A DNA stretch of 64,000 nucleotides from assembly GCA_039811685.1 (NCBI GenBank), contig JBDHZC010000003.1, positions 64,001-128,000 on the forward strand. Reading direction: 5' to 3'. Positions 1 through 64,000 of the stretch are shown here, in pieces. Both the position numbers and the translations under genes were made by a program. A model generated the notes under the pieces. The model had not been told where the DNA came from. It saw only the letters and a program-made list of their open reading frames with translations, and did no database searches. This DNA is from Armatimonadota bacterium. GTDB taxonomy: Bacteria > Armatimonadota > UBA5829 > DSUL01. How positions within the stretch are numbered: position 1 is the stretch's first letter; every line of letters begins with the position of its first letter.

Positions 1-308
1 TGGGCTTTCCGCCAGATATCCGGGACTACTCGCTTGGTGCACAGGTGCTTGTGGACCTCGGTCTCAAGAGGCTGCGTCTGATGACCAACAATCCGTCCAA
101 GTACGCTGCTCTGGAAGGCTATGAACTGGAGATAGTGGAACGCGTCCCACTGGTTGCCGGGCGCCGTCCGGAAAGTATGCGCTATCTCAACACTAAGCGA
201 ACCAAAATGGGCCATATTTTTGAAAGTGGGGAGACGCCGGCTACGCGCGAAAATGGTTGTGCGCACCAGCCGGAGCCCCTGGCGGAAACAAAACAACAGG
301 AGAGTTAG
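1..308 (+). CDS. ribBA: GTP cyclohydrolase II (RibA/RibBA), C-terminal part; 5' truncated by window edge
   Basis: The frame is open from base 3 and reads GFPPDIRDYSLGAQVLVDLGLKRLRLMTNNPSK...YLNTKRTKMGH, a typical RibA C-terminus. It abuts ribH. Confidence 0.9.
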   Translation, partial: GFPPDIRDYSLGAQVLVDLGLKRLRLMTNNPSKYAALEGYELEIVERVPLVAGRRPESMRYLNTKRTKMGHIFESGETPATRENGCAHQPEPLAETKQQES

Positions 309-776
309 TTGGCGCATACTCTGAAAGGCGAGCTTGCCGGTGGCGGCTTGAAAATCGCTATCGTAGTCTCGAGATTCAATGCTTTTGTTACGGAGCGCTT
401 GCTTTCGGGCGCGCTGGATACTCTGAGCAGACACGGCGTGTCTGATGAGGATATCTCCGTCGCGTGGGCGCCCGGGGCTTTTGAGCTGCCGCTGGTGGCG
501 CGCAAGTTTGCAACGAGCGGCTCAGACGCTGTAATCTGCCTGGGCGCGCTCATTCGTGGAAACACCCCGCACTTCGACTACATCAGCAGTTGCGCGTCTA
601 GCGGCATTTCGCGTGTCAGCCTGGAGACGGGGATTCCAGTCATTTTTGGCGTACTGACCTGCGACACCGTGGAGCAGGCAATTGACCGCGCCGGCGCCAA
701 AGCTGGGAATAAGGGGAGTGACGCCGCTGTCGCCGCGATTGAGATGGCCAATCTCCTGCGTGCGATCGGTGAATAA
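309..776 (+). CDS. ribH: 6,7-dimethyl-8-ribityllumazine synthase
   Basis: [38 protein letters not shown] and GNKGSDAA motifs; TTG start after GGAG. Confidence 0.97.
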
Positions 777-823
777 TTAGTCTCAAATGCCGTTATTTCA
801 TCAAGAGCGGCTGATAAAAGTAG

Positions 824-2047
824 GTGTCCGTGAAACAATTGGGTTTGATAGTTCTGGGGGCGGTTGCTGGAGTATTGTTGTGGCAGGGATTTCAACATTA
901 CTCAGAGTCTCACGAAACCTCGACAAATGGGGGACTGCCCGGTATCGTGTCGCGTCCGGCTCCTGAATCCCCAAACGCGCAATCTTCGGCAAAAGCGGCC
1001 AATACTGTAGAGGAATACGTCGTAAACGTGGACACAACAGGCCGTCCAGTCGCTGACTACGGGTTCTTCGGTTTTCAGCGATGGGTGACGCCGCGCGGTA
1101 GCGGTTCGGGAGTTATCGTTCGCAAAGACGGGTTTATCGTTACCAACAACCACGTTGTGGACGACGCTCAGGACATTCAGGTGACCCTCTTCAGCGGCCG
1201 CAAGTTCTCCGGACGCCTGTGGGCGCGCGCGCCAGACTACGATCTCGCGCTGGTCAAGATCAATGCCAATGATCTGCCCTATGCGCGCTTCGCTGACTCA
1301 GAAAAGGACATCCGCGTAGGCGATCCTGTCATTGCTGTCGGAAATGCCCTCGGCTTGGGTACGACGGTCACTTCAGGCATTATCAGCGCTCTTCAGCGCC
1401 GGGTGCCATCCCAGAACGACAGCCGCAACGTCAGCCTTCAGAAGGCCATTCAAACAGACGCCGCTATCAACCCCGGGAACTCTGGCGGAGCGCTGGCTCT
1501 GCTGGACGGACGCCTGATTGGCATTAACACGGCCATTTACTCCACCAATCAGGGCGGCGGGAACATCGGTATAGGGTTTGCAATCCCCGCCAACACCGTT
1601 CACAAAGCCTTGGAAGCCCTTATCAGCAAGAAGACTTTTGAGTCTCCGGCTCCTGCGTTTATGGGTGTGGCGTATCAGCCGATGAGCCCAGATCTGGCCC
1701 AGTCACTCAATCAAAGGTTTGGGCTGAGTTATCCGACCACGGACACCGGTGTTGTTGTTCAAAATCTTGTACCCCAGGGGCCGGCGGAACTGGCTGGTGT
1801 CAAGTCCTATGACCAGATTCTTGAGGTGGACGGGAAGAAGCTCGACGCGGCGCAGAAGCTGGCGGAGATTATGCAGGCTCACAAACCCGGAGACGTTCTG
1901 AAGGTTGTCTTGTACCGGCCGGCGCTTTCAAAGAAGATGACGCTGAGCGTAAAGTTGTCGGCGGCTCCAAGAGATCTGGGGAATGGGCCCGATCAGTCGC
2001 AACCTCAGCCGCAGCCTCAACCTAGAATTCCGGGATGGCCATTTTAG
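824..2047 (+). CDS. HtrA/DegP-like trypsin serine protease with one PDZ domain and N-terminal membrane anchor
   Basis: GSGSGVIV, TNNHVV (His), DLALVKI (Asp), IQTDAAINPGNSGGAL (Ser) and a C-terminal PDZ-like region. Confidence 0.93.
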   Translation: MSVKQLGLIVLGAVAGVLLWQGFQHYSESHETSTNGGLPGIVSRPAPESPNAQSSAKAANTVEEYVVNVDTTGRPVADYGFFGFQRWVTPRGSGSGVIVRKDGFIVTNNHVVDDAQDIQVTLFSGRKFSGRLWARAPDYDLALVKINANDLPYARFADSEKDIRVGDPVIAVGNALGLGTTVTSGIISALQRRVPSQNDSRNVSLQKAIQTDAAINPGNSGGALALLDGRLIGINTAIYSTNQGGGNIGIGFAIPANTVHKALEALISKKTFESPAPAFMGVAYQPMSPDLAQSLNQRFGLSYPTTDTGVVVQNLVPQGPAELAGVKSYDQILEVDGKKLDAAQKLAEIMQAHKPGDVLKVVLYRPALSKKMTLSVKLSAAPRDLGNGPDQSQPQPQPQPRIPGWPF

Positions 2048-2495
2048 TCTCCGCGGAGATGATAGTCCATCTCTGGACAGGGTAAATGAGCCAGCGCTTG
2101 CGCTCTTCTCGCTTGAGCCGCAAGGTGACCAGGCCCGCGTACTGGGCGGAGGCTCCACTGTTGGAGGTAATGCGTGCGTTTGCGTCAGTTGTCGCGACGG
2201 CGGAGTCCGCGTGCACTGATATCTGAGGCGGGTGCAAGGCGATCTGGATGCTGCTTGAGTCGCGAAATGTCTGAAGCAGAATCAGGCGCACCTGGTCGTA
2301 GCTGCCGCCAACTCCCTTGTAGTCCCTGGACACATGCGACAGCGTCCGCCAGATATCTCGCTTTTCGGCTGCTGCTGTCAGTCCTGTCAGAACATTCTGA
2401 ATCTGTTGCTGGTCTGTGCCTCGCGGGCGTGAGGCCAGCCATCCAGCGCCAAGCGCAACCGCAATGGCCAGAGCGGTCAGAAATGTCTTGTTCAT
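2022..2495 (-). CDS. Hypothetical exported protein, possibly NTF2/SnoaL-like fold
   Basis: ORF with an N-terminal hydrophobic segment (MNKTFLTALAIAVALGAGWL). The QQIQNVL..AAEKRD..VSRDY and LKREE..W patterns resemble NTF2-like proteins. The 3' end overlaps the HtrA stop. Confidence 0.6.
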   Translation of the reverse strand: MNKTFLTALAIAVALGAGWLASRPRGTDQQQIQNVLTGLTAAAEKRDIWRTLSHVSRDYKGVGGSYDQVRLILLQTFRDSSSIQIALHPPQISVHADSAVATTDANARITSNSGASAQYAGLVTLRLKREERKRWLIYPVQRWTIISAETKMAIPEF

Positions 2496-2548
2496 AGTCT
2501 TAGCGCGCTCCTTTTGGAACTGGAACACGGCGCTTCGCGAAAAACACC

Positions 2549-3658
2549 ATGTCCTTCCAACTGTCTGACGAGTGGAAAAGCTGTATGTTTCAGCTGCTCG
2601 AGTCTGGCGGCCGTGTTCTGGTCAGCGGGCCAACCGACAGCGGAAAGAGCACATTTTGTCTGGCGCTAGCTGATGCGTGCGCTGTTCGCGGTCATCTTTG
2701 CGCTGTGGTTGACGCCGACACCGGGCAGTCCGAGATTGGCCCTCCTGGAACTGTTGGGCTGGCCTGCCTCAACAAGACCACTGGCTCTTTCGCGGAGCTG
2801 GAACCTGACGCCATCTACTTTGTCGGAAGCACCTCCCCTCCCGGACATCTACTACCATTGGCGCTTGGCGTGGGAGTCCTCTGCCGCTTTGCCGGTGCGC
2901 GTCGGCCACACCTTACAATCGTTGACATGCCGGGATTTGTCAGCGGCCCTGGCGCCTCCACACTCGTAAGCAGTGTCATTTCAGAGTCTGCACCGGACAC
3001 TCTTGTCATTTTTCAGCGTGAGCGCAGTATGCGCGATATTCTGGCGGCGGTGCGTGGACTTCGCAAACCTGAGGTCTTGTTCCTGGAGCCGTCCGCGCAG
3101 GCACGGCAAAGAAGCGCGCACGAGCGCACAGCGCGTCGCAGATTGAAGTTTGCGGCTTACTTTGCGGATGCTGAGACTTTTGAGCTACAGGGTAGAAGTT
3201 GCGGGCTCCCTTATGGGGGGCCTTTCGCCGGCCGGGCACTCCCTATTGACGATTGTCTGGCGCTGGAGAGTGTGCTGGGAGTGGAAGTAGTGTACGCTGA
3301 GGAATCTGCCTTGCGAACACTGATTGTTACCCGGACCGAAGCTTCGCCCGCTGCTGTGGCCTCGGTGGCCAGGAGTATTCGGGGCCGCGCTTACACGTGC
3401 GTGACACAGGACTGGTTCAGGAATTCGCTGGTGGGGCTGGCGGATGACTCTGGGCGCCACCATGCTGTGGGAATACTGGAGGAAGTGGATTTTCGCAGTG
3501 AACAACTTCGCATCTGTTCACCTCTCAAGCGGCCGGGGATTGTGCGGCAGGTTCTGCTTGGAGCGCTTCGGCTGACGCGGGACGGACGTGAACTGGGCTA
3601 TATTGCTCCGGGCTCGCTTTACAGCCCGTCTGGCGCTGGCGTCAGGCGCCGGAGATAA
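2549..3658 (+). CDS. Clp1/Grc3/Nol9-family polynucleotide 5'-hydroxyl kinase
   Basis: Walker A GPTDSGKST, the Clp1-type DADTGQSEIGPPG, IVDMPG and an Arg-rich lid RSAHERTARRR. Confidence 0.85.
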   Translation: MSFQLSDEWKSCMFQLLESGGRVLVSGPTDSGKSTFCLALADACAVRGHLCAVVDADTGQSEIGPPGTVGLACLNKTTGSFAELEPDAIYFVGSTSPPGHLLPLALGVGVLCRFAGARRPHLTIVDMPGFVSGPGASTLVSSVISESAPDTLVIFQRERSMRDILAAVRGLRKPEVLFLEPSAQARQRSAHERTARRRLKFAAYFADAETFELQGRSCGLPYGGPFAGRALPIDDCLALESVLGVEVVYAEESALRTLIVTRTEASPAAVASVARSIRGRAYTCVTQDWFRNSLVGLADDSGRHHAVGILEEVDFRSEQLRICSPLKRPGIVRQVLLGALRLTRDGRELGYIAPGSLYSPSGAGVRRRR

Positions 3659-3692
3659 CAGGCGGCTATAGGATCTACCCTCGGAAAATACT

Positions 3693-4349
3693 ATGCTTAA
3701 GAGCTTGACTTTCGTACGCCACGGTGAAAGTAAATGGAACGCGGGACGCAAGATTCAGGGGCATCTTGAATCCGAGTTGTCTTCTCTGGGGCGGGCGCAG
3801 GCGAGAGCGCTGAGAGGCTGTTTCTCTGGGGACTCCTTTGATGCCGTGTATTCCAGCGACCTGATCCGAGCTGCCGACACCGCACTGTTGGCGACCGGAC
3901 TAGGCCGCGAACAGCTGACTGTTACAGAGGCTTTGCGTGAGATATCCTTCGGAGACTGGGAGGGACTCAGTCCGGAACAGGTGCGCAGGCGGTGGCCAAG
4001 CGCCTGGGACGCGTTTCGCCAGGATCCCATCAACGCACGCCCTGCGACCGGGGAGAGCATAGCGCAACTCTCTGCGCGCGTAGGAGGTCTGATTGAACAC
4101 TGTCATTCTGTTCACGCAGGGCAAAGAGTGGTATTCTTTACACACGGTGGGCCAGTCCGAATCGCACTGATTGAAATACTCGGGCTTTCTCCGCGCCACT
4201 GGCGCACGCTGCGCATAGCAAACGCCAGTCTTACGCGTGTGGAATACATTGACGGAGAGGCGATTCTGACCTGTTTCAACCTTACAGGCCATCTGGCGGA
4301 TATTCACAAAGTGAAGGCAGCGGAGACACTGAAAGCGGATGAACAGTAA
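3693..4349 (+). CDS. Histidine phosphatase family protein (phosphoglycerate mutase/CobC-like)
   Basis: RHGESKWN, YSSDLIRA, LREISFGDWEG and THGG motifs. Confidence 0.92.
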   Translation: MLKSLTFVRHGESKWNAGRKIQGHLESELSSLGRAQARALRGCFSGDSFDAVYSSDLIRAADTALLATGLGREQLTVTEALREISFGDWEGLSPEQVRRRWPSAWDAFRQDPINARPATGESIAQLSARVGGLIEHCHSVHAGQRVVFFTHGGPVRIALIEILGLSPRHWRTLRIANASLTRVEYIDGEAILTCFNLTGHLADIHKVKAAETLKADEQ

Positions 4350-4641
4350 GTCGAGTCCGGTCGGCCTCGTACGCACGGTCTGGGGTCTGCGAAGGTCTAT
4401 GCGACTCTTCTGGCGTCTGTTCAACGATCCGCGCGTACCCGCTATCTTCAAAGCAGTCCCGCTGGCGGGATTTATCTACCTCATCAGCCCGCTGGATTTT
4501 GACTTCATCCCCGTGGTCGGCCAGATGGATGATGTGGCGGTACTCCTGTTGCTTGCGCGCTTCTTTGTCAAGCTGTGTCCTCAACAGCTAGTGCAGGAGC
4601 ACGAACAGGCTCTGGGGCGAACGGGACATTCCGCCCACTAG
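4339..4641 (+). CDS. DUF1232/YkvA family small membrane protein
   Basis: DPRVP..K...YLISPLDF.DFIPVVGQMDD signature. Confidence 0.88.
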   Translation: MNSKSSPVGLVRTVWGLRRSMRLFWRLFNDPRVPAIFKAVPLAGFIYLISPLDFDFIPVVGQMDDVAVLLLLARFFVKLCPQQLVQEHEQALGRTGHSAH

Positions 4642-5438
4642 ACAGCGTTTCTGAAATCCCACGCCCTCACAATCTCAGTCAAAAACTCCTGCACAGGCAG
4701 CTCAATCTCTTGAGCGCTCAGTTCCAGCCTTTGACCGATGCTCTCAGCCATACTCGCCAAGAGACGCTCGGAGACCTCCGGCTTCAACTCAGTGCTCCTC
4801 TGGATACAATGTCTGATTGCTTCCGCTTCCAGTGCGTTCAGACTTCCGGCTTTTTGTTGCACGTCCAGGCTGAGCGGGGATGAAAGCGGCTGCTCTGGTG
4901 GTAGCGCTGAAGGCGGCTGGACCGCAGGCGGACTCGCGCGCTGGAGTTTGACGACCACAGTTCCGGCGGCAATGTCGCCGATGCGTCTTCCGTCCCGGTT
5001 CAGGAACGCCACCACGATTCCAGGCCAGTACAGCCCCGGAAGCGAATCTGCGGCGCGAAGAAGGTTGCGAATGAGCGCTGCGCGAAAGCTGAGCGCGCGG
5101 CCATCCTCCATGATGACCCGGATGCTGACAAGTTTCTTACCCGGTGTCTGACCCTTCCATAGGCTCTCAAACAGCAGAAAGTAGCCATTGTAAACCACTT
5201 CAGCCAGCAGGATAGCCCCCGCAACCATCCATGAGCTTAGCGAGTTGCCCACTGCTGCAAGGCGTTGAATCCCTCCCAGGGCCGATGTGACAGCCAGAAA
5301 GAGGAGAATGATGCCGGCGAGCGCCGCCATCTGAAGCAGAGTGTCCAGGATAAGCGCCGCGCCGCGCGAGCCCAACCCGGCCACTTCGTAGGCGAGGCCA
5401 ATATTCTCCGGAGTTCTAATCTCGACTTTCTGTGGCAT
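4638..5438 (-). CDS. RDD family membrane protein
   Basis: TPENI..Y.VAGLGSRGAALILD, GQTPGK, IRNLLR..D and RRIGDIAAGTVVV. Confidence 0.92.
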   Translation of the reverse strand: MPQKVEIRTPENIGLAYEVAGLGSRGAALILDTLLQMAALAGIILLFLAVTSALGGIQRLAAVGNSLSSWMVAGAILLAEVVYNGYFLLFESLWKGQTPGKKLVSIRVIMEDGRALSFRAALIRNLLRAADSLPGLYWPGIVVAFLNRDGRRIGDIAAGTVVVKLQRASPPAVQPPSALPPEQPLSSPLSLDVQQKAGSLNALEAEAIRHCIQRSTELKPEVSERLLASMAESIGQRLELSAQEIELPVQEFLTEIVRAWDFRNAV

Positions 5439-5522
5439 GACCTGTAGAATCTTTGTGACGATGGCTCAGATACGGCTGCATCCGCAGACCGCCAAGGCCG
5501 CCGCTCAGAGGAGTTGCACCCG

Positions 5523-6506
5523 ATGGCTATCAAATCCTCCGCCACAAAGCACCTCGAGGAATTAGATCAGTTGACCTCTCAGGTAGAGTCGCACGGCTTG
5601 CGCTCTCTCAAAGGGGAACAGGTGCTGCGTCTCGGGCAGCTCTATCGTCAGGCGGTGAGTCTCCTTGCCCGTGCTCGTAGCCGAGGTGGCGACTCCCGGG
5701 AGCTGGAAGAGCTCAATGCGCTGGTTTCCCGCGCCTACCAGTACGTCTATGCGACTCCAGATCGCTCCGCACATGTCGCAGGACAGCTCTTCACCGCGGA
5801 GATTCCTCAGGCTGTTCGGCGAAATATCCGCGTCATCGCCCTCGCGCTCCTCGCTATGCTCCTCAGTTCGCTGGTTGCAGCAGTCAAAGTCCAGCAGGAC
5901 CCTGCGACCGCTGAGCGGCTGATGGGACGAAGCGCGCTGTCTTCTCTCGGGTTCCTCTCCCAGCGTCATCGGGACCGGCAGGAGATTATAGATCCGGACC
6001 AGCGCAGCCAAACAGGGTCTTTCATTCTGGTCAATAACGTCCGCGTGGCAACTCTGGCCTTCGCAATGGGCGCGTTGGCGGGCGTGGGCAGCCTGCTGGT
6101 GCTCATCTACAATGGCCTCATGCTGGGCGCATTTACTGCCGCAGTGGTGCAGTCAGGCGGAGGACTGGATTTTCTGGGATTTGTGGCGGCTCATGGGGTG
6201 CCTGAGTTGACAGCTATCGCTCTGGCGGGAGCCTCCGGAATTCGTCTGGGGTGGAGCCTGCTGGATCCGGGGGACTATGCGCGCGGCGAAGCGTTCCGGC
6301 AGGCGGCCTATGACGTCATCCGGATAATGATGGCTGTAGTGCTGATGCTGGTGTGGGCCGCCCTACTGGAAGCCTTCCTCTCTCCTAACCGCAGCCTTCC
6401 CTATTCTCTCAAATTTACAGTGGCGGGCGTGGAGTTGCTCGTGTTGGGGCTGTACTTCAGTCTTGCGGGTCGCGGATCAGCGCAGAAGACGCCACTTGAA
6501 GCGTGA
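5523..6506 (+). CDS. Stage II sporulation protein M (DUF95)-like membrane protein
   Basis: LYRQ..LARAR N-terminus, ILVNNVRVA, NGLMLG, HGVPELTAI and AALLEAFLSP; GAGGAG RBS upstream. Confidence 0.88.
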   Translation: MAIKSSATKHLEELDQLTSQVESHGLRSLKGEQVLRLGQLYRQAVSLLARARSRGGDSRELEELNALVSRAYQYVYATPDRSAHVAGQLFTAEIPQAVRRNIRVIALALLAMLLSSLVAAVKVQQDPATAERLMGRSALSSLGFLSQRHRDRQEIIDPDQRSQTGSFILVNNVRVATLAFAMGALAGVGSLLVLIYNGLMLGAFTAAVVQSGGGLDFLGFVAAHGVPELTAIALAGASGIRLGWSLLDPGDYARGEAFRQAAYDVIRIMMAVVLMLVWAALLEAFLSPNRSLPYSLKFTVAGVELLVLGLYFSLAGRGSAQKTPLEA

Positions 6507-6558
6507 TTGCTCCGTCTCTCGGCGGACAGCACTGTTTTCAAGCTAGAATACCTGCCAA

Positions 6559-7734
6559 ATGCTTCTCACACTCACTCACGAACTGATGCGCTTCTGCGAT
6601 CGTGCCCGCGACGCTGGCGTTGTCTATCTCGATACCGAATTTGTCAACGAAGAGAGCTATCTTCCCCGTCTGGAAGTCATCCAACTGGAGTCACGCGGAG
6701 ATATCGCGATTGTCGATTTTCAGGCTCTGAAAAACCCGGACCCGGTGATCACTCTGCTTTATGACAGCGAGCTACTGAAAGTCTTTCACGCGGGGCGTCA
6801 GGACCTGTCCATCCTGCATCAGATATCCGGTGAGGTAATGACCAATACGTTTGACACACAGATCGCTGCGGCTTTTGTCGGTTATGGTGAACAGATTTCT
6901 TACGGGGACCTGGTGCGCCAGATTTGCGGAGTCTCACTTTCAAAAAGCCACACTTACTCCTCCTGGGGCCGCCGGCCATTGACAAAAGAGCAGATCGAAT
7001 ACGCTCAGGATGATGTGCGCTATCTGCCCGCTGTGCACCAGCAGCTTGCGCGGCAACTTGAAGAAATGGGCCGGATGAGCTGGGCGAAGGAGGAGTTTGA
7101 GGAGTTGGAGCGCTCTTGCGCGTCCGAGCGAACACCGTCTGAGCAGCTGTACGTGCGGGTGAAAGGGATGAATGGCCTGCGGCCAAAAGAGCTGGCGGTG
7201 TTGAGGGAACTGGCTATGTGGCGCGACGGCGAAGCTATGGCGCGCAATCGTCCCATTGGGAAGATTCTACGGGATGAGCAGCTCGTCAACATCACGCGCC
7301 ACGCCCCAACGACGCTCCACGAACTGAAGGACGTACGGGGCATCCCACCCCATATCGCGGACCATTACGGGCGCGGTATTCTTGAGGCGATTCACAAGGG
7401 CCAGAGTCTGCCGAAGGCACAGTGGCCCGCGCGCTCTGAAAGCCGCCATCTCGATCCAGAGAAACAGGCGACGGTCACGTTGCTCCAGACGCTGATCCGT
7501 TTGCGCGCATCGGAGGAACAAAGCTCCGGGCGGCTTCTCTCGAGCGCTTCCGAGTTAGAGGAGCTGGTTCAGCAGGCGCCGAATATTCGTTCTGAAGACT
7601 TTCGGGTTCTACAGGGCTGGCGGTATGAAATGATCGGGCGCGACATTCTCAAACTGCTGAGAGGCGAGCTGGCCCTGGGAGTGGACGCGGCAACTGGACG
7701 AGTCTGCGTTGTGCGGGAGGCTCTGGCGAACTGA
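6559..7734 (+). CDS. rnd: Ribonuclease D (DEDDy exonuclease plus HRDC)
   Basis: LDTEF, KVFHAGRQD, FDTQIAA, W..RPL..QIEYAQDDV, an HRDC segment WRD.EA..RN.P and a C-terminal GWR. Confidence 0.93.
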   Translation: MLLTLTHELMRFCDRARDAGVVYLDTEFVNEESYLPRLEVIQLESRGDIAIVDFQALKNPDPVITLLYDSELLKVFHAGRQDLSILHQISGEVMTNTFDTQIAAAFVGYGEQISYGDLVRQICGVSLSKSHTYSSWGRRPLTKEQIEYAQDDVRYLPAVHQQLARQLEEMGRMSWAKEEFEELERSCASERTPSEQLYVRVKGMNGLRPKELAVLRELAMWRDGEAMARNRPIGKILRDEQLVNITRHAPTTLHELKDVRGIPPHIADHYGRGILEAIHKGQSLPKAQWPARSESRHLDPEKQATVTLLQTLIRLRASEEQSSGRLLSSASELEELVQQAPNIRSEDFRVLQGWRYEMIGRDILKLLRGELALGVDAATGRVCVVREALAN

Positions 7735-7788
7735 GATCAGCGGCTCGGCAGGGTGGGTCCGGCAGTCAGAGTGGACGGCAGAGGCAAT

Positions 7789-8472
7789 ATGGCACTCACA
7801 GTTCTGGTAGTAGAAGATGATGCAAGCGTAGCGCGCTTTCTCGATCAGGCTCTGCGGGAAGCTGACTTCGACACACGCGTGGTTGATACGGGTTCGGATG
7901 CGCTGCGCGAAGCAAAGAAAACCTCGTACGACCTTATCCTGCTCGATGTTATGCTGCCGGGAATGTCCGGTATTGAAGTGTGTCGGCAGGCCCGCGCCGT
8001 CGGCGTACGCACACCGATATTGATGATCACCGCGCGGGATACACTTGCGGACAAAGTGGAAGGGCTGGACAGCGGCGCGGACGACTACATCGTCAAGCCT
8101 TTTGAGACAGCAGAGTTGATGGCGCGTATCCGCGCGCTTCTCAGAAGGGAAGCTGTCGCCGTAGGTCCCCTGAAAGTCGCCGGGCTTGTGCTTGATCCTC
8201 ACTCGCGCACTGCCGAACGCAACGGCCGTACGATCCACCTGTCTCACACGGAGTATGCGCTGCTCGAGATGCTGATGCGAAAAGCCGGAGGCGTCGTCAC
8301 CCGGCAAGACATTCTCAGACAGGTCTGGCAGTACGATTTTGGGGGGCGCGACAATGTCCTGGATGTGTACATCAGCTATCTGCGCGATAAGCTGGACGCT
8401 CCCGGGTCGCCTTCGATCATCAAGACTGTGCGTGGGCGTGGCTATATGATTGGCGAGGAGAGTGCGGTCTAG
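7789..8472 (+). CDS. OmpR/PhoB-family response regulator
   Basis: VVEDD, LLDVMLPG, GADDYIVKPF and a winged-helix end IKTVRGRGY. Confidence 0.95.
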   Translation: MALTVLVVEDDASVARFLDQALREADFDTRVVDTGSDALREAKKTSYDLILLDVMLPGMSGIEVCRQARAVGVRTPILMITARDTLADKVEGLDSGADDYIVKPFETAELMARIRALLRREAVAVGPLKVAGLVLDPHSRTAERNGRTIHLSHTEYALLEMLMRKAGGVVTRQDILRQVWQYDFGGRDNVLDVYISYLRDKLDAPGSPSIIKTVRGRGYMIGEESAV

Positions 8473-9784
8473 ATCTCTGAGGAAGCGAACCTTCGCACGT
8501 TTTGCGCTCCTTTTTGCTGGTGTTCTGGTTGGCCTGTGGTTGCTTGGCGCGGGCTATGGCAGATGGGAAGCTCAGCGCAGTGCGGACAAAGCGCTCAAAC
8601 AGATCGCACTTAAGCTTGAGCACGATCTCAGCTCACCAAATGCCCGCCGCTCGCCACAGGCGGTTCTATCGGCCAACCTGCCCTTACTGCGAGATGGCAA
8701 CATAGCCGTTGTCATTACGGACCACTCAGACAGGGTGCTGGCTCGTTCTCAGGCACACGCTCCGGGTTCATCAGTCCGTATCGACTCATGCTGGCGCGTA
8801 TTGAAGCTGTCCAACGCCCGCTACAACATCATTGTAAGCATGCCGTGGGAGCGAATACACCGCCAGCTTAATGCGCAGACGCTTGTTTCAGCAGTGGTCA
8901 GCCTCCTCGGATTTCTCATCCTTGTGGCAGGCGCCTGGCGGCTTACCGGCGCCACTCTCGCGCCAGTAAGAGAGCTCACGCAGCAGGCGCGAGGCGCAAC
9001 TGCGGAGCAGCGAAGGCTGAGGCTGGAGTCTCCCAGTAACGACCGGGAGATTCAGGAACTCATCGGAAGTCTGAACGGCATGTTAGCGAGAAGGGAAGGC
9101 GCCGCGGGGATTCGAGGACGCTTCTATTCTGCGTCTTCGCACGAGTTGCGCACTCCGCTTCAGGCGCTTTCAGGTCATCTCGAGCTGGCGTTGTCGCGGC
9201 CACGTTCAGTCGAAGAGTACCGCACCGCTGTTGAAGAAGCGTACTCGCAGACTCGTCGACTGGCCTCCATTATGGAGGACTTGCTTCTCCTGAGCCGTCT
9301 GGAGTCACGCGCCAAGCCGCCCGTTGCTTCCGTCTATCTGGCCGAAGTCTGTAACCAGACACTACAGGAGCATCGTGGGCTGATTGAAGCGAGGTCTTTG
9401 CGTATTCGTATGTCTGTGGATGACTCTGTCGAAGTATCAGCGCCTGAGTCGCATGCGGAGATGGTTGTGCGAAATCTGGTTGCAAACGCGGTCAAGTACG
9501 CCGTGGAAGGCAGTGAAGTCAACATAGAGCTCGAGCGTGAAACGCGGCTGCTTCGCCTGAATATCTCCAATCAGTGCGATGCGCTGGACGCAAATCTGGA
9601 CGAGATGTTTGAGCCTTTCTTTCGCTCGCAGGCCGCGCGCGTCAGCGGAATGAGTGGCACAGGGCTGGGGCTGACGATCGCGCGTGCTGTATGCGCTGCT
9701 AACGGGTGGGAGATTGCGCTCAGGAGGCAGTCAGGCGGGATAAAAGCCTCTGTAGACTTCTTCGCCGTTTACACCTCAAACTGA
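8450..9784 (+). CDS. Sensor histidine kinase (HAMP, HisKA, HATPase)
   Basis: Two TM segments, H-box SHELRTPL, N-box NLVANAVKY, FEPFFR and GTGLGL. Start uncertain. Confidence 0.92.
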   Translation: MARRVRSRSLRKRTFARFALLFAGVLVGLWLLGAGYGRWEAQRSADKALKQIALKLEHDLSSPNARRSPQAVLSANLPLLRDGNIAVVITDHSDRVLARSQAHAPGSSVRIDSCWRVLKLSNARYNIIVSMPWERIHRQLNAQTLVSAVVSLLGFLILVAGAWRLTGATLAPVRELTQQARGATAEQRRLRLESPSNDREIQELIGSLNGMLARREGAAGIRGRFYSASSHELRTPLQALSGHLELALSRPRSVEEYRTAVEEAYSQTRRLASIMEDLLLLSRLESRAKPPVASVYLAEVCNQTLQEHRGLIEARSLRIRMSVDDSVEVSAPESHAEMVVRNLVANAVKYAVEGSEVNIELERETRLLRLNISNQCDALDANLDEMFEPFFRSQAARVSGMSGTGLGLTIARAVCAANGWEIALRRQSGGIKASVDFFAVYTSN

Positions 9785-10155
9785 GTCTGAAGATTTCCTG
9801 CTGCACTCGGAGAGATTTCTGCGCTTGCGAAGGCCGGAGAAGTCGCCCAGATCAGCGCGGCGCGCGAGTCGCTTTGGCAGGGGATACGCGCGCCGCCTGA
9901 ACTTCACCCCGGGGGGTGATGATTCAGTAACTAATACGCCCGTGAGAGAAAAAAGATTCCATCAATCCCCTGTTTGCGCTTTCCTGCCTCCCACAAGCTC
10001 CACCGCTCCAGCTTTGACCCGCAAAGGCTTTTGAGCCTTGCGAGGTAAATGTCAACTCTCCCTGTTGCTGCACCCTTTGGTGGGGACCTCGCTGATCCTG
10101 CAGGCGGTCAAAGGACAATTCCTCCTGAGCACGTAAGAATCTGCGTAAGCAATAC

Positions 10156-10938
10156 ATGGCTGACGATGTCTGCACAACAACTGTAGCCGCCCGTGGCCTC
10201 CTGAAGCGCTTTGGTGACAAGACGGCGGTCAACGGTATCGACCTCGACGTGCGAGCTGGGGAGTTTTTTGGCTTTCTCGGGCCCAACGGAGCCGGCAAAT
10301 CTACAACTATCCGCATGCTCTGCGGACTGCTGCGTCCGGACGCAGGCACGATTCATGTGGCCGGTTACGACTTGCGAACCCGGCCGCTGGAAGTCAAAGC
10401 CCGCATTGGCGTCCTGCCGGAGGAGACCATGCTGTACGAGCGGCTCAACGCGGAGGAGTTCCTGCTCTTTGCCGGCCGGATGTACGGACTTTCTGTGCAA
10501 GAAGCGCAGCGGCGAGCATCCGATCTGTTGGAGCTTATGGAGTTGACCGAGGACAAGGACAAGCTCATCGTGGACTATTCGATGGGAATGAAAAAGAAGA
10601 CAGCTCTCGCCGCCGCGCTGATTCATAGTCCGCGGGTGCTGTTTCTGGATGAACCGTTCAACGGGATCGACCCTATCTCCGTGCGAGCAATCCGCACCGT
10701 CCTGCAACACCTCCTTGAACGCGGAACCACCATTTTCTTCTCATCTCATGTCATGGAAGTCGTGGAACGCCTGTGCACAAGGATTGCGATTATCAACCAT
10801 GGGGACATCGCCGGTGTGGGGACTGTGGAGGAGCTTCGTAACGAAGCTCACGCCGCTGGTGGCTCGACTCTTGAGGACATCTTCCTGACTCTCGTGGACG
10901 CCCGGGTTGATGACGATGCGCTGGAGTGGCTCCAGTGA
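10156..10938 (+). CDS. ABC transporter ATP-binding protein (ABC-2 exporter type)
   Basis: GPNGAGKST, YSMGMKKK, LFLDEP and SSH motifs. Confidence 0.95.
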   Translation: MADDVCTTTVAARGLLKRFGDKTAVNGIDLDVRAGEFFGFLGPNGAGKSTTIRMLCGLLRPDAGTIHVAGYDLRTRPLEVKARIGVLPEETMLYERLNAEEFLLFAGRMYGLSVQEAQRRASDLLELMELTEDKDKLIVDYSMGMKKKTALAAALIHSPRVLFLDEPFNGIDPISVRAIRTVLQHLLERGTTIFFSSHVMEVVERLCTRIAIINHGDIAGVGTVEELRNEAHAAGGSTLEDIFLTLVDARVDDDALEWLQ

Positions 10939-10951
10939 GCGGGTTCTGACG

Positions 10952-12643
10952 GTGGATACTGGAGCCGTAGGCGCCCTGGACGCGGGCAGACCCATCCATT
11001 CGCTGTGGGCAGTGGTGAGTCCGCTGCTTGCTCTCAAGTGGCGGCTGATGATTCGCGGGTATCTGCGAAATAGTACAGCACTGGTAGGCGTGCTTGTGAC
11101 CGTGCTGGTTTTGCTGCCCACATCCATCCTGTTGGGCTTCGGCGCTTTCGCGGCGCTGCGCTTCTCCCCGCCCGATTACACAGCGCATATTCTTCGTGCA
11201 GTAATGCTGTCTATCTATTTGCTGTGGGTGTTGACCCCTTTGTTTGGCTACGCCCTGAATGAATCCTACGATCTCAAACGCCTCTTTATCTATCCGCTGA
11301 CGATGCGCCAGATTTTTGTCGGTTCCGTCGCTGGAAGCCTCATGGATTTCACTGTACTGCTCCTGTTCCCTATACTGGGCGCCGTCGTTCTCAGCTTCAC
11401 CTACGGCCCGTTTTCTTTTGTGTTTACGGGAATAGTCATATTGCTGTTCTTGTTTCAGACGCTTGCGCTGGGACAGGCGCTCATGCTTCTTGGTCAGAGC
11501 CTCCTCTCCGCGCGCCGGGCACGGGATATCCTGATCGTCCTGGGGCCGCTTCTCGGCGCCGGGGTCTATCTTGCGGTTCGCTACTTCGGCGAAGCAGCCA
11601 CCCACTTCGACTGGGCAGGATTTCTAGCTGGCCCGGTTTGGGGCGCCGTGGAGTGGTTGCCGCCGGGGCTGGCTGCCCACGCCATCGTCTCTGTGTCCTG
11701 CGGGCAGATTCCTGGCGCGCTCGCAGCCCTCGCGCTGTTAGTGGTCCTGACAATAGCGACTGTGTACGCGGCCGGGGCTCTGCTCCATTCAGCGTACATG
11801 GGCAGTTCCACTCAGGCGCATGGCAGGGGCAGGAAAGCTCTTGACCAGTCCGGAGTTACGAGCTCACGCACATGGAGCGCGCGGCTCCTGCCTCCGGTCG
11901 TCAGCGCGATGTTTGACAAAGAGATCAGATATATCCTCAGAGAGCCATACTACAAGCTAACTCTGACCAGTGTTCTGTATATGGTGGCAATTTCAGGGAT
12001 GTTCTTGTTTACGGGCCGGGTCCAGATGTTTGAGCGGGAGAGCTCCTTTCTCATCTGGGGAGCGTCCGTCTACATTTTGATGGTGGAGATGGGCATTCCC
12101 TACAATGCGTTTGGCACGGACGGATTTGCGTCCGCAACACTGCTCTCCTTTCCCGCGTCGCGTCGCCAGATATTGCTGGGCAAGAATCTGGGCCACTTCG
12201 TCTTCCTGACGCTGGTCAACGCGGTAGCCATGCTTGTTCCGGTCGCAGTGCTTCACCAGTGGCGTCTCTACGGCCTGCTGATGCTCTGGTTGGTTCTCGC
12301 AGTCATTCTGATGACGGCAGTGGGAAACCCGATCTCAGTCAAATTGCCAGTTCGCGTCACCACCAGAGCCGGCCGGTTGCGCCGGACGTCTGCAGGTCAG
12401 GGTTGCGGCCTCGGTTTCATCTATTTGGCTGCCAACGCGCTGACTGCTGCTATTATGCTGCCGGTGCTGGCTGCTCTGATTGCGCCATACTTCTGGGTGC
12501 GGTCTATCTTCTTTGTGTTCACCATCCCCTTCGCTCTCGTATACACCGCCTTTTTCTATCTTCTCTCGCTGCATCTTACAGAGCCTGTGCTCTTGTCCAA
12601 TGAGGTCGAAATGATCGCAAAGCTCAGCGTCGAAGACAGCTAG
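10952..12643 (+). CDS. ABC-2 type transporter permease (duplicated membrane domain)
   Basis: Many TM segments directly after the ATPase. The ORF is open from 10907; GTG at 10952 avoids overlap. Confidence 0.8.
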   Translation: MDTGAVGALDAGRPIHSLWAVVSPLLALKWRLMIRGYLRNSTALVGVLVTVLVLLPTSILLGFGAFAALRFSPPDYTAHILRAVMLSIYLLWVLTPLFGYALNESYDLKRLFIYPLTMRQIFVGSVAGSLMDFTVLLLFPILGAVVLSFTYGPFSFVFTGIVILLFLFQTLALGQALMLLGQSLLSARRARDILIVLGPLLGAGVYLAVRYFGEAATHFDWAGFLAGPVWGAVEWLPPGLAAHAIVSVSCGQIPGALAALALLVVLTIATVYAAGALLHSAYMGSSTQAHGRGRKALDQSGVTSSRTWSARLLPPVVSAMFDKEIRYILREPYYKLTLTSVLYMVAISGMFLFTGRVQMFERESSFLIWGASVYILMVEMGIPYNAFGTDGFASATLLSFPASRRQILLGKNLGHFVFLTLVNAVAMLVPVAVLHQWRLYGLLMLWLVLAVILMTAVGNPISVKLPVRVTTRAGRLRRTSAGQGCGLGFIYLAANALTAAIMLPVLAALIAPYFWVRSIFFVFTIPFALVYTAFFYLLSLHLTEPVLLSNEVEMIAKLSVEDS

Positions 12644-12738
12644 CCTCAAAGCACATTCTGTCGCGTGAGCAGAACAGGAATTGGGGCGCCGGACGCAGAA
12701 GTCCGCTGTGGAAAACGAAAACCTCGACAGGAGTAGTT

Positions 12739-15690
12739 ATGGACTGGAAGGCGCGATGGATCTGGCTTGACGGGGAGACGAACCCCTGGAATTTCTGGCT
12801 TTGCGCCCGTAAGACCTTTGACCTGGCGGATGTTCCGGGCGACGCGCAGATTCACATAACTGCCGATACGCGCTATGTGCTGTGGGTGAACGGGGAGCGA
12901 CTCGGGCAGGGTCCGGTTCGTGCCTGGCCTCAGACGTGGAGATACGACACTTACGATCTGCGCGGGCGCCTAAAAGCGGGGCGCAACACGGTCGCGGTTC
13001 TTGTTCTCCATTATGGAATCGGCACGTTTCAGTCTTTGCCCACGCGCGGCGGGCTGCTGGCGCAGGTAGAGGTGGACGGCAACGTAGTTGCCGCGACAGA
13101 TAGTTCGTGGAAGCTCGCCGAGCACACCGGATACGCCAGAGCCACTCCTCAGATTACCTGTCAGCAACCCTGGACAGAGCACTTCAACGCTTTCTGGGAA
13201 CAGGTTAGCTGGCAGGATATTGATCTGGACGAGGAGTCCAGCCGAAAGTGGCACCTCGGCGAGACGATTGTCAAACAGCCGGTTATCTGGCAGAGCTCTG
13301 ACTTTGACGATAGCCGCTGGCAGAGCGCTGTGGATGTGGGGCCTGTGGGCTGCCAGCCGTGGACGAGCGTACTGCCGCGGGATGTCCCGTTTCTGACCGA
13401 AGAGCCTCTGTACCCCGTCAATGTGATGCGGGCGCGCGTGGTGCGTCAGGCGGATGTCTGGTCGGTCCGCCTGCGTGAGACTCTTCTGCCGGGTTACGAG
13501 GACGCCAACCAGGCAAGCCTGTGCGGATTCCTGGTAACTGTTATTGAAGTCGAGCACGAAACTCACTTCACGCTCTACACACCGCCTGGCGGCAACTACG
13601 CTCCCGGACAGTTGCGCGTAAACGGGAAGGATGTCCAACGCGAAAACGGCACGGATCTGCGCTACGATCACGGACACACCTTCCGTTTCACTCTCTCGCC
13701 GGGGAAAAACCTGCTGGTCTGGGATGTAACAGGGCGCTATCACGGGTGGGCTGCGGCTTTTGCCGTTGAGACCGATCCTCCATCAGAAGGCCAATGGAAT
13801 GAGACTTTCCCGTTCTTTGTGACATACGGCCCGTTTGAATCTTCCGAGGACGCGGACTTTCAGGGAGTCTGGAACGCTGTCCACGAGAGCGACCTGGATA
13901 GTTACGAAAAGTATCTGAAACAAGCCCTGCGCACTGACGATCACGTCCAGATGATCACCGCTCACGCTCATCCTGTCGCCGATCTACCCGTGCGCCCGTA
14001 CGCTGCTCTGTGTTCCTCAACGGAAGATTTTGCCGAAATAGAGCCAAGCCCGGACGGAGACACTGAGATTCTACTGGATTTCGGGCGTATGACTGTCGGC
14101 TACTGGGAGCTGGATCTCGATGCGCCCGAGGGAGCCGTGCTGGACATGCTCGGCTTTGAAGCCATTCAGAATGGCGCGCTGGATTTGACGTGGGGGCTGA
14201 ATAACGCCCTGCGCTATACCACGCGCGCGGGCCTCCAGACCTACCATTCGGTCTTACGCCGCGGCTGCCGCTACATTCTACTCACCATCCGCGATTTGAA
14301 AGGGCCGCTCCGCATACGCCGTATCCGTACGCTTCTGAACACCTATCCAGTTGTCGATCGTGGCAGCTTTATGTGTGACGATGCTTTGTTGAACCAGATA
14401 TGGGAGATGGGGCGCTGGACAACGCGTCTGTGTTCTGAAGACACCTATGTAGATTGCCCGACCTACGAACAGACTTTCTGGGTTGGTGATGCGCGCAACG
14501 AAGGGGCAGTCAACCACTATGCTTTTGGCGAATACGCGCTCTCTCGCCGTTGCCTGATTCTGGCAGCCGAGTCTATGGAGCGCTCCCCGCTGGTTGAATC
14601 TCAGGTCCCCTCTTCGTGGGAAGACATTTTGCCCACCTGGAGTCTGTTGTGGGTGCTGGCGTGTCAGGAATACTATCAGCTCACAGCGGATCGAGCTTTT
14701 CTGGAGTCAGTCTATCCGTATGTGAGCCGGCAGAATGCGCACTGTCTGACACAAAAGGGTGAGGACGGTCTTGTCCGGCTGGTGGGTTGGAATCTGCTCG
14801 ACTGGGCGCCGCTGGATACTCCCTCAGACGGTGCGTGCACCCACACCATAGCGTGGCTGACAATGTGCCTGGAGAGTCAGGCTGAGATGGCGAAGGTGTT
14901 GGGGCGGGAAGAGGAAGTGGAGCCGCTTCTGGAGCAGCGCCGGGCGCTCGTTGACGCAATGAATGAGCGCCTTTGGGATGAGGACCGGCAGGCGTACATT
15001 GACAGTATTCACGCTGATGGCTCTCGCAGCGCAACTGTCAGCCAGCAGACAAATACCATTGTTGTGCTGACCGGGTGTGCTCCGCCGGAGCGCGACGCCG
15101 CTATTCGCCGCCTGCTGACGGAAAAACCGGAAGATGTCGTCGGAGTTGGCAGTCCCTTCTTCATGTTCTTTACATTCGAAGCTCTCGCTAAGTTGGGACG
15201 CTTCGAAGATATCTTGGGCCTAACGCGACAGTGGTGGGGTTTTATGCTCAGCACGGGCGCTACGACGTGCTGGGAAACTTTTCCGGGGTTTGAGCCGGCC
15301 GGCCGATGGACCCGCAGTCACTGCCACGCATGGAGCGCGGCGCCGACTTTCTTCCAGAGCCGCTACCAGCTTGGAGTGGCCGCGCTTGAGGACGGATTTG
15401 CACGGGCGCTTATCGCTCCTGAGCCTGCCGGGCTGAAGTGGGCGCGCGGTTCAGTGCCAACCCCGCACGGCGAGATTTCGGTAGATTGGCATATCAGCGA
15501 TTCCAGTGTGCAGATGCAGGTCGGTCTGCCTCACGGTGTGGAAGCAGAAATCGTCTTGCCAGTGGACGCCGGCAGAACGACGGCGCTGAAAGTTTCAGGC
15601 GCAGAAGATGTCGGCCGCAGCAACGGCAGGCCGCGGTTTACAGCGGCTCCGGGAGCAAGAGTGGACATCGAAGCCGCATTGCAGGCGTAA
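12739..15690 (+). CDS. Alpha-L-rhamnosidase-like glycoside hydrolase family 78
   Basis: WKARWIW, ITADTRY.LWVNG, LLDFG, VDCPTYEQ.FWVGD, GATTCWE and SHCHAWSA motifs; AGGAG RBS. Confidence 0.9.
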   Translation: MDWKARWIWLDGETNPWNFWLCARKTFDLADVPGDAQIHITADTRYVLWVNGERLGQGPVRAWPQTWRYDTYDLRGRLKAGRNTVAVLVLHYGIGTFQSLPTRGGLLAQVEVDGNVVAATDSSWKLAEHTGYARATPQITCQQPWTEHFNAFWEQVSWQDIDLDEESSRKWHLGETIVKQPVIWQSSDFDDSRWQSAVDVGPVGCQPWTSVLPRDVPFLTEEPLYPVNVMRARVVRQADVWSVRLRETLLPGYEDANQASLCGFLVTVIEVEHETHFTLYTPPGGNYAPGQLRVNGKDVQRENGTDLRYDHGHTFRFTLSPGKNLLVWDVTGRYHGWAAAFAVETDPPSEGQWNETFPFFVTYGPFESSEDADFQGVWNAVHESDLDSYEKYLKQALRTDDHVQMITAHAHPVADLPVRPYAALCSSTEDFAEIEPSPDGDTEILLDFGRMTVGYWELDLDAPEGAVLDMLGFEAIQNGALDLTWGLNNALRYTTRAGLQTYHSVLRRGCRYILLTIRDLKGPLRIRRIRTLLNTYPVVDRGSFMCDDALLNQIWEMGRWTTRLCSEDTYVDCPTYEQTFWVGDARNEGAVNHYAFGEYALSRRCLILAAESMERSPLVESQVPSSWEDILPTWSLLWVLACQEYYQLTADRAFLESVYPYVSRQNAHCLTQKGEDGLVRLVGWNLLDWAPLDTPSDGACTHTIAWLTMCLESQAEMAKVLGREEEVEPLLEQRRALVDAMNERLWDEDRQAYIDSIHADGSRSATVSQQTNTIVVLTGCAPPERDAAIRRLLTEKPEDVVGVGSPFFMFFTFEALAKLGRFEDILGLTRQWWGFMLSTGATTCWETFPGFEPAGRWTRSHCHAWSAAPTFFQSRYQLGVAALEDGFARALIAPEPAGLKWARGSVPTPHGEISVDWHISDSSVQMQVGLPHGVEAEIVLPVDAGRTTALKVSGAEDVGRSNGRPRFTAAPGARVDIEAALQA

Positions 15691-15723
15691 CGGCCTTCTG
15701 GCGGGAAAGGACAGCGGAACCAG

Positions 15724-16344
15724 ATGTCGAAACGAGTAGGCTGGTCGCGCAGTCAGGACGAGGGAAAGGCGCGGACGGCCTTCTGGGACTGGTTTCAGGA
15801 GAACTGCTCTCTGCTCGGCTCTGTACGCACGGGGCAGGAGCCAGTCTATGCGCAGTTGATCACCCAGATTAGACGCGTTCACGAGGGGCTGCTGTGCGAG
15901 TTCAGCGTGCACTCAGACCAGGAGGCCCAGATGGTAATCAGCGCGGGCGGAGACCCGGATGTTTTCCCCGCTGTTGAGCGCCTTGTTGCCGTCGCGCCTG
16001 ATATCCCGGGATGGAAGATCACCGCCTTTCGTCAGCGCCGCAGTATGGACGATGTCAATCTGCGTATTGAGGATACTGCTGTGAAGCAGACGGACCTCTG
16101 GTATTCCTCAGAGCCTCACGCAAATCTGCTCGGCCTGAACATTTATGTGCGCGGGCTGAAGGACAGCAACGTGGACGTTCTGGCAAACGCGGTATTTCTG
16201 TTCCTGGACTATACGCTGGGTGAGTACGACGCCACCACCAGAGTCAAGGTCCTGGAGTTGCAGAGCCTGCCTCCGAGTCCGGGAGAAATGGGCCTCCGCC
16301 CGCTGAGCGATCTGCCTGGAGAAGTAGACAGCTACTTTCGCTAG
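15724..16344 (+). CDS. Conserved hypothetical protein
   Basis: FWDWF, VISAGG...FP.V..LV..AP....W...AFRQ and FLDYTLGE resemble a widespread uncharacterised family. It fills the gap between genes. Confidence 0.7.
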   Translation: MSKRVGWSRSQDEGKARTAFWDWFQENCSLLGSVRTGQEPVYAQLITQIRRVHEGLLCEFSVHSDQEAQMVISAGGDPDVFPAVERLVAVAPDIPGWKITAFRQRRSMDDVNLRIEDTAVKQTDLWYSSEPHANLLGLNIYVRGLKDSNVDVLANAVFLFLDYTLGEYDATTRVKVLELQSLPPSPGEMGLRPLSDLPGEVDSYFR

Positions 16345-16367
16345 ACCGGCGCAGTCAAGCTGGCGTC

Positions 16368-17165
16368 TCAGTCCATAGGATACACAATTCTACGTCGTCT
16401 CTCGTAGCGGACCAGCTCTCTATAGCCAGCTTCTCGAGCGAGCTCTCGCGCTCGATCAAAGTCGCGACTCAGGTGAGCGCTCTCGTGCGCATCGGCATTG
16501 ATGAGCAGTGGAATGTTGCGATCACGGGCAGCCTTCAAGAGCGAGAGCGACGGGTAGGCCTCTCCGACGGGTTTGTGCCAGCCGGCCGTGTTGATCTCAA
16601 TGGCCATGTCAGCTTTCGAAATGGCATCAAGCGCCGCGATCGCCTGCTGCGAAAAATCTACACTCGGCCGGAAGCCAAATTTCTTTGGCAGGTCCAGATG
16701 AGCGGCGAAGTCAAACACGCGTGAGCTTGCCATCTCAGCGATCTGTTTCCAGTACCCTTCCCAGACGTCGTTGATCTGGTCCTGTGTCAAAGCTTCCCAG
16801 TCTCTCGCGTCCGCGTCAATGGCAAACTCACCAAGAAAGTGCACAGAGCCTATCACATAGTCAAACGGGTGCAGCGCCAGCCGTTCTTCGAGCGATGAAA
16901 TGGTCTCCGGGATAAAGTCCGCTTCTATGCCGGTTCTAATGATAAGATGACTCTGCCGCGAACCCGCCTGCTTTAGCGCGCTCACGTACTCATCGAGAAA
17001 ACCGAGAGGCATAGACCACTCTGGCTCGTGCCCGTCTGGCCGCACCACGTAGTGGTCAGAAAGGCCGAACTCATCCAACCCCTGCTCAATCGCCGCCTGA
17101 ATCTGCTCTTCGAGCGTTGGGAGGCCGTCACTCCAGAGCGTGTGATTGTGATAGGAGGTAACCAT
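16368..17165 (-). CDS. Histidinol-phosphatase, HisJ/PHP family
   Basis: YHNHT..SDG, GLSDH, GIEADF, DYVIGSVH, HLDLPKKF, EINTAG and NADAH. Confidence 0.9.
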   Translation of the reverse strand: MVTSYHNHTLWSDGLPTLEEQIQAAIEQGLDEFGLSDHYVVRPDGHEPEWSMPLGFLDEYVSALKQAGSRQSHLIIRTGIEADFIPETISSLEERLALHPFDYVIGSVHFLGEFAIDADARDWEALTQDQINDVWEGYWKQIAEMASSRVFDFAAHLDLPKKFGFRPSVDFSQQAIAALDAISKADMAIEINTAGWHKPVGEAYPSLSLLKAARDRNIPLLINADAHESAHLSRDFDRARELAREAGYRELVRYERRRRIVYPMD

Positions 17166-17214
17166 ATGAGCGGAGTGTAGCGGAGCGGTAGAAGTACGGC
17201 AACTGCGCTGTCCT

Positions 17215-17937
17215 GTGCTCACCTCCCTCTCACTTGCCCAAAGCACACACTCACTCACGTCAGGCAAAGGAACCCGCAGCGAGTCTTTAGGCGTTATCTC
17301 TCTCAGAGTGTCCCTGAATTCCACCAGAGCCCTTGTCAATACAGCGATTGCCGCAGGCATTGTGCTTGTGCTTGCCGCAAGCGCCAGTTTCTATCTGAGC
17401 CTGCGCAGCTCCCTCGCGCGCCCGAAGCTCAACATTGACGCCTCACGCACCGAAGTGATTCGCCAGATTCGCGGCATCAGCCGTCTGGAAACAGCCTCAT
17501 TCACCGTGGAGAAGATCATCGAGGCCGGGACAGATGGCAATGTGTTTCAGGAGATTCTCTACGGGGACCGGATTCTCCTGATAGCGCATGGAGAGGTTGT
17601 CGCAGGTTTCGATCTCTCAGGTCTTTCCGGCCGGGATGTCCGGATAACGCAGGGCTCGCTGACACTGAACCTCCCGCCCCCGCGTATCCTGTTTGTGCGT
17701 CTGGACAACTCCCGCACGCGTGTGTATGACCGCAAACGCGGATTGCTTTCACGCGGAGATAAAGACCTGGAATCAAAGGCGCGGGTGGTCGCGGAAAACT
17801 CCATTCGCTCGGCTGCCTGCGAGGGCGGAATCCTGTCGCAAGCCTCAAAACAGGCAGCTCGCCAACTTGCAGCGCTGTTCAGATCAGCGGGCTTTGAGTC
17901 TGTGCGGGTGAATATTCCAGATACCGTCTGTGACTGA
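17215..17937 (+). CDS. DUF4230 family protein
   Basis: Single TM followed by LET..F..EKII, LLIAHGEV.AG.DL and L.LP.P.I. The true start is probably downstream. Confidence 0.8.
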   Translation: MLTSLSLAQSTHSLTSGKGTRSESLGVISLRVSLNSTRALVNTAIAAGIVLVLAASASFYLSLRSSLARPKLNIDASRTEVIRQIRGISRLETASFTVEKIIEAGTDGNVFQEILYGDRILLIAHGEVVAGFDLSGLSGRDVRITQGSLTLNLPPPRILFVRLDNSRTRVYDRKRGLLSRGDKDLESKARVVAENSIRSAACEGGILSQASKQAARQLAALFRSAGFESVRVNIPDTVCD

Positions 17938-17942
17938 AGGCG

Positions 17943-18944
17943 CTAAGCGACGGCTTTTTGTGTGTACTCCTCCAGCAGCCGCAGAAACAGCCGGTAGTCT
18001 TCAAGGGAAACTCCCGGCGGCGTTTGATGATCTACAGACGGGATGAAATAGCCACTCTTCATCACCGGCATCAACCGTTCGAACTCCTGCCGCATGCGCT
18101 CCTCGCCAAGATGCATTACCGTTTTGTCAAATCCACCCATCAGCTTCCATTCGGGGTGGTTGCGGCGGATTCTGTTTACGTCAACGCCCGCCATTCTCTC
18201 CAGCGGCAGAATGCCTTCCAGTCCGACGGACTCAAACCACGGAATGAGAGGTTCGATGTCTCCGTCCGAGTCGATGATCGGAACAATGCCGTGATCTTTC
18301 AGGCGCGGAACGACCTGTTGATAGTAGGGTGAAAGAAACTCATCGAAGAGCTTGCGGGAGACCATCGGACCGTGGTTGTAAGACATGTCCTCAGCAAAGG
18401 TCATGAAATCGGGCGTGCAGACCTCGCAAAACGTGTCAATGCAGCGCAGCATGTGGCGAGTCTGATCCTCATTAATGCGATGCATCAGATCACTTTCATC
18501 GTAGAAGGCGTACATGTGTGGCTCGATCCCGAAGAGTTCTCGTGGCCACCAGAAAAATCCCGAAAGTGTCACCCAGACCACAACGCTGCCCTCTTCCTGC
18601 TCAACCCTCCAGCGCGCGATCACGTCCCGGTCAAACAGCCCCTGATCGGGATAGAGAAATGGTCTGAGACGTTCGTAGTCCTGGGCATTGCTGATCCAGC
18701 CCTGGCCGTGCTCCGTGGGCCTGTTCGGAGCGCCGGGGAGGATCTGTGGAAACCAGTGCTGATAATCCACATCCAGATTGAAATAGCGCTTGATCGCATG
18801 GCCGTCCAGGTCCTGCGGAAGCCCTTCAGTGTGCCAGCGCTGGATTGTCTTGTCCCACCACACAGCCCATTCCATGCGCGGTAGATGATCCTCTGGCGCC
18901 TCTCCCCGCATAGCCTTTTGAAACCTTGATCGAACTGTTTCCAC
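17943..18944 (-). CDS. Uroporphyrinogen decarboxylase (URO-D)-family protein
   Basis: EDMSYNHGPMVS, DSDGDI..LIP, GGFDK and FIPSVDHQTPP. This is the MtaA/CmuA-like branch and not necessarily HemE. Confidence 0.85.
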   Translation of the reverse strand: METVRSRFQKAMRGEAPEDHLPRMEWAVWWDKTIQRWHTEGLPQDLDGHAIKRYFNLDVDYQHWFPQILPGAPNRPTEHGQGWISNAQDYERLRPFLYPDQGLFDRDVIARWRVEQEEGSVVVWVTLSGFFWWPRELFGIEPHMYAFYDESDLMHRINEDQTRHMLRCIDTFCEVCTPDFMTFAEDMSYNHGPMVSRKLFDEFLSPYYQQVVPRLKDHGIVPIIDSDGDIEPLIPWFESVGLEGILPLERMAGVDVNRIRRNHPEWKLMGGFDKTVMHLGEERMRQEFERLMPVMKSGYFIPSVDHQTPPGVSLEDYRLFLRLLEEYTQKAVA

Positions 18945-19134
18945 TTATCCCTCCGGCACATTCGCATCTGCGGCTGTGCAAGCGCTTTCCCTAATCAGGA
19001 AAGCCATTCCTGCAGATAATAAGAACTGCGCACCGCCAAAACCAGGTTCTTCGCTGGACAAGAGGCTTCTCGCGTTGTCTCGTCTCTCTGCACGGGCTAC
19101 GAATGAGAGGCTAATTTACAGCATCGTTTCTGAT

Positions 19135-19150
19135 TGGCACGGATTTTGCA
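19135..19150 (+). promoter_or_regulatory. sigma54 (-24/-12) promoter
   Basis: TGGCACG-GATT-TTGCA matches TGGCACG-N4-TTGCW exactly, about 150 nt upstream of a PEP-CTERM gene. Confidence 0.75.
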
Positions 19151-19297
19151 CTTGATATTTCTGATATGTGAGCAGGCTCGGCTGTTGTTGGGACAGTTCG
19201 GGCTGAGCGTTTTTTGATTTCGTCCGCATCGCCACGAAAGGATGACTTTGTTGTTCGCGGTGGCGGGCAGATGTTGCGATACAAAGGAGGCAGGAGT

Positions 19298-20068
19298 ATG
19301 ATACGACGCGGATTGATAGCCGCAGCCGCCGCGCTGGCGCTTGTCGCCGGTATGGGACAAATCGCTTCCGCTCAGGGTGGCGTAAACTTTCTGGTAGTAA
19401 TCAACAATCTGGGACCGCAGCCGCTTTCGCCGATTTTCCTGGCGACAGGCAACTCCGGCTACGACATTTTTACGCTGGGGCAGCCCGCCTCGCCTGCGCT
19501 TCAGGCGATCGCGGAAAGTGGTGATGTGGCGCCGCTACAGGCTGATGCCGCGGCTGCACAGACTGCTGGCAATGTGGCGGATCATCAGGTGGTGCATCCT
19601 GGCTCTCCTCTGCCGGCCGGCCAGTCCGCCTTCACGTTCATCGTCGCTGACCCTGCGCACCCGTGGTTGTCGCTTGTCTCGATGCTGGGTTTGAGCAATG
19701 ACGCCTTTGTGGGCTTCAGCTACGGCGCGACGGACAGAGGCGTGAACCTTTTCCCCAACGGAACGCCTTTGAACGCTCACTTCACCCTGTCATTCCTGGA
19801 CGCATGGGACGCTGGGACCGAGGTGAACGATGAGCTGAGCGCCAATCTGGTCGCTTACGGTGGCAACGGGCACGTGGCGGAGAATGGTGTTGTTACGGGG
19901 CCGCACCCTGGGCTGACCGGAAACGGCGCCATACCGCTGAGCGCGAACTGGTACGGACGCGACATCGCCCGCGTCACCATTATCCCGACCGTAATTCCAG
20001 AGCCGGCGACAATGACCGTGCTGGGTATGGGTCTGGCGAGCCTGCTGATTCGCAAGCGTTCTCGCTAA
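19298..20068 (+). CDS. Spondin_N-domain protein with PEP-CTERM sorting signal
   Basis: Signal peptide; LSP...ASPALQAIAESGD, SML..SNDAFVG and WDAGTE.NDE; C-terminal IPEPATMTVLGMGLASLLIRKRSR; AGGAG RBS. Confidence 0.88.
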   Translation: MIRRGLIAAAAALALVAGMGQIASAQGGVNFLVVINNLGPQPLSPIFLATGNSGYDIFTLGQPASPALQAIAESGDVAPLQADAAAAQTAGNVADHQVVHPGSPLPAGQSAFTFIVADPAHPWLSLVSMLGLSNDAFVGFSYGATDRGVNLFPNGTPLNAHFTLSFLDAWDAGTEVNDELSANLVAYGGNGHVAENGVVTGPHPGLTGNGAIPLSANWYGRDIARVTIIPTVIPEPATMTVLGMGLASLLIRKRSR

Positions 20069-20094
20069 CGCATTTACTCTGGATTAGCATAGTG

Positions 20095-20130
20095 AAAGCC
20101 CTCGATCTGTTCGGATCGAGGGCTTTTTTT
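20095..20130 (+). terminator. Intrinsic terminator
   Basis: AAAGCCCTCGATC-tgttcg-GATCGAGGGCTTT followed by a T run, between convergent genes. Confidence 0.85.
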
Positions 20131-20205
20131 CTGTGTTGTATCTCTTCCAGATGCCCTTTGCTTGTTCGGAGCCAAGTATTGAACGATTCTGCAGCGCTTC
20201 CTGCT

Positions 20206-21951
20206 CTACTGCGCTGTTGAGCGCGCCAGATGATCGAGCTGCTGGGCAATCAACCTCATCAGCGGTTCAATTGTCTCAGTGTCAAATCTGAACTGGCATC
20301 CCGCCCGTTCAAACAGATCCGGCAGAGGCCTGGAACCACCCAGTTCCAAAGCCGTCTGATAGTCACGCAGCGCCTTCACTTTGTCCTGGCGTGAGTTGCG
20401 CCACACCTGCAGCGCCCCAAGTTGGGCAATACCATACTCCACGTAGTAGAACGGTGAGAGGAAGATGTGAAGCTGGCGGTGCCAGAGATTGGCTCGCGCC
20501 TCCTCATATCCACTGTAATCTACGTCACCGCCAAAGCGGTTCATCAGCTCCTCGAAGGCTCGCGTGCGCTCTTCGCGGGAGTGACCCGGATGCGTATAAA
20601 TCCAGTGCTGAAAAGCATCAACTGTCGCCATCCACGGGAAGAAGCTGATGATACCTTCCAGATGCGTCTTGCGAGCGCGATCGGCTTCATCGCGCGGATA
20701 AAACTCTTCCAGAAACTCGCTGCCAAGAAGCTCCATAGACATCGAAGCCACCTCGCAAAACTCCAGTGGCGCGTGCCGATAGGTGAACAAATCCTCGTCC
20801 TGTGTAGCCAGTGCGTGGAAAGCGTGTCCGGATTCGTGCAGCATCGTCTCGACGTCTCTTTGCACGCCAACAGCGTTCATGAAGATGAACGGCAATCGGG
20901 CTTCTGAGAGAGTTGACTGATAGCCACCGGGAGCTTTGCCTTTCCTGTTGTCGAGGTCGAGAAGATGTAGATCGCGCATTTTTCCAAAACCGCGAGACAG
21001 ACCGCCATCGAGCCTCTCAAAGATGGCCTGCGTTTTGCTCACCAGCTCTCCAACGTTTTCAAACGGCTTGAGCGCAGGCCGGTTGAGCGGATCAACCGCC
21101 ATATCCCACGGGCGAAGCGCGCCCACGTTCATCTGCCCTCTGCGCTCGGCCTGCAGTTTGCGGACCGCCGGCATAATTGAGCGCTCGACCGCCTCATGAA
21201 AACTCAGGCAGTCCTGTGGCGTGTAATCGAAGCGCGCCTTCGCCTTGAACGCATAGTCACGGTAGTTTTCGAAGCCCGCGTTGTGCGCAATTTGTTCACG
21301 TATCTTTACGAGCTGATCGAATATCTCTTCAAAGCGCTCTCGCTCCTGCAGCCGCCTTGCCGACACCAGTTCCCACACTTCCTGGCGAAGCGCCCTGTCC
21401 GGCTCTTCCAGAAACTTGCCCATCTGCGTCAGCGTCATCTCTTCGCTGCGGAAGCTCACAGTGAGTGATCCGGACAACTCCTGATACTGCTGTTCGAGCT
21501 TAGCTTCTTCCGTTTGCAGCGGGACGTTCTCCTCGCGAAACAGCTCCACGTGAAGCCTTGCGTATCTGTCGTAGATTTCATAGCGCGGAGTTGGGAGTTG
21601 GCTGCGCAGGGGATGCTGCACGTATATCTGGGACAGCTTGAACTCGCGCGGTTTGATTCTGGGTTCAATCTGTTCCACAAAGCGCAGATAGGCTTCTTTG
21701 GCCTCTTCGCTGTCGGTGTGACAAGTCATTGCGATGTAGAGACGCGTGCTCTGTTCGTCCAGGGCCGCTCCCATTTCTTCGTGGTTACAGATCCATTTTT
21801 GGAAAAGCTCAAGCGTCGAAGCCTGAGCCGCCTGCTCTTCCAGACGGTCGTACAGAGACTCAATTGTGTCCCAGGACGACAGATCAGCGTCAGCCGGGAC
21901 AAAAGTGCGCTCCTTAAACGGAGCGAGCTGACCAAACGGTAAAAGACTCAT
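20206..21951 (-). CDS. M3 family oligoendopeptidase (PepF-like)
   Basis: RKGKAPGGY, HESGHAFH, EVASMSME and QLHIF..PFYYVEYGIAQLGALQ. Confidence 0.93.
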   Translation of the reverse strand: MSLLPFGQLAPFKERTFVPADADLSSWDTIESLYDRLEEQAAQASTLELFQKWICNHEEMGAALDEQSTRLYIAMTCHTDSEEAKEAYLRFVEQIEPRIKPREFKLSQIYVQHPLRSQLPTPRYEIYDRYARLHVELFREENVPLQTEEAKLEQQYQELSGSLTVSFRSEEMTLTQMGKFLEEPDRALRQEVWELVSARRLQERERFEEIFDQLVKIREQIAHNAGFENYRDYAFKAKARFDYTPQDCLSFHEAVERSIMPAVRKLQAERRGQMNVGALRPWDMAVDPLNRPALKPFENVGELVSKTQAIFERLDGGLSRGFGKMRDLHLLDLDNRKGKAPGGYQSTLSEARLPFIFMNAVGVQRDVETMLHESGHAFHALATQDEDLFTYRHAPLEFCEVASMSMELLGSEFLEEFYPRDEADRARKTHLEGIISFFPWMATVDAFQHWIYTHPGHSREERTRAFEELMNRFGGDVDYSGYEEARANLWHRQLHIFLSPFYYVEYGIAQLGALQVWRNSRQDKVKALRDYQTALELGGSRPLPDLFERAGCQFRFDTETIEPLMRLIAQQLDHLARSTAQ

Positions 21952-22046
21952 GTTTCACAGCATACCCTCTAAGACCGTTGCTCAGCCAGAGATACGCTGT
22001 CACCCGAAAGATGCCGCACCAGGCGCTGTTTGGTCACAATGGTTCT

Positions 22047-24911
22047 ATGGACACAGAGCGCCGCGCACAACTACCGAAGAAATCACTCCTGGGACTTACA
22101 CCGCGCAAATACGATCTATCCGACTCTTTGTCGCAGGACGTTGAACTTCTGGATCAGACTCTGGGGCAGGTGTTGGCCGAGCACGAGGGCGAGAGCGTGA
22201 TATCCCTTGCTAACCAACTGTTGCAGGACTATGGGGAAGCCGGTACGCTCCTTGAGCGTATTCCCGAACTGCAGGATGCTTCGAAAGCTGGCAAGCTGCT
22301 GCGAGCGTTCACCATTCTGTTTCAGCTCCTCAACACGGCAGAACAAAAGGAGATCGTGCGCGTAAACCGCGCTCGCTTCGATCCTTCCAGTGTTTCGTCC
22401 CGGCCAGAATCGATCTCAGAGGCGGTTATCAGGCTCAAGGACTCAGGTCTTTCTGCTGATGAAATGCAGCAGCTACTGAACACGATAGATATCTGCCCGA
22501 CCATCACCGCGCATCCCACGGAAGCTCGCCGGCGGGCTGTGCTCGATAAGCTACAGGCTGTGGCCCGCGTCCTCGCGGAGCGCTCACTGCCGCCGGATGC
22601 GCCACTCCTGGATCAGCCGCTCACACAGGCGCGACGGCCAGAGCGGGAGCTCAGGCAGCTTCTCACGCATCTCTGGCAGACAAGCGAGGTGCGCTCCGGC
22701 GCAATGACAGTGTCCGATGAGGTGCGCAACGCCCTCTACTACTTCGAAAACACCATTCTCAAAGTCATTCCCTGGCTCCACGAAGACCTTAGAGAAGCCC
22801 TGTCGCGAGCCTATCCTGAGCACACTTTCGACATTCCGCCCTTCATTCAGTTTCGATCGTGGGTGGGTGGAGACCGGGATGGCAACCCAAATGTGACTCC
22901 TAAGGTGACGTGGGAAACCCTTGTTCAGCACAAGCGCGCGGTGCTTCATCTGTATGCGGAACGCGTCGCTGCGCTGCGGCGCCTATTCACTCAAAGTCAC
23001 AGGCTCGTCAACGCCTCTGACGCGCTGCTGAAGTCACTGGAGCGCGACCGTCAGAGCGCTCCGTTGTCCGCCCGCACCCTCGAGCGCCACCGTGACGAAC
23101 CCTACGTCCTGAAGTTTTTGCATATGCGGGCAAGAGTGCTGGCTGCGCAGAGGCATCTCTCGCGCCTGGAGGACTCCCGAAGCTCCAACCTGGAGACGCC
23201 GTTGCCGAGTGGGGCATACACCTGCGCGGAGGAGCTACTGGATGATCTGCGGTTGGTGCAGCAGAGCCTGATTGCCTCAGGCGCTCGTGACATCGCCACG
23301 TACGGCCCTCTGGCGGACCTCGTTACGCAGGTGAAAACATTCGGCTTCTGCCTGGCTGCGCTTGATGTCCGTCAGCACAGTGAGGAACACGAGAAGGCTC
23401 TCGGGGAATTGCTCGAAGCGGGAGGCGCACTCTCGGCTGGAACCAGCTATTCTGCCCTGTCTGAAGCGCAAAAGCTCGAAGTCCTGACTCGTGAGCTCTC
23501 CAATCCACGCCCGCTAGTGTCGCAGGACTGGGAAGGCTCAGAGCATTCACGGGAGATGCTGCGCCTCTTTGAGGTGATTCGTCTTGCGCAGAAGCACCTG
23601 TCACCCGGCTCCGTCAGCACCTACGTTATCAGCATGACCCATGGGATCAGTGATATTCTGGAAGTCTTGCTGCTTGCCAAGGAATCCGGGCTGGTAAAGT
23701 GGACGCACAAAGGGCTGCACAGTGATCTGGACGTCGTCCCGTTGTTTGAGACCATAGACGATCTCAACCGTTGTGATGGCCTTCTCAGAGAGCTTTTTGA
23801 CAACCAGGCTTACAGACAACATCTGCAGGCTCGGGGTGACTTCCAGGAAATCATGCTCGGATACTCTGACAGCAGCAAAGACGGCGGGTATCTGGCGGCA
23901 AACTGGGCGCTGTTCGACACACAGAAGCGCATTGCGGCTGCGTGCCGGGAGGCGGGTCTGCAGTTCCGGCTGTTCCATGGGCGCGGGGGCACGGTAGGAA
24001 GGGGAGGCGGCCGGGCTAATCGAGCCATCATGTCCATGCCAGTTGGCAGCTTTAACGGGCGAATCCGTATGACGGAACAGGGTGAAGTAGCTTCTTTCCG
24101 GTACGGTCTTGCGCCGATTGCCCACAGGCATCTGGAGCAGATAGCCAACGCCGTGCTGCTGGCTACAGCCAGCCGTCCCGCTCCAGAGCCCGCCGCACAG
24201 GAGTGGCAGGACGCGCTGCGTCAGATGGCTGCGCGCTCTCGCGAGATATATCGCGCCCTGGTATATGAGGATTCTGATTTCTGGGATTTCTACACAAAGG
24301 CGACCCCGATCGGACACATAAGCCGTCTGCCGATCACGTCGCGTCCAGTCTTTCGTCCGGGGCGTGCACTGGTGGGGCTGCAAGACCTTCGAGCCATTCC
24401 GTGGGTGTTTGCCTGGGTACAGAGTCGCTATGTGTTGCCAGGGTGGTTTGGCCTGGGTAGCGCTATTGAGTGGTTCTGCGAGCAGGCGCCAGGCAACAGA
24501 GATATGTTGAAGCGTATGTGCGCGCAGTGGCCGTTCTTTGGCAACGTCCTCAGCAACGCTCAGCTCGAGCTTATGCGCGCTCACATGCCTACCGCTCAGA
24601 TGTATGCTGTGCGCGTGCAGTCCGCCAGCGCCGGGCGCATCGACGCGGCTATTCAGCAGGAGTACCGGAAGACTCTTGAGTTCGTTCTGGCTGTAGCGGG
24701 TCAGCAGGAGCTTCTTGAGTCTGCGCCAGTCGTCAAACGCACTGTTGAATTTCGCAATCCCATAGTACAACCGCTCAGCAAACTGCAGGTTGCTCTTCTT
24801 GAAGCGTGGGACCGCAATCTTTCAAAAGACGAGGAGACGAACGCTCCCTGGCGGCTTGACATCCTGCTGAGTATCGCCGGTATTGCCGCTGCTATGCAGA
24901 GCACGGGCTAG
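22047..24911 (+). CDS. ppc: Phosphoenolpyruvate carboxylase
   Basis: TAHPTE, WVGGDRDGNP, VVPLFET, QEIMLGYSDSSKDGG, FHGRGGTVGRGGG, LRAIPW and a C-terminal GIAAAMQSTG. Confidence 0.96.
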   Translation: MDTERRAQLPKKSLLGLTPRKYDLSDSLSQDVELLDQTLGQVLAEHEGESVISLANQLLQDYGEAGTLLERIPELQDASKAGKLLRAFTILFQLLNTAEQKEIVRVNRARFDPSSVSSRPESISEAVIRLKDSGLSADEMQQLLNTIDICPTITAHPTEARRRAVLDKLQAVARVLAERSLPPDAPLLDQPLTQARRPERELRQLLTHLWQTSEVRSGAMTVSDEVRNALYYFENTILKVIPWLHEDLREALSRAYPEHTFDIPPFIQFRSWVGGDRDGNPNVTPKVTWETLVQHKRAVLHLYAERVAALRRLFTQSHRLVNASDALLKSLERDRQSAPLSARTLERHRDEPYVLKFLHMRARVLAAQRHLSRLEDSRSSNLETPLPSGAYTCAEELLDDLRLVQQSLIASGARDIATYGPLADLVTQVKTFGFCLAALDVRQHSEEHEKALGELLEAGGALSAGTSYSALSEAQKLEVLTRELSNPRPLVSQDWEGSEHSREMLRLFEVIRLAQKHLSPGSVSTYVISMTHGISDILEVLLLAKESGLVKWTHKGLHSDLDVVPLFETIDDLNRCDGLLRELFDNQAYRQHLQARGDFQEIMLGYSDSSKDGGYLAANWALFDTQKRIAAACREAGLQFRLFHGRGGTVGRGGGRANRAIMSMPVGSFNGRIRMTEQGEVASFRYGLAPIAHRHLEQIANAVLLATASRPAPEPAAQEWQDALRQMAARSREIYRALVYEDSDFWDFYTKATPIGHISRLPITSRPVFRPGRALVGLQDLRAIPWVFAWVQSRYVLPGWFGLGSAIEWFCEQAPGNRDMLKRMCAQWPFFGNVLSNAQLELMRAHMPTAQMYAVRVQSASAGRIDAAIQQEYRKTLEFVLAVAGQQELLESAPVVKRTVEFRNPIVQPLSKLQVALLEAWDRNLSKDEETNAPWRLDILLSIAGIAAAMQSTG

Positions 24912-24917
24912 GGGGCT

Positions 24918-26153
24918 TTACACCCGTAGCCCTTTGCGCAGTCGCCTGACGGCTTCCTCAACGTTCTCTCGGGTGTTGAACGCGCTGAGGCGGAAGTAGC
25001 CTTCACCCGCCGCGCCAAATCCGCTTCCCGGCGTGCTGACGATGTGCGTCTGAGATAGCATCTGGTCGAAGAAGTCCCAGCTTCTGACGTTGCCGGGAGT
25101 CTTGACCCACACGTACGGCGCGTTCACTCCGCCGTAGACTTCCAGCCCGATCTCTGTCAGCCCCTCGCGAATGATGCGTGCGTTTTCCAGATAAAACGCG
25201 ACAAGCCCGTGCACCTGCGCCTGCCCGTCGGGAGTGTAGACGGCCTCTGCGCCGCGCTGTGTGATGTAGGATACTCCGTTGAACTTGGTTGTATGCCGGC
25301 GCATCCAAAGGCGCGAGATTGAGATATCTTCACCGGAGTTTGATTTTGCCCTCAGAGTCTTTGGAATCACGACACAGGCGCAGCGCACACCCGTAAAGCC
25401 AGCGATTTTTGAGAAGCTGCGAAACTCAATGGCGACTTCTCTCGCGCCGGGGATCTCAAAAATGGAGTGCGGGATATCCGGATTGGTAATATAGGCTTCG
25501 TAAGCGGCGTCGAAGAAGATAATGGAGTTGTTCACTCGCGCGTATTCCACCCAGCGAGTCAGAGTCTCCCGCGACGCAACAGTTCCCGTCGGGTTGTTCG
25601 GGTAGCACAGATAGACGATGTCAACGCGCTGCTTCGGGATCTCAGGAGTAAAGTCGTTTTCTGCCGTTGCGGGGAGATAAATCAGCCCTTCAAACTCTCC
25701 GTCGTCGTTTGCCGGGCCGGTGTGCCCTGCCATGACATTCGTGTCCACGTACACCGGATACACCGGGTCCGTAACTGCTATGGTGTTGTCCGGACCGAAG
25801 ATGTCCAGAATGTTCCCGGTATCGCATTTGCTGCCGTCCGAGATGATGATCTCGTCAGCTTCTATCTCGCAGCCTCGAGCCTGAAAATCGTGCTCCGCAA
25901 TCTTCTCACGCAGCCACAAATATCCCTGTTCAGGTCCGTAGCCGTGGAAACTCTCGCGCTTGCCCATTTCATCTACGGCTGCATGCATCGCCTGAACGAC
26001 GGCTTGTGGCAGAGGCTCTGTGACATCGCCGATGCCCAGCCGAATAATCTGCGCGTCTGGATTGGTCTGTGCGAAGGCCTGCACGCGGCGGGCGATCTCC
26101 GGAAAAAGATACCCCGCCTTAAGCTTCAGAAAATTGTCATTGATGTGTGCCAT
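24918..26153 (-). CDS. dapL: LL-diaminopimelate aminotransferase
   Basis: [50 protein letters not shown] and [17 protein letters not shown]. Confidence 0.96.
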
Positions 26154-26232
26154 AAGCTCCGAGACAGATTATGTAGCACACAGCTTCTGCATTGTCACCT
26201 GAGCCGCCTCGGCGCTGCTGTGTAAGCACAAC

Positions 26233-26261
26233 AAAAAGGGCCTGCGCGCCAGCGCAGGCCC
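26233..26261 (-). terminator. Intrinsic terminator after the protease pair
   Basis: GGGCCTGCGC-tggc-GCGCAGGCCC followed by TTTTT on the minus strand. Confidence 0.8.
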
Positions 26262-26290
26262 CAGACCTTGGACCGGTCTCTTGACCAGCC

Positions 26291-29200
26291 TTACTGCCTG
26301 CCGTAGTTCTTCAACAGGAAGTCAATATCTGCCAGTATCTTGCAGCCAGCCGGGTTCTCCCGCGTATTGGCTACACCGGTTCCTGGGCCGCTTGGCGCCG
26401 GAAACGCCGGGCTCTGGCTCAGGCACATGTCCGCTACCTGAAGCTCGATCTGAGACAGGATATCAGCAATTTCAACCTGAGTAGGCGCTGCCTTTGCCTG
26501 CGCCATCTTGCCCTTCAGCCACGCGTACGCATTCTCATCCGAGATAAGCGGCACTTGATCCAGTCCGAACGGCACGGTGTGAAATGCGTCCAGCAGCGTG
26601 TCCAGAGAGTCCAGCGTAACTTCGACGCGCCATCTCCACTGATCGCGGTGCACGAAGCCCGCATTTCGCTCACCCGGGAGCTTCACGCTCTTCGGGGTCC
26701 CGTAAAGGATCGTCAGCGTCCACGTCGTGCCTGGTGGCTCATACATCAGCGGCCACCACAAGCGCACGTTCGGCGTTCCCTGCTGGCCGATGGGCCCTGC
26801 GGCAAAGACGTCGTAGCACTGTCTGAGCGCTGCGTGCTCCTTCTGAAGCACGACATTCTTGAGGCAGTAGCTGGCGCATCCAGCCGTCGCGTTTACGAAG
26901 TTTGCCCACTTGCTGCCGGGGTCGATCTCAAAGACGCCGCCAATCGCGCTGATTGGATCGACAGTCTTCCCAGCGTAGCCAGCGAAACCTGTCTGCCCCA
27001 GCGAGTTGTTGCCGGGCGGCGGTTCAACAGAAGCCAGTTGCACGGGTGATGCGCCAAGGGATCGTGCAGGATACGCCTGATAGAGCGGACAGATGCTCTG
27101 CGTATCTCTGACGGCCAGGTCCTGCGTGACATCCTCGCACTTTACGCGGAACGGTACGCAGCGATCGACGGCGGACCCTACCGGCGCATAGCCGTAGGTT
27201 CCACTCTCAGAGATCTTGTAGATTCCTGGCGCCAGTTCTCCAAAGCGGAACGAGCCGTCCGACTTGGTATTCGTGCAGTTGTAAACCAGGCTCTGGCAAT
27301 CCGGATCGGTCGCCATCAGTGGTAGCGGCATAAAGGTGAGCGTTGGCTCAACTTTGGCTACCTTCAGGCACACCTGCCAGCCCTCCAGTGGGTCTGGAAT
27401 GCTGTCCGGGCAGTTTTTCAACGACAGTGTGCCGGTGATGCTCGCCAGACAGACATTGCCGAACTCAAATGGAGCGACGTCAGCGCATTCGGCGTAATCG
27501 ATGCTGTGCACGACCGGCGTCGTTGCCAACCACCGCCGCCCCTCATGTGTGCTCTTTAGGCGGTCCGGTTGAGGAGCGATAGCCCCAGCGCACCAATCGA
27601 TCGAGCCGTCACACCACTCAGAGTCCTGGTAGATCTTGTAAGAGCCGGGCGGGATATCCTTGATGTCAATGCAACCACCCGCATCAGTCGTTGTCTTGAT
27701 GGGGCCAATGCACCGGCCATCAGCGGATGTCCCGCAGACCGTAACCGGCCAGTTCGGTTGAGTTTCTTCAGCATCGTCCCACACGCCGTTCGCGAAGCTG
27801 TCAACAAAGGGCTCGGCGGGGTCCCAGACTCCGTTGCCATTCTCATCTCGCAGAGGCTCGGCGTCATCCCAGCAGAGGTTGCCATTCAGGTCCGTGAATG
27901 GTTCTCCAGAGTCGTAGCGGCCGTTGTGGTTCTTGTCCACATAAGGTTCGGCAGGGTCCCACATCCCATTGTTGTTGAGATCACCGTAGAGCTCTGCAGG
28001 GTCCCATTTACCGTTGCCATTGATGTCCGTATAGCTTTCCGCAACGGTTTCGCGTGTCCCGCTCATATTCTTGTCGTAGAACACGCACGCGCTCAGAGTC
28101 CCCAGACAGACATTGCCAAATCTGTTGTTGAGGTCTTGCCCTTCGCCAAGAACAGAAATCTGCTCAATAGCTGTGGTTGCCTGCCAGCGCTTTCCAGCGT
28201 GGGAGGTCCGGTTTACCGAGTAGCCGTCCGTTGCGCACGGCTGTGCGCTCTCCCAGGTCAGGTCCTCACGGGCTGCGTAACCTGTCGCGTCACTTGGCAG
28301 CAGATCGCGGAATACATAGTCGCCGGTTGCGTCGGTGCTACCGGTCAGGTTGATGTCCGCGCCGTTGATGGCCTTGCCCGTCAGGCGGAATGGCCACCCC
28401 GCAATACCAGCCTCGGAGCCGTCCTGAGCGCCATTCATACTTGCGTCATCGAATTTGTGAGCGGTGATGGTTCCAAGCTGAACAACTCCAAACTCCACTA
28501 CTGTCGGAGTTGAGCAGTTGGGCGTTACAGTTGCGCTAATGGGCGTTGTCAGCTTCCAGCGTTTGCCAGTGCCGGTTGGGTCATTGAAGTTGCCGTTTCC
28601 GTCCACGCTCACCTTCAGTTGCACATCCGTGGAGCAGGGCGGCTGGTCATCGAACAGATCCACACACTGTCCGGAGGCTATCGTTCCGGTGCCACTTGCA
28701 CCACAGACTGTCCAGTCGATTTCCCAGTTCGTGAAATCTCCGCCTTCGCCAGGGTCCTTGACGCCGTTTGCATTGCTGTCGCGGAAAATACACGCCGTGA
28801 CCTTCGCGGTGGTGCAATCGACATATTGTGCCGTCATGACCTCAGCTTTTGCTGAGATATCGCACAGGCCGAGGTCCGTTTTTGTGCCGTCGTACAGCTT
28901 GGAGCTTGGAGTTGTGCTATTGAGAAAAGTAGAATTCTGTGGGTCGAAGAAGACGTCGTCAATAGTCCCCTGATTTGCTGGTGGGACGCTCAAAATACTG
29001 CCGTTGGTAGTAGTGGCTTCGACGGCGACAACGCCCTGATGCTGCCCTGTCACGTACAGGTTAATGTCGTTGTTCGCCGGACTCCCAATGTTGTTGTCAA
29101 CGTGTTCAATCAGCAGAGCGCCACCCCAGTTTTTGCCAAGGTACTTCTCAAGACCGAGGTCCCAGCTCTTTGGATAGCGATTTTCCACCAGAAAGTACTC

Positions 29201-30520
29201 TGTCGTGCTGGCAGAAGGCTTTACAATCTTCAATGGGGAGTTGGTGGTGTCGAGGGGCGGCGGGAAGCTGACTGGCCCGGAGCTACCGGGAATCCTCACC
29301 GTAGACCAGCCGAGGTACTCGCGGCACCACGCGTCCATCGCAACAGGAGTTTCTCCCGAATCAGTGTCTGCATCCGCCTTCCCCCACGAGCCAAAGGACA
29401 TGAGTGAAAACCCACCAAGTCCGTTGTTCTTATAGTCCGGGTCATACAGATCCGGAAGCCCGCACATCTGGTGTCCCAGTTCGTGCGCGATGACTCCCAT
29501 CGGATGGCGTCGGCTAGCGTCGTTCAACTCACCGTTCATTGCCCAGTGCTGAAGCGTCTTGCCGTCGACCGTCACCTCATTGCCGGACCACGCGTGCGCC
29601 CACACGTTCGGATGCTTGGATGAGCCGGAGGCGTCGTAGCCCGCAGGGATGAAGTAGATGACACATTCGCTCTGGGATATTACTCCGTCGTTGTTGGAGT
29701 CCATAGTGCTGTAGTCAACAAACGGCGCAGCGGCCGCAAGCGCGGCCTTCAACCACGGAGCTTCAGTTGCTTTGGTGTAGTTGTCCGCATAATCAGGATG
29801 ATTATTACTGATCGTCACCGTCACGATTCCCGCTGGATTTCCAGCCTGGGTATGCGCGTATGGCGAAACGCTCAGCGTTCCAAAGGAGTTGTCTTTGTAG
29901 AAGTTGGCTACCGACTTGACACCAGGGGTTGTAGAAAAGATAGCGTCGTTCCAATCGTTCGCTGTTGTGGTTAACGCTCTGTCAGCAAAGTTGACCAGAA
30001 TTATCAACAGCTGTCTGGATCCTGAAACCGGTGTCGGCGTCCAGGTGGCGAGATGTGAGCCGTTCAGCCCTGCGAGAACTGAGGGCAGTGAAGCAACCTC
30101 GCTCTTGTGGTCCTTTTTTTTGGGTGGGCGAAGGTGTTTTTCCAAGCCGGAAGGCGGCGCCTTGTCCGGATCCACGACAACGTCTGGATTCGCAGTCGCA
30201 TCCATGGCATGGATCTGTCGTCCACTTGTGCCGTCCGCATACACCCACTCGCGGGCGAATGGATTGGCTGGATCAGGAGGGCTCAGCGGGCGCGGAAGAA
30301 TAGTGTAGCCGTCAGAGGTCTCAATCCATCCTTGCGTCTCATCTCCATAGATATGCGCAGTAAAGACCTTGCCGTTTGGCTGAGTAATCTGGATGGGGTC
30401 GTCATTGGCCACGACCGCAGCGGCCGGACTTACGAACGCTGCGCTAACTGCTAGCGCGGTCACGGAGGCTGCCAGCAACCTCCACGGAGCTTTCTTAATC
30501 AATGGGAATCCAAGCCTCAT
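26291..30520 (-). CDS. Secreted M6-family (immune inhibitor A-like) metalloprotease with SdrD-B-like repeats, Ca-binding repeats and an unknown C-terminal domain
   Basis: Signal peptide; QPNG..F....GDE propeptide; HELGHQMCGLPDLYD; SLMSFGSW; EYFLVENR; AGGAGG RBS before ATG 30520. Confidence 0.88.
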   Translation of the reverse strand: MRLGFPLIKKAPWRLLAASVTALAVSAAFVSPAAAVVANDDPIQITQPNGKVFTAHIYGDETQGWIETSDGYTILPRPLSPPDPANPFAREWVYADGTSGRQIHAMDATANPDVVVDPDKAPPSGLEKHLRPPKKKDHKSEVASLPSVLAGLNGSHLATWTPTPVSGSRQLLIILVNFADRALTTTANDWNDAIFSTTPGVKSVANFYKDNSFGTLSVSPYAHTQAGNPAGIVTVTISNNHPDYADNYTKATEAPWLKAALAAAAPFVDYSTMDSNNDGVISQSECVIYFIPAGYDASGSSKHPNVWAHAWSGNEVTVDGKTLQHWAMNGELNDASRRHPMGVIAHELGHQMCGLPDLYDPDYKNNGLGGFSLMSFGSWGKADADTDSGETPVAMDAWCREYLGWSTVRIPGSSGPVSFPPPLDTTNSPLKIVKPSASTTEYFLVENRYPKSWDLGLEKYLGKNWGGALLIEHVDNNIGSPANNDINLYVTGQHQGVVAVEATTTNGSILSVPPANQGTIDDVFFDPQNSTFLNSTTPSSKLYDGTKTDLGLCDISAKAEVMTAQYVDCTTAKVTACIFRDSNANGVKDPGEGGDFTNWEIDWTVCGASGTGTIASGQCVDLFDDQPPCSTDVQLKVSVDGNGNFNDPTGTGKRWKLTTPISATVTPNCSTPTVVEFGVVQLGTITAHKFDDASMNGAQDGSEAGIAGWPFRLTGKAINGADINLTGSTDATGDYVFRDLLPSDATGYAAREDLTWESAQPCATDGYSVNRTSHAGKRWQATTAIEQISVLGEGQDLNNRFGNVCLGTLSACVFYDKNMSGTRETVAESYTDINGNGKWDPAELYGDLNNNGMWDPAEPYVDKNHNGRYDSGEPFTDLNGNLCWDDAEPLRDENGNGVWDPAEPFVDSFANGVWDDAEETQPNWPVTVCGTSADGRCIGPIKTTTDAGGCIDIKDIPPGSYKIYQDSEWCDGSIDWCAGAIAPQPDRLKSTHEGRRWLATTPVVHSIDYAECADVAPFEFGNVCLASITGTLSLKNCPDSIPDPLEGWQVCLKVAKVEPTLTFMPLPLMATDPDCQSLVYNCTNTKSDGSFRFGELAPGIYKISESGTYGYAPVGSAVDRCVPFRVKCEDVTQDLAVRDTQSICPLYQAYPARSLGASPVQLASVEPPPGNNSLGQTGFAGYAGKTVDPISAIGGVFEIDPGSKWANFVNATAGCASYCLKNVVLQKEHAALRQCYDVFAAGPIGQQGTPNVRLWWPLMYEPPGTTWTLTILYGTPKSVKLPGERNAGFVHRDQWRWRVEVTLDSLDTLLDAFHTVPFGLDQVPLISDENAYAWLKGKMAQAKAAPTQVEIADILSQIELQVADMCLSQSPAFPAPSGPGTGVANTRENPAGCKILADIDFLLKNYGRQ
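27770..28039 (-). repeat. Six tandem 15-aa (45-bp) D-x-N-x-N-G-x-W-D repeats in the M6 protein
   Basis: ESYTDINGNGKWDPA / ELYGDLNNNGMWDPA / EPYVDKNHNGRYDSG / EPFTDLNGNLCWDDA / EPLRDENGNGVWDPA / EPFVDSFANGVWDDA. Confidence 0.85.
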
Positions 30521-30682
30521 CTCTCCCCTCCTTTCGACGAGCGACTTCTTATCCGAAGTCACGTTGCCACAGAGTTCATGTTCCTCCCGCTCCCTGTTCC
30601 TGTCAACTGGTAGAAATAACAGTGTATGTTCTGCCGCCTGCGGGAATAGGCAATCACAGGCGGCCGAACACGCTGGTAGGCG

Positions 30683-33600
30683 CTAAAGCTTCCCGTATTG
30701 CTTCAACAGGTAGTCGAGATCCGCCATAACTTTGCACCCTGCCGGGTTTTCCTTGGTCTGGGCGATACCCAATCCGGGGCCGGAAGGCCTGGGGAGCGCA
30801 GGGCTGGCAGAGATGCACATGTCAGCCGTCAACAGCTCCAGGTCGGACAGAGCCTGCATTCGTTGCTGGTTGTTACCGGCAGACGCTGCGGCCGCAACCA
30901 GTGACTTCATAGCCAGATAGCCCTGTTCGTCCGAGATCAGCCCGACCTCGTCTGTCCCGAATGGCACGCTGTGAAACACATCCAGCAGAAGGTCCAACGA
31001 CTCGAGAGTCACCTGCACCTGCCACTTCCACTGATCGCTGTGTACCACGCCTGGAACTGCCTCACCGGGAAGCTGAACTGGCGTGCTGGTCCCGTAGAGG
31101 ATGTTGAGCGTCCACGTAGTGCCGGGCGATTCATAAAGCAGTGGCCACCACGTGCGGATATTGCGTGTCCCCTGCTGATGGATCACGCCTGCAGGGAACA
31201 CATCAGTGCACTGCCGCAGCGCAAAGTGCTCTTTGGTCAGCGTTACGTTCTTCAGGCAGTAAGGGACGCACCCTCCCATCGCGTTCACGAAGTTCCCCCA
31301 TTTGGAGCCGGGGTCAATGGAGAACACGCCAGCCGTCGCCCAGACCGGATTCAGATAGCCTATGCCATTGCCGAGCTGGGCCAGAGCGACGCCCTCACCA
31401 GGCCCTTCCTCTTCCGGCGGGCCTTCCACGGCGGCCAGTAAGGAGGTCGGATAGGCCTGATACAGCGGACAGACCGAGTTGATGTCACGCACCTCAAGCT
31501 GCTTGTCAATGTCTTCGCAGGAGATGCGGTAAGGCACACACAAGTCCACAGGGCTGCCCATCGGGTTGTAACCAACCTGAGGCGTCTCCCGCGCCAGATA
31601 GACTCCCGGCACGAGTTCGCCGAACCGGAACGAACCATCCCCCAGCGTCGTGGTGCAGTTGCCCGCAAGATTTACGCAGTCGGGATTAGTCGCCAATGTA
31701 GGCAGCGGCGCGAAGGTAATAGTCGGTTCCACATAAGCCTGTGTCAAACACACCTGCCATCCGCCAAGCGGCGTTGGTATATCGTCCGGACAGTTTTTCA
31801 GGCTCAGATTGCCTGTAATCGTCGCCAGGCACACATTGCCGAACTCAAAGCTGCTGAGAACCTCACACTCACCCATCTGAAGCGAGTTGGTAATCGCCGT
31901 AGTCGCAAGCCACCTGCGTCCGTTGTAGGTCGTTTTGCACTGGTCAACAGGTGGCATAGCTCCGCCGTTGCACCAGTCCACTTTGCCCCCGCACCATACC
32001 GAGTCCTGATAGACCTGGAAGTTACCGGGCGGGATATCCTTGAGGGTCACACAACCGGATGCGTCCGTGCTTCCCGCGATCGGCCCAACGCATTTGCCGT
32101 CGGCGGAGGTTCCACATACAGCCATCGGCCAGTTCGGAAGAAGCTCCTCGGCGGCGTCCCACACGCCGTTTGCGAAGGTGTCCACCCACGGCTCGGCAGG
32201 ATCCCACACGCCGTTTCCGTTTTCGTCTCGCAGCGGCTCACCATCATCCCAGCACAAGCTTCCGTTCAGGTCAGTGAACGGCTCGCCGGAGTCGTAGCGT
32301 CCGTTGTGGTTGCTGTCCACGTAAGGCTCGGGTGCGTCCCAGATGCCATTGTGGTTGATATCGCCAAACAGCTCCGCCGGGTCCCACTTGCCGTTGCTGT
32401 TGGTATCGGTGAAGTTCTCCGCCACAGCCTGGCGCGATCCGCTCATATTCCGGTCGTAATAGGCGCAGGCCGTAATGGTTCCCAGGCAGACGTTCCCAAA
32501 CTCACGGACAGCATCATCGCCCTCCGCCAGGGTGTATGCCTGCTCGATTCCCGTCGTCGCCTGCCAGCGCTTACCCTGGAAGGTCACGCGGTTTACCGTA
32601 GAGGGATCGGTCGCGCACGGCTGCACGGTCTCCCATGGCAGGTCTTCCTTGATAGTGTAGTTACCCGGAGGCAGGTCCACAAACTTGGCTTCCGTAACAC
32701 CGTTCTGCGGCCACGTCGGCGGACACAGGGGCGCAGTCGGCCCGTCCAGGCGGATCGGCCAGCCGCTCAGGTAGCTCTCTGTCACGCCCTTCGCCTTGTT
32801 CATGTCAGCGTCGTCGAACTTACGGACCGTAATCGTCCCCAGCTCCACAACGCCAAACTCAACAGTCGTCGTCAAGCCGCACGTTACGTTCAGCGCAACC
32901 GTCTTCGCGGTGGTTAGCTGCCAGCGCTTCCCGTTGCCCGTCGGATCGTCAAATTTGCAGTTTGTATCGTTGACGTTCAGCGTTATGTTGTAGGTGCCGG
33001 GAGCCTGCTGTCCAAAAAGGCGGACGCATCGTCCCTGAGTAATGGTCTGGGAGCCGCCACAGCCTCCATCCCACGTAAAGCCCCATCCGATGAAGGAAAC
33101 ATTGGTCTCCCCTGCATCTTTCACGCCGTTGGCGTTGTGATCGTCGAAGATACACGCCGTCACGTCGTTCGCGCAGCCGTTCGGGACGATTTCTACGGCG
33201 CACAGGGCTTCACGCAGGTTGTCCTGCTGCGCCTGACTCCATCCCAGATTGATAGCGGCCTGTGTAAGCTGCGTACCAAGGTCCGCATAGTCCGACGAAG
33301 AGTTCAGCAGATTTGTCTGCGCCTCGTAGAACAGGTCCGCCGTCGTGGAGTTGCCCATTCCGGAGACCGTATGCCCGTTGAAGGTGTCTCCCTCGGCCAA
33401 CAGATACGCCAGCTTGTTGCCGACGCCGCTGTTGGTGTGGACGCCGCCCTGGTCGTTCGAATCGTCCGGTGTCGCAACGTTTGGCCGCAGCAGCGGACTC
33501 CCCATGCGATCAGGGTCGTTATAAAGCGTCGGGTCCTTCATGCTGCGGATCGCTCCGCCCGGCAGGTCCTCTCCCATCAGCCACTTCACGTTCGCCGCGT

Positions 33601-34900
33601 CATTTCCGGTCGGCGTCACCTGGTCAATGAACTCACCCCAGATGTCGGAAAAGCTCTCGTTGATGGCCCCGGACTGGTTCTGGTACTTCAGTCCAGACTC
33701 AAACTGCGTCACTCCGTGCGTCAACTCATGACCCGTCACATCGTCCAGCGCATAGCCATCACCAAAGTACATCCGCTTGCCGCTTCCACTCCAGAAAGCG
33801 TTGCGCATCGGGCATGCCGCGGGAGGCTTGGGCGCGGGCGGATCGGCAGGACAATAGCGGGCCGTAGCGCTCATCGTCAGACCGGCGTTGTCAACGCTGT
33901 CCCGCCCGTGCTCATTGGAGTAGAAGTTGTACGTCGCCCCGAAGTTGTCGTAGATGCCGTTAACGTCGGCGATGGATGAAGCCGGGTCGCCTTCATCCCG
34001 CTCCAGTGTGCCTGGATTCGTGCCCTTAACGTTATTCGCGTCATAGACTTCCCGGTCCAGCGCGCCCTCCATCGTGGTGAAGTGGAAAACAACCTCTCCG
34101 CTGACAGCGTCCACAAGAATCTCTTCTTCAAAGAGCGATCCGTCTGTCGCGCGAACGTTCATCTTCCATACCAGACGAACATCGCCCTCAAAGCCCAGCA
34201 CACTCGGAGCGAAAATCATGAGTACCGGCGCGGAAGTGATCTCGTGCTGTGTTCCCTCCTGATGGCTCACCATCCACGCAATAGCTGCCTGCTGAGCCTT
34301 TTCGGAGGTCTTTGCAGGCCGGGTTGGGACTGCGCCGCTGTTCAGGGAGCTCAGGTCGCGCAGCATAACCGCATTCACGCTTTCAATGCCGATCTCGGCG
34401 GTAGCCGCCAGCTTCGGCCCCTGGAACTCAGGGTATCCAACCTGAACAATGACCTCTCCACCATAGACAGGCACACGGTTGTAAAGCTGCTGCAAGCGGA
34501 CGTAGAAGCGATCAGTCCCCTCCCTCTGCCGCAGAACGTCAAATGTAGTGGGGCCGGGAGAGACGAACGCCGTAAGATGCTGGCTCATAAAGAGCTTCGC
34601 CACCGCGCCCGCCTCGCTGTTTGTGATCTCTGGCACGGGGAAGTAGCACGGTGGAGGGGCGCCAATGGAGCGAATGTAGTCGCCGTCCAGCGTCAGGCGA
34701 ATCGGCGGGATGACCGTGGCGCTCGGCCCCGGAGCCGAGCAGCGCAAGCTGTCCTTCAGGGCCTGAATCGCTGCCTGAGGGTCCGGTGACTGACCCCACA
34801 CAACCCCTGACGCTGGCCACAATGCCGCAACGGCAGCGAGGAACACTGCTAAACGCCCCGATAGAGCTTTGGCTGATCTACGATGACTTGCCTGGAGCAT
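30683..34900 (-). CDS. Secreted M4-family (thermolysin-like) metalloprotease with the same C-terminal stalk as the M6 protein
   Basis: Signal peptide; FTP/PepSY-like propeptide; NAFWSG, HELTHGV, GAINESFSD and GGVHTNSG. The ORF is open from 34975, so the start is uncertain. Confidence 0.9.
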   Translation of the reverse strand: MLQASHRRSAKALSGRLAVFLAAVAALWPASGVVWGQSPDPQAAIQALKDSLRCSAPGPSATVIPPIRLTLDGDYIRSIGAPPPCYFPVPEITNSEAGAVAKLFMSQHLTAFVSPGPTTFDVLRQREGTDRFYVRLQQLYNRVPVYGGEVIVQVGYPEFQGPKLAATAEIGIESVNAVMLRDLSSLNSGAVPTRPAKTSEKAQQAAIAWMVSHQEGTQHEITSAPVLMIFAPSVLGFEGDVRLVWKMNVRATDGSLFEEEILVDAVSGEVVFHFTTMEGALDREVYDANNVKGTNPGTLERDEGDPASSIADVNGIYDNFGATYNFYSNEHGRDSVDNAGLTMSATARYCPADPPAPKPPAACPMRNAFWSGSGKRMYFGDGYALDDVTGHELTHGVTQFESGLKYQNQSGAINESFSDIWGEFIDQVTPTGNDAANVKWLMGEDLPGGAIRSMKDPTLYNDPDRMGSPLLRPNVATPDDSNDQGGVHTNSGVGNKLAYLLAEGDTFNGHTVSGMGNSTTADLFYEAQTNLLNSSSDYADLGTQLTQAAINLGWSQAQQDNLREALCAVEIVPNGCANDVTACIFDDHNANGVKDAGETNVSFIGWGFTWDGGCGGSQTITQGRCVRLFGQQAPGTYNITLNVNDTNCKFDDPTGNGKRWQLTTAKTVALNVTCGLTTTVEFGVVELGTITVRKFDDADMNKAKGVTESYLSGWPIRLDGPTAPLCPPTWPQNGVTEAKFVDLPPGNYTIKEDLPWETVQPCATDPSTVNRVTFQGKRWQATTGIEQAYTLAEGDDAVREFGNVCLGTITACAYYDRNMSGSRQAVAENFTDTNSNGKWDPAELFGDINHNGIWDAPEPYVDSNHNGRYDSGEPFTDLNGSLCWDDGEPLRDENGNGVWDPAEPWVDTFANGVWDAAEELLPNWPMAVCGTSADGKCVGPIAGSTDASGCVTLKDIPPGNFQVYQDSVWCGGKVDWCNGGAMPPVDQCKTTYNGRRWLATTAITNSLQMGECEVLSSFEFGNVCLATITGNLSLKNCPDDIPTPLGGWQVCLTQAYVEPTITFAPLPTLATNPDCVNLAGNCTTTLGDGSFRFGELVPGVYLARETPQVGYNPMGSPVDLCVPYRISCEDIDKQLEVRDINSVCPLYQAYPTSLLAAVEGPPEEEGPGEGVALAQLGNGIGYLNPVWATAGVFSIDPGSKWGNFVNAMGGCVPYCLKNVTLTKEHFALRQCTDVFPAGVIHQQGTRNIRTWWPLLYESPGTTWTLNILYGTSTPVQLPGEAVPGVVHSDQWKWQVQVTLESLDLLLDVFHSVPFGTDEVGLISDEQGYLAMKSLVAAAASAGNNQQRMQALSDLELLTADMCISASPALPRPSGPGLGIAQTKENPAGCKVMADLDYLLKQYGKL
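32150..32419 (-). repeat. Six tandem 15-aa D-x-N-x-N-G-x-W-D repeats in the M4 protein
   Basis: ENFTDTNSNGKWDPA ... EPWVDTFANGVWDAA, collinear unit by unit with the M6 copy. Confidence 0.85.
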
Positions 34901-35036
34901 GGTCCCACCCATCTTTCTTACAGACCAAGGAGACAGTGAAGAGAAAATCTCAATCGTCGCAAAGCGACATTTCACCGCCTTCCATCATAAAACCTTCACG
35001 CCCTGACAGTCACTAGCAAAAATACTTGTTTTCAAT

Positions 35037-35052
35037 AGCAACAAGGGCGCCT
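35037..35052 (-). promoter_or_regulatory. Candidate sigma54 (-24/-12) promoter for the protease pair
   Basis: The minus strand reads AGGCGCC-CTTG-TTGCT, with correct GG/GC spacing, followed by an AT-rich stretch. Confidence 0.5.
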
Positions 35053-35183
35053 CGATGCACTTGGTTTCGCGCTGTGAACGCCCCGGAATTGCCGTGTCTC
35101 CATTTGTCACACTTCAGGGAGCTTACAGGGGCAGTGTTTGCGTAGAGAGCTGTAGAACAGATATGCTCAATTCAAGTGGGAGA

Positions 35184-36608
35184 GTGCGTGAAATTTTGAC
35201 AGATACAAAAGACATTCTTCAGAAAATTCGCGACGAAGGGATAAATCGCGGGGCAAGCTTCGTGGAAGTGCGGCTCAACGAGCGCGAATCCACCAGCATC
35301 GCGCTGCAGGACGGGCAGGCTGACAAGCTGTTTCAGTCGTCCTCCACGGGTTTGGGCGTGCGTGTGCTGGTGGAGGGCTCGTGGGGTTTTGCGAGCGCCA
35401 ATGGTCTCGATCTGACGCAGGGACTCAGTGTGTTGGACGAGGCCGTGGCCGGAGCCCGCGCCACCCGCGCAGGACGAGCACACGAAGCCTGCGTGGCTGA
35501 AGTGGCAGCGGTGCAGGACAGCAGGCGGACGCCATTTGAGATTGATCCGCGCTCAGTGCCTTTGTCCCGCAAAATGGACAAGCTGCAGGCGCTGGACAGT
35601 GCGGGCCTTGCGAAAGGGCAGGGCAAGCTGGTCAACCGGGTTGTCTCTTACGGAGATGGATATCAGCGCGAGACTGTCTGCAACAGCTTTGGCTCTTTTA
35701 TCGAATCCGAATATGTCCGCACAAGCGCTACTGCAACCCTGTTCGCTCAGGACGGCGATGTCCGCCAGCGGGGGTACACGCGCAAGGCCGCTCTGGCCGG
35801 CTATGAGCTTCTGGACACTCTGGAACCAGCGGATTTCTCTGAAGAAGCAGCCGAAAAGGCAGTGGATTTGCTCTCAGCGCGCAAAGCTCCCTCCGGCAAG
35901 TTCCCGGTCATTTTCCATCCCTCTATCACCGGATTGCTCACCCACGAAGCGCTTGGTCACAACGCTGAGGCCGACCACATCGTCACCGGAACGTCCATTC
36001 TGGAAGGCCGCCAGGGAGACCAGGTCGCCAGCCCGCTGATTACGATTGTGGACGACGCCACTTTGCCTGGATTGTGGGGTTCGTACTTTTATGACTCAGA
36101 GGGCACGCAGGCCCAGCGCAGAGTACTGATTGAAGACGGAAGACTTGTCGGATTTATGCACAATCTGGAAACCGCCGCGAAAATGGGAGTTGCGCCCAAT
36201 GGCAGCGGACGCGCCCAGGACTACCACTATCGCCCACTTGTGCGAATGAGCAATACCTTCATACTGCCCGGAGAGACAAAGCTGGCGGACATGCTGAAAG
36301 ACATTGATCTTGGCGTCTACCTCACTGGCGGGCACTGGGGATATGTTTTCTGTGAACGTGGACAGTTCACGTGTCACGCTGGCGGCGGGTGGATCATCCG
36401 CAATGGGGAGCTTGCCGAGCCGATTCGCGATGTTTCCGTTGCCGGGCTGACGCTTGAAACGCTGGCCAACGTGGACGCGATAAGCGATGAGTTTGAGATG
36501 ACCATGCCCGGAATGTGCGGCAAATGCGGTCAGGGGATGCCGGTCAACGCAGGTGGCCCTCACGTGCGTGTGAAAGAGCTGGTAGTCGGAGGGCAGCAGA
36601 GCGTATGA
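35184..36608 (+). CDS. tldD: TldD metalloprotease subunit
   Basis: GVRVL..GSWGFAS, HEALGH..EAD, VDDATL.G..GS..YDSEG, VRMSNT and CGK.GQ. Start uncertain. Confidence 0.9.
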   Translation: MREILTDTKDILQKIRDEGINRGASFVEVRLNERESTSIALQDGQADKLFQSSSTGLGVRVLVEGSWGFASANGLDLTQGLSVLDEAVAGARATRAGRAHEACVAEVAAVQDSRRTPFEIDPRSVPLSRKMDKLQALDSAGLAKGQGKLVNRVVSYGDGYQRETVCNSFGSFIESEYVRTSATATLFAQDGDVRQRGYTRKAALAGYELLDTLEPADFSEEAAEKAVDLLSARKAPSGKFPVIFHPSITGLLTHEALGHNAEADHIVTGTSILEGRQGDQVASPLITIVDDATLPGLWGSYFYDSEGTQAQRRVLIEDGRLVGFMHNLETAAKMGVAPNGSGRAQDYHYRPLVRMSNTFILPGETKLADMLKDIDLGVYLTGGHWGYVFCERGQFTCHAGGGWIIRNGELAEPIRDVSVAGLTLETLANVDAISDEFEMTMPGMCGKCGQGMPVNAGGPHVRVKELVVGGQQSV

Positions 36609-37930
36609 CACAGCAGGAGTTGCTCAGCATAGCCGAAGAAGCTTGCAGCGTCGCATCAAATGCCGGGGCCGATTTCGCGGAAGTCCGCGTCAGTGAAGGC
36701 CGCTCAACCAGTGTCCGTCTGGAGCGCTCCGCTATTGACACCACCCAGATATCCTTCTCCTCTGGCGCTGGCATCAGGGTGTACATCAACGGCGGACTTG
36801 GATCTGTCTCGCTTGATGGCCTCGACCTCGATCGTTTGAAACTCGCGGCGCAGCAGGCTGTTGATCTCGCGCGCCTGGCTACGCCGGACAAAGACTTTGT
36901 CTCTCTGCCAGAGCCTCAGGATGGCTCAAGCGTGCCGGGGCTTTACGACCCGGGAATCGAGAATCTCGGCGTGTCGGACATGGCGCGTATCGCGCTGGAG
37001 TGTGTGGACGCTGCGCGATCCGTTGCGCCGGAGGCCATCTGCACAGGTTCCGCTGGCTGCGGCAGTGGGCGCTCCGCGATAGCCAACAGCCTCGGTGTCG
37101 CGCGCTCTTCCGAAAGCTCCAGCATCTCTGCCTGGATTGAGCCGATTGTCAAGCGCAATGGCGATGTGGGGGCATTCTACGACTTTGACTCCGCGCGCCT
37201 TCTGGCCGATTTTGACCACACAGGCATCGGAATGAGCGCCGCCCAGACAGCTGTCCAGTTCCTTGGGGCGCGTAAAATAGAAAGCGGTGTCATGCCTGTG
37301 ATTCTGGGCCCGCTGTCGTCGGGATCGGTTTTTGGGGCGCTGGCTGCAGGAGCCGAAGCGGAGAGCCATCAGCGAGGGCGGTCCTGGTTGCTCGGCAAAC
37401 TGGGGCGGAAGGTCGCCGCGGATATTCTGACCGTCCGGGATGACGCCACAATTCCCGCGGGACTCAGTTCACGCTCACACGACTCAGAAGGTGTGCCTAC
37501 CCGGCCGATCACAATAGTCGAGAACGGCGTTCTGATTAATTTTCTGCACAATTCTTATACTGCGCACAAAGCAAAGGCAAACCTCACCGGCCATGCGCGG
37601 GGCGGTGGCATTGGGCCGACGAATGTCAATGTCGAGTTGGGGGAGGCAAGCGCGGCACAGATTATTCGCGATACAAAGCGAGGGCTCTACATAAATATGG
37701 GTCGTCTGTCGCCAGATTCGACAACCGGGGAAGTCTCCGCGATGGTAGATTTCGGCTTCATGATTGAAAACGGTGAGATTGCCTATCCGGTCGCGGGTGT
37801 TATGGCCGGCATTAACGGGCTTGAGATGATGGCCAACATAGATGCTATCAGCTCTGATGGGCGCGTGGAGCCGGGCTCGGTCTCTCCAACAATCCGTATT
37901 CAGAACATCCGCATTGCGGGAGGTAAGTAA
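36605..37930 (+). CDS. tldE: TldE/PmbA family subunit
   Basis: ATGA overlap with tldD; GIRVY, DSEGVPT, G.L..FLH, TGHA and GFMIENGEI..PV; no HExxxH. Confidence 0.88.
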   Translation: MTQQELLSIAEEACSVASNAGADFAEVRVSEGRSTSVRLERSAIDTTQISFSSGAGIRVYINGGLGSVSLDGLDLDRLKLAAQQAVDLARLATPDKDFVSLPEPQDGSSVPGLYDPGIENLGVSDMARIALECVDAARSVAPEAICTGSAGCGSGRSAIANSLGVARSSESSSISAWIEPIVKRNGDVGAFYDFDSARLLADFDHTGIGMSAAQTAVQFLGARKIESGVMPVILGPLSSGSVFGALAAGAEAESHQRGRSWLLGKLGRKVAADILTVRDDATIPAGLSSRSHDSEGVPTRPITIVENGVLINFLHNSYTAHKAKANLTGHARGGGIGPTNVNVELGEASAAQIIRDTKRGLYINMGRLSPDSTTGEVSAMVDFGFMIENGEIAYPVAGVMAGINGLEMMANIDAISSDGRVEPGSVSPTIRIQNIRIAGGK

Positions 37931-37978
37931 GGCTTTGGTGTCCGGAAGAAGTCGACTGCGGATAGAGTTCTGCGCCCT

Positions 37979-38464
37979 ATGAAGTGTGCCCGCCACCCCA
38001 AAGTGGACACAGAGCTCACGTGCACAGTCTGCGGCACTCCGATATGTCCAGACTGCGCTGTTCCGGCTGCGGTTGGTTTCAAGTGCCCGCGATGCGCGCG
38101 CCCGGACCGCACCGTTTACGACATTCCACCTCCGCTCTTGATCCGGTGCATCGCCGCTACGCTGGCAACCTCTGTTGCCGCCTGGATGTTTGCTCCGATG
38201 ATTCCCTTTTTCGGAGCGATTATCGTTGGGTACGCGGTCGGGCATGTCGCGCTGGTCTCCTCAGGTCGGCGCGCCGGGTCCACAGTTGAAGCTGTCGCTG
38301 TAGTGAGCATCCTGATCGGCCTGTTCGGTCCAGCTATCATGAGCGCTATCGCAGCGGGCGGCAGTGCGAATTTCTTAGCTGTCTTCGGTCCCGGCAACAT
38401 CTGGTCGTACATAGGCGCTGCAATCGCGATTTTTGTCGCTCTCGGACGGCTGCGCTACCCCTGA
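37979..38464 (+). CDS. B-box-type zinc finger membrane protein
   Basis: CARHP....LTCTVCGTPICPDC....VGFKCPRC followed by several TM helices. Confidence 0.8.
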   Translation: MKCARHPKVDTELTCTVCGTPICPDCAVPAAVGFKCPRCARPDRTVYDIPPPLLIRCIAATLATSVAAWMFAPMIPFFGAIIVGYAVGHVALVSSGRRAGSTVEAVAVVSILIGLFGPAIMSAIAAGGSANFLAVFGPGNIWSYIGAAIAIFVALGRLRYP

Positions 38465-38874
38465 CCGTGTTGCAGCATTGCCAACGTCCGGCGCAGCTCC
38501 GGCGCCAGTTGGGCCAGCTCTGTCTTGTGTGCCTCTGAGAGACTTTCCAGCAGCTTTTCCCCTTCGTTCGTGACAACGATTTGAACGCGTCGCTTGTCTT
38601 CAGTAGAGGTCTGACGTCGAACGAAACCCTGCTTCTCCATCCGATCAACCAGCTCCACAGCGCTGTTTGGTTTGATCTGCAGACGCTCTGCCAACTCTCC
38701 CACGGTGATACATTTATGGCCCGCAAAGCCGCGAGCAGCCAGAAGCGCCTGGTGTTGAGTTGGCGCCAGTCCCGCCCGGCGTGCCGCCTGCTCGCTGAAT
38801 CTCAAAAACCGTCGCAAAGCGTAGCGAAAATCAGCCAGCGCCTCATAATCGCCGTCACTAATCCCTTGCTGCAT
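38455..38874 (-). CDS. MarR family transcriptional regulator
   Basis: FRYALRRFL.FSE, QHQALLA, VGELAERL, AVELVDR and DKRR; GAGGAGG RBS. Confidence 0.92.
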   Translation of the reverse strand: MQQGISDGDYEALADFRYALRRFLRFSEQAARRAGLAPTQHQALLAARGFAGHKCITVGELAERLQIKPNSAVELVDRMEKQGFVRRQTSTEDKRRVQIVVTNEGEKLLESLSEAHKTELAQLAPELRRTLAMLQHGQG

Positions 38875-38927
38875 TGACACTCCTCCTCAGCTATTATGCG
38901 CGCTTCCGCCGGAAAGGTTTGGAAATG

Positions 38928-38946
38928 TATATCGTATTCCGATATA
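38928..38946. promoter_or_regulatory. Palindromic operator candidate (MarR)
   Basis: Perfect inverted repeat TATATCG-tattc-CGATATA overlapping a TATAAT, between the divergent marR and CLC genes. Confidence 0.6.
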
Positions 38947-39028
38947 ATATATGTGATACAGGCAGCTTGCCTGACGCGTGTGCGGATGCGTCAGTGAATA
39001 CGTCAAAGGAAAGAGAGAGTCCTGAGCT

Positions 39029-40855
39029 TTGCGTGAAATCGGTTCTTCGGTAGCCCGTCAGACTGGGCGTGAGTTTGAGACCACAGAGTTCAGGCTCCTG
39101 TTGATGTCGGTGCTGGCTGGCGCGATAGGGCTGGTGGCCGGATTCATCGCCTTTGGTCTCTACAAGCTGATCGGATTCTTTACCAATCTATTCTTCTACG
39201 GCAGGCTCTCCACTGCTCTGGTCAGCCCGGCGCACACGCATCTGGGCTTCTGGATTGTTGGGATCACAACGCTCGGTGGATTGGTCATCGGCATAATGGC
39301 GCGCTACGGATCGTCGGCGATTCGCGGGCACGGAATTCCAGAGGCGATGGAAGCGATCCTGATAAACAACAGCCGGATTTCTCCGAGAGTTGGCGTACTC
39401 AAACCGATCTCCGCAGCCTTGGCTATTGGAACCGGCGGCCCTTTCGGAGCTGAAGGCCCGATCATACAGACGGGCGGCGCTTTTGGCTCCTTCATTGGCC
39501 AGTTACTTCACACAACTGCGGCGGAGCGCAAGGTCTTGCTGGCGTGCGGCGCGGCGGCAGGCATGGCGGCCACGTTCAGCGCTCCCATAGCAAGCGTGAT
39601 TCTTGCCATTCAGCTCCTGCTGTTTGAGTTTCGTTCGCGCTCGTTCATCCCGCTGGTTATCGCGAGCGCTCTCGCGGCTGGAGTGCACCTGCAGCTTCTC
39701 GGCCGCGGAGCCATGTTCAGTGTTGGAAACGTGAACTTTGGAATGCCGTATCAGTTGCCGGTCTTTGCCGTGCTGGGGCTGATTTGCGGCGTCGCGGCGT
39801 CCTTGTTTACGAGAGTGTTGTACTGGATGGAAGACACTTTCGAGCGCCTGCCGCTCGATCCACTCTGGTGGCCGGCTATTGCTGGCATCGGGCTGGGTGT
39901 CTTGGGTGTGATTGAACCGCGAGTGCTCGGTGTGGGCTACGATACCATTTCCGATATCCTCCACAACAATCTGGCGTTTCAGACGTTGCTCGCGGTGATG
40001 GCGCTCAAACTTGCGGCTCTCGTCCTGACTATTGGGTCCGGTACTTCTGGAGGTCTGCTCGCTCCGATGTTTATGGCGGGTGCGGCTCTTGGCGGCGTTT
40101 TCGCTATGGCCGCGAACGCTGTATTTCCCTGGCTCGGACTTGCGCCGTCCGCTTATGCTGTGGCGGGAATGGCGGCGCTGTTTGGGTCGGCGTCCCGCGC
40201 GGGTTTTGCTCTGATCGTCTTTGCTTTCGAGATCACGCGAGACTACGATTCTATATTGCCGCTTATGGTTACCGTGGTGATTGCCGAAGGTATCGCGATA
40301 GCGACCAGCCGCAATTCAGTGATGACCGAAAAGCTGGCCAGGCGAGGTATTCGGGTGCCGCAGGATTTTGAATCTGACGTGTTCGCACAGGTTTCAGTTC
40401 AGCAAGTTATGGAAAGCGAAGTGCAGACTGTCCCGGCGACTATGACAGCGGGTGATCTGGCTGAACGGGTGACGCGCCGCGATCCCTCTCTCGCTCATTA
40501 TCACGCTTTTCCCGTTGTCTCTGAATCCGGGGCTCTTGTGGGAATGGTGACGCGTTCCGATATCATGCGCGCGCTCGAACGGGGGCAGGAAGAGTTGACT
40601 GTCGAGCAAGCCGGGACAACGGACGTGATCGTAGCGTACCCCGACGAGCCACTTCACGACGCCGTCGCCCGGATGCTGTGGGCGGATGTCGGCCGCCTCC
40701 CGGTTGTCAAGCGCGAGAGGCCGGATCAGCTCGTCGGATATCTCGACAGAGCCTGCGCCCTGGGCGCCCGCCTGGAACGGTTGCGGCGGGAACACGTTCG
40801 CGAGACGGGATGGTTGCGTGCGCTCAAAGGAGCGGCGGGCAGGCGTACTCTCTAG
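39029..40855 (+). CDS. CLC-family anion channel/transporter with two CBS domains
   Basis: GHGIPE, GGPFGAEGP, GAAAGMAATF.AP and GTSGGLLAP; C-terminal CBS pair. Confidence 0.92.
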   Translation: MREIGSSVARQTGREFETTEFRLLLMSVLAGAIGLVAGFIAFGLYKLIGFFTNLFFYGRLSTALVSPAHTHLGFWIVGITTLGGLVIGIMARYGSSAIRGHGIPEAMEAILINNSRISPRVGVLKPISAALAIGTGGPFGAEGPIIQTGGAFGSFIGQLLHTTAAERKVLLACGAAAGMAATFSAPIASVILAIQLLLFEFRSRSFIPLVIASALAAGVHLQLLGRGAMFSVGNVNFGMPYQLPVFAVLGLICGVAASLFTRVLYWMEDTFERLPLDPLWWPAIAGIGLGVLGVIEPRVLGVGYDTISDILHNNLAFQTLLAVMALKLAALVLTIGSGTSGGLLAPMFMAGAALGGVFAMAANAVFPWLGLAPSAYAVAGMAALFGSASRAGFALIVFAFEITRDYDSILPLMVTVVIAEGIAIATSRNSVMTEKLARRGIRVPQDFESDVFAQVSVQQVMESEVQTVPATMTAGDLAERVTRRDPSLAHYHAFPVVSESGALVGMVTRSDIMRALERGQEELTVEQAGTTDVIVAYPDEPLHDAVARMLWADVGRLPVVKRERPDQLVGYLDRACALGARLERLRREHVRETGWLRALKGAAGRRTL

Positions 40856-40963
40856 GATCAATCTGCCGGCGCCAGACTCTGGCAGGAAAGCTTGCGGGGC
40901 ACGGAGAAACTGGCAATGCGCTGGTTCTCGCGCGTTTTGTACACTGACGCTTGAGGAGATTAG

Positions 40964-41422
40964 ATGGAATCCGGATTGCCCGCACAGTCATCCCACACTG
41001 CCCGCGACGTGGGATACCTTATTATTCGGCTTGTCCTGGGGATTGTATTTTTTGCCCACGGCTCGCAGAAGCTGCTCGGCCTGTTCGGTGGCGAAGGGCC
41101 GGCTGCGTTTGTACAACAGGCCGGTGTCCCGGCAGTGCTTGCGTGGGTGGCAATGTTTGCTGAGTTCTTCGGCAGCTTTGGCCTCATCTCCGGTGTCCTT
41201 CCAAGACTTTCCGCTCTGGGCATCCTGGTTGTGATGGTCGTTGCAGTCCTCCGCGTCCACCTTCGCAACGGGTTTTTCATGAACTGGGGTGGCAAGGCTC
41301 CCGGAGAGGGATTTGAGTATCACATTCTCGTCATGGCGATGTGTCTGTTGATCGTGCTCTCTGGGCCAGGCCGGTTTGCGCTGATGCCCAACTGGGAAGG
41401 GCGTCTTGTCACTGGCCGCTAG
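40964..41422 (+). CDS. DoxX family membrane protein
   Basis: RLVLG..F.AHGSQKL.G.FGG, AEF.G, GFEY and GPGRFAL. Confidence 0.9.
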   Translation: MESGLPAQSSHTARDVGYLIIRLVLGIVFFAHGSQKLLGLFGGEGPAAFVQQAGVPAVLAWVAMFAEFFGSFGLISGVLPRLSALGILVVMVVAVLRVHLRNGFFMNWGGKAPGEGFEYHILVMAMCLLIVLSGPGRFALMPNWEGRLVTGR

Positions 41423-41585
41423 AGCGCGCCGGTTTATTGCCAGTTGAGCTCCCGCAGCGCACCGCTGGCAAGATTGCAATGCGTCTGTGTTAGCGCAATC
41501 ACAAGCTCGACTGCTATACTGTGGGCACTCCTACCCATACTTCGAAGTGAGAGTAACAAGAGCAATTTGAAAGGAGCGTCTGAAC

Positions 41586-42017
41586 GTGCCTTATACCGGA
41601 GATCCTGACCTGCCTGTCCGCCGGACGGAAGAGTGGTTTCTGGCCATCGTAACGGGCTGTATGATAGTGGTCATTCTGGTTGGAATAGTCGGGTTTATGA
41701 GAGCGCACGACACCGCCGGGATGGCCGGCCCCACAATGGCGCCTCAGTTGGGAATTGGTGTTGACGTAAGCCGCGGGACGGCTGCTGTAGGGTCGTCTCG
41801 GTCCGGGAGCAGCCCATTCTCTGAGCGCGGAGCGGTGAGTTATGGGAGCTGGCAGGAGCCGCGTCACGTTCCGGAAGGCGGTATTGATCTCAGCAACGCC
41901 AGGCGCGGAACTGGCGCAGGACCGTCCGGTTGCTACGCAAACCCAAAACTCGACAAAGGAGCTGTTGACATCGGTCCTTCTCAGATTGAACAGACCATCA
42001 AGCAGCTCAGCATCTGA
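41586..42017 (+). CDS. Hypothetical single-TM protein
   Basis: AAGGAG RBS before GTG; one hydrophobic helix; fills the gap between genes; no motif recognised. Confidence 0.55.
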   Translation: MPYTGDPDLPVRRTEEWFLAIVTGCMIVVILVGIVGFMRAHDTAGMAGPTMAPQLGIGVDVSRGTAAVGSSRSGSSPFSERGAVSYGSWQEPRHVPEGGIDLSNARRGTGAGPSGCYANPKLDKGAVDIGPSQIEQTIKQLSI

Positions 42018-42047
42018 ACTGCTCTGCCGTCTGCCTCGTGTGTTGTC

Positions 42048-42077
42048 TTGACAGGGGAACACGGACAGCAGTACTAT
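42048..42077 (+). promoter_or_regulatory. Candidate sigma70 promoter for lemA
   Basis: TTGACA-N18-TACTAT. Confidence 0.45.
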
Positions 42078-42159
42078 ACTTGCGCGGCTGAGATCTCTCT
42101 TGATCTAGTAGCTATCTGAGGGTTTTCGCTTTGTGTATCAGCGCTAACGGAGGCGCAAA

Positions 42160-42726
42160 ATGGGTTTTCTAGCTGTAGTGCTGCTTGGTTTCATACTGCT
42201 TGCAGTGATAGTCGCGCTCTGGTGGATTGGCATCTACAACCGCCTGATAGCGCTGCGAAACGAGATTGAGAACCTGTGGAGCCAGATTGACGTTCAGTTG
42301 CGTCGCCGCTTTGATCTGATTCCAAATCTCGTCGAGACGGTCAAAGGCTATGCGTCCCACGAGAAGGAGATTTTTGAAAAAGTCGCCGAAGCCAGAGCGC
42401 AGATGTTGAACGCAAAGAGCCCCACAGACCAGGTTCAAGCGGACAACATGCTGACCGGGGCACTCAAGAGCCTCTTCGCTGTTGCCGAAGCCTACCCGGA
42501 CCTCAAGGCAAATCAAAACTTCCTCAGCCTTCAGGAGGAACTTTCGTCCACGGAAACCCAGATTGCGCGCGCTCGAGAGACGTACAACGACGCCGTAATG
42601 AGCTATAACACACTCAAACAGTCGTTCCCCGCCAGCATCGTCGCCAGTACCGGTGGCTTTGGCGCGAAGCCTTACTTCCCTGTAGAGGAAGAGGCACGCG
42701 AGCCGGTCAAGGTCAGCTTCGCCTAG
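42160..42726 (+). CDS. lemA: LemA family protein
   Basis: YNRL, WSQIDVQLRRR.DLIPNLVETVKGYA.HE, AVAEAYPDLKANQNF and FPA. Confidence 0.95.
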   Translation: MGFLAVVLLGFILLAVIVALWWIGIYNRLIALRNEIENLWSQIDVQLRRRFDLIPNLVETVKGYASHEKEIFEKVAEARAQMLNAKSPTDQVQADNMLTGALKSLFAVAEAYPDLKANQNFLSLQEELSSTETQIARARETYNDAVMSYNTLKQSFPASIVASTGGFGAKPYFPVEEEAREPVKVSFA

Positions 42727-42767
42727 ACTCCTTCAACGCCATCCTCGTTTGTTGAGTCAGACGTCGC

Positions 42768-43496
42768 CTATTCGATGATGCTGCGCACAACGCGCACCCC
42801 GTTAAGCGCCAGATGGTACAGGAAGACGGTGTGCATGAGGTCGCCGGGATGTGGCAGCGCTCCCAGTTGTCGCGCGGTCTGCACGCTCAAATCATAGGTC
42901 TGGACACAGTCTGCCGGGACGATAACATCCATCTTTTCACCAGCCGCGTTGGCGCCTGTGCGCAGATGCGTCGCGAGCTGGTACACGCACAGATCTGTGC
43001 AGTCTCCTACGCAAATTGCCGTATGCAGATTTGCTTCGTGTACCGTCGCGTCAAAAGCCGTGTTCGGACTTGGGTTTGTTGAGTACTTGGGAATTATCTG
43101 AAACAGTTCTGCGAATGGCAATGAGCGAAGAGGCTCAATGGTATCAGCTTCGGAAGTCCCGGCCACACAGTGCGGCGGCCACGACGCAAACTCCGGAGAA
43201 TCGGCGGGGTGGGCGTCCTGTGGCAGGATAAACGTCCGTACGCCCACTTCATAGACCCGTGTGAAGAGATCGGCGACACGGCTCGCAATGGCTTCGACAC
43301 GTGGGCTGGCCAGCGCTCCCTCGTAGCAGAAGCCGTTGATCATATCCACACAGAAAACCCCTATGCGCTCCGGTCCACCGCTGGCTAGCGCAATCTGCTC
43401 CAGACTCATATCCTCCAGATTGCTTTGCCAGTCCGATAACCAGTCCAGAAATTCGTGCGCGGATGCCGTAAGTTCGTTTTCAGTCTGTGCTTGCAT
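42768..43496 (-). CDS. Isochorismatase/nicotinamidase-like cysteine hydrolase
   Basis: VDMINGF..GALAS, DAH, WPPHC..GT and GDCTDLCV; AGGAGG RBS. Confidence 0.88.
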   Translation of the reverse strand: MQAQTENELTASAHEFLDWLSDWQSNLEDMSLEQIALASGGPERIGVFCVDMINGFCYEGALASPRVEAIASRVADLFTRVYEVGVRTFILPQDAHPADSPEFASWPPHCVAGTSEADTIEPLRSLPFAELFQIIPKYSTNPSPNTAFDATVHEANLHTAICVGDCTDLCVYQLATHLRTGANAAGEKMDVIVPADCVQTYDLSVQTARQLGALPHPGDLMHTVFLYHLALNGVRVVRSIIE

Positions 43497-43557
43497 AGTA
43501 TTGCTCCTCCTCTGAGATTGTACCGGCAAGCGCCACGACCGGCATGCGCCCAAAGCC

Positions 43558-43588
43558 AAAAAAGCGCCCTGAGACACTCAGGGCGCTT
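43558..43588 (-). terminator. Intrinsic terminator after the PEP-CTERM gene
   Basis: AAGCGCCCTGAG-tgt-CTCAGGGCGCTT followed by a T run on the minus strand. Confidence 0.82.
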
Positions 43589-43611
43589 CAATGTTTATAT
43601 TGGAGCCGGCG

Positions 43612-44133
43612 TCAGGCTCTCTTGCGGCGAAGAAGACCCAGGCTGCTGAGTCCGCCTAGCATAGCAATCAGAGCGCTCGGCTCAGGGACGACAGTGCGCG
43701 GGACGTAAATTGGGACAATCTCTTCGTGTTGGTCAGAGAAACGAATCGTTGACTGGACTGTCACCGGACCCGCGTCGCTCGTTGTGTCGCTGAATCCGAA
43801 GAGTTCGGTGGTGTCAGCCGGTCCCCAGGGCAGCGGGCCATCTGGCGACGTGTAATCACCCAGATCGAACACGTTTCCACCAGCCCATGTCCAGGACATA
43901 ATGCCCTTGTCGCTGGAAGAGTTGTCCAGCTCCCAGTAATAATAGAAGACTGGGAAGCTGTCGGTCGGCTCCTGCACGAAGGAATCGTAGTAGTACTGGT
44001 AGCCGGGCCCAACCGGAGGGATGTCGTTCAGGGCCGGATACACATATTCAAAGTCCGCCCGGGCAGCTGTGGCCAAAGCGGCTATGGAGACAAGCGCAAG
44101 CAGATAAGCGCAGCATTTGCGAAGTCGGGTCAT
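43612..44133 (-). CDS. PEP-CTERM sorting-domain protein of unknown function
   Basis: Signal peptide (..ATAARA|D); C-terminal VPEPSALIAMLGGLSSLGLLRRKRA. Confidence 0.87.
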   Translation of the reverse strand: MTRLRKCCAYLLALVSIAALATAARADFEYVYPALNDIPPVGPGYQYYYDSFVQEPTDSFPVFYYYWELDNSSSDKGIMSWTWAGGNVFDLGDYTSPDGPLPWGPADTTELFGFSDTTSDAGPVTVQSTIRFSDQHEEIVPIYVPRTVVPEPSALIAMLGGLSSLGLLRRKRA

Positions 44134-44311
44134 AGTGGTTATCCTCGTTTCTTAACTTACTCCGGCACGCGTCAACGGATCATCTGGCGCTCTGCTGGAA
44201 ATTCCTTAGCGAGTATCCGTAACAGTGCAGAATCGCAGATTTGCCGGAGAAGGTTTATGAATCCGAGCCGGGTGCGCGCTGCTCACCCATTGCCGTTTGG
44301 CTTGAGATGCC

Positions 44312-44358
44312 GGCGCTTTGTGCTATGGCGCCAGTGCTATAGCGCCAGTGCTATAGCA
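44312..44358. repeat. Short tandem repeat, about 3 x 14 bp (RGCGCCAGTGCTAT)
   Basis: ggcgctttgtgctat-ggcgccagtgctat-agcgccagtgctat-agca in a divergent intergenic region. Confidence 0.6.
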
Positions 44359-44663
44359 TTGATGCGTTCGCACCAGTGTGGTCGCAACGGACGCGTTGGA
44401 TACACTTATGCGTGTCATCTCAGAGTGAGCGTAATGCGCATTCGCGGTTCGCGCTATGTGCAGTGAACGGAGCTTCGGGGGCAGCGAAGCAGCCGCTTTG
44501 AACCAAAGTTGACTCGAATATTGAGCCTGAAGACGAATACAGTATCCAGGCTCCCTTCTATCTTAGCTCCCAGCAGGCGTCAGGTCAAGCTCTTCTGATC
44601 AAAACTGGTACCCTTACCGGCAGTACACAATGGATTGCCGCGCCTCTGAGATATAATTCGACT

Positions 44664-45470
44664 ATGGAACCTACCATCACCGTATCCGCTCAGCAGATTG
44701 ACTTTTTCCGCCGCAACGGATTTCTCTCCATTGAAGCCATAACGGACGCCAGTGAAATCGCGAGTCTGCGCCAAGTCTATGACAGCCTCTTTGAGAGGCG
44801 CGCCGGACGGGAAGTCGGGGATGAGTTTGATCTGGCCGGCGCGGATCAGGACGGCGAAGTCGCCCGCCTTCCCCAGATTCTCTCACCCAGCAAGTACGCG
44901 CCGGAGTTCGCTGAGGGTCTCATGCGTGTGAACGCGCTGCAGGTAGCGCGCCAGCTTCTTGGTGAGGAAGCTGATTGGGGTGGGGATCACGCCATCTTCA
45001 AGCCTGCGCTCTACGGAGCTGAAACGCCGTGGCATCAGGACGAGGCGTACTGGGACTCCTCACTTTCGTACAACAGCATCAGCATCTGGGTTCCATTGCA
45101 GGAAGCGACGGTGGAAAACGGGTGCATGTGGTTTGTTCCGGGCAGTCAGAACAGCCCGCTTCTACCTCACCACTCAATAGGCCATGACCCGCGCGTGCAC
45201 GGGCTGGAAGTTGACCGGGAGCCGATGGACGCCGCGGTGGATCTTTCCAGCGCGGTTGCATGTCCTCTACCGCCCGGGGGCGCAACCATCCATCACAATC
45301 GCACGCTCCACTACACCGGGCCGAACACTTCTCCTGTTCCAAGGCGCGCCTATATCATGGCCTTCGCGTTACCGCCACAGAAGCTGGATGAGCCGCGAGA
45401 TTTCTACTGGAACCGCATCAAGCAGGCGCCTCGCCAGGAAAGAGCCGCCCGCGCCGCAGCCGGCGCCTAA
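44664..45470 (+). CDS. Phytanoyl-CoA dioxygenase (PhyH)-family Fe(II)/2OG oxygenase
   Basis: F..NGF, TPWHQD, ENGCM.F.PGS and LHYTGPN.S..PRR. Confidence 0.9.
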   Translation: MEPTITVSAQQIDFFRRNGFLSIEAITDASEIASLRQVYDSLFERRAGREVGDEFDLAGADQDGEVARLPQILSPSKYAPEFAEGLMRVNALQVARQLLGEEADWGGDHAIFKPALYGAETPWHQDEAYWDSSLSYNSISIWVPLQEATVENGCMWFVPGSQNSPLLPHHSIGHDPRVHGLEVDREPMDAAVDLSSAVACPLPPGGATIHHNRTLHYTGPNTSPVPRRAYIMAFALPPQKLDEPRDFYWNRIKQAPRQERAARAAAGA

Positions 45471-46300
45471 CTCACACCCAGAGCGCGCTGAACCTCAGCC
45501 TCCCAGGTCCCAGCGACCGTAACACCGTACTCGCGCAGGCCTCCTGTCGCCTTCGGTCCGGTCATATAGGGGCGGTAGTCTCGATCTGGTTCGATCAGAT
45601 CGCTCGCCGCGTAGTTCACGTGAAGAAAGTGAAGAGCAACTCCCGCGCGCTCATGGTCTGAGTTGTTCGGGCCGGTGCAATGGGGTGTCCCATAACAGAA
45701 GAAGATGGCGCCTCCTGCCGCGAGCTCCACTGGAACGCCTTCATCCTCGCACGGGTAGCATCGGATGTGGTGGTCGCTGTCTGGATCGCGAACGTGCTCC
45801 ATCTCTTCTCGAAAACGATTCGGGATGACTCGCATGGTCCCGTTCTCCACGGTCGCGCCATGCACGGCAGTCCACAGCGCCGTTCCCTTCATAGGATCAG
45901 ATATTCGGAAGTACGCGTTGTCCTGGTGCCAGTTCGTGCCAGTTCCGGCCCGGGCAGGCTTCCAGAAGACCTGGTCCAGATGAAGAATGAACGGATTCCC
46001 AATCAGCTTTCCAACCGCATCTATCACTTTCGGCGCAAAAGGCATGGCCCGGAAGAGCGCGCTGTGGTCGTACATGGGACACAGTTGCAGATTCTCTTTT
46101 GAGCGCGAGGGGGTCTTGCCATCCCCGTCCGTCGCAACATTTCGCATGGCGCCGGAGCCTTTCAGACGCTCCAGCTCCTTGCGCATAGCCGCTACTTCGC
46201 GCTTAGTCCAGAACTCCGGAACAGCCACCCAGCCATGCTCGTGGAACTTCAGCGCCTGCTCATCCGTCAACTGATTCCCGTCTGATTCCAATCCGCTCAT
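45467..46300 (-). CDS. Phytanoyl-CoA dioxygenase (PhyH)-family Fe(II)/2OG oxygenase
   Basis: FWKP, WHQDNAYF, TVENGTM and PHCTGPN.S..R. Confidence 0.9.
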   Translation of the reverse strand: MSGLESDGNQLTDEQALKFHEHGWVAVPEFWTKREVAAMRKELERLKGSGAMRNVATDGDGKTPSRSKENLQLCPMYDHSALFRAMPFAPKVIDAVGKLIGNPFILHLDQVFWKPARAGTGTNWHQDNAYFRISDPMKGTALWTAVHGATVENGTMRVIPNRFREEMEHVRDPDSDHHIRCYPCEDEGVPVELAAGGAIFFCYGTPHCTGPNNSDHERAGVALHFLHVNYAASDLIEPDRDYRPYMTGPKATGGLREYGVTVAGTWEAEVQRALGVS

Positions 46301-46347
46301 GCCTCCCCGCCAGATTCTGCGCTCTTTGTCGCAGGTCCACCGGCGCT

Positions 46348-47520
46348 CTAGCCGCCCATTGACCCTGCTCCTGCTCCAGCGTCCAGCGCCGCCCGGAGGA
46401 CGCTGCGGCGAATAGCAAATAGACTGGCTGTCGGCTTCGCAGGACTCGGAAACACTGAATTGGTCAGAAACACCACGTACGCGCCCGTGCCCTTATCCAT
46501 CCAGACGAACGTGCCGGTGAAGCCAGTATGACCGATGAAGACGCCCTTCTCCGCATCGGCTTCTCGCGGGCCGAAAGCGCCAGACCGGTAGATATCCCAG
46601 CCGAATCCCCGCCAGTCGTTTATGGACGGGGCAAGCTGAAGACGGGTCGCCCGCCTGACCAGCGCTTCATCCAGAACTCTGACTCCGTCCAGTTCCCCGC
46701 CGTTCAAAATCATCTGGCAAAACCGCGCCAGGTCCGGTCCGGTTGAGAACAGCCCTGCGTTTCCGGGAGTGTGAGTCTCACACCCGTAGTAGCGGGCCAG
46801 CGGATCGTGCACGCGGCCTTGTAGGAGCGAGCCGTCTGGAAGCGGGACAGTCGGCGCGGCCCGGCGCATCTGATCTGGACTAAGTGAGTAAGCCGTGTCA
46901 CGCATACCGATGGGATTCCAGACTCTGCGCCGCAGAATGTCCTCCATCCGCTCTCCCGATGCGTTCTCGACAACGCGAGCCAGCGTCTGCATATTCAGAC
47001 AGCTATAGTTGACCCGCGTGGCGCGGGGGAAGGGGCGTTTCAGGGTGGCGTAGTGGTTGATCAGTGCATCGGCGTTTGACTCGCCTTCTGCCCGCGTTTT
47101 CTCCACAGCCGGCGCGCTGTCGTAAGCCGGCATGCCAGAGGTATGGGTCAGCAGGTCACGGATGACAATGTCGTTCTTCTCGCCCGCAGCATAGGCTGGA
47201 ATATAGCTGGCCACGCGGTCCCAGACAGAAAAACGCCCGTCCTCCAGCATCAGAAGCGCCGCTGTCGTCGTTCCCACCACCTTTGAAACCGACGCCAGAT
47301 CCCACAACGTATCCAGCTTCACAGGAGCCGAGTCAGCGGAGTAAGTCATGCGCCCGTACGCCGCCTGATGCACAATCCTGCCATTGCAGCCGATAACCAC
47401 CACAGCTCCGGGATAGGCGTGTCCGTCCACGCCGCTCTGTACCAGCCTGTCCACGTCAGCCAGATTCGCATGACAGGCGCCGGCGACAAGACAGAGCACA
47501 AGCGTCAGCCATCTCCTCAT
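46348..47520 (-). CDS. Secreted serine hydrolase, beta-lactamase-related family
   Basis: Signal peptide, DLASVSK (SxxK), LLTHTSG, YSC, VHDP, GNAGLFS and GHTGFTGT. Confidence 0.9.
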   Translation of the reverse strand: MRRWLTLVLCLVAGACHANLADVDRLVQSGVDGHAYPGAVVVIGCNGRIVHQAAYGRMTYSADSAPVKLDTLWDLASVSKVVGTTTAALLMLEDGRFSVWDRVASYIPAYAAGEKNDIVIRDLLTHTSGMPAYDSAPAVEKTRAEGESNADALINHYATLKRPFPRATRVNYSCLNMQTLARVVENASGERMEDILRRRVWNPIGMRDTAYSLSPDQMRRAAPTVPLPDGSLLQGRVHDPLARYYGCETHTPGNAGLFSTGPDLARFCQMILNGGELDGVRVLDEALVRRATRLQLAPSINDWRGFGWDIYRSGAFGPREADAEKGVFIGHTGFTGTFVWMDKGTGAYVVFLTNSVFPSPAKPTASLFAIRRSVLRAALDAGAGAGSMGG

Positions 47521-48764
47521 TCTGTTGTTGCTTTCAGCGCCGCTCTTGCCGCCGATCGTCCCGCCACCGCTCCGCTGCTCCACGCCCATTGAAAGTTGTA
47601 TCCTCCCAGCCAGCCATCCACGTCCAGAATCTCGCCTGCGAAAAACAGTCCGGGGCGCAGCCGGCTCTGCATGGTCGCCGGTTCCAGATCGTCCAGCGCC
47701 ACTCCCCCCGCCGTCGCTTCCGCAAATCGGTAGCCGCCGATCCCACTCACGGGAAGGCGCTGGTCCAGCGTCAGTTCGCGCAGCCTCTCCTGGGTCTCCC
47801 TGTTCAGCTTTCCAAGAGGTGTTCGGCCCGCCGCAGCTTCAGCCGCCATCATCTCTGCCAGGCGGTGCGGCAAAAGCGTTGAAAGCGCATTTGACGTCGT
47901 TTTGCGCGCATGCGTCTTGACCAGATTCTGCCAGAACACCCGCTCCTGCCCATCCTCAATCTCAGGCGCAAACCGCGCGTACACCTGCGCTTCGGGATGT
48001 GTCCATCGCTGCCGGACAACATGCCGGCTCAGGTTCAGCGCCGCGGGACCGCTGTAGCCCGTGTGCGTGAACAGGAAGGAACCGGTGAAAGACGCCAGTG
48101 TTTCATTTTTCTCCCGAAGCTGCAAGCGGACCGGCAGGGTGACACCGGAAAGCTGAGCGTGTACAGGCGGCTCCGCAAAGAGCGGGGACAGCGCAGGCGT
48201 CGTCGGTACAAGCGTATGTCCCAGAGTCTGCGCCCACGGGTATCCTGCGCCGTTTGACCCGGATTTCGGAAGCGCCAGCCCGCCTGTGCACACCACAACT
48301 GATCTCGCCGAGTAGCTACCCTCCTGCGTCCGCACCCTCCACAACGCGCCCTCCGGCCGAATATCCTCCACCTTCATGCCGGTCCTGAGTTCGCCGCCCG
48401 CGCTGCTGAGCGCCTCAAGTAGCGCCGTCAGAACCGCTTTGCCGGAGTTGGCGACCGGAAAGTACTTGCCCGTCTTCTCCAGCTTGAGAGGAACCCCGAT
48501 GCGCTCAAAGAAGCGGTGGGTCTCCTCCACATTGAACGCATGCAAAACGCGGTCCACAAAGCGCTCCGAGCCTGAGTTGAAGCACGACGGATGGACATAT
48601 TCATTCGTGACGTTGCACCTGCCCCCGCCCGCCACCAGAATCTTCGCCCCGATCTTCGTCTGCGAATCCAGCGCCAGCGCATGCGCCCCGCGCTCAGCGG
48701 AGGCAATGGCAGCCATCAACCCCGCCGCTCCCGCTCCGACGACGATCACATCCCAGTCCTTCAC
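47517..48764 (-). CDS. HI0933/YhiN/BaiN family FAD-dependent oxidoreductase
   Basis: GAGAAG, KILVAGGGRCNVTN, FTHTG.SGPA.L, TAGGV and GEILDVDG..GGYNFQWAWSSG. Confidence 0.93.
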   Translation of the reverse strand: MKDWDVIVVGAGAAGLMAAIASAERGAHALALDSQTKIGAKILVAGGGRCNVTNEYVHPSCFNSGSERFVDRVLHAFNVEETHRFFERIGVPLKLEKTGKYFPVANSGKAVLTALLEALSSAGGELRTGMKVEDIRPEGALWRVRTQEGSYSARSVVVCTGGLALPKSGSNGAGYPWAQTLGHTLVPTTPALSPLFAEPPVHAQLSGVTLPVRLQLREKNETLASFTGSFLFTHTGYSGPAALNLSRHVVRQRWTHPEAQVYARFAPEIEDGQERVFWQNLVKTHARKTTSNALSTLLPHRLAEMMAAEAAAGRTPLGKLNRETQERLRELTLDQRLPVSGIGGYRFAEATAGGVALDDLEPATMQSRLRPGLFFAGEILDVDGWLGGYNFQWAWSSGAVAGRSAARAALKATTE

Positions 48765-48853
48765 GCGTGGATTGTAGCACAGGCGCACGCGTGCCGAGAG
48801 CGCTCAGCGGCTACGTGATAGTCTGCGGAGCTATCGGCTCCTGCGCATTGCTC

Positions 48854-50524
48854 TCATCGCGCCAGCCAGAGAACCAGCACCTGAGCGGAGATAACGCGCA
48901 GGATCATCACGAGCGGATAGACCGTTGCATAGGCGACAGAAGCTCCCTCAGAGCCGGTCACGGAGGTGGCAAAGGCCAGGGCGGGCGGGTCGGTCATGCT
49001 TCCGGCCAGCAACCCGCAGAGCGAGACAAAGTTCAAACGATAAACAGCTCTGGCTACCAGCGCCACTACCAGCAGCGGAAGCAGCGTGATCAGAGTCGCC
49101 CATCCCATCCACGCAAACCCTGCGCCCTGAGTCAGTGTCTGAACAAACTGGTCACCCGCCTTCAGCCCGACACACGCGAGAAACAGCACAATGCCGATCT
49201 GCCTGAGCATGAAGTTGGCGCTTATGGGCATAAACATACTCACAGGGCCGATCTGCCCGACGCGGCTGAGGAGGATGGCGACAATCAGCGGGCCGCCCGC
49301 CAGCCCCAGTTTGACCGGCGCGGGCATTCCCGGTATGCTGATCGGAACACTGCCGAGAATCACTCCCAGAGTGATCCCCAGAAAGACGGAGATGAGCTGT
49401 GGGTGGTTCAGCTTGGAGACGGAGTTGCCCAGCTCGCGAGAGACGCTGTCAAGAGACTGTTCATCTCCAACCACAGTCACAGTGTCAGCAAACTGCAGTT
49501 TGAAGTCAGCCGTCACAGGCAGCTCAAACTCTGCGCGGTTGACCCGGGTGATCTGCACTCCAAAGCGCTGAGGAAGCGCAAGCTCCAGAATGGATTTTCC
49601 GATAGCAGCGCTCTTGGTTACGCGCAGCCGCCGGGTGCTGAGATGACTGGGCACGGCGCGCAGATCAACATCAGACTCCTCGCCCACAATCAGCCGCAGG
49701 TCTCGCAGCTTCTCGCGGGGCCCTACCGCAAGCAGGACATCACCCTGCGCCAGGGTAGTTGTCGCATCTGCCACCTGCATGCGGTCGTCGTGGAGGATGC
49801 GCGAGACGACCACACCCGATCCGCCAAGTCCCGGAACCTCCTGCAGGCGCACCCCTTCCAGATTCTTGTTAGACACCTGCAGACTGGCGGCGATCAGCCC
49901 GGAAGTCTCCGCGGACTGGTGGGCGACAACGGCATCCGCCTCTTTTCTCGTGTCAACGCGAAAAACGCGCCGAACAAGCAGCATCGACAGAATTGTGCCA
50001 ACGATGCCGAAAGGATAAGCGATTGCATACCCCAGTCCCGGCATCTTGCTGGCTTCGTCCGTGATTCCTGGCAGATCTTTGAGCGCCTGCTGGGCCGCGC
50101 CAAGTCCGGGCGTATTAGTCACGCCGCCAGTGTAGAGTCCAACAGCTGCCTTGATGTCAATATGCGCCAGAAAAACCAGCCCCAGCGTCACAATGACACC
50201 AATTCCGACAATCGCCGCCGCCATCAAGTTGAGAGCTAATCCTTGTCGCCGCAGTGAAGCGATGAATCCGGGACCCACCTGCAGACCAATCGTGTAAACG
50301 AAAAGTATCAGTCCGAAGTCCCGCGCGAAGTCCAGGACCTCTTCATTCAGGGTGAGGTTGTAGTGCCCGAAGATCAGTCCGGCAAAGAGTACGCCTGCAA
50401 TGCCCAGACTGATTCCGAAGATTTTGATGTTGCCGATGGCCAGCCCGAGCGCCGCGACCAGCCCGATAATCACAACTGCGTGAGCGACAGAATCCTGCGT
50501 GAAGAGCTCAACTAGAAATGACAT
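48854..50524 (-). CDS. AspT/YidE family putative transporter with TrkA-C domains
   Basis: GLILFVYTIGLQVGPGF, TNTPGLGAA, YAIAYPFG, GLAGGPL, GSMTDPPAL and YATVYPL. Confidence 0.92.
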   Translation of the reverse strand: MSFLVELFTQDSVAHAVVIIGLVAALGLAIGNIKIFGISLGIAGVLFAGLIFGHYNLTLNEEVLDFARDFGLILFVYTIGLQVGPGFIASLRRQGLALNLMAAAIVGIGVIVTLGLVFLAHIDIKAAVGLYTGGVTNTPGLGAAQQALKDLPGITDEASKMPGLGYAIAYPFGIVGTILSMLLVRRVFRVDTRKEADAVVAHQSAETSGLIAASLQVSNKNLEGVRLQEVPGLGGSGVVVSRILHDDRMQVADATTTLAQGDVLLAVGPREKLRDLRLIVGEESDVDLRAVPSHLSTRRLRVTKSAAIGKSILELALPQRFGVQITRVNRAEFELPVTADFKLQFADTVTVVGDEQSLDSVSRELGNSVSKLNHPQLISVFLGITLGVILGSVPISIPGMPAPVKLGLAGGPLIVAILLSRVGQIGPVSMFMPISANFMLRQIGIVLFLACVGLKAGDQFVQTLTQGAGFAWMGWATLITLLPLLVVALVARAVYRLNFVSLCGLLAGSMTDPPALAFATSVTGSEGASVAYATVYPLVMILRVISAQVLVLWLAR

Positions 50525-50650
50525 ATGTTTGTACTATATATCACAGACTATTTCTGTGCTTCAATGTTGTACTCGCAAGGTTACCCGGGCGAGGCTCACA
50601 TCAGTTCAGGATAGCCTATCGCCGCCAGAAATGCGAAGCGCCAGGCCTTC

Positions 50651-52579
50651 TCAGGCTGTTGTCGCCTCCGTCACCTCGCTTACCGTCTGTACAGGCTGAG
50701 TGAGCAGCGATACGGCGACCAGTGTCACGAAGCTGAGCGGCATAGCGATAATCGCCGGGCTGTCCAGCCCAATCGGCGCTGCATCTGCGCTCAGGTGATA
50801 AACGCTCTCGTACATCGTCGGTGACAGCAGAATCAGCGCTACAGATATGGCCAGACCCGCAACAATCGAAGCGGATATTCCGGCAGCGGTCGTGCGCTTC
50901 CAGAACAGCAGCATCACCAGCGCCGGCAGGTTCGCTGAAGCGGCCACGGCAAATGCCCAGCCCACCAGATACGAAACGTTCATTCCCTCGTAGCGTATAC
51001 CGAGGAAAATCGCCACGACACCAACCGCCACTGCTGCAAGTTTCCCGGCGACCACACGGCCACTGTCAGACACAGTACCCCCAAAAAACCGGTCAATCAG
51101 ATCGTGCGCCACCGCGCCGGACGCGGCCACTATCAATCCGCTGACTGTCCCCAGCACCGTCGCAAACGCAATGGCGGAAATGCAGGCAAACAGAAACGTG
51201 CCAAACGAGCGCGCCAGAAGCGGCGCGGACATGTTGTTGTCCGTCACGTCAATCACCCCGCTGACCATAGCGCCCAGCCCCATAAATAGCGTCAGAATGT
51301 AAAAGAACCCGATCGCGGAAATCGCGACGATAGTGGATTTTCTCGCGGCGGCGACATCCGGCACGGTGTAGTAGCGAATGAGAATGTGCGGCAGTGCAGC
51401 CGTACCACAGAAGAGCGCCAGCATTAAGGAGACGAAGTTCAGGCGGTCGGTAGAGCTGGCGCCTTTGTCAACCTTGAACTTCAGCCCCGGCCGCATCACA
51501 TCAGAGCCCGGAGTGGGCTTCTGGAAGTAGATCGCAATCTGGTTGTCTCCGTCTGCGATTGTCTCCTTGTCCCAGCGAATTACTGTGCTGCGCTGCAAGA
51601 CAGACAAAAACTCCAGAGGCCCGAGCGCGCCAGTCTGTGCCACCGATCTCCCATTCTGAATAATCTTGCTTGCCTGTCCGACCTGGTGGAATTTCCCGGC
51701 CGACAAAGGAGCGCCGTTGTAGAGCTTCGATCCATCCGGGCGGGTCGTAACTGTCAGAGTTTCTTCAAGAGTGTTGGATGTCTGTGACACCTTCCAGACC
51801 GAGATTGCACCGTCATGACGAACCTTTATATAGCCTTTGCGAACCAGTTCGGAGTTTTCCTGTCCGGGTACGACTGAGTAGCCAGGCCGGTCAATTCTGA
51901 GGTTGCCCGATGTGTCCAGGTGGAAAGGCATGGAAACCAGGTCAGATCCTGAGGGTGTTGTCGAGATTCCTCGCAGCAGCACCGCTCCCGCCAGAATAGT
52001 CGAAAAGAGAATCAGCAGCCCGCCTTTGAGGAACTGCACGTACGTGGTCGAGGCCATTCCGGCGGTCGCTACGATAAAGATGACAATCCCGCCCACAAGA
52101 ACTACGCCGAAGGTGTGTGGGATGCCCAGAAGCGGCGTCACCAGCGATCCCGCGCCAACCATCTGCGGGATCAGATAGAAAAGTGATACCACGAGCGTGC
52201 TGATGGCTGCGGTGAACTGGACGCTGCGCGCGTTGAATCGGGAGTTCAAAGCGTCCGCAAAAGTGTACCTGCCGAGTCTCTTGACCGGCTCAGCGACAAC
52301 AAACAGCGCAACAATCCAGCCTGCGAGATAGCCGATTGAATACAAGAAGCCGTCGTAGCCGGCTGTGGCGATCATCCCGCAAATTCCCAGAAACGATGCC
52401 GCTGAGAGATAGTCCCCAGCGAACGCCAGACCGTTAACCGCCCAGTGAATGGAGCCGTCCGCCGCATAATAGCCGTGGGCGGTTTTTGCCCGGCGAGCCA
52501 GATAAACCGCAATCCACAGTGAAAAGGCGACGAATGCCGCAAAGGTCGCTATTGCTATCGGAGAAGTCTCGTAGTTCAT
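50651..52579 (-). CDS. actP: Cation/acetate symporter ActP-like (solute:sodium symporter family)
   Basis: NGLAFAGDYLSAASFLG, YLIPQMVGAG, GTAALPHILIRYYTV and AFAVAASANLP; paired with DUF485. Confidence 0.88.
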   Translation of the reverse strand: MNYETSPIAIATFAAFVAFSLWIAVYLARRAKTAHGYYAADGSIHWAVNGLAFAGDYLSAASFLGICGMIATAGYDGFLYSIGYLAGWIVALFVVAEPVKRLGRYTFADALNSRFNARSVQFTAAISTLVVSLFYLIPQMVGAGSLVTPLLGIPHTFGVVLVGGIVIFIVATAGMASTTYVQFLKGGLLILFSTILAGAVLLRGISTTPSGSDLVSMPFHLDTSGNLRIDRPGYSVVPGQENSELVRKGYIKVRHDGAISVWKVSQTSNTLEETLTVTTRPDGSKLYNGAPLSAGKFHQVGQASKIIQNGRSVAQTGALGPLEFLSVLQRSTVIRWDKETIADGDNQIAIYFQKPTPGSDVMRPGLKFKVDKGASSTDRLNFVSLMLALFCGTAALPHILIRYYTVPDVAAARKSTIVAISAIGFFYILTLFMGLGAMVSGVIDVTDNNMSAPLLARSFGTFLFACISAIAFATVLGTVSGLIVAASGAVAHDLIDRFFGGTVSDSGRVVAGKLAAVAVGVVAIFLGIRYEGMNVSYLVGWAFAVAASANLPALVMLLFWKRTTAAGISASIVAGLAISVALILLSPTMYESVYHLSADAAPIGLDSPAIIAMPLSFVTLVAVSLLTQPVQTVSEVTEATTA

Positions 52580-52866
52580 CGAACGTCACTGTCCTCCGAA
52601 GCCGTGTCCTCCGAAGCATCGCTTTCTGCTCTGGCGCACAGAGAGTTGTAGATGAGGGCCAGAATGACTGCGAAAACAATCAACCCCAGCCCGTACACTA
52701 CGGCCAGGTTCACGCCCAGCATATCAAGGCCCATCAGGCGGGGGTGGAACGTGTTGATATACACAAATCCGCCGTAGATCAGCGCATACACCACAAACAT
52801 CCACAGGCCAAGTCTGGCCTTGTAGGCAATTAGCTCTTGATCCCGCCGCGTTGAAGGATCGTTCAT
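52576..52866 (-). CDS. DUF485 (YjcH-like) small membrane partner of ActP
   Basis: Two TM helices; 4-bp overlap with the actP start. Confidence 0.85.
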   Translation of the reverse strand: MNDPSTRRDQELIAYKARLGLWMFVVYALIYGGFVYINTFHPRLMGLDMLGVNLAVVYGLGLIVFAVILALIYNSLCARAESDASEDTASEDSDVR

Positions 52867-52912
52867 AGGTCTCTCTCCTGTGAGATGATTTATGCTGAGG
52901 TCCTGGAGGTTC

Positions 52913-53281
52913 TCAGGACGCCGTACTGCCGTATTCTACACTGACGCTCGTCTGAATCCCGCCACGAGCCGTGAACTCCCCGCGCACCTGCATCCACCTG
53001 GGGTCGCACGCAGCGACCAGATCATCAAGGATGAGGTTGGTCACGTGCTCGTAAAAACATCCTCTGTTGCGATAGTTCAGCAGGTAATACTTGAGGCTCT
53101 TAAGCTCGACGCACAGCTTTCCGGGACGGTAGACAATGACGATTGTGCCAAAGTCCGGCAGGCCTGTTTTAGGGCAGACACTTGTGAACTCAGGACAGGT
53201 AATGGTGATGAGGTAGTCGCGCTCTGGAAACTGATTCTCAAAGGTCTCGAGCGCATAATCCGGCTGTTTGTTCTCGCTCAT
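52913..53281 (-). CDS. queF: NADPH-dependent 7-cyano-7-deazaguanine reductase (preQ1 synthase)
   Basis: [26 protein letters not shown] and F.ARGGI. Confidence 0.95.
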
Positions 53282-53371
53282 GGGTGAAGAGATTCTAGCA
53301 TGGCGAGACGCCTTTTGCGCTTGGTGAACCAAACGCGTTGTGGCATGCCCGGCCGTTCAGATATCTGTTTT

Positions 53372-55291
53372 TCAGTTCACCAGCGTAATATGAGCCGGCA
53401 CAGTGCGCAGAACGGACGGAGTGACGCTTGTGTCCAGCCTGCCCCGAGCAATCACAAAGTCACCCGTCTGAACTCCATGCCCGGAAGCTGCCACTCTCAG
53501 AGCACGGCCGGAACCGGCGTCCAGCGAGAATCCACTGGAATCACTGCTGATTGCCAGTCCCCAGACTCTGAATAGAAAGCGCGAGCTTGCGGTCGCAGGA
53601 ATCTCGCTGAAAGCCAGGCCGTTCACACCTACGATTCGTACATCGTCATAGGTTGCGCTGTTGTCCACTGCCGTCAGTCCGTCCGTATCTGTCGCAATGA
53701 CGCTGACTGAATGTGTTGTGTAGCCTCCACCGGCGCTGATATCGCCCTGCCAGTCCACGCCGTTGTACACAAGCGAGACGCCATCCGCTGTGACCGCTGA
53801 TAGACCTTCAATATCTGAAGCAAGCACTGTAACGTGCACAGTGTCACCCTGCGCCACGACTGTCGGGCTGAGCGTCACGCCGGAGATTGTAGGCGGCGTG
53901 TTAGCGGGGCCACTGACGCTAAGGCTCAGGGTGTAGCGTTGCGCGTCGTCAACAGAGCCGGGTGCATCAGAGACTTTGACGAAAAACACTCCTCCGGCGC
54001 CCGGGAGCGCGTAGTTGGACAGTACCTCATCCTGGCCCTTTCCGCTCGAATTCTGAGTCACGAGCAGCGAAGAGCCGTTAGAGTTGTACACCTGGATCTG
54101 AAGGTCGCTGATGGCTCTTGTGTTGATCGTCGGTGTGTAGCCGCTGGAGCTTCCCACCTGATAGACACTGCCGAGGGGTGAGACTGTGACGTTCAGGCTG
54201 GACCCGGGCGCAACAGTGAACTTGAACCAGTCCTGATCTGCAGCATTTACAGTAGCCAGCGGGTCCGTGGTTAGGGTGGAGGAGCTCAACTGGCCCAGGT
54301 CTGTGGCTTTCGAAGAGGAGTTGTTCGGCTCAAAGGGATCGGCGTAATAGGAAGTTGCGCCGCGGATATCGTCATCCTGGGGGCCATCAAAGCTCATTGT
54401 CAGCATTGGCTCCATCAGCTTTGTCCCATTTGTTGGATAGACATGCCCCAGCCCGATGCCGTGACCGTGCTCATGGGTCACGGTGTTGCGCAGGTACCGG
54501 TAATCGTTCGAAGGATTCGCCCACGATTCACTGGTATCAAGCACCATGTCGCCGGTGTTAGGGTAGTAGCAATACGCCAGAACTCCGTAGGCCCCGTCTA
54601 GGTTGTGCCCACCGATGCGGATGTCACCTCGCTGGCCAACGGAGCCTGAGCTGGACGGAAAAGACGCGCCGTCATCCGCAACTTCCACGTACTGGATGCC
54701 ATAGACCGACGCCCACTCTGCAAATGCCTGCGCAAATTTCGCCTTCCACGCGCTTCGCGACCCAAAGGCCGCATCCAGCTTCGCCATCAGATTTGACGGC
54801 CCCGCGGGATCGCCCGAGCCACTTGGTATGTACAACCCGTCCGGAACAAAGCTGTACGTAAGCGTGAAAGGAGTGTTCTTTGCCACCGTCCCGTTAGTCG
54901 CCGTGTAAGTCCAGCGGTTGCTGGCATTGTAGGCGAGCTGGACGTTGGGGATTGGCAGCTCTTCCAAAATCTGGCGCATTCGCTCCTCAGGCGTGCCGGG
55001 CGCTACACATACAGACAGGCGAGAAGTCTCAATGCACTGAGCTTTTTCCATGTGGTTGAGAACGGCCGCCCTGACGGCCTGCTCAATGGATTCACCCGGG
55101 GAGAGAATAGAAGCGCGCGGTGCGAAGCGGCGCGTCACGCTTTCAAGCGCATCCTCTGGTGCGAAGCTCTGAGCATCTGGTGCGGAGCTCTGAGCTTCAA
55201 AGCCTGCAACCCGCGCGCCGGCCAAAGCCAAAAACCCCGTGGCAACCGCCAATCTCCAGCACCAAGTCGCTTGCTTTGTCATCCCTGCCAA
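53372..55291 (-). CDS. Secreted matrixin (M10)-like metalloprotease with PPC-like and C-terminal accessory domains
   Basis: Signal peptide; LTYSF.PDG; DIRIG; HEHGHGIGLGH; Met-turn LMEP; DDIRG; D.FEPN and D.DWFKF PPC-like region. Confidence 0.87.
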   Translation of the reverse strand: MAGMTKQATWCWRLAVATGFLALAGARVAGFEAQSSAPDAQSFAPEDALESVTRRFAPRASILSPGESIEQAVRAAVLNHMEKAQCIETSRLSVCVAPGTPEERMRQILEELPIPNVQLAYNASNRWTYTATNGTVAKNTPFTLTYSFVPDGLYIPSGSGDPAGPSNLMAKLDAAFGSRSAWKAKFAQAFAEWASVYGIQYVEVADDGASFPSSSGSVGQRGDIRIGGHNLDGAYGVLAYCYYPNTGDMVLDTSESWANPSNDYRYLRNTVTHEHGHGIGLGHVYPTNGTKLMEPMLTMSFDGPQDDDIRGATSYYADPFEPNNSSSKATDLGQLSSSTLTTDPLATVNAADQDWFKFTVAPGSSLNVTVSPLGSVYQVGSSSGYTPTINTRAISDLQIQVYNSNGSSLLVTQNSSGKGQDEVLSNYALPGAGGVFFVKVSDAPGSVDDAQRYTLSLSVSGPANTPPTISGVTLSPTVVAQGDTVHVTVLASDIEGLSAVTADGVSLVYNGVDWQGDISAGGGYTTHSVSVIATDTDGLTAVDNSATYDDVRIVGVNGLAFSEIPATASSRFLFRVWGLAISSDSSGFSLDAGSGRALRVAASGHGVQTGDFVIARGRLDTSVTPSVLRTVPAHITLVN

Positions 55292-55375
55292 ATACTCCCA
55301 ATCCTCAGTATATCATTAGTCGTGTTACTAACTGAAGTAGCTTCCGGGCTCCTGTGGGCCACTTGAGCGCACAGC

Positions 55376-56143
55376 CTAGATGATCAACTTCAAAGCAGCC
55401 AGCCCGGCGAGGATGAGCACCGCCGAATCGAACTGCTTCTGTGGAATACGTGGCAGAAGCCATGACCCGCTGAGCGCTCCTGCCGCGATAGCCGGCGCCA
55501 CGGCCAGGTCAAACATCAGCGTCTGGTGCGTCATAATCGGTTGACCAGGCTGCAGATGCGTCAGCAGCAGGAAAATGGGCACTTTGGCAAGGTTGAAAAT
55601 GAAAAAATAGAGTGCGGTGGTCCCCATAAACTGGTTCTTCCCCAAACCCATTCCGGTCAGGTAGATAGTCATAATCGGGCCAGCTGCGTTGGAGACTGTT
55701 GTCGAAAACCCCGCAAGCGCCCCTGTTGACACGACGCCCGCGCGTGAGTGCGGTGTCAGCCGGTCGCCCCACCTCTTTCTGGCGAGATGAAGCCCCAGCA
55801 TTCCCAGCACCATGTACCCGATGACGATGCTCAACACGTCGCGCGTTTTCGTTCTTTCGCCCAGATACAGGAGAAATCCCGCTCCTCCAAGCATGCCCAG
55901 CACCACCCAGGGAACCAGCTCCAACAGCTTGTCCCAACGGGTGTGGCTCCGGTAGCGGGCGACCGCGAAACAGTCAGCGAAGCTGAGCATCGGCAGCACC
56001 GCGCCCACTGAGAGCCTTCCACCGAATATTCCGGCCATCAGCGGAACGACCAGGATACCGACGCCGGGCACTCCCGTTTTGGAGAAACCGACAAGCAGCG
56101 CCGCCACAATACCAAGAAGCCAGTCGAGCGTTGTTAGATGCAC
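55376..56143 (-). CDS. TauE/SafE (sulfite exporter) family membrane protein
   Basis: GFSKTG.PG, LPML..AD, NAAGP...YL, F.GT and N..KVP; about 8 TM helices. Confidence 0.88.
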   Translation of the reverse strand: MHLTTLDWLLGIVAALLVGFSKTGVPGVGILVVPLMAGIFGGRLSVGAVLPMLSFADCFAVARYRSHTRWDKLLELVPWVVLGMLGGAGFLLYLGERTKTRDVLSIVIGYMVLGMLGLHLARKRWGDRLTPHSRAGVVSTGALAGFSTTVSNAAGPIMTIYLTGMGLGKNQFMGTTALYFFIFNLAKVPIFLLLTHLQPGQPIMTHQTLMFDLAVAPAIAAGALSGSWLLPRIPQKQFDSAVLILAGLAALKLII

Positions 56144-56188
56144 AGCGGAATTATGAGCGCTCAGCGCAACCCCTGTTGCTTGGGCAGG

Positions 56189-58045
56189 TTACAGCAGCGC
56201 TTCCTCCCACAGCCGGTACAGCTCTCTTATGCGTGACTCCAGCTCCTCGTGCTCCGCAAGGATCGCGGCAGAACTCTCGTGATCGGCAAATGTCTCCGGA
56301 CGGCTCAGAATACCGGCAAGCTCGGATATTCGCGCCTCAGCGGACTCTATCTCGCGTTCAATTTTCTCAGGTGAAGAGCCTTTCTTCTTGCCGGGAGCCT
56401 GCCGTCGAGTGGGCGGCTTCGCCTTCTTTTTCTGACTCACGCGCGGGCGCAGCGCGTGCGCCTGCTGAGCGTATTCGTCATAGTTGCCCAGAAAAGAGCG
56501 CACGTTGCCGCTCGATATCTCCACAATGCGTGTTGCGATAGAGTTCAGAAGATACCGATCGTGCGAGATCAGAATAACTGTGCCCGAGTAGCTTTGAAGA
56601 GCTTCTCCAAGCGCTTCTCGCGAGTCGATGTCCAGATGGTTTGTGGGTTCGTCGAGGATCAGCAGGTTGGGGCGGCTGACCATCAGCTTTGCCAGCGCCA
56701 CGCGATTGCGCTCTCCGCCGCTGAGGGAGGCCATCGCTTTGAACACGTCGTCACCTTTGAACAGAAACTGCGCCAGCATATTGCGCGCCTGAGCAGGTGT
56801 GAGGTCTGCGCTGTCCAGAAGCTCTTCGAGCACACTATTCTCCTCAGAAACCCCGGTCAGGTCCTGTGCAAAATAGCCAGTTTCAACACCACATCCAAGG
56901 CTGACACTTCCAGAGTCCGCAGCTTCCTTCCCGAGGATGATTCTGATGAGGGTCGTTTTGCCGGCTCCGTTTGGACCAACCAGCCCAATTCGCTCGCCCG
57001 CATCAACGCTCAGATCGAGATTGCGGAACAACGGCTCTGCTCCAAAGCTCTTTGTGACCGATTTGAGGTCCAGCACACTTCGCCCGCTGTGTTTGAGAGG
57101 CTCGATGGCGATATTGAGAGTGCTCTTCTGCTTTGGACGCTCCACGCGCTCCATTCTGCCCAGCAGCTTTTCCCGGCCACGCGCCTGCTTGCTGCGCTGC
57201 CCTGCCTTGTAGCGAAGAATGAAATCTTCCATCTTGTGGATTTCTTCCTGCTGTCGTTCGTAGCTCTCTTCCTGCGCGCGTTCCCGTTCCTGCTTGAGCT
57301 TTGCGAAGGCTGTGTAGTTGCCGGGGTAGCTGTGCGCAATGCGTCCCTGAAGATCCACAACTTTTGTCACAACTCTGTCCAGAAAGTAGCGGTCGTGAGA
57401 AACAACCAGCACCGCTCCCGAAAAACCCTGCAGAAACTCTTCCAGCCACTCAGTCGCTTCGATATCCAGGTGATTGGTCGGCTCATCCAGAAGCAGCGCA
57501 TCCGGCTTCTGCAGCAACACTCTGGCCAGTGCCGCGCGCGTTTTCTGGCCGCCGCTGAGCACGTTCACGGGCTTGTCCCAGTGCGCCGCGCCTAATCCGA
57601 GCCCCGTGAGGGTCGCCTTGACCTCCGCCTCGAAGGCGTAGCCGCCCAGCCGTTCATATTCGTGTTGAACCTCACCGTACCTGGAAACAAGCGCGTCCAT
57701 CTCGTCAGGCTCAGCGCGCGCCATATGTCCCTCGAGATCACGCATTTCCGCCTCCAGACGTCTCACTTCGCTGGATGCTCCGGAGACTGAAGACAACAGA
57801 GGCTCTTGACCTGTCAGCTCACTGTCCTGCTGCACATAACCGATGGTGGCGCCTGGCAGAACACTCACCGCCCCTGAATCCGGTGTTTCCAGAGCGGCAA
57901 TCAGGCGCAGAATTGTCGTCTTGCCCGATCCGTTTGGACCCACCAGCGCCACCTTTTCGGATGTGCCGACGGTGAAAGTCGCTTCGTCCAGCGCCTGGAA
58001 AGCGCCGTAAAACTTGCGGGCTGCATTCAGTGAAATCAGTGCCAA
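56189..58045 (-). CDS. ABC-F family ATP-binding protein
   Basis: Two NBDs (GPNGSGKTT/LSGGQ/LDEPTNHLD and GPNGAGKTT/LSGGE/LDEPTNHLD), no TM, C-terminal coiled coil; GGAG before TTG 58045. Confidence 0.93.
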   Translation of the reverse strand: MALISLNAARKFYGAFQALDEATFTVGTSEKVALVGPNGSGKTTILRLIAALETPDSGAVSVLPGATIGYVQQDSELTGQEPLLSSVSGASSEVRRLEAEMRDLEGHMARAEPDEMDALVSRYGEVQHEYERLGGYAFEAEVKATLTGLGLGAAHWDKPVNVLSGGQKTRAALARVLLQKPDALLLDEPTNHLDIEATEWLEEFLQGFSGAVLVVSHDRYFLDRVVTKVVDLQGRIAHSYPGNYTAFAKLKQERERAQEESYERQQEEIHKMEDFILRYKAGQRSKQARGREKLLGRMERVERPKQKSTLNIAIEPLKHSGRSVLDLKSVTKSFGAEPLFRNLDLSVDAGERIGLVGPNGAGKTTLIRIILGKEAADSGSVSLGCGVETGYFAQDLTGVSEENSVLEELLDSADLTPAQARNMLAQFLFKGDDVFKAMASLSGGERNRVALAKLMVSRPNLLILDEPTNHLDIDSREALGEALQSYSGTVILISHDRYLLNSIATRIVEISSGNVRSFLGNYDEYAQQAHALRPRVSQKKKAKPPTRRQAPGKKKGSSPEKIEREIESAEARISELAGILSRPETFADHESSAAILAEHEELESRIRELYRLWEEALL

Positions 58046-58235
58046 GTCAATCTCCACTACAATTATAGAGGCCGCACCGGACAAGCGGCAAAAGCGCACG
58101 TGTTGTGGTTTGCACAGTGAATTGCCAGTCTCGCGCTCAGACCGCTTGCCGGAAGCGCCGTTACGCCGAGATTGCCTGCGGTTTTGATAGACTGTTTTGT
58201 GCGTTGGAAGGAATGCCTCAGTGAGCTGGTTTGCG

Positions 58236-58264
58236 TTGACACGGCTTCTGTGCGGTGCTAAAAT
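58236..58264 (+). promoter_or_regulatory. sigma70 promoter of the tRNA cluster
   Basis: TTGACA-N17-TAAAAT with an extended TGn, 22 nt before tRNA-Leu. Confidence 0.8.
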
Positions 58265-58286
58265 GCGGTCGCTGGAGTCGCGTCCG

Positions 58287-58367
58287 GGGGATGTGGTGGA
58301 ACGGTAGACACGCTGTCTTGAGGGGGCAGTGAGGAAACTCGTGAGAGTTCAAATCTCTCCATCCCCA
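58287..58367 (+). tRNA. tRNA-Leu(GAG)
   Basis: Acceptor GGGGATG/CATCCCC, anticodon arm CTGTC-TTGAGGG-GGCAG, long variable arm, T loop GTTCAAATC. Confidence 0.95.
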
Positions 58368-58467
58368 TTTTACTGAACTCCAGAAAAACCTGAGTTCAGT
58401 CAGGGGCTTGCCGGACAGGGCGTTTTACCTGCCCGTCGGCCAGGTCAGGCCCTCATTGGCTGTCCGG

Positions 58468-58539
58468 GGGCGATTGGCGCAGTGGGAGCGCGCCTCGTTC
58501 ACACCGAGGAGGTCACTGGTTCAAATCCAGTATCGCCCA
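58468..58539 (+). tRNA. tRNA-Val(CAC)
   Basis: Acceptor GGGCGAT/ATCGCCC, anticodon arm CCTCG-TTCACAC-CGAGG, GGTTCAAATCC. Confidence 0.95.
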
Positions 58540-58635
58540 TTTTTGTTTTCCGTGGAAGAGCTGAGAGGCGCTGGGCGCCCTTTTGCCGGCCGCGCAGGTG
58601 GCGGTCGAAGCGACGGTGTGAATCTCAGACAGGCT

Positions 58636-58710
58636 GCGGGCGTAGTTCAGTGGTAGAGCGTCTGCTTCCCAAGCAGGATGTCGCGAGTTCGAATCTCGTC
58701 GCCCGCTCCA
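58636..58710 (+). tRNA. tRNA-Gly(CCC)
   Basis: Acceptor GCGGGCG/CGCCCGC, anticodon loop TTCCCAA, GTTCGAATC, encoded CCA. Confidence 0.96.
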
Positions 58711-58786
58711 GTTTGTAAGTTTGCTCTTTGAGGAGCGCCCCTGAGCGCTCCTCTGTCTTTGTAAAGAGCGCCTCGCGAAAGATCGA

Positions 58787-58857
58787 GGCGGCGTAGCCAA
58801 GTGGTAAGGCAGGGGACTGCAAATCCTTCATCAGCGGTTCGATTCCGCTCGCCGCCT
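58787..58857 (+). tRNA. tRNA-Cys(GCA)
   Basis: Acceptor GGCGGCG/CGCCGCC, anticodon loop CTGCAAA, GGTTCGATTCC, U discriminator. Confidence 0.95.
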
Positions 58858-58958
58858 TTTCTCCCTCAAAACCTCCTCACACCGCAGAGGAACCGGAAGT
58901 CTCTGACTCTAACTCTGCGTCAACGTTTTCGCGCGGGGTCTGCTGAGGAGAGTTGGAC

Positions 58959-60227
58959 ATGACACACGTTTTCAAAAGCGCTCTTTCGCTGGTTTTCATC
59001 GCTGCGGCGGTTGCTGGCGCGCTCTTACCGGTGCGGGCGTGGGCTGCTCCGGATCCAAAGGCAGACGGCAGCGCGGACGCGTCTTCCGCCATTCAGGCGA
59101 AGCTTGACGCCCTTGCCGGAGACGGCGGAGTTTACAGTCTGCCTGCAGGGCGGTACCGGCTGGACCACGGCATCAGCGTTCCCACCGGAGTTACACTGGC
59201 GGGAACCTGGCAGGCGCCTCACCACGCGGAGGGCAGGAAAGGCACCATTCTGCTTGGCTACGCCGGAAAGGGCAGGGAGGCGGGAGCGCCACTCATCCAC
59301 CTGTCGCCCAACAGCACGCTCAAAGGTGTCACCATTTTCTACCCCGAGCAAAAGCTGCCGGATCCGTTCCCTTACCCGTGGACCATTCAGGGCGAAGGCA
59401 TGCACGGCAGCGTTATTGACGTGACGCTTGTGAACTGCTACAAAGGCATAGACTTTGGCGACAAGCCAAACGAACTGCACTACATCCGCAACGTTTTTGG
59501 CTGTCCACTGAAGGCCGGTATCCACATCGACCAATGCACAGACATCGGGCGCATTGAGAATGTCCACTTCAATCCGCACTACTGGCAACGCTCCGGCGAG
59601 CCGGGCATCCCCTCCTGGGAGAATCTGCTGAGCTATCTCTTCCACAACCTCATTGCGTTCAGCATCGCCCGTAGCGACTGGGAGTTCATGCAGAACACCT
59701 TTTCTTTCGGGGCAAAAGTCGGCTACCGCTTCTACTCCAGCAAAGCGGGCGCGTGCAATGGCAACTTTTCAGGAATCGCGGCGGACTGGGCCGAGACCGC
59801 AGTCCTTGTTGAGCAAACTCAGCCGCCCGGACTGCTCATTACCAACGGTGAGTTTGTCGGCGGGAAAGGCAGCAAAGCGGTCATCGACGTGCGCCCGTCG
59901 CACAGTGGCGTCGTGCAGCTTTCCAACTGCGCCTTCTGGGGTCCCGTGGAGACGAATGTGCGCGTGGATGGGCCGGGCTATGTCAGCCTCAGTCAGTGCA
60001 ACTTCGTCAACTGGGACGCAAATAATACAGGCGCCGCGTGTGTTCAGGCTGTCGGCGGTGAGATCAACATCGCGAACTGCATGTTCCGCGAAGACAAAAG
60101 CCAGATTGAGCTTCAGTCCGGTGTCCTCACCGCCACAGTGCTTGGAAACCGCTTCGCCGGCGCCCAGCGCATCCAGAATCAGAGCGCGGGAGATGTCCAG
60201 ATCGCCAACAACGTGACGCGTAAATAA
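58959..60227 (+). CDS. Secreted right-handed beta-helix protein (pectate lyase 3/GH28-related superfamily)
   Basis: Signal peptide; ADG..D.S.AIQA.LD, LPAGRY and VP.GVTL.G; Asn/Cys-ladder beta-helix pattern. Confidence 0.8.
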   Translation: MTHVFKSALSLVFIAAAVAGALLPVRAWAAPDPKADGSADASSAIQAKLDALAGDGGVYSLPAGRYRLDHGISVPTGVTLAGTWQAPHHAEGRKGTILLGYAGKGREAGAPLIHLSPNSTLKGVTIFYPEQKLPDPFPYPWTIQGEGMHGSVIDVTLVNCYKGIDFGDKPNELHYIRNVFGCPLKAGIHIDQCTDIGRIENVHFNPHYWQRSGEPGIPSWENLLSYLFHNLIAFSIARSDWEFMQNTFSFGAKVGYRFYSSKAGACNGNFSGIAADWAETAVLVEQTQPPGLLITNGEFVGGKGSKAVIDVRPSHSGVVQLSNCAFWGPVETNVRVDGPGYVSLSQCNFVNWDANNTGAACVQAVGGEINIANCMFREDKSQIELQSGVLTATVLGNRFAGAQRIQNQSAGDVQIANNVTRK

Positions 60228-60272
60228 CGCGGCTTCCGTCTGTTACGCGGTGTCCACAGACCTCCTTGCCGG

Positions 60273-61067
60273 TCAGTCATACCCGTGCCCGTAGCCGTCT
60301 CTGCTGAACACACCATTTGGTGACACACGCTCGCTGTCGAAGCTGGTGGAGCTGGTCACAAACTGCGCGTGCCCATCAGCGAAAATCACGGTCGCGCCGC
60401 CGGGGTGCCACTGCCTGTACCAATCCGGGACATACCAGTAGCGCGTGCCTGTCGGGTCTTCCTTTGGCCCAGCCCAGGGCATCATCTCATCCCGCATTAT
60501 CCGCGTCTCAGAGGGAAACTCGAACTCGGCGTCCCTGATGATGTGGTGCGGTTTGTTCACCTGCGCGTCGTTCTGGGTGGAGTTGTCCGGGTTGCCTGGC
60601 TGATTCACGATGCTGAAGCAACCTTTAGTGAATCTGTAGCTGGACCCGAATTTTTTGGCGTAGCTTTCAATATTTTGGCCACCGTTGGGGCCGCCGGTAT
60701 CGTCAGGACATTCGAAAATGCCCTGGCTTTTCGCATATGGCAGCACCTGCACTTCTACGCCTTTGTGAGGTGTCGTCGTGCAGTACATTTGAAAGATAGG
60801 CCAGGAGCTGTTGTTGTCATCCACATACATGCGCACGGCAGTGCCCACTTGCCGCGCCTGCGTCAGGCATGTAGCTACCCTTGCCCGTTCTTTGGCGCTG
60901 GTGAATACAGGAAAGAGAATCGCCGCCAGAATAGCGATGATGGCGATGACAACCAGAAGCTCGATGAGCGTGAATCCGTGTTCGTGTTGTATCCCGACGT
61001 GAGCTGAAGCGCGGCTGTGAGTCTGGTTGCGCGCGCCGCCTGCGTTGCGTCGTCTGAGTGCCCTCAT
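60273..61067 (-). CDS. Prepilin-type N-terminal cleavage/methylation protein with C-terminal H-X9-DG motif (DUF1559-like)
   Basis: G|FTLIELLVVIAIIAILAAILFPVF..A.E.AR...C; F.CP.D; HPGGATVIFADGH; GGAGG RBS. Confidence 0.92.
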   Translation of the reverse strand: MRALRRRNAGGARNQTHSRASAHVGIQHEHGFTLIELLVVIAIIAILAAILFPVFTSAKERARVATCLTQARQVGTAVRMYVDDNNSSWPIFQMYCTTTPHKGVEVQVLPYAKSQGIFECPDDTGGPNGGQNIESYAKKFGSSYRFTKGCFSIVNQPGNPDNSTQNDAQVNKPHHIIRDAEFEFPSETRIMRDEMMPWAGPKEDPTGTRYWYVPDWYRQWHPGGATVIFADGHAQFVTSSTSFDSERVSPNGVFSRDGYGHGYD

Positions 61068-61093
61068 GGTGTACCTCCACCGGAGCGGCCACA

Positions 61094-61135
61094 CAAACGA
61101 AAACGCCGCCGACCGGAAACTCCCGGCCCGCGGCG
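61094..61135 (-). terminator. Intrinsic terminator in the riboswitch expression platform
   Basis: Minus strand CGCCGCGGGCCGGGAGTTTCCGGTCGGCGGCG followed by TTTTCGTTTG, between the aptamer and the RBS. Confidence 0.7.
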
Positions 61136-61207
61136 AAACAGACGATCCATTTAGAAGAAGGTCTCAATGAAGAGTGACGGAAGACGCTCCCGCAGCTCTT
61201 CGCTATT

Positions 61208-61300
61208 CCGCTTTCCTACGCCGGCATTATCCGGATCAGGTTCCTGGGGTCGCTCCGTTATTGCGGAGCCTCTCAGCCGGCGAACCGGCTCCCCCAGCGG
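61208..61300 (-). ncRNA. TPP (thiamine pyrophosphate) riboswitch
   Basis: Minus strand CCGCT-GGGGGAGCC...GGCTGAGA...GACCC.AGGAACCTGATCCGGATAATGCCGGCGTAGGAA-AGCGG. It has the UGAGA and AACCUGAUC.GGAUAAUGCC.GCGUAGG consensus and a closing P1 stem. Confidence 0.95.
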
Positions 61301-61492
61301 TGACATCTCGCAGTCGGCATGCGGCGTGCGCCGCCCCGTTGCTGTTCAACGTACCTGCCGCGAGCCATTGGCTCGCTGGCAAGTCCCAACTTCACTATAC
61401 CCATCCTGACCTCCATTCGCAACCAAACCTCGCCTTTGCCGCGCCACACATGCTGCAATCGACGTGCGCTGCTTGGAAAACTCCAGTTATTC

Positions 61493-61521
61493 TTGACAGA
61501 CCACCGATAGTAATGTAGCTT
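61493..61521 (+). promoter_or_regulatory. Candidate sigma70 promoter
   Basis: TTGACA-N17-TAGCTT upstream of the ORF at 61577. Confidence 0.45.
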
Positions 61522-61576
61522 AGAGAATAACCTCTCATAATTCCGCGCTATCTGGCTCGAGTAATGTTGGTCTAAT

Positions 61577-64000
61577 ATGTCTGTGTTCACTTTCTTTCCT
61601 GAGTTCGCCTGTACTCCGGCTGTCCGGCGTCTGGCGCTAGCGTCTGTGTGGCTGACGCTTTTGTCTGCTGTTTTGGTCGGGGCTGACTGTATTACCGCTC
61701 CGGTTCCCGGGACTCCTTCAGTCTTTGGCGCGTCCACCAACAGCCTCAAAGTCGCCGCCTCCGCATCCGACCTGGACGATGTCTATATCGCCTTTCTGGT
61801 GACGGACGGCGCCTACACCCAGAGGTACGTTCAGGCTAACGGCGCTCTCGGCGCGTCTCCCGTCTGGAAGCTGCGCACGGACTGGAAAGCCGTCACAGTT
61901 ACAGGGCTCTCGAGCGCAACATCCTACATCTTTCAGAGCATCGCCGCTCGGGATACAGGCGGCGCCTGTGCTTCGGAGCCAGGCTCTCCCGCAGAAGGCA
62001 CAACGCTGATGATGTCCGGGGCATTCGCGGTGCCGCCAGGCTTCAGCGCCTCTCTGTGGATGAGCCCCGGGTCAGGCATCAACGGCGGAGATGGCGTCAC
62101 GTTCGCTCCGTACACGGGTCCTGGAGGGGGCACACGGATGTTCATCACGAACGCCTACTGGGGATCTGGAAAGGTCTTTAGCGTCAAGATCAACGGAGAT
62201 GGCTCAGCGGGCGTGACACAGGATTTTGCCTCCGGTTTTGAAGATCAGATAGTCAGCGCAACGTACAATCCAGCTAACGGCTACTGGTACGCGGGAGCGG
62301 GCACCAAAGTCTACTGGATGAAGGACAAAAACGGCGACGGTGATGCGCTGGACCCCGGAGAGAAGGGCGTACTGTTGAGCAACCTTGTAAGCGCTGGTAG
62401 CAAGCACGCTGTGGACAAGGTCCAGTTCAACCCGCAGAATCCGAGAGAACTGTTTTTTGGCGTGGGTTCTCATAGCGATCACGGCGAGTCTGCCGACCCT
62501 GCCTATCAGGCGATTATCCGCCGGGCGATGCTCTCACCAACCAATCCGGAGCAGGTGACCGCCGAGTCTATCAACGACCCTTCGTACTACATTTACGCAA
62601 GCGGCTTGCGGAACTCAAGCGGTGAGGTTTTTCTGACCGATGGACGCCTCGTCGCCACAGAACATGCCCCGGACTGTGACGTTTCTGAGGAGCTGAACGT
62701 CATCACCCAGGGTGCGTGTTATGGTTTTCCGGCGTGGTATGCAGACGGAACTGAGCCGACCGGAGGAGCGGTGTCGTGCTTCCCGCAAGGAACCTGCAAC
62801 TTCACGTGTCCGTGCCCCAATGACTTTACAAAGCCTGTCGCTCTCTTCCCGCCCCACTCAGCGCCCATTGGCATCGTGCAGTACACGCTCACGCAGTTTC
62901 CACTCAAGTACAGAGGACGTCTCTTCGTAGCGGAGTTTGGCAATCTGGTGAATATGCAGGATACCTCCTCCGGGCGTCGCCTGAGCATGTTTCAACCGGA
63001 CTCTGACGACGGCACAGGACACTGGCAGCGGGCCGATTTTTTCAGCGAGCCCAACACGAACGTCAATACGCGCCAGTTATCCTGGCTCGCCGATGTCCAG
63101 CAAGGACCGGACGGAGCGTTGTACGCTGTTGAGTTCTCAAACCAGGGTTTTGGCGGTAACAGCGGCTCTATCTTTCGCTTAAGCTTCTCCGACCCGACTC
63201 CTCCCACTGCGATATCTGTTCAGGATGAAGGATCGGTTACGGGAAGCACAAGCACGTTGAATGTCACGTGGACTCCCTCGTTTGATCCGCAGTCCGGCAT
63301 CCGCCAGTACTGGTACAGCGTTGGCACCGCGCCGGGGCTGGCAGATGTCAGGGGGTGGACTGGCGCTGGAAATGTGCTCAAAGCCTCAATTCAGGGACTG
63401 TCTCTCCAGAACGGGCAGACCTACTACGTGAATGTTCGCGCCGAGAACGGTAACCTTGGGACCAGCTTCCAGGGCGTGTTCTCTCCCGTTGCGAGTACCG
63501 ACGGTATTACAGTCAGCGTCCTGCCACCTGTCTCATTGCAGATCGAAGCGCCCTCAGTGACTGCGACAGCGAGAGGCCCGGCGACGTTCCCCGTCACCTA
63601 CCTGAACGCCTCGTCTGTTTCGCTGAGTCCTTCAGACGTGACTCTGATTGCAACCGGAAGCGCATCCGGCACGATTTCCGTTGTTGGAAGCGGTCTCAGT
63701 CAGCGCGACGTCGTTGTGAGCGACATTACCGGAGATGGAACTCTGGCCATATCCATAGCCGCAGGAACTGCCTCCAATCTCAGTTCATCAGCGCCGGCCG
63801 CAGGGCCGTCCGCCGCTGTTGTGGTCGATACAACCGCCCCGATAGTGTCGCAGGCGTCTCTTGAACCGGATTGTGTCCACTCCGGCGGTCCTTTGACTGT
63901 GCGGGCGACAGTTCAAGATAGCGGAACCGGAGTCAGTGCTTCCGGCGCTTTGTTGCTTGGTTCAAATATCGCACTCAACGCGGATTTTGAGGACGGCACG
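61577..64000 (+). CDS. Large secreted multidomain protein: FN3-like, sorbosone/soluble sugar dehydrogenase-like beta-propeller, FN3/Ig-like domains; 3' truncated
   Basis: Missing from the ORF track, presumably because no stop is reached. Partial manual translation gives a signal peptide, LFFGVGS, YASGLRN, EELN.I..G..YGFP, PHSAPIG...FP..YRG.LFVAEFG and D.QSGI.QY.YSVGTAPG..DV..WT. Confidence 0.85.
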   Translation, partial: MSVFTFFPEFACTPAVRRLALASVWLTLLSAVLVGADCITAPVPGTPSVFGASTNSLKVAASASDLDDVYIAFLVTDGAYTQRYVQANGALGASPVWKLRTDWKAVTVTGLSSATSYIFQSIAARDTGGACASEPGSPAEGTTLMMSGAFAVPPGFSASLWMSPGSGINGGDGVTFAPYTGPGGGTRMFITNAYWGSGKVFSVKINGDGSAGVTQDFASGFEDQIVSATYNPANGYWYAGAGTKVYWMKDKNGDGDALDPGEKGVLLSNLVSAGSKHAVDKVQFNPQNPRELFFGVGSHSDHGESADPAYQAIIRRAMLSPTNPEQVTAESINDPSYYIYASGLRNSSGEVFLTDGRLVATEHAPDCDVSEELNVITQGACYGFPAWYADGTEPTGGAVSCFPQGTCNFTCPCPNDFTKPVALFPPHSAPIGIVQYTLTQFPLKYRGRLFVAEFGNLVNMQDTSSGRRLSMFQPDSDDGTGHWQRADFFSEPNTNVNTRQLSWLADVQQGPDGALYAVEFSNQGFGGNSGSIFRLSFSDPTPPTAISVQDEGSVTGSTSTLNVTWTPSFDPQSGIRQYWYSVGTAPGLADVRGWTGAGNVLKASIQGLSLQNGQTYYVNVRAENGNLGTSFQGVFSPVASTDGITVSVLPPVSLQIEAPSVTATARGPATFPVTYLNASSVSLSPSDVTLIATGSASGTISVVGSGLSQRDVVVSDITGDGTLAISIAAGTASNLSSSAPAAGPSAAVVVDTTAPIVSQASLEPDCVHSGGPLTVRATVQDSGTGVSASGALLLGSNIALNADFEDGT

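Follow-up and report, generated by a model that had tools for sequence, protein, structure and literature searches.

In the 64,000-nucleotide stretch of an Armatimonadota bacterial genome analysed here (the window; GenBank assembly GCA_039811685.1, contig JBDHZC010000003.1, positions 64,001 to 128,000), a minus-strand gene at 60273-61067 encodes a 264-residue prepilin-type H-X9-DG protein, P0001, and lies behind a TPP riboswitch. The gene that follows, a beta-helix, pectate-lyase-like protein on the plus strand at 58953-60227, is convergent and marks the end of the unit while lying outside it, and the upstream neighbour in the ORF list (61577-64000, plus strand) is divergent, so that the P0001 gene is the sole gene of its transcript, as an earlier note on this DNA had proposed when it named a single target gene. 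The aptamer, which that note had placed at 61300-61208, passed the Rfam covariance check as a match to RF00059 at 61196-61305 on the minus strand (78.9 bits against a gathering score of 54.3, E 6.4e-14), aligned over its full length (model positions 1-105 of 105) with every consensus position of the TPP aptamer retained. It is the only RF00059 match in a search of the 3.42-Mb genome, which is 97% complete. When the window's aptamer was compared with the 31 preceding orthologs (n=32), 98.3% of cells in the aptamer helices were found to pair and 10 of 20 pairs showed compensatory changes, a result that none of 500 shuffles reached and for which slid controls were 32-62% paired, bearing in mind that the structure used was derived from the same 32 sequences, which favours it somewhat.

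Between aptamer and gene, the hairpin with a U-rich tail that had been read at 61135-61094 proved to be a GC-rich, terminator-like stem-loop at 61104-61135 (minus strand), present in both the MFE and centroid folds of the leader and scored at -27.5 kcal/mol in our own hairpin scan, with the tail 3' of it at 61094-61103 (at least 5 U in 8). We found a comparable hairpin and U tail in 28 of the 32 leaders examined. The leader hairpin went unflagged by a simple consensus terminator scanner, and inspection of the leader by eye gave no convincing antiterminator pairing that would compete with it. The previously noted ribosome-binding site is GGAGG at 61074-61078, 6 nt before the ATG at 61067. On the other side of the aptamer, about 90 nt upstream, a consensus scan picked out a sigma-70-like promoter candidate at 61394-61422 on the minus strand (TTGCGA, 17 nt, TATAGT; 9/12 matches). 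RNA contigs from three libraries stop at 61364, 61372 and 61391, with no contig extending further upstream, a weak hint of a transcript start. These contigs span the gene and leader; as assembled contigs they carry no strand, level or end information, and they are no proof of transcription or regulation. One of them extends into the convergent gene.

P0001 itself begins with a leader peptide of 31 residues ending in Gly (60975-61067, minus strand), followed by a prepilin cleavage site between G31 and F32 (F32-T-L-I-E36, with Glu at +5). Residues 28-52 match both Pfam N_methyl (PF07963; 37.1 bits, cut-off 21.2) and NCBIfam TIGR02532 (34.0 bits, cut-off 16.3), and near the C-terminus the H-X9-DG model TIGR04294 matches residues 220-238 (22.9 bits, cut-off 19), with the motif itself running from H221 to D231 and G232 (60372-60407, minus strand); both the type IV prepilin site and the C-terminal motif that the sequence had first suggested are thus above their cut-offs. 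PF07596 (DUF1559/SBP_bac_10) is also matched, at 32.4 bits against 23.3, over profile positions 2-85 of 268 only, and judged by sequence its membership of DUF1559 rests on the N-terminal third of the profile. The Armatimonadota proteins of this family are likewise shorter, with a match limited to the first third of the Pfam profile. The Pfam name SBP_bac_10 presumably implies a clan of periplasmic solute-binding proteins. Searches of Pfam and NCBIfam gave no P0001 match to the ThiB/TbpA, ThiT, YkoE or PnuT models at E <= 0.01, nor to hydrolase families. Across 35 orthologs D231 and H233 of the motif region do not vary and H221 and G232 are almost constant. Other invariant polar residues are D84, H101, E105, D123, R189 and R192, and Y81 and Y136 are likewise invariant in the clade. 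The aromatic patch to which attention had been drawn survives in part: Y210 and W220 never change and Y212 and H221 hardly do in these 35 proteins, whereas the remainder of the patch is variable.

The pairing of riboswitch and gene is conserved well beyond the window. Orthologs in other Armatimonadota were gathered by protein likeness and not via the riboswitch, and all 32 have a TPP riboswitch upstream: in 31 of 31 RF00059 lies above its gathering score, on the same strand and just upstream, and in the 32nd (locus L181) the aptamer scores 75.7 bits with our own TPP model. A second ortholog search, with alignment A1, was dominated by matches to the generic N-terminal pattern and gave one new ortholog among the matches listed, and divergent orthologs lacking the riboswitch could have escaped both locus searches. 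In the window's own family all 8 testable copies have a TPP riboswitch upstream, and conversely all 8 TPP riboswitches of the six family genomes precede pilin/H-X9-DG ORFs. Orthologs above 250 bits occur in 6/6 family genomes versus 0/35 other genomes of the class, where the TPP riboswitches examined precede thi4, thiC or thiS-thiG instead. The linkage is moreover specific within the protein family. The window's genome has about 35 DUF1559/H-X9-DG paralogs among 47 ORFs with a prepilin-type motif, and none of 36 other pilin-type genes there is preceded by a TPP riboswitch, nor was one found at 23 distant-homolog loci scanned with all of Rfam, or at 78 further non-ortholog loci scanned with our own TPP model, which found 5 of 5 positive controls. 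In a phylogenetic tree all 35 TPP-linked proteins, P0001 among them, group together as a single long-stemmed clade (SH-aLRT 99) outside which 34 paralogs of the window's genome lie, and the globular domain of this clade is highly conserved (57% mean column identity).

Neighbouring genes in the relatives connect the pilin-like gene to thiamine a second time. A thiamine pyrophosphokinase (TPK; thiN) directly follows it in 12 of 31 loci, an SSF permease follows the TPK in 8 of 31, and in one of the 31 two YkoE-type ECF S-components follow the pilin gene. In the complete genome G001 both arrangements are found, with one copy leading into TPK and SSF and the other into two PF09819 YkoE-type proteins. 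The operon SSF permease has only a generic match to the SSS superfamily, below the cut-off (76-95 bits versus 184), and calling it ThiV is thus an analogy and not a finding. In the window's genome and in genus g3 the pilin gene is solitary, and where operons have been broken up the riboswitch remains with the pilin gene and not with the TPK.

The gene content of the host fits a demand for external thiamine. With Pfam-confirmed queries from relatives, tblastn gave no hits for ThiC, Thi4, ThiG or ThiS in the 97%-complete genome, and ThiE, which the outgroup G015 has, turned up in none of the 4 family genomes searched, so that as read from its genes the host is without de novo thiamine synthesis. 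ThiE-like genes also occur in 2 of 5 operon-carrying genomes of other classes, and hence the pilin-like protein is not confined to auxotrophs. ThiL is encoded in the genome and an ordinary TPK was not found in it, which suggests TMP as a likely intracellular intermediate; the sole TPK match is a 36-residue stretch of a 447-residue protein (34.4 bits) which also occurs in genomes with a true TPK and which we take to resemble SteA-type proteins. Among inner-membrane thiamine carriers, YkoE-type and operon-type SSF proteins (tblastn), PnuC, ThiT and ThiB were not found in the genome, and since it is 97% complete we speak of a carrier not found rather than absent.

Taken together, the riboswitch kept in 32/32 orthologs and 8/8 family copies, the thiN, SSF and YkoE-type neighbours, the host without de novo synthesis and the fact that this is its sole TPP riboswitch bear out the link to thiamine that the earlier note had drawn, and we consider it likely that P0001 takes part in thiamine acquisition. 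More specifically, we propose that it is a thiamine-repressed envelope protein with a direct part in thiamine capture or uptake, a reading to which we give a probability of roughly 0.6, while whether it binds the ligand directly is in our judgement an even question.

The thiamine-linked clade has a counterpart. A second paralog of the window's genome, at C4:94458-95414, sits behind that genome's only cobalamin riboswitch, in an operon where genes for a PEP-CTERM protein and a 444-residue secreted protein come after it. Of 30 cobalamin loci in related genomes, 19 show the same pairing, as does 1 of 6 in four PVC-group genomes. The earlier suggestion that other paralogs follow other riboswitches is thus upheld for cobalamin, and the FMN riboswitch, with no match in the 41 genomes searched, offers no case either way.

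How the protein might act can be approached through its predicted structure. The AF2 model of P0001 (pLDDT 80.8) has a helix at residues 34-84 and then strands, and when it was compared by VIA-align with 48,161 chains the top matches were pilins and pseudopilins at Z of 5.0 or below, within the tool's stated noise range; among them were PilA4 (rmsd 3.9 over 121 residues; likewise within noise), EpsG and PulG (Z 4.6 and 3.8). A Foldseek search of the PDB with the full model returned nothing at E <= 0.001 (best E 0.23), a sequence search of the PDB matched only the N-terminal helix and left the globular part without a sequence relative of known structure, and a search of the ESM Atlas returned DUF1559 clusters only. 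The model of the domain alone is poor (pLDDT 71.3, with 4 of 5 models at 53 or below), its best match being ComP at a weak Z of 3.6 (rmsd 3.7 over 87 residues), with Mg-dependent inositol-monophosphatase/CysQ folds mixed among the pilins at Z 2.3-2.9, far below noise level. No chain with a two-lobed alpha/beta solute-binding fold was among the listed VIA and Foldseek matches, all of which are weak. As far as these models go, the fold searches identify no ligand-binding fold, nor do they show that the fold is novel.

The inositol-monophosphatase/CysQ matches bear on an alternative in which P0001 works in the envelope as an enzyme on thiamine vitamers, for example by dephosphorylating external TPP or TMP to thiamine ahead of uptake, with TPK or ThiL then restoring TPP, or by salvaging degraded thiamine; the invariant His, Asp and Glu residues would make up a metal site. 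So many invariant polar residues suit catalysis as well as binding, and an operon partner TPK that re-phosphorylates imported thiamine would fit dephosphorylation on the outside. However, the phosphatase-like matches rank under those to pilins as well as below the noise, the H-X9-DG motif occurs throughout the paralog family, in the cobalamin-linked clade as well, and so is not specific to thiamine chemistry, and hydrolase families are not among the protein's matches; we therefore regard an enzymatic role as improbable.

The prepilin N-terminus and the weak pilin-like fold matches would equally suit a structural or adaptor pseudopilin that binds no thiamine itself and recruits a T2SS/T4P-like machine during thiamine starvation, for instance for the secretion or display of another scavenging factor. 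The genome does contain such machinery: one Peptidase_A24 match for a prepilin peptidase (C6:40131-40526, 55.2 bits), three secretins, and four full-length GspE/PilB-type (T2SSE) ATPases besides shorter PilT-like matches, none of the peptidase, ATPase or secretin genes adjoining that of P0001. The PEP-CTERM and 444-residue proteins of the cobalamin operon could moreover be cargo. Yet the TPP operons examined have no secreted partner, their neighbours being a cytoplasmic TPK and membrane permeases, the solitary gene of the window's genome and of genus g3 has no partner at all beside it, and a vitamin-specific clade with so conserved a globular domain better fits a surface for a specific ligand or partner, which makes a purely structural role very unlikely. 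That the riboswitch is an orphan of gene loss or rearrangement, or no longer senses TPP, and stands by chance before a pilin-like gene unrelated to thiamine is scarcely credible, for although the solitary gene of the window's genome has no thiamine gene beside it, the recurrence test set beforehand turned up no examined ortholog lacking the riboswitch, and the pairing persists across several classes with compensatory changes in an aptamer that keeps all consensus positions and that stays with the pilin gene when operons break up.

If P0001 is a thiamine-repressed envelope component with a direct part in capture or uptake, the following sequence of events can be envisaged. At high cellular TPP the aptamer would bind TPP, the terminator would form and the transcript would stop ahead of the gene, and at low TPP the gene would be read. 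The prepilin peptidase, of which the genome has one, would then cut the product between G31 and F32, and the hydrophobic helix would keep it anchored, leaving a globular part of about 200 residues outside the cytoplasm. This part may bind thiamine or a vitamer and hand the ligand to an inner-membrane carrier, which in the relatives would be the SSF permease or the YkoE-type S-components. SSF and ECF carriers normally work without a separate binding protein, and such a hand-over would thus be without precedent. More speculatively, the protein could be carried by a T2SS/T4P-like pseudopilus that operates through one of the three secretins. Vitamins would then be fetched independently of TonB, which would fit both the complete lack of TonB Plug domain matches in the genome (0 found) and the cobalamin-linked paralog. 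A molecule as small as thiamine can pass the outer membrane via porins, which leaves no obvious need for a pilus-based route, and we consider display on, or retraction with, a pseudopilus possible though doubtful. A still wider proposal, that the H-X9-DG/DUF1559 superfamily supplies ligand-specific receptor subunits for TonB-independent nutrient uptake by pseudopilus and secretin, with the TPP (thiamine) and cobalamin (B12) clades the first that can be named, we offer tentatively as a rather unlikely one.

Known thiamine systems under TPP riboswitches include the ThiT and YkoEDC ECF systems, ThiBPQ, PnuT, ThiV-type SSF permeases and the TonB-dependent receptors of Bacteroidetes. Like those transport and salvage operons, the loci described here place a TPP aptamer and terminator platform before genes for uptake or salvage, include in the relatives a TPK, an SSF permease or PF09819 YkoE-type proteins, and belong in our case to a host without de novo synthesis. 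They differ in that the first and only always-present gene encodes a prepilin-type DUF1559/H-X9-DG protein which matches none of the known families, and to our knowledge this class is not among the described components of thiamine transport. A pilin-type protein in an uptake role has parallels, since ComP of Neisseria is a DNA-binding pilin and competence pseudopili serve uptake. P0001 shares with these the pilin-type N-terminus, T4P/T2SS-type machinery in the genome and the idea of a filament subunit that catches an external substrate. In Planctomycetes, one report describes dextran-binding pili-like fibres on crateriform structures (PMC5394234). Here, however, the proposed ligand is a small vitamin and not a polymer, expression is set by a metabolite riboswitch, a filament would be hypothetical, and the globular domain, for which the PDB offers no sequence relative, has roughly double the size of an ordinary pilin head. 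With GspG pseudopilins P0001 shares a similar N-terminal helix, as well as EpsG and PulG among its weak fold matches, and its C-terminal Asp-Gly motif is reminiscent of the GspG calcium-binding loop; in contrast, its score with the GspG model TIGR01710 is 39.8 bits against an equivalog cut-off of 88.85 and covers residues 30-86, the N-terminal helix only, the gene lies outside any gsp cluster, and P0001 has a far bigger head domain.

The closest relatives are the DUF1559/H-X9-DG proteins of Planctomycetota, Verrucomicrobiota, Lentisphaerota and Armatimonadota, which carry the same N-terminal signature and C-terminal motif. Few paralog families in Planctomycetota, Verrucomicrobiota and Armatimonadota are larger, genomes of Armatimonadota and the PVC phyla carrying tens to hundreds of copies each, and we know of no function assigned to these proteins. 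What sets the TPP and cobalamin clades apart from the rest is that a riboswitch ties each to a named metabolite. For Planctopirus limnophila, a published account describes 68 DUF1559 paralogs of unknown function, two of them essential (PMC10632474). Because the riboswitch names its ligand, and because two riboswitch-linked clades and operons with thiN and permease genes are available, the family here receives its first testable assignment. In the literature we searched (subscription journals and supplements lay outside its scope) no description was found of a TPP or cobalamin riboswitch paired with a pilin/DUF1559 gene, and the TPP riboswitch-pilin pairing suggests a kind of vitamin-acquisition component that has so far gone undescribed. 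If this is true, thiamine salvage would gain a new class of component that current pathway reconstructions overlook, and if the superfamily as a whole were to consist of receptors, it would represent a new mode of vitamin import across the diderm envelope. The results bear on the acquisition of B12 and B1 by bacteria whose genomes gave no match to the TonB-dependent receptor plug domain. The organism's habitat is activated sludge and wastewater, where vitamin cross-feeding shapes communities.

Our comparisons of sequence and gene order suggest that the 264-aa pilin-like H-X9-DG (TIGR04294) protein encoded at 60273-61067 on the minus strand has a role in thiamine acquisition, and we put the probability of this at roughly four in five. 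Such a role is very likely because the pairing of TPP riboswitch and pilin gene is conserved within one specific clade, because its operon partners include thiN (thiamine pyrophosphokinase, TPK) and permease genes, and because of the apparent thiamine auxotrophy of the host. An Rfam scan of the 64-kb window found a single riboswitch, a complete TPP aptamer at 61196-61305 (minus strand; 78.9 bits vs a gathering score of 54.3, E 6.4e-14). Next on this strand come a GC-rich stem (61135-61104, -27.5 kcal/mol), predicted in the MFE as well as the centroid structure of the leader, a U-rich tail on the 3' side of the stem (61103-61094), and a GGAGG (61078-61074) upstream of the ATG at 61067, from which the 264-codon open reading frame runs to 60273. 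The downstream neighbour (58953-60227, plus strand) is convergent and the upstream neighbour (61577 onward, plus strand) divergent, and therefore the riboswitch can control only the gene at 60273-61067. A promoter-like site lies upstream of the aptamer (61422-61394, minus strand), and contigs from three RNA libraries end at 61364, 61372 and 61391, a weak hint of a transcript start just 3' of that site. Four tRNA genes are packed within ~570 bases at 58287-58857 (plus strand), shortly before the start of the convergent beta-helix gene.

The protein begins with a 31-residue leader ending in Gly, followed by the type IV prepilin start F-T-L-I-E, and is matched by the N_methyl (PF07963, 37.1 bits) and TIGR02532 (34.0 bits) profiles; DUF1559 (PF07596) matches only its N-terminal part (32.4 bits, profile positions 2-85 of 268), and H221-X9-D231-G232 scores 22.9 bits with TIGR04294 vs a cut-off of 19. 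Identity as a GspG equivalog was rejected (39.8 bits vs 88.85 required). Among solved structures, sequence relatives were found for the N-terminal helix and none for the remainder. An AlphaFold model built with 35 orthologs as input (pLDDT 80.8, pTM 0.75) has a long helix and then strands. The top structural hits for this model, pilins or pseudopilins in every case, are weak (PilA4, Z 5.0 with 121 residues aligned at rmsd 3.9; EpsG, Z 4.6), the best Foldseek match reaches only E 0.23, and a domain-only model is poor, with the DNA-binding minor pilin ComP on top (Z 3.6), so that the predicted fold would be pilin-like at most. The structural matches of neither model identified a binding pocket. 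A plausible, finely balanced account, and the simplest mechanism, is that expression is repressed by TPP, that the protein would be anchored in the manner of a pilin with its domain outside, that this outer domain would bind thiamine or a vitamer, and that the bound molecule would be handed to an inner-membrane carrier. That the protein is instead an enzyme of the envelope with thiamine vitamers as its substrates seems to us unlikely, and a structural adaptor pseudopilin is more unlikely still. One report states that the function of DUF1559 proteins is unknown (PMC10632474), and another shows that pili-like fibres of Planctomycetes bind dextran (PMC5394234). In the open literature, with subscription journals and supplements outside the scope, we found no account of a vitamin component of the DUF1559/H-X9-DG or pilin-like kind under riboswitch control.

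Within the window's family (6 genomes), all eight TPP riboswitches found precede pilin/H-X9-DG open reading frames, a ninth ortholog being cut by a contig end and left out of this count. In the 35 remaining genomes of this class no ortholog reached more than 147 bits, vs 257-358 bits inside the family. Thirty TPP loci were fetched from the class and the aptamer was located by pattern in 26, six of these being the pilin loci of the family; the gene after the aptamer in the remaining 20 is Thi4-like in 17 (two Pfam-confirmed, the rest by likeness), ThiC in one (confirmed) and ThiS-ThiG in two (one confirmed). A wider search by protein likeness rather than by riboswitch, covering one genome per species of bacteria and archaea, returned 31 full-length orthologs at 43-52% identity (Chthonomonadales, Capsulimonadaceae, Armatimonadales and Fimbriimonadia records), and every one of them (17/17 and 14/14) has RF00059 above the gathering score just upstream on the same strand. 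A 32nd, from a second search, has a TPP element scoring 75.7 bits with our own TPP model. Over 32 aptamers 98.3% of cells are paired, with compensatory changes at 10 of 20 pairs, and 28 of 32 leaders contain a hairpin at least as stable as -12 kcal/mol with a U tail after it. These conservation data make it scarcely credible that the riboswitch is an orphan. One full Armatimonadota-type unit (riboswitch, pilin, TPK, SSF-family permease, ABC genes) lies on a contig whose record assigns it to a Janthinobacterium lividum MAG (locus L048); its pilin groups in the tree with orthologs labelled Capsulimonadaceae or Armatimonadales, and that assignment is probably a binning error.

The pairing is also specific. 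Searches with all of Rfam at E <= 0.1 gave no TPP riboswitch upstream of 36 other pilin-type genes of the host, no riboswitch of any kind was found in 23 loci of distant homologs (3 + 20; Verrucomicrobiota, Planctomycetota and others), and our TPP model found no element in 78 further loci while recovering the positive controls (5/5). All 35 TPP-linked proteins group together, on a long stem, in a tree of 89 proteins (SH-aLRT 99), and 34 host paralogs branch outside this clade; the tree comes from a quick search, and several paralog branches in it are long.

Among 31 loci scanned for same-strand genes after the pilin, TPK lies directly 3' in 12, an SSF permease then follows in 8 of these, and an ABC ATPase with a FetB-like permease comes after the SSF gene in two or three; this pair lies at L044 7016-8564 and L048 6917-8382, and its permease is UPF0014/FetB-like, the FetB model scoring 162.7 bits, below its cut-off. 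At one locus, from Armatimonadales, the TPP-linked pilin and TPK are separated by another DUF1559 pilin gene (L047 4769-5572), distinct from the first, and two pilin-like proteins are therefore under a single TPP riboswitch. G001, a complete genome from the window's family, has two riboswitch-pilin units, the first followed by TPK and SSF and the second by two PF09819 (YkoE-type ECF S-component) genes; the window's protein is nearer the pilin of the TPK-SSF unit (60% identity vs 45%). Compared with G001, G003 lacks the TPK between pilin and SSF, ~490 bases (L032 1690-1791 vs L040 6327-6813) whose absence may be a real deletion or a fault of this 430-contig assembly. The pilin gene is alone in the host and in genus g3, and in g3 TPK is encoded elsewhere; where the operon has come apart, then, the pilin gene is always the one that keeps the riboswitch. 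Of five genomes from other classes, four have no TPP riboswitch besides the pilin-linked one, and the fifth has a second near ThiE genes; ThiE-like genes occur in two of the five, and the protein is therefore common in auxotrophs and not limited to them.

The host assembly (3.42 Mb, 15 contigs, 97% complete), whose stretch in the window recurs in public runs from activated sludge and wastewater, has one TPP riboswitch in the whole genome, that before the pilin-like gene. Pfam-confirmed queries from related genomes gave no tblastn matches to Thi4, ThiC, ThiG or ThiS in the host, and ThiE was not found in 4/4 genomes of the family; the outgroup G015 has two copies. Since these synthesis genes were not found, the host appears, judging by gene content, to depend on external thiamine. 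It encodes ThiL (242.8 bits; G000:C1:747446-748423) and no ordinary TPK was found in its genome, the sole match being 36 residues inside a 447-aa protein that also occurs in TPK-bearing genomes. This protein (G000:C1:12838-14181; L038 727-2070), which may resemble SteA-type proteins, matches the TPK catalytic domain at 34.4 bits, just over the Pfam cut-off. TMP is thus the likely intermediate converted to TPP in the host. Thiamine phosphorylation varies within the family: the host has ThiL without ordinary TPK, G001 has TPK without ThiL, and both are encoded in G002 and G004. Different genera of the family may import different vitamers. Searches of the host genome found no PnuC, ThiT, ThiB, YkoE-type or operon-type SSF carriers.

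Machinery for pilin-like proteins is present in the host (one prepilin peptidase, three secretins, four full-length GspE/PilB-type ATPases and shorter PilT-like matches), together with 47 open reading frames bearing a prepilin-type motif, ~35 of them DUF1559-like; no TonB-dependent receptor plug domain was found in its genome. It is an attractive but speculative and rather doubtful idea that the thiamine-linked protein is mounted on a pseudopilus working via a secretin, a TonB-independent route shared with a B12 paralog. That paralog is an H-X9-DG protein outside the window (G000:C4:94458-95414), directly preceded by the host's only cobalamin riboswitch (114.7 bits; unit G000:C4:92496-95691, L138 6496-9692), which was found in 1 of 36 scanned pilin-type upstream regions; two same-strand genes lie 3' of the paralog, encoding a PEP-CTERM protein (185 aa) and a secreted protein (444 aa) that belongs to no known family. 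No FMN riboswitch was found in 41 class genomes. The same genomes gave 49 cobalamin matches, from which 30 loci were fetched, and in 19 of these a pilin-motif open reading frame follows the riboswitch, with strict H-X9-DG in 17; the 19 cobalamin-linked pilins form their own clade (SH-aLRT 97). In the PVC group, where six cobalamin loci from four genomes were checked, one (L170, a Pirellulales assembly) has the riboswitch before a DUF1559 pilin, and L171, from a Verrucomicrobia assembly, has it before a gene whose product is homologous to the 444-aa protein (27% identity, E 2e-12), which suggests a B12-linked gene set common to several phyla.
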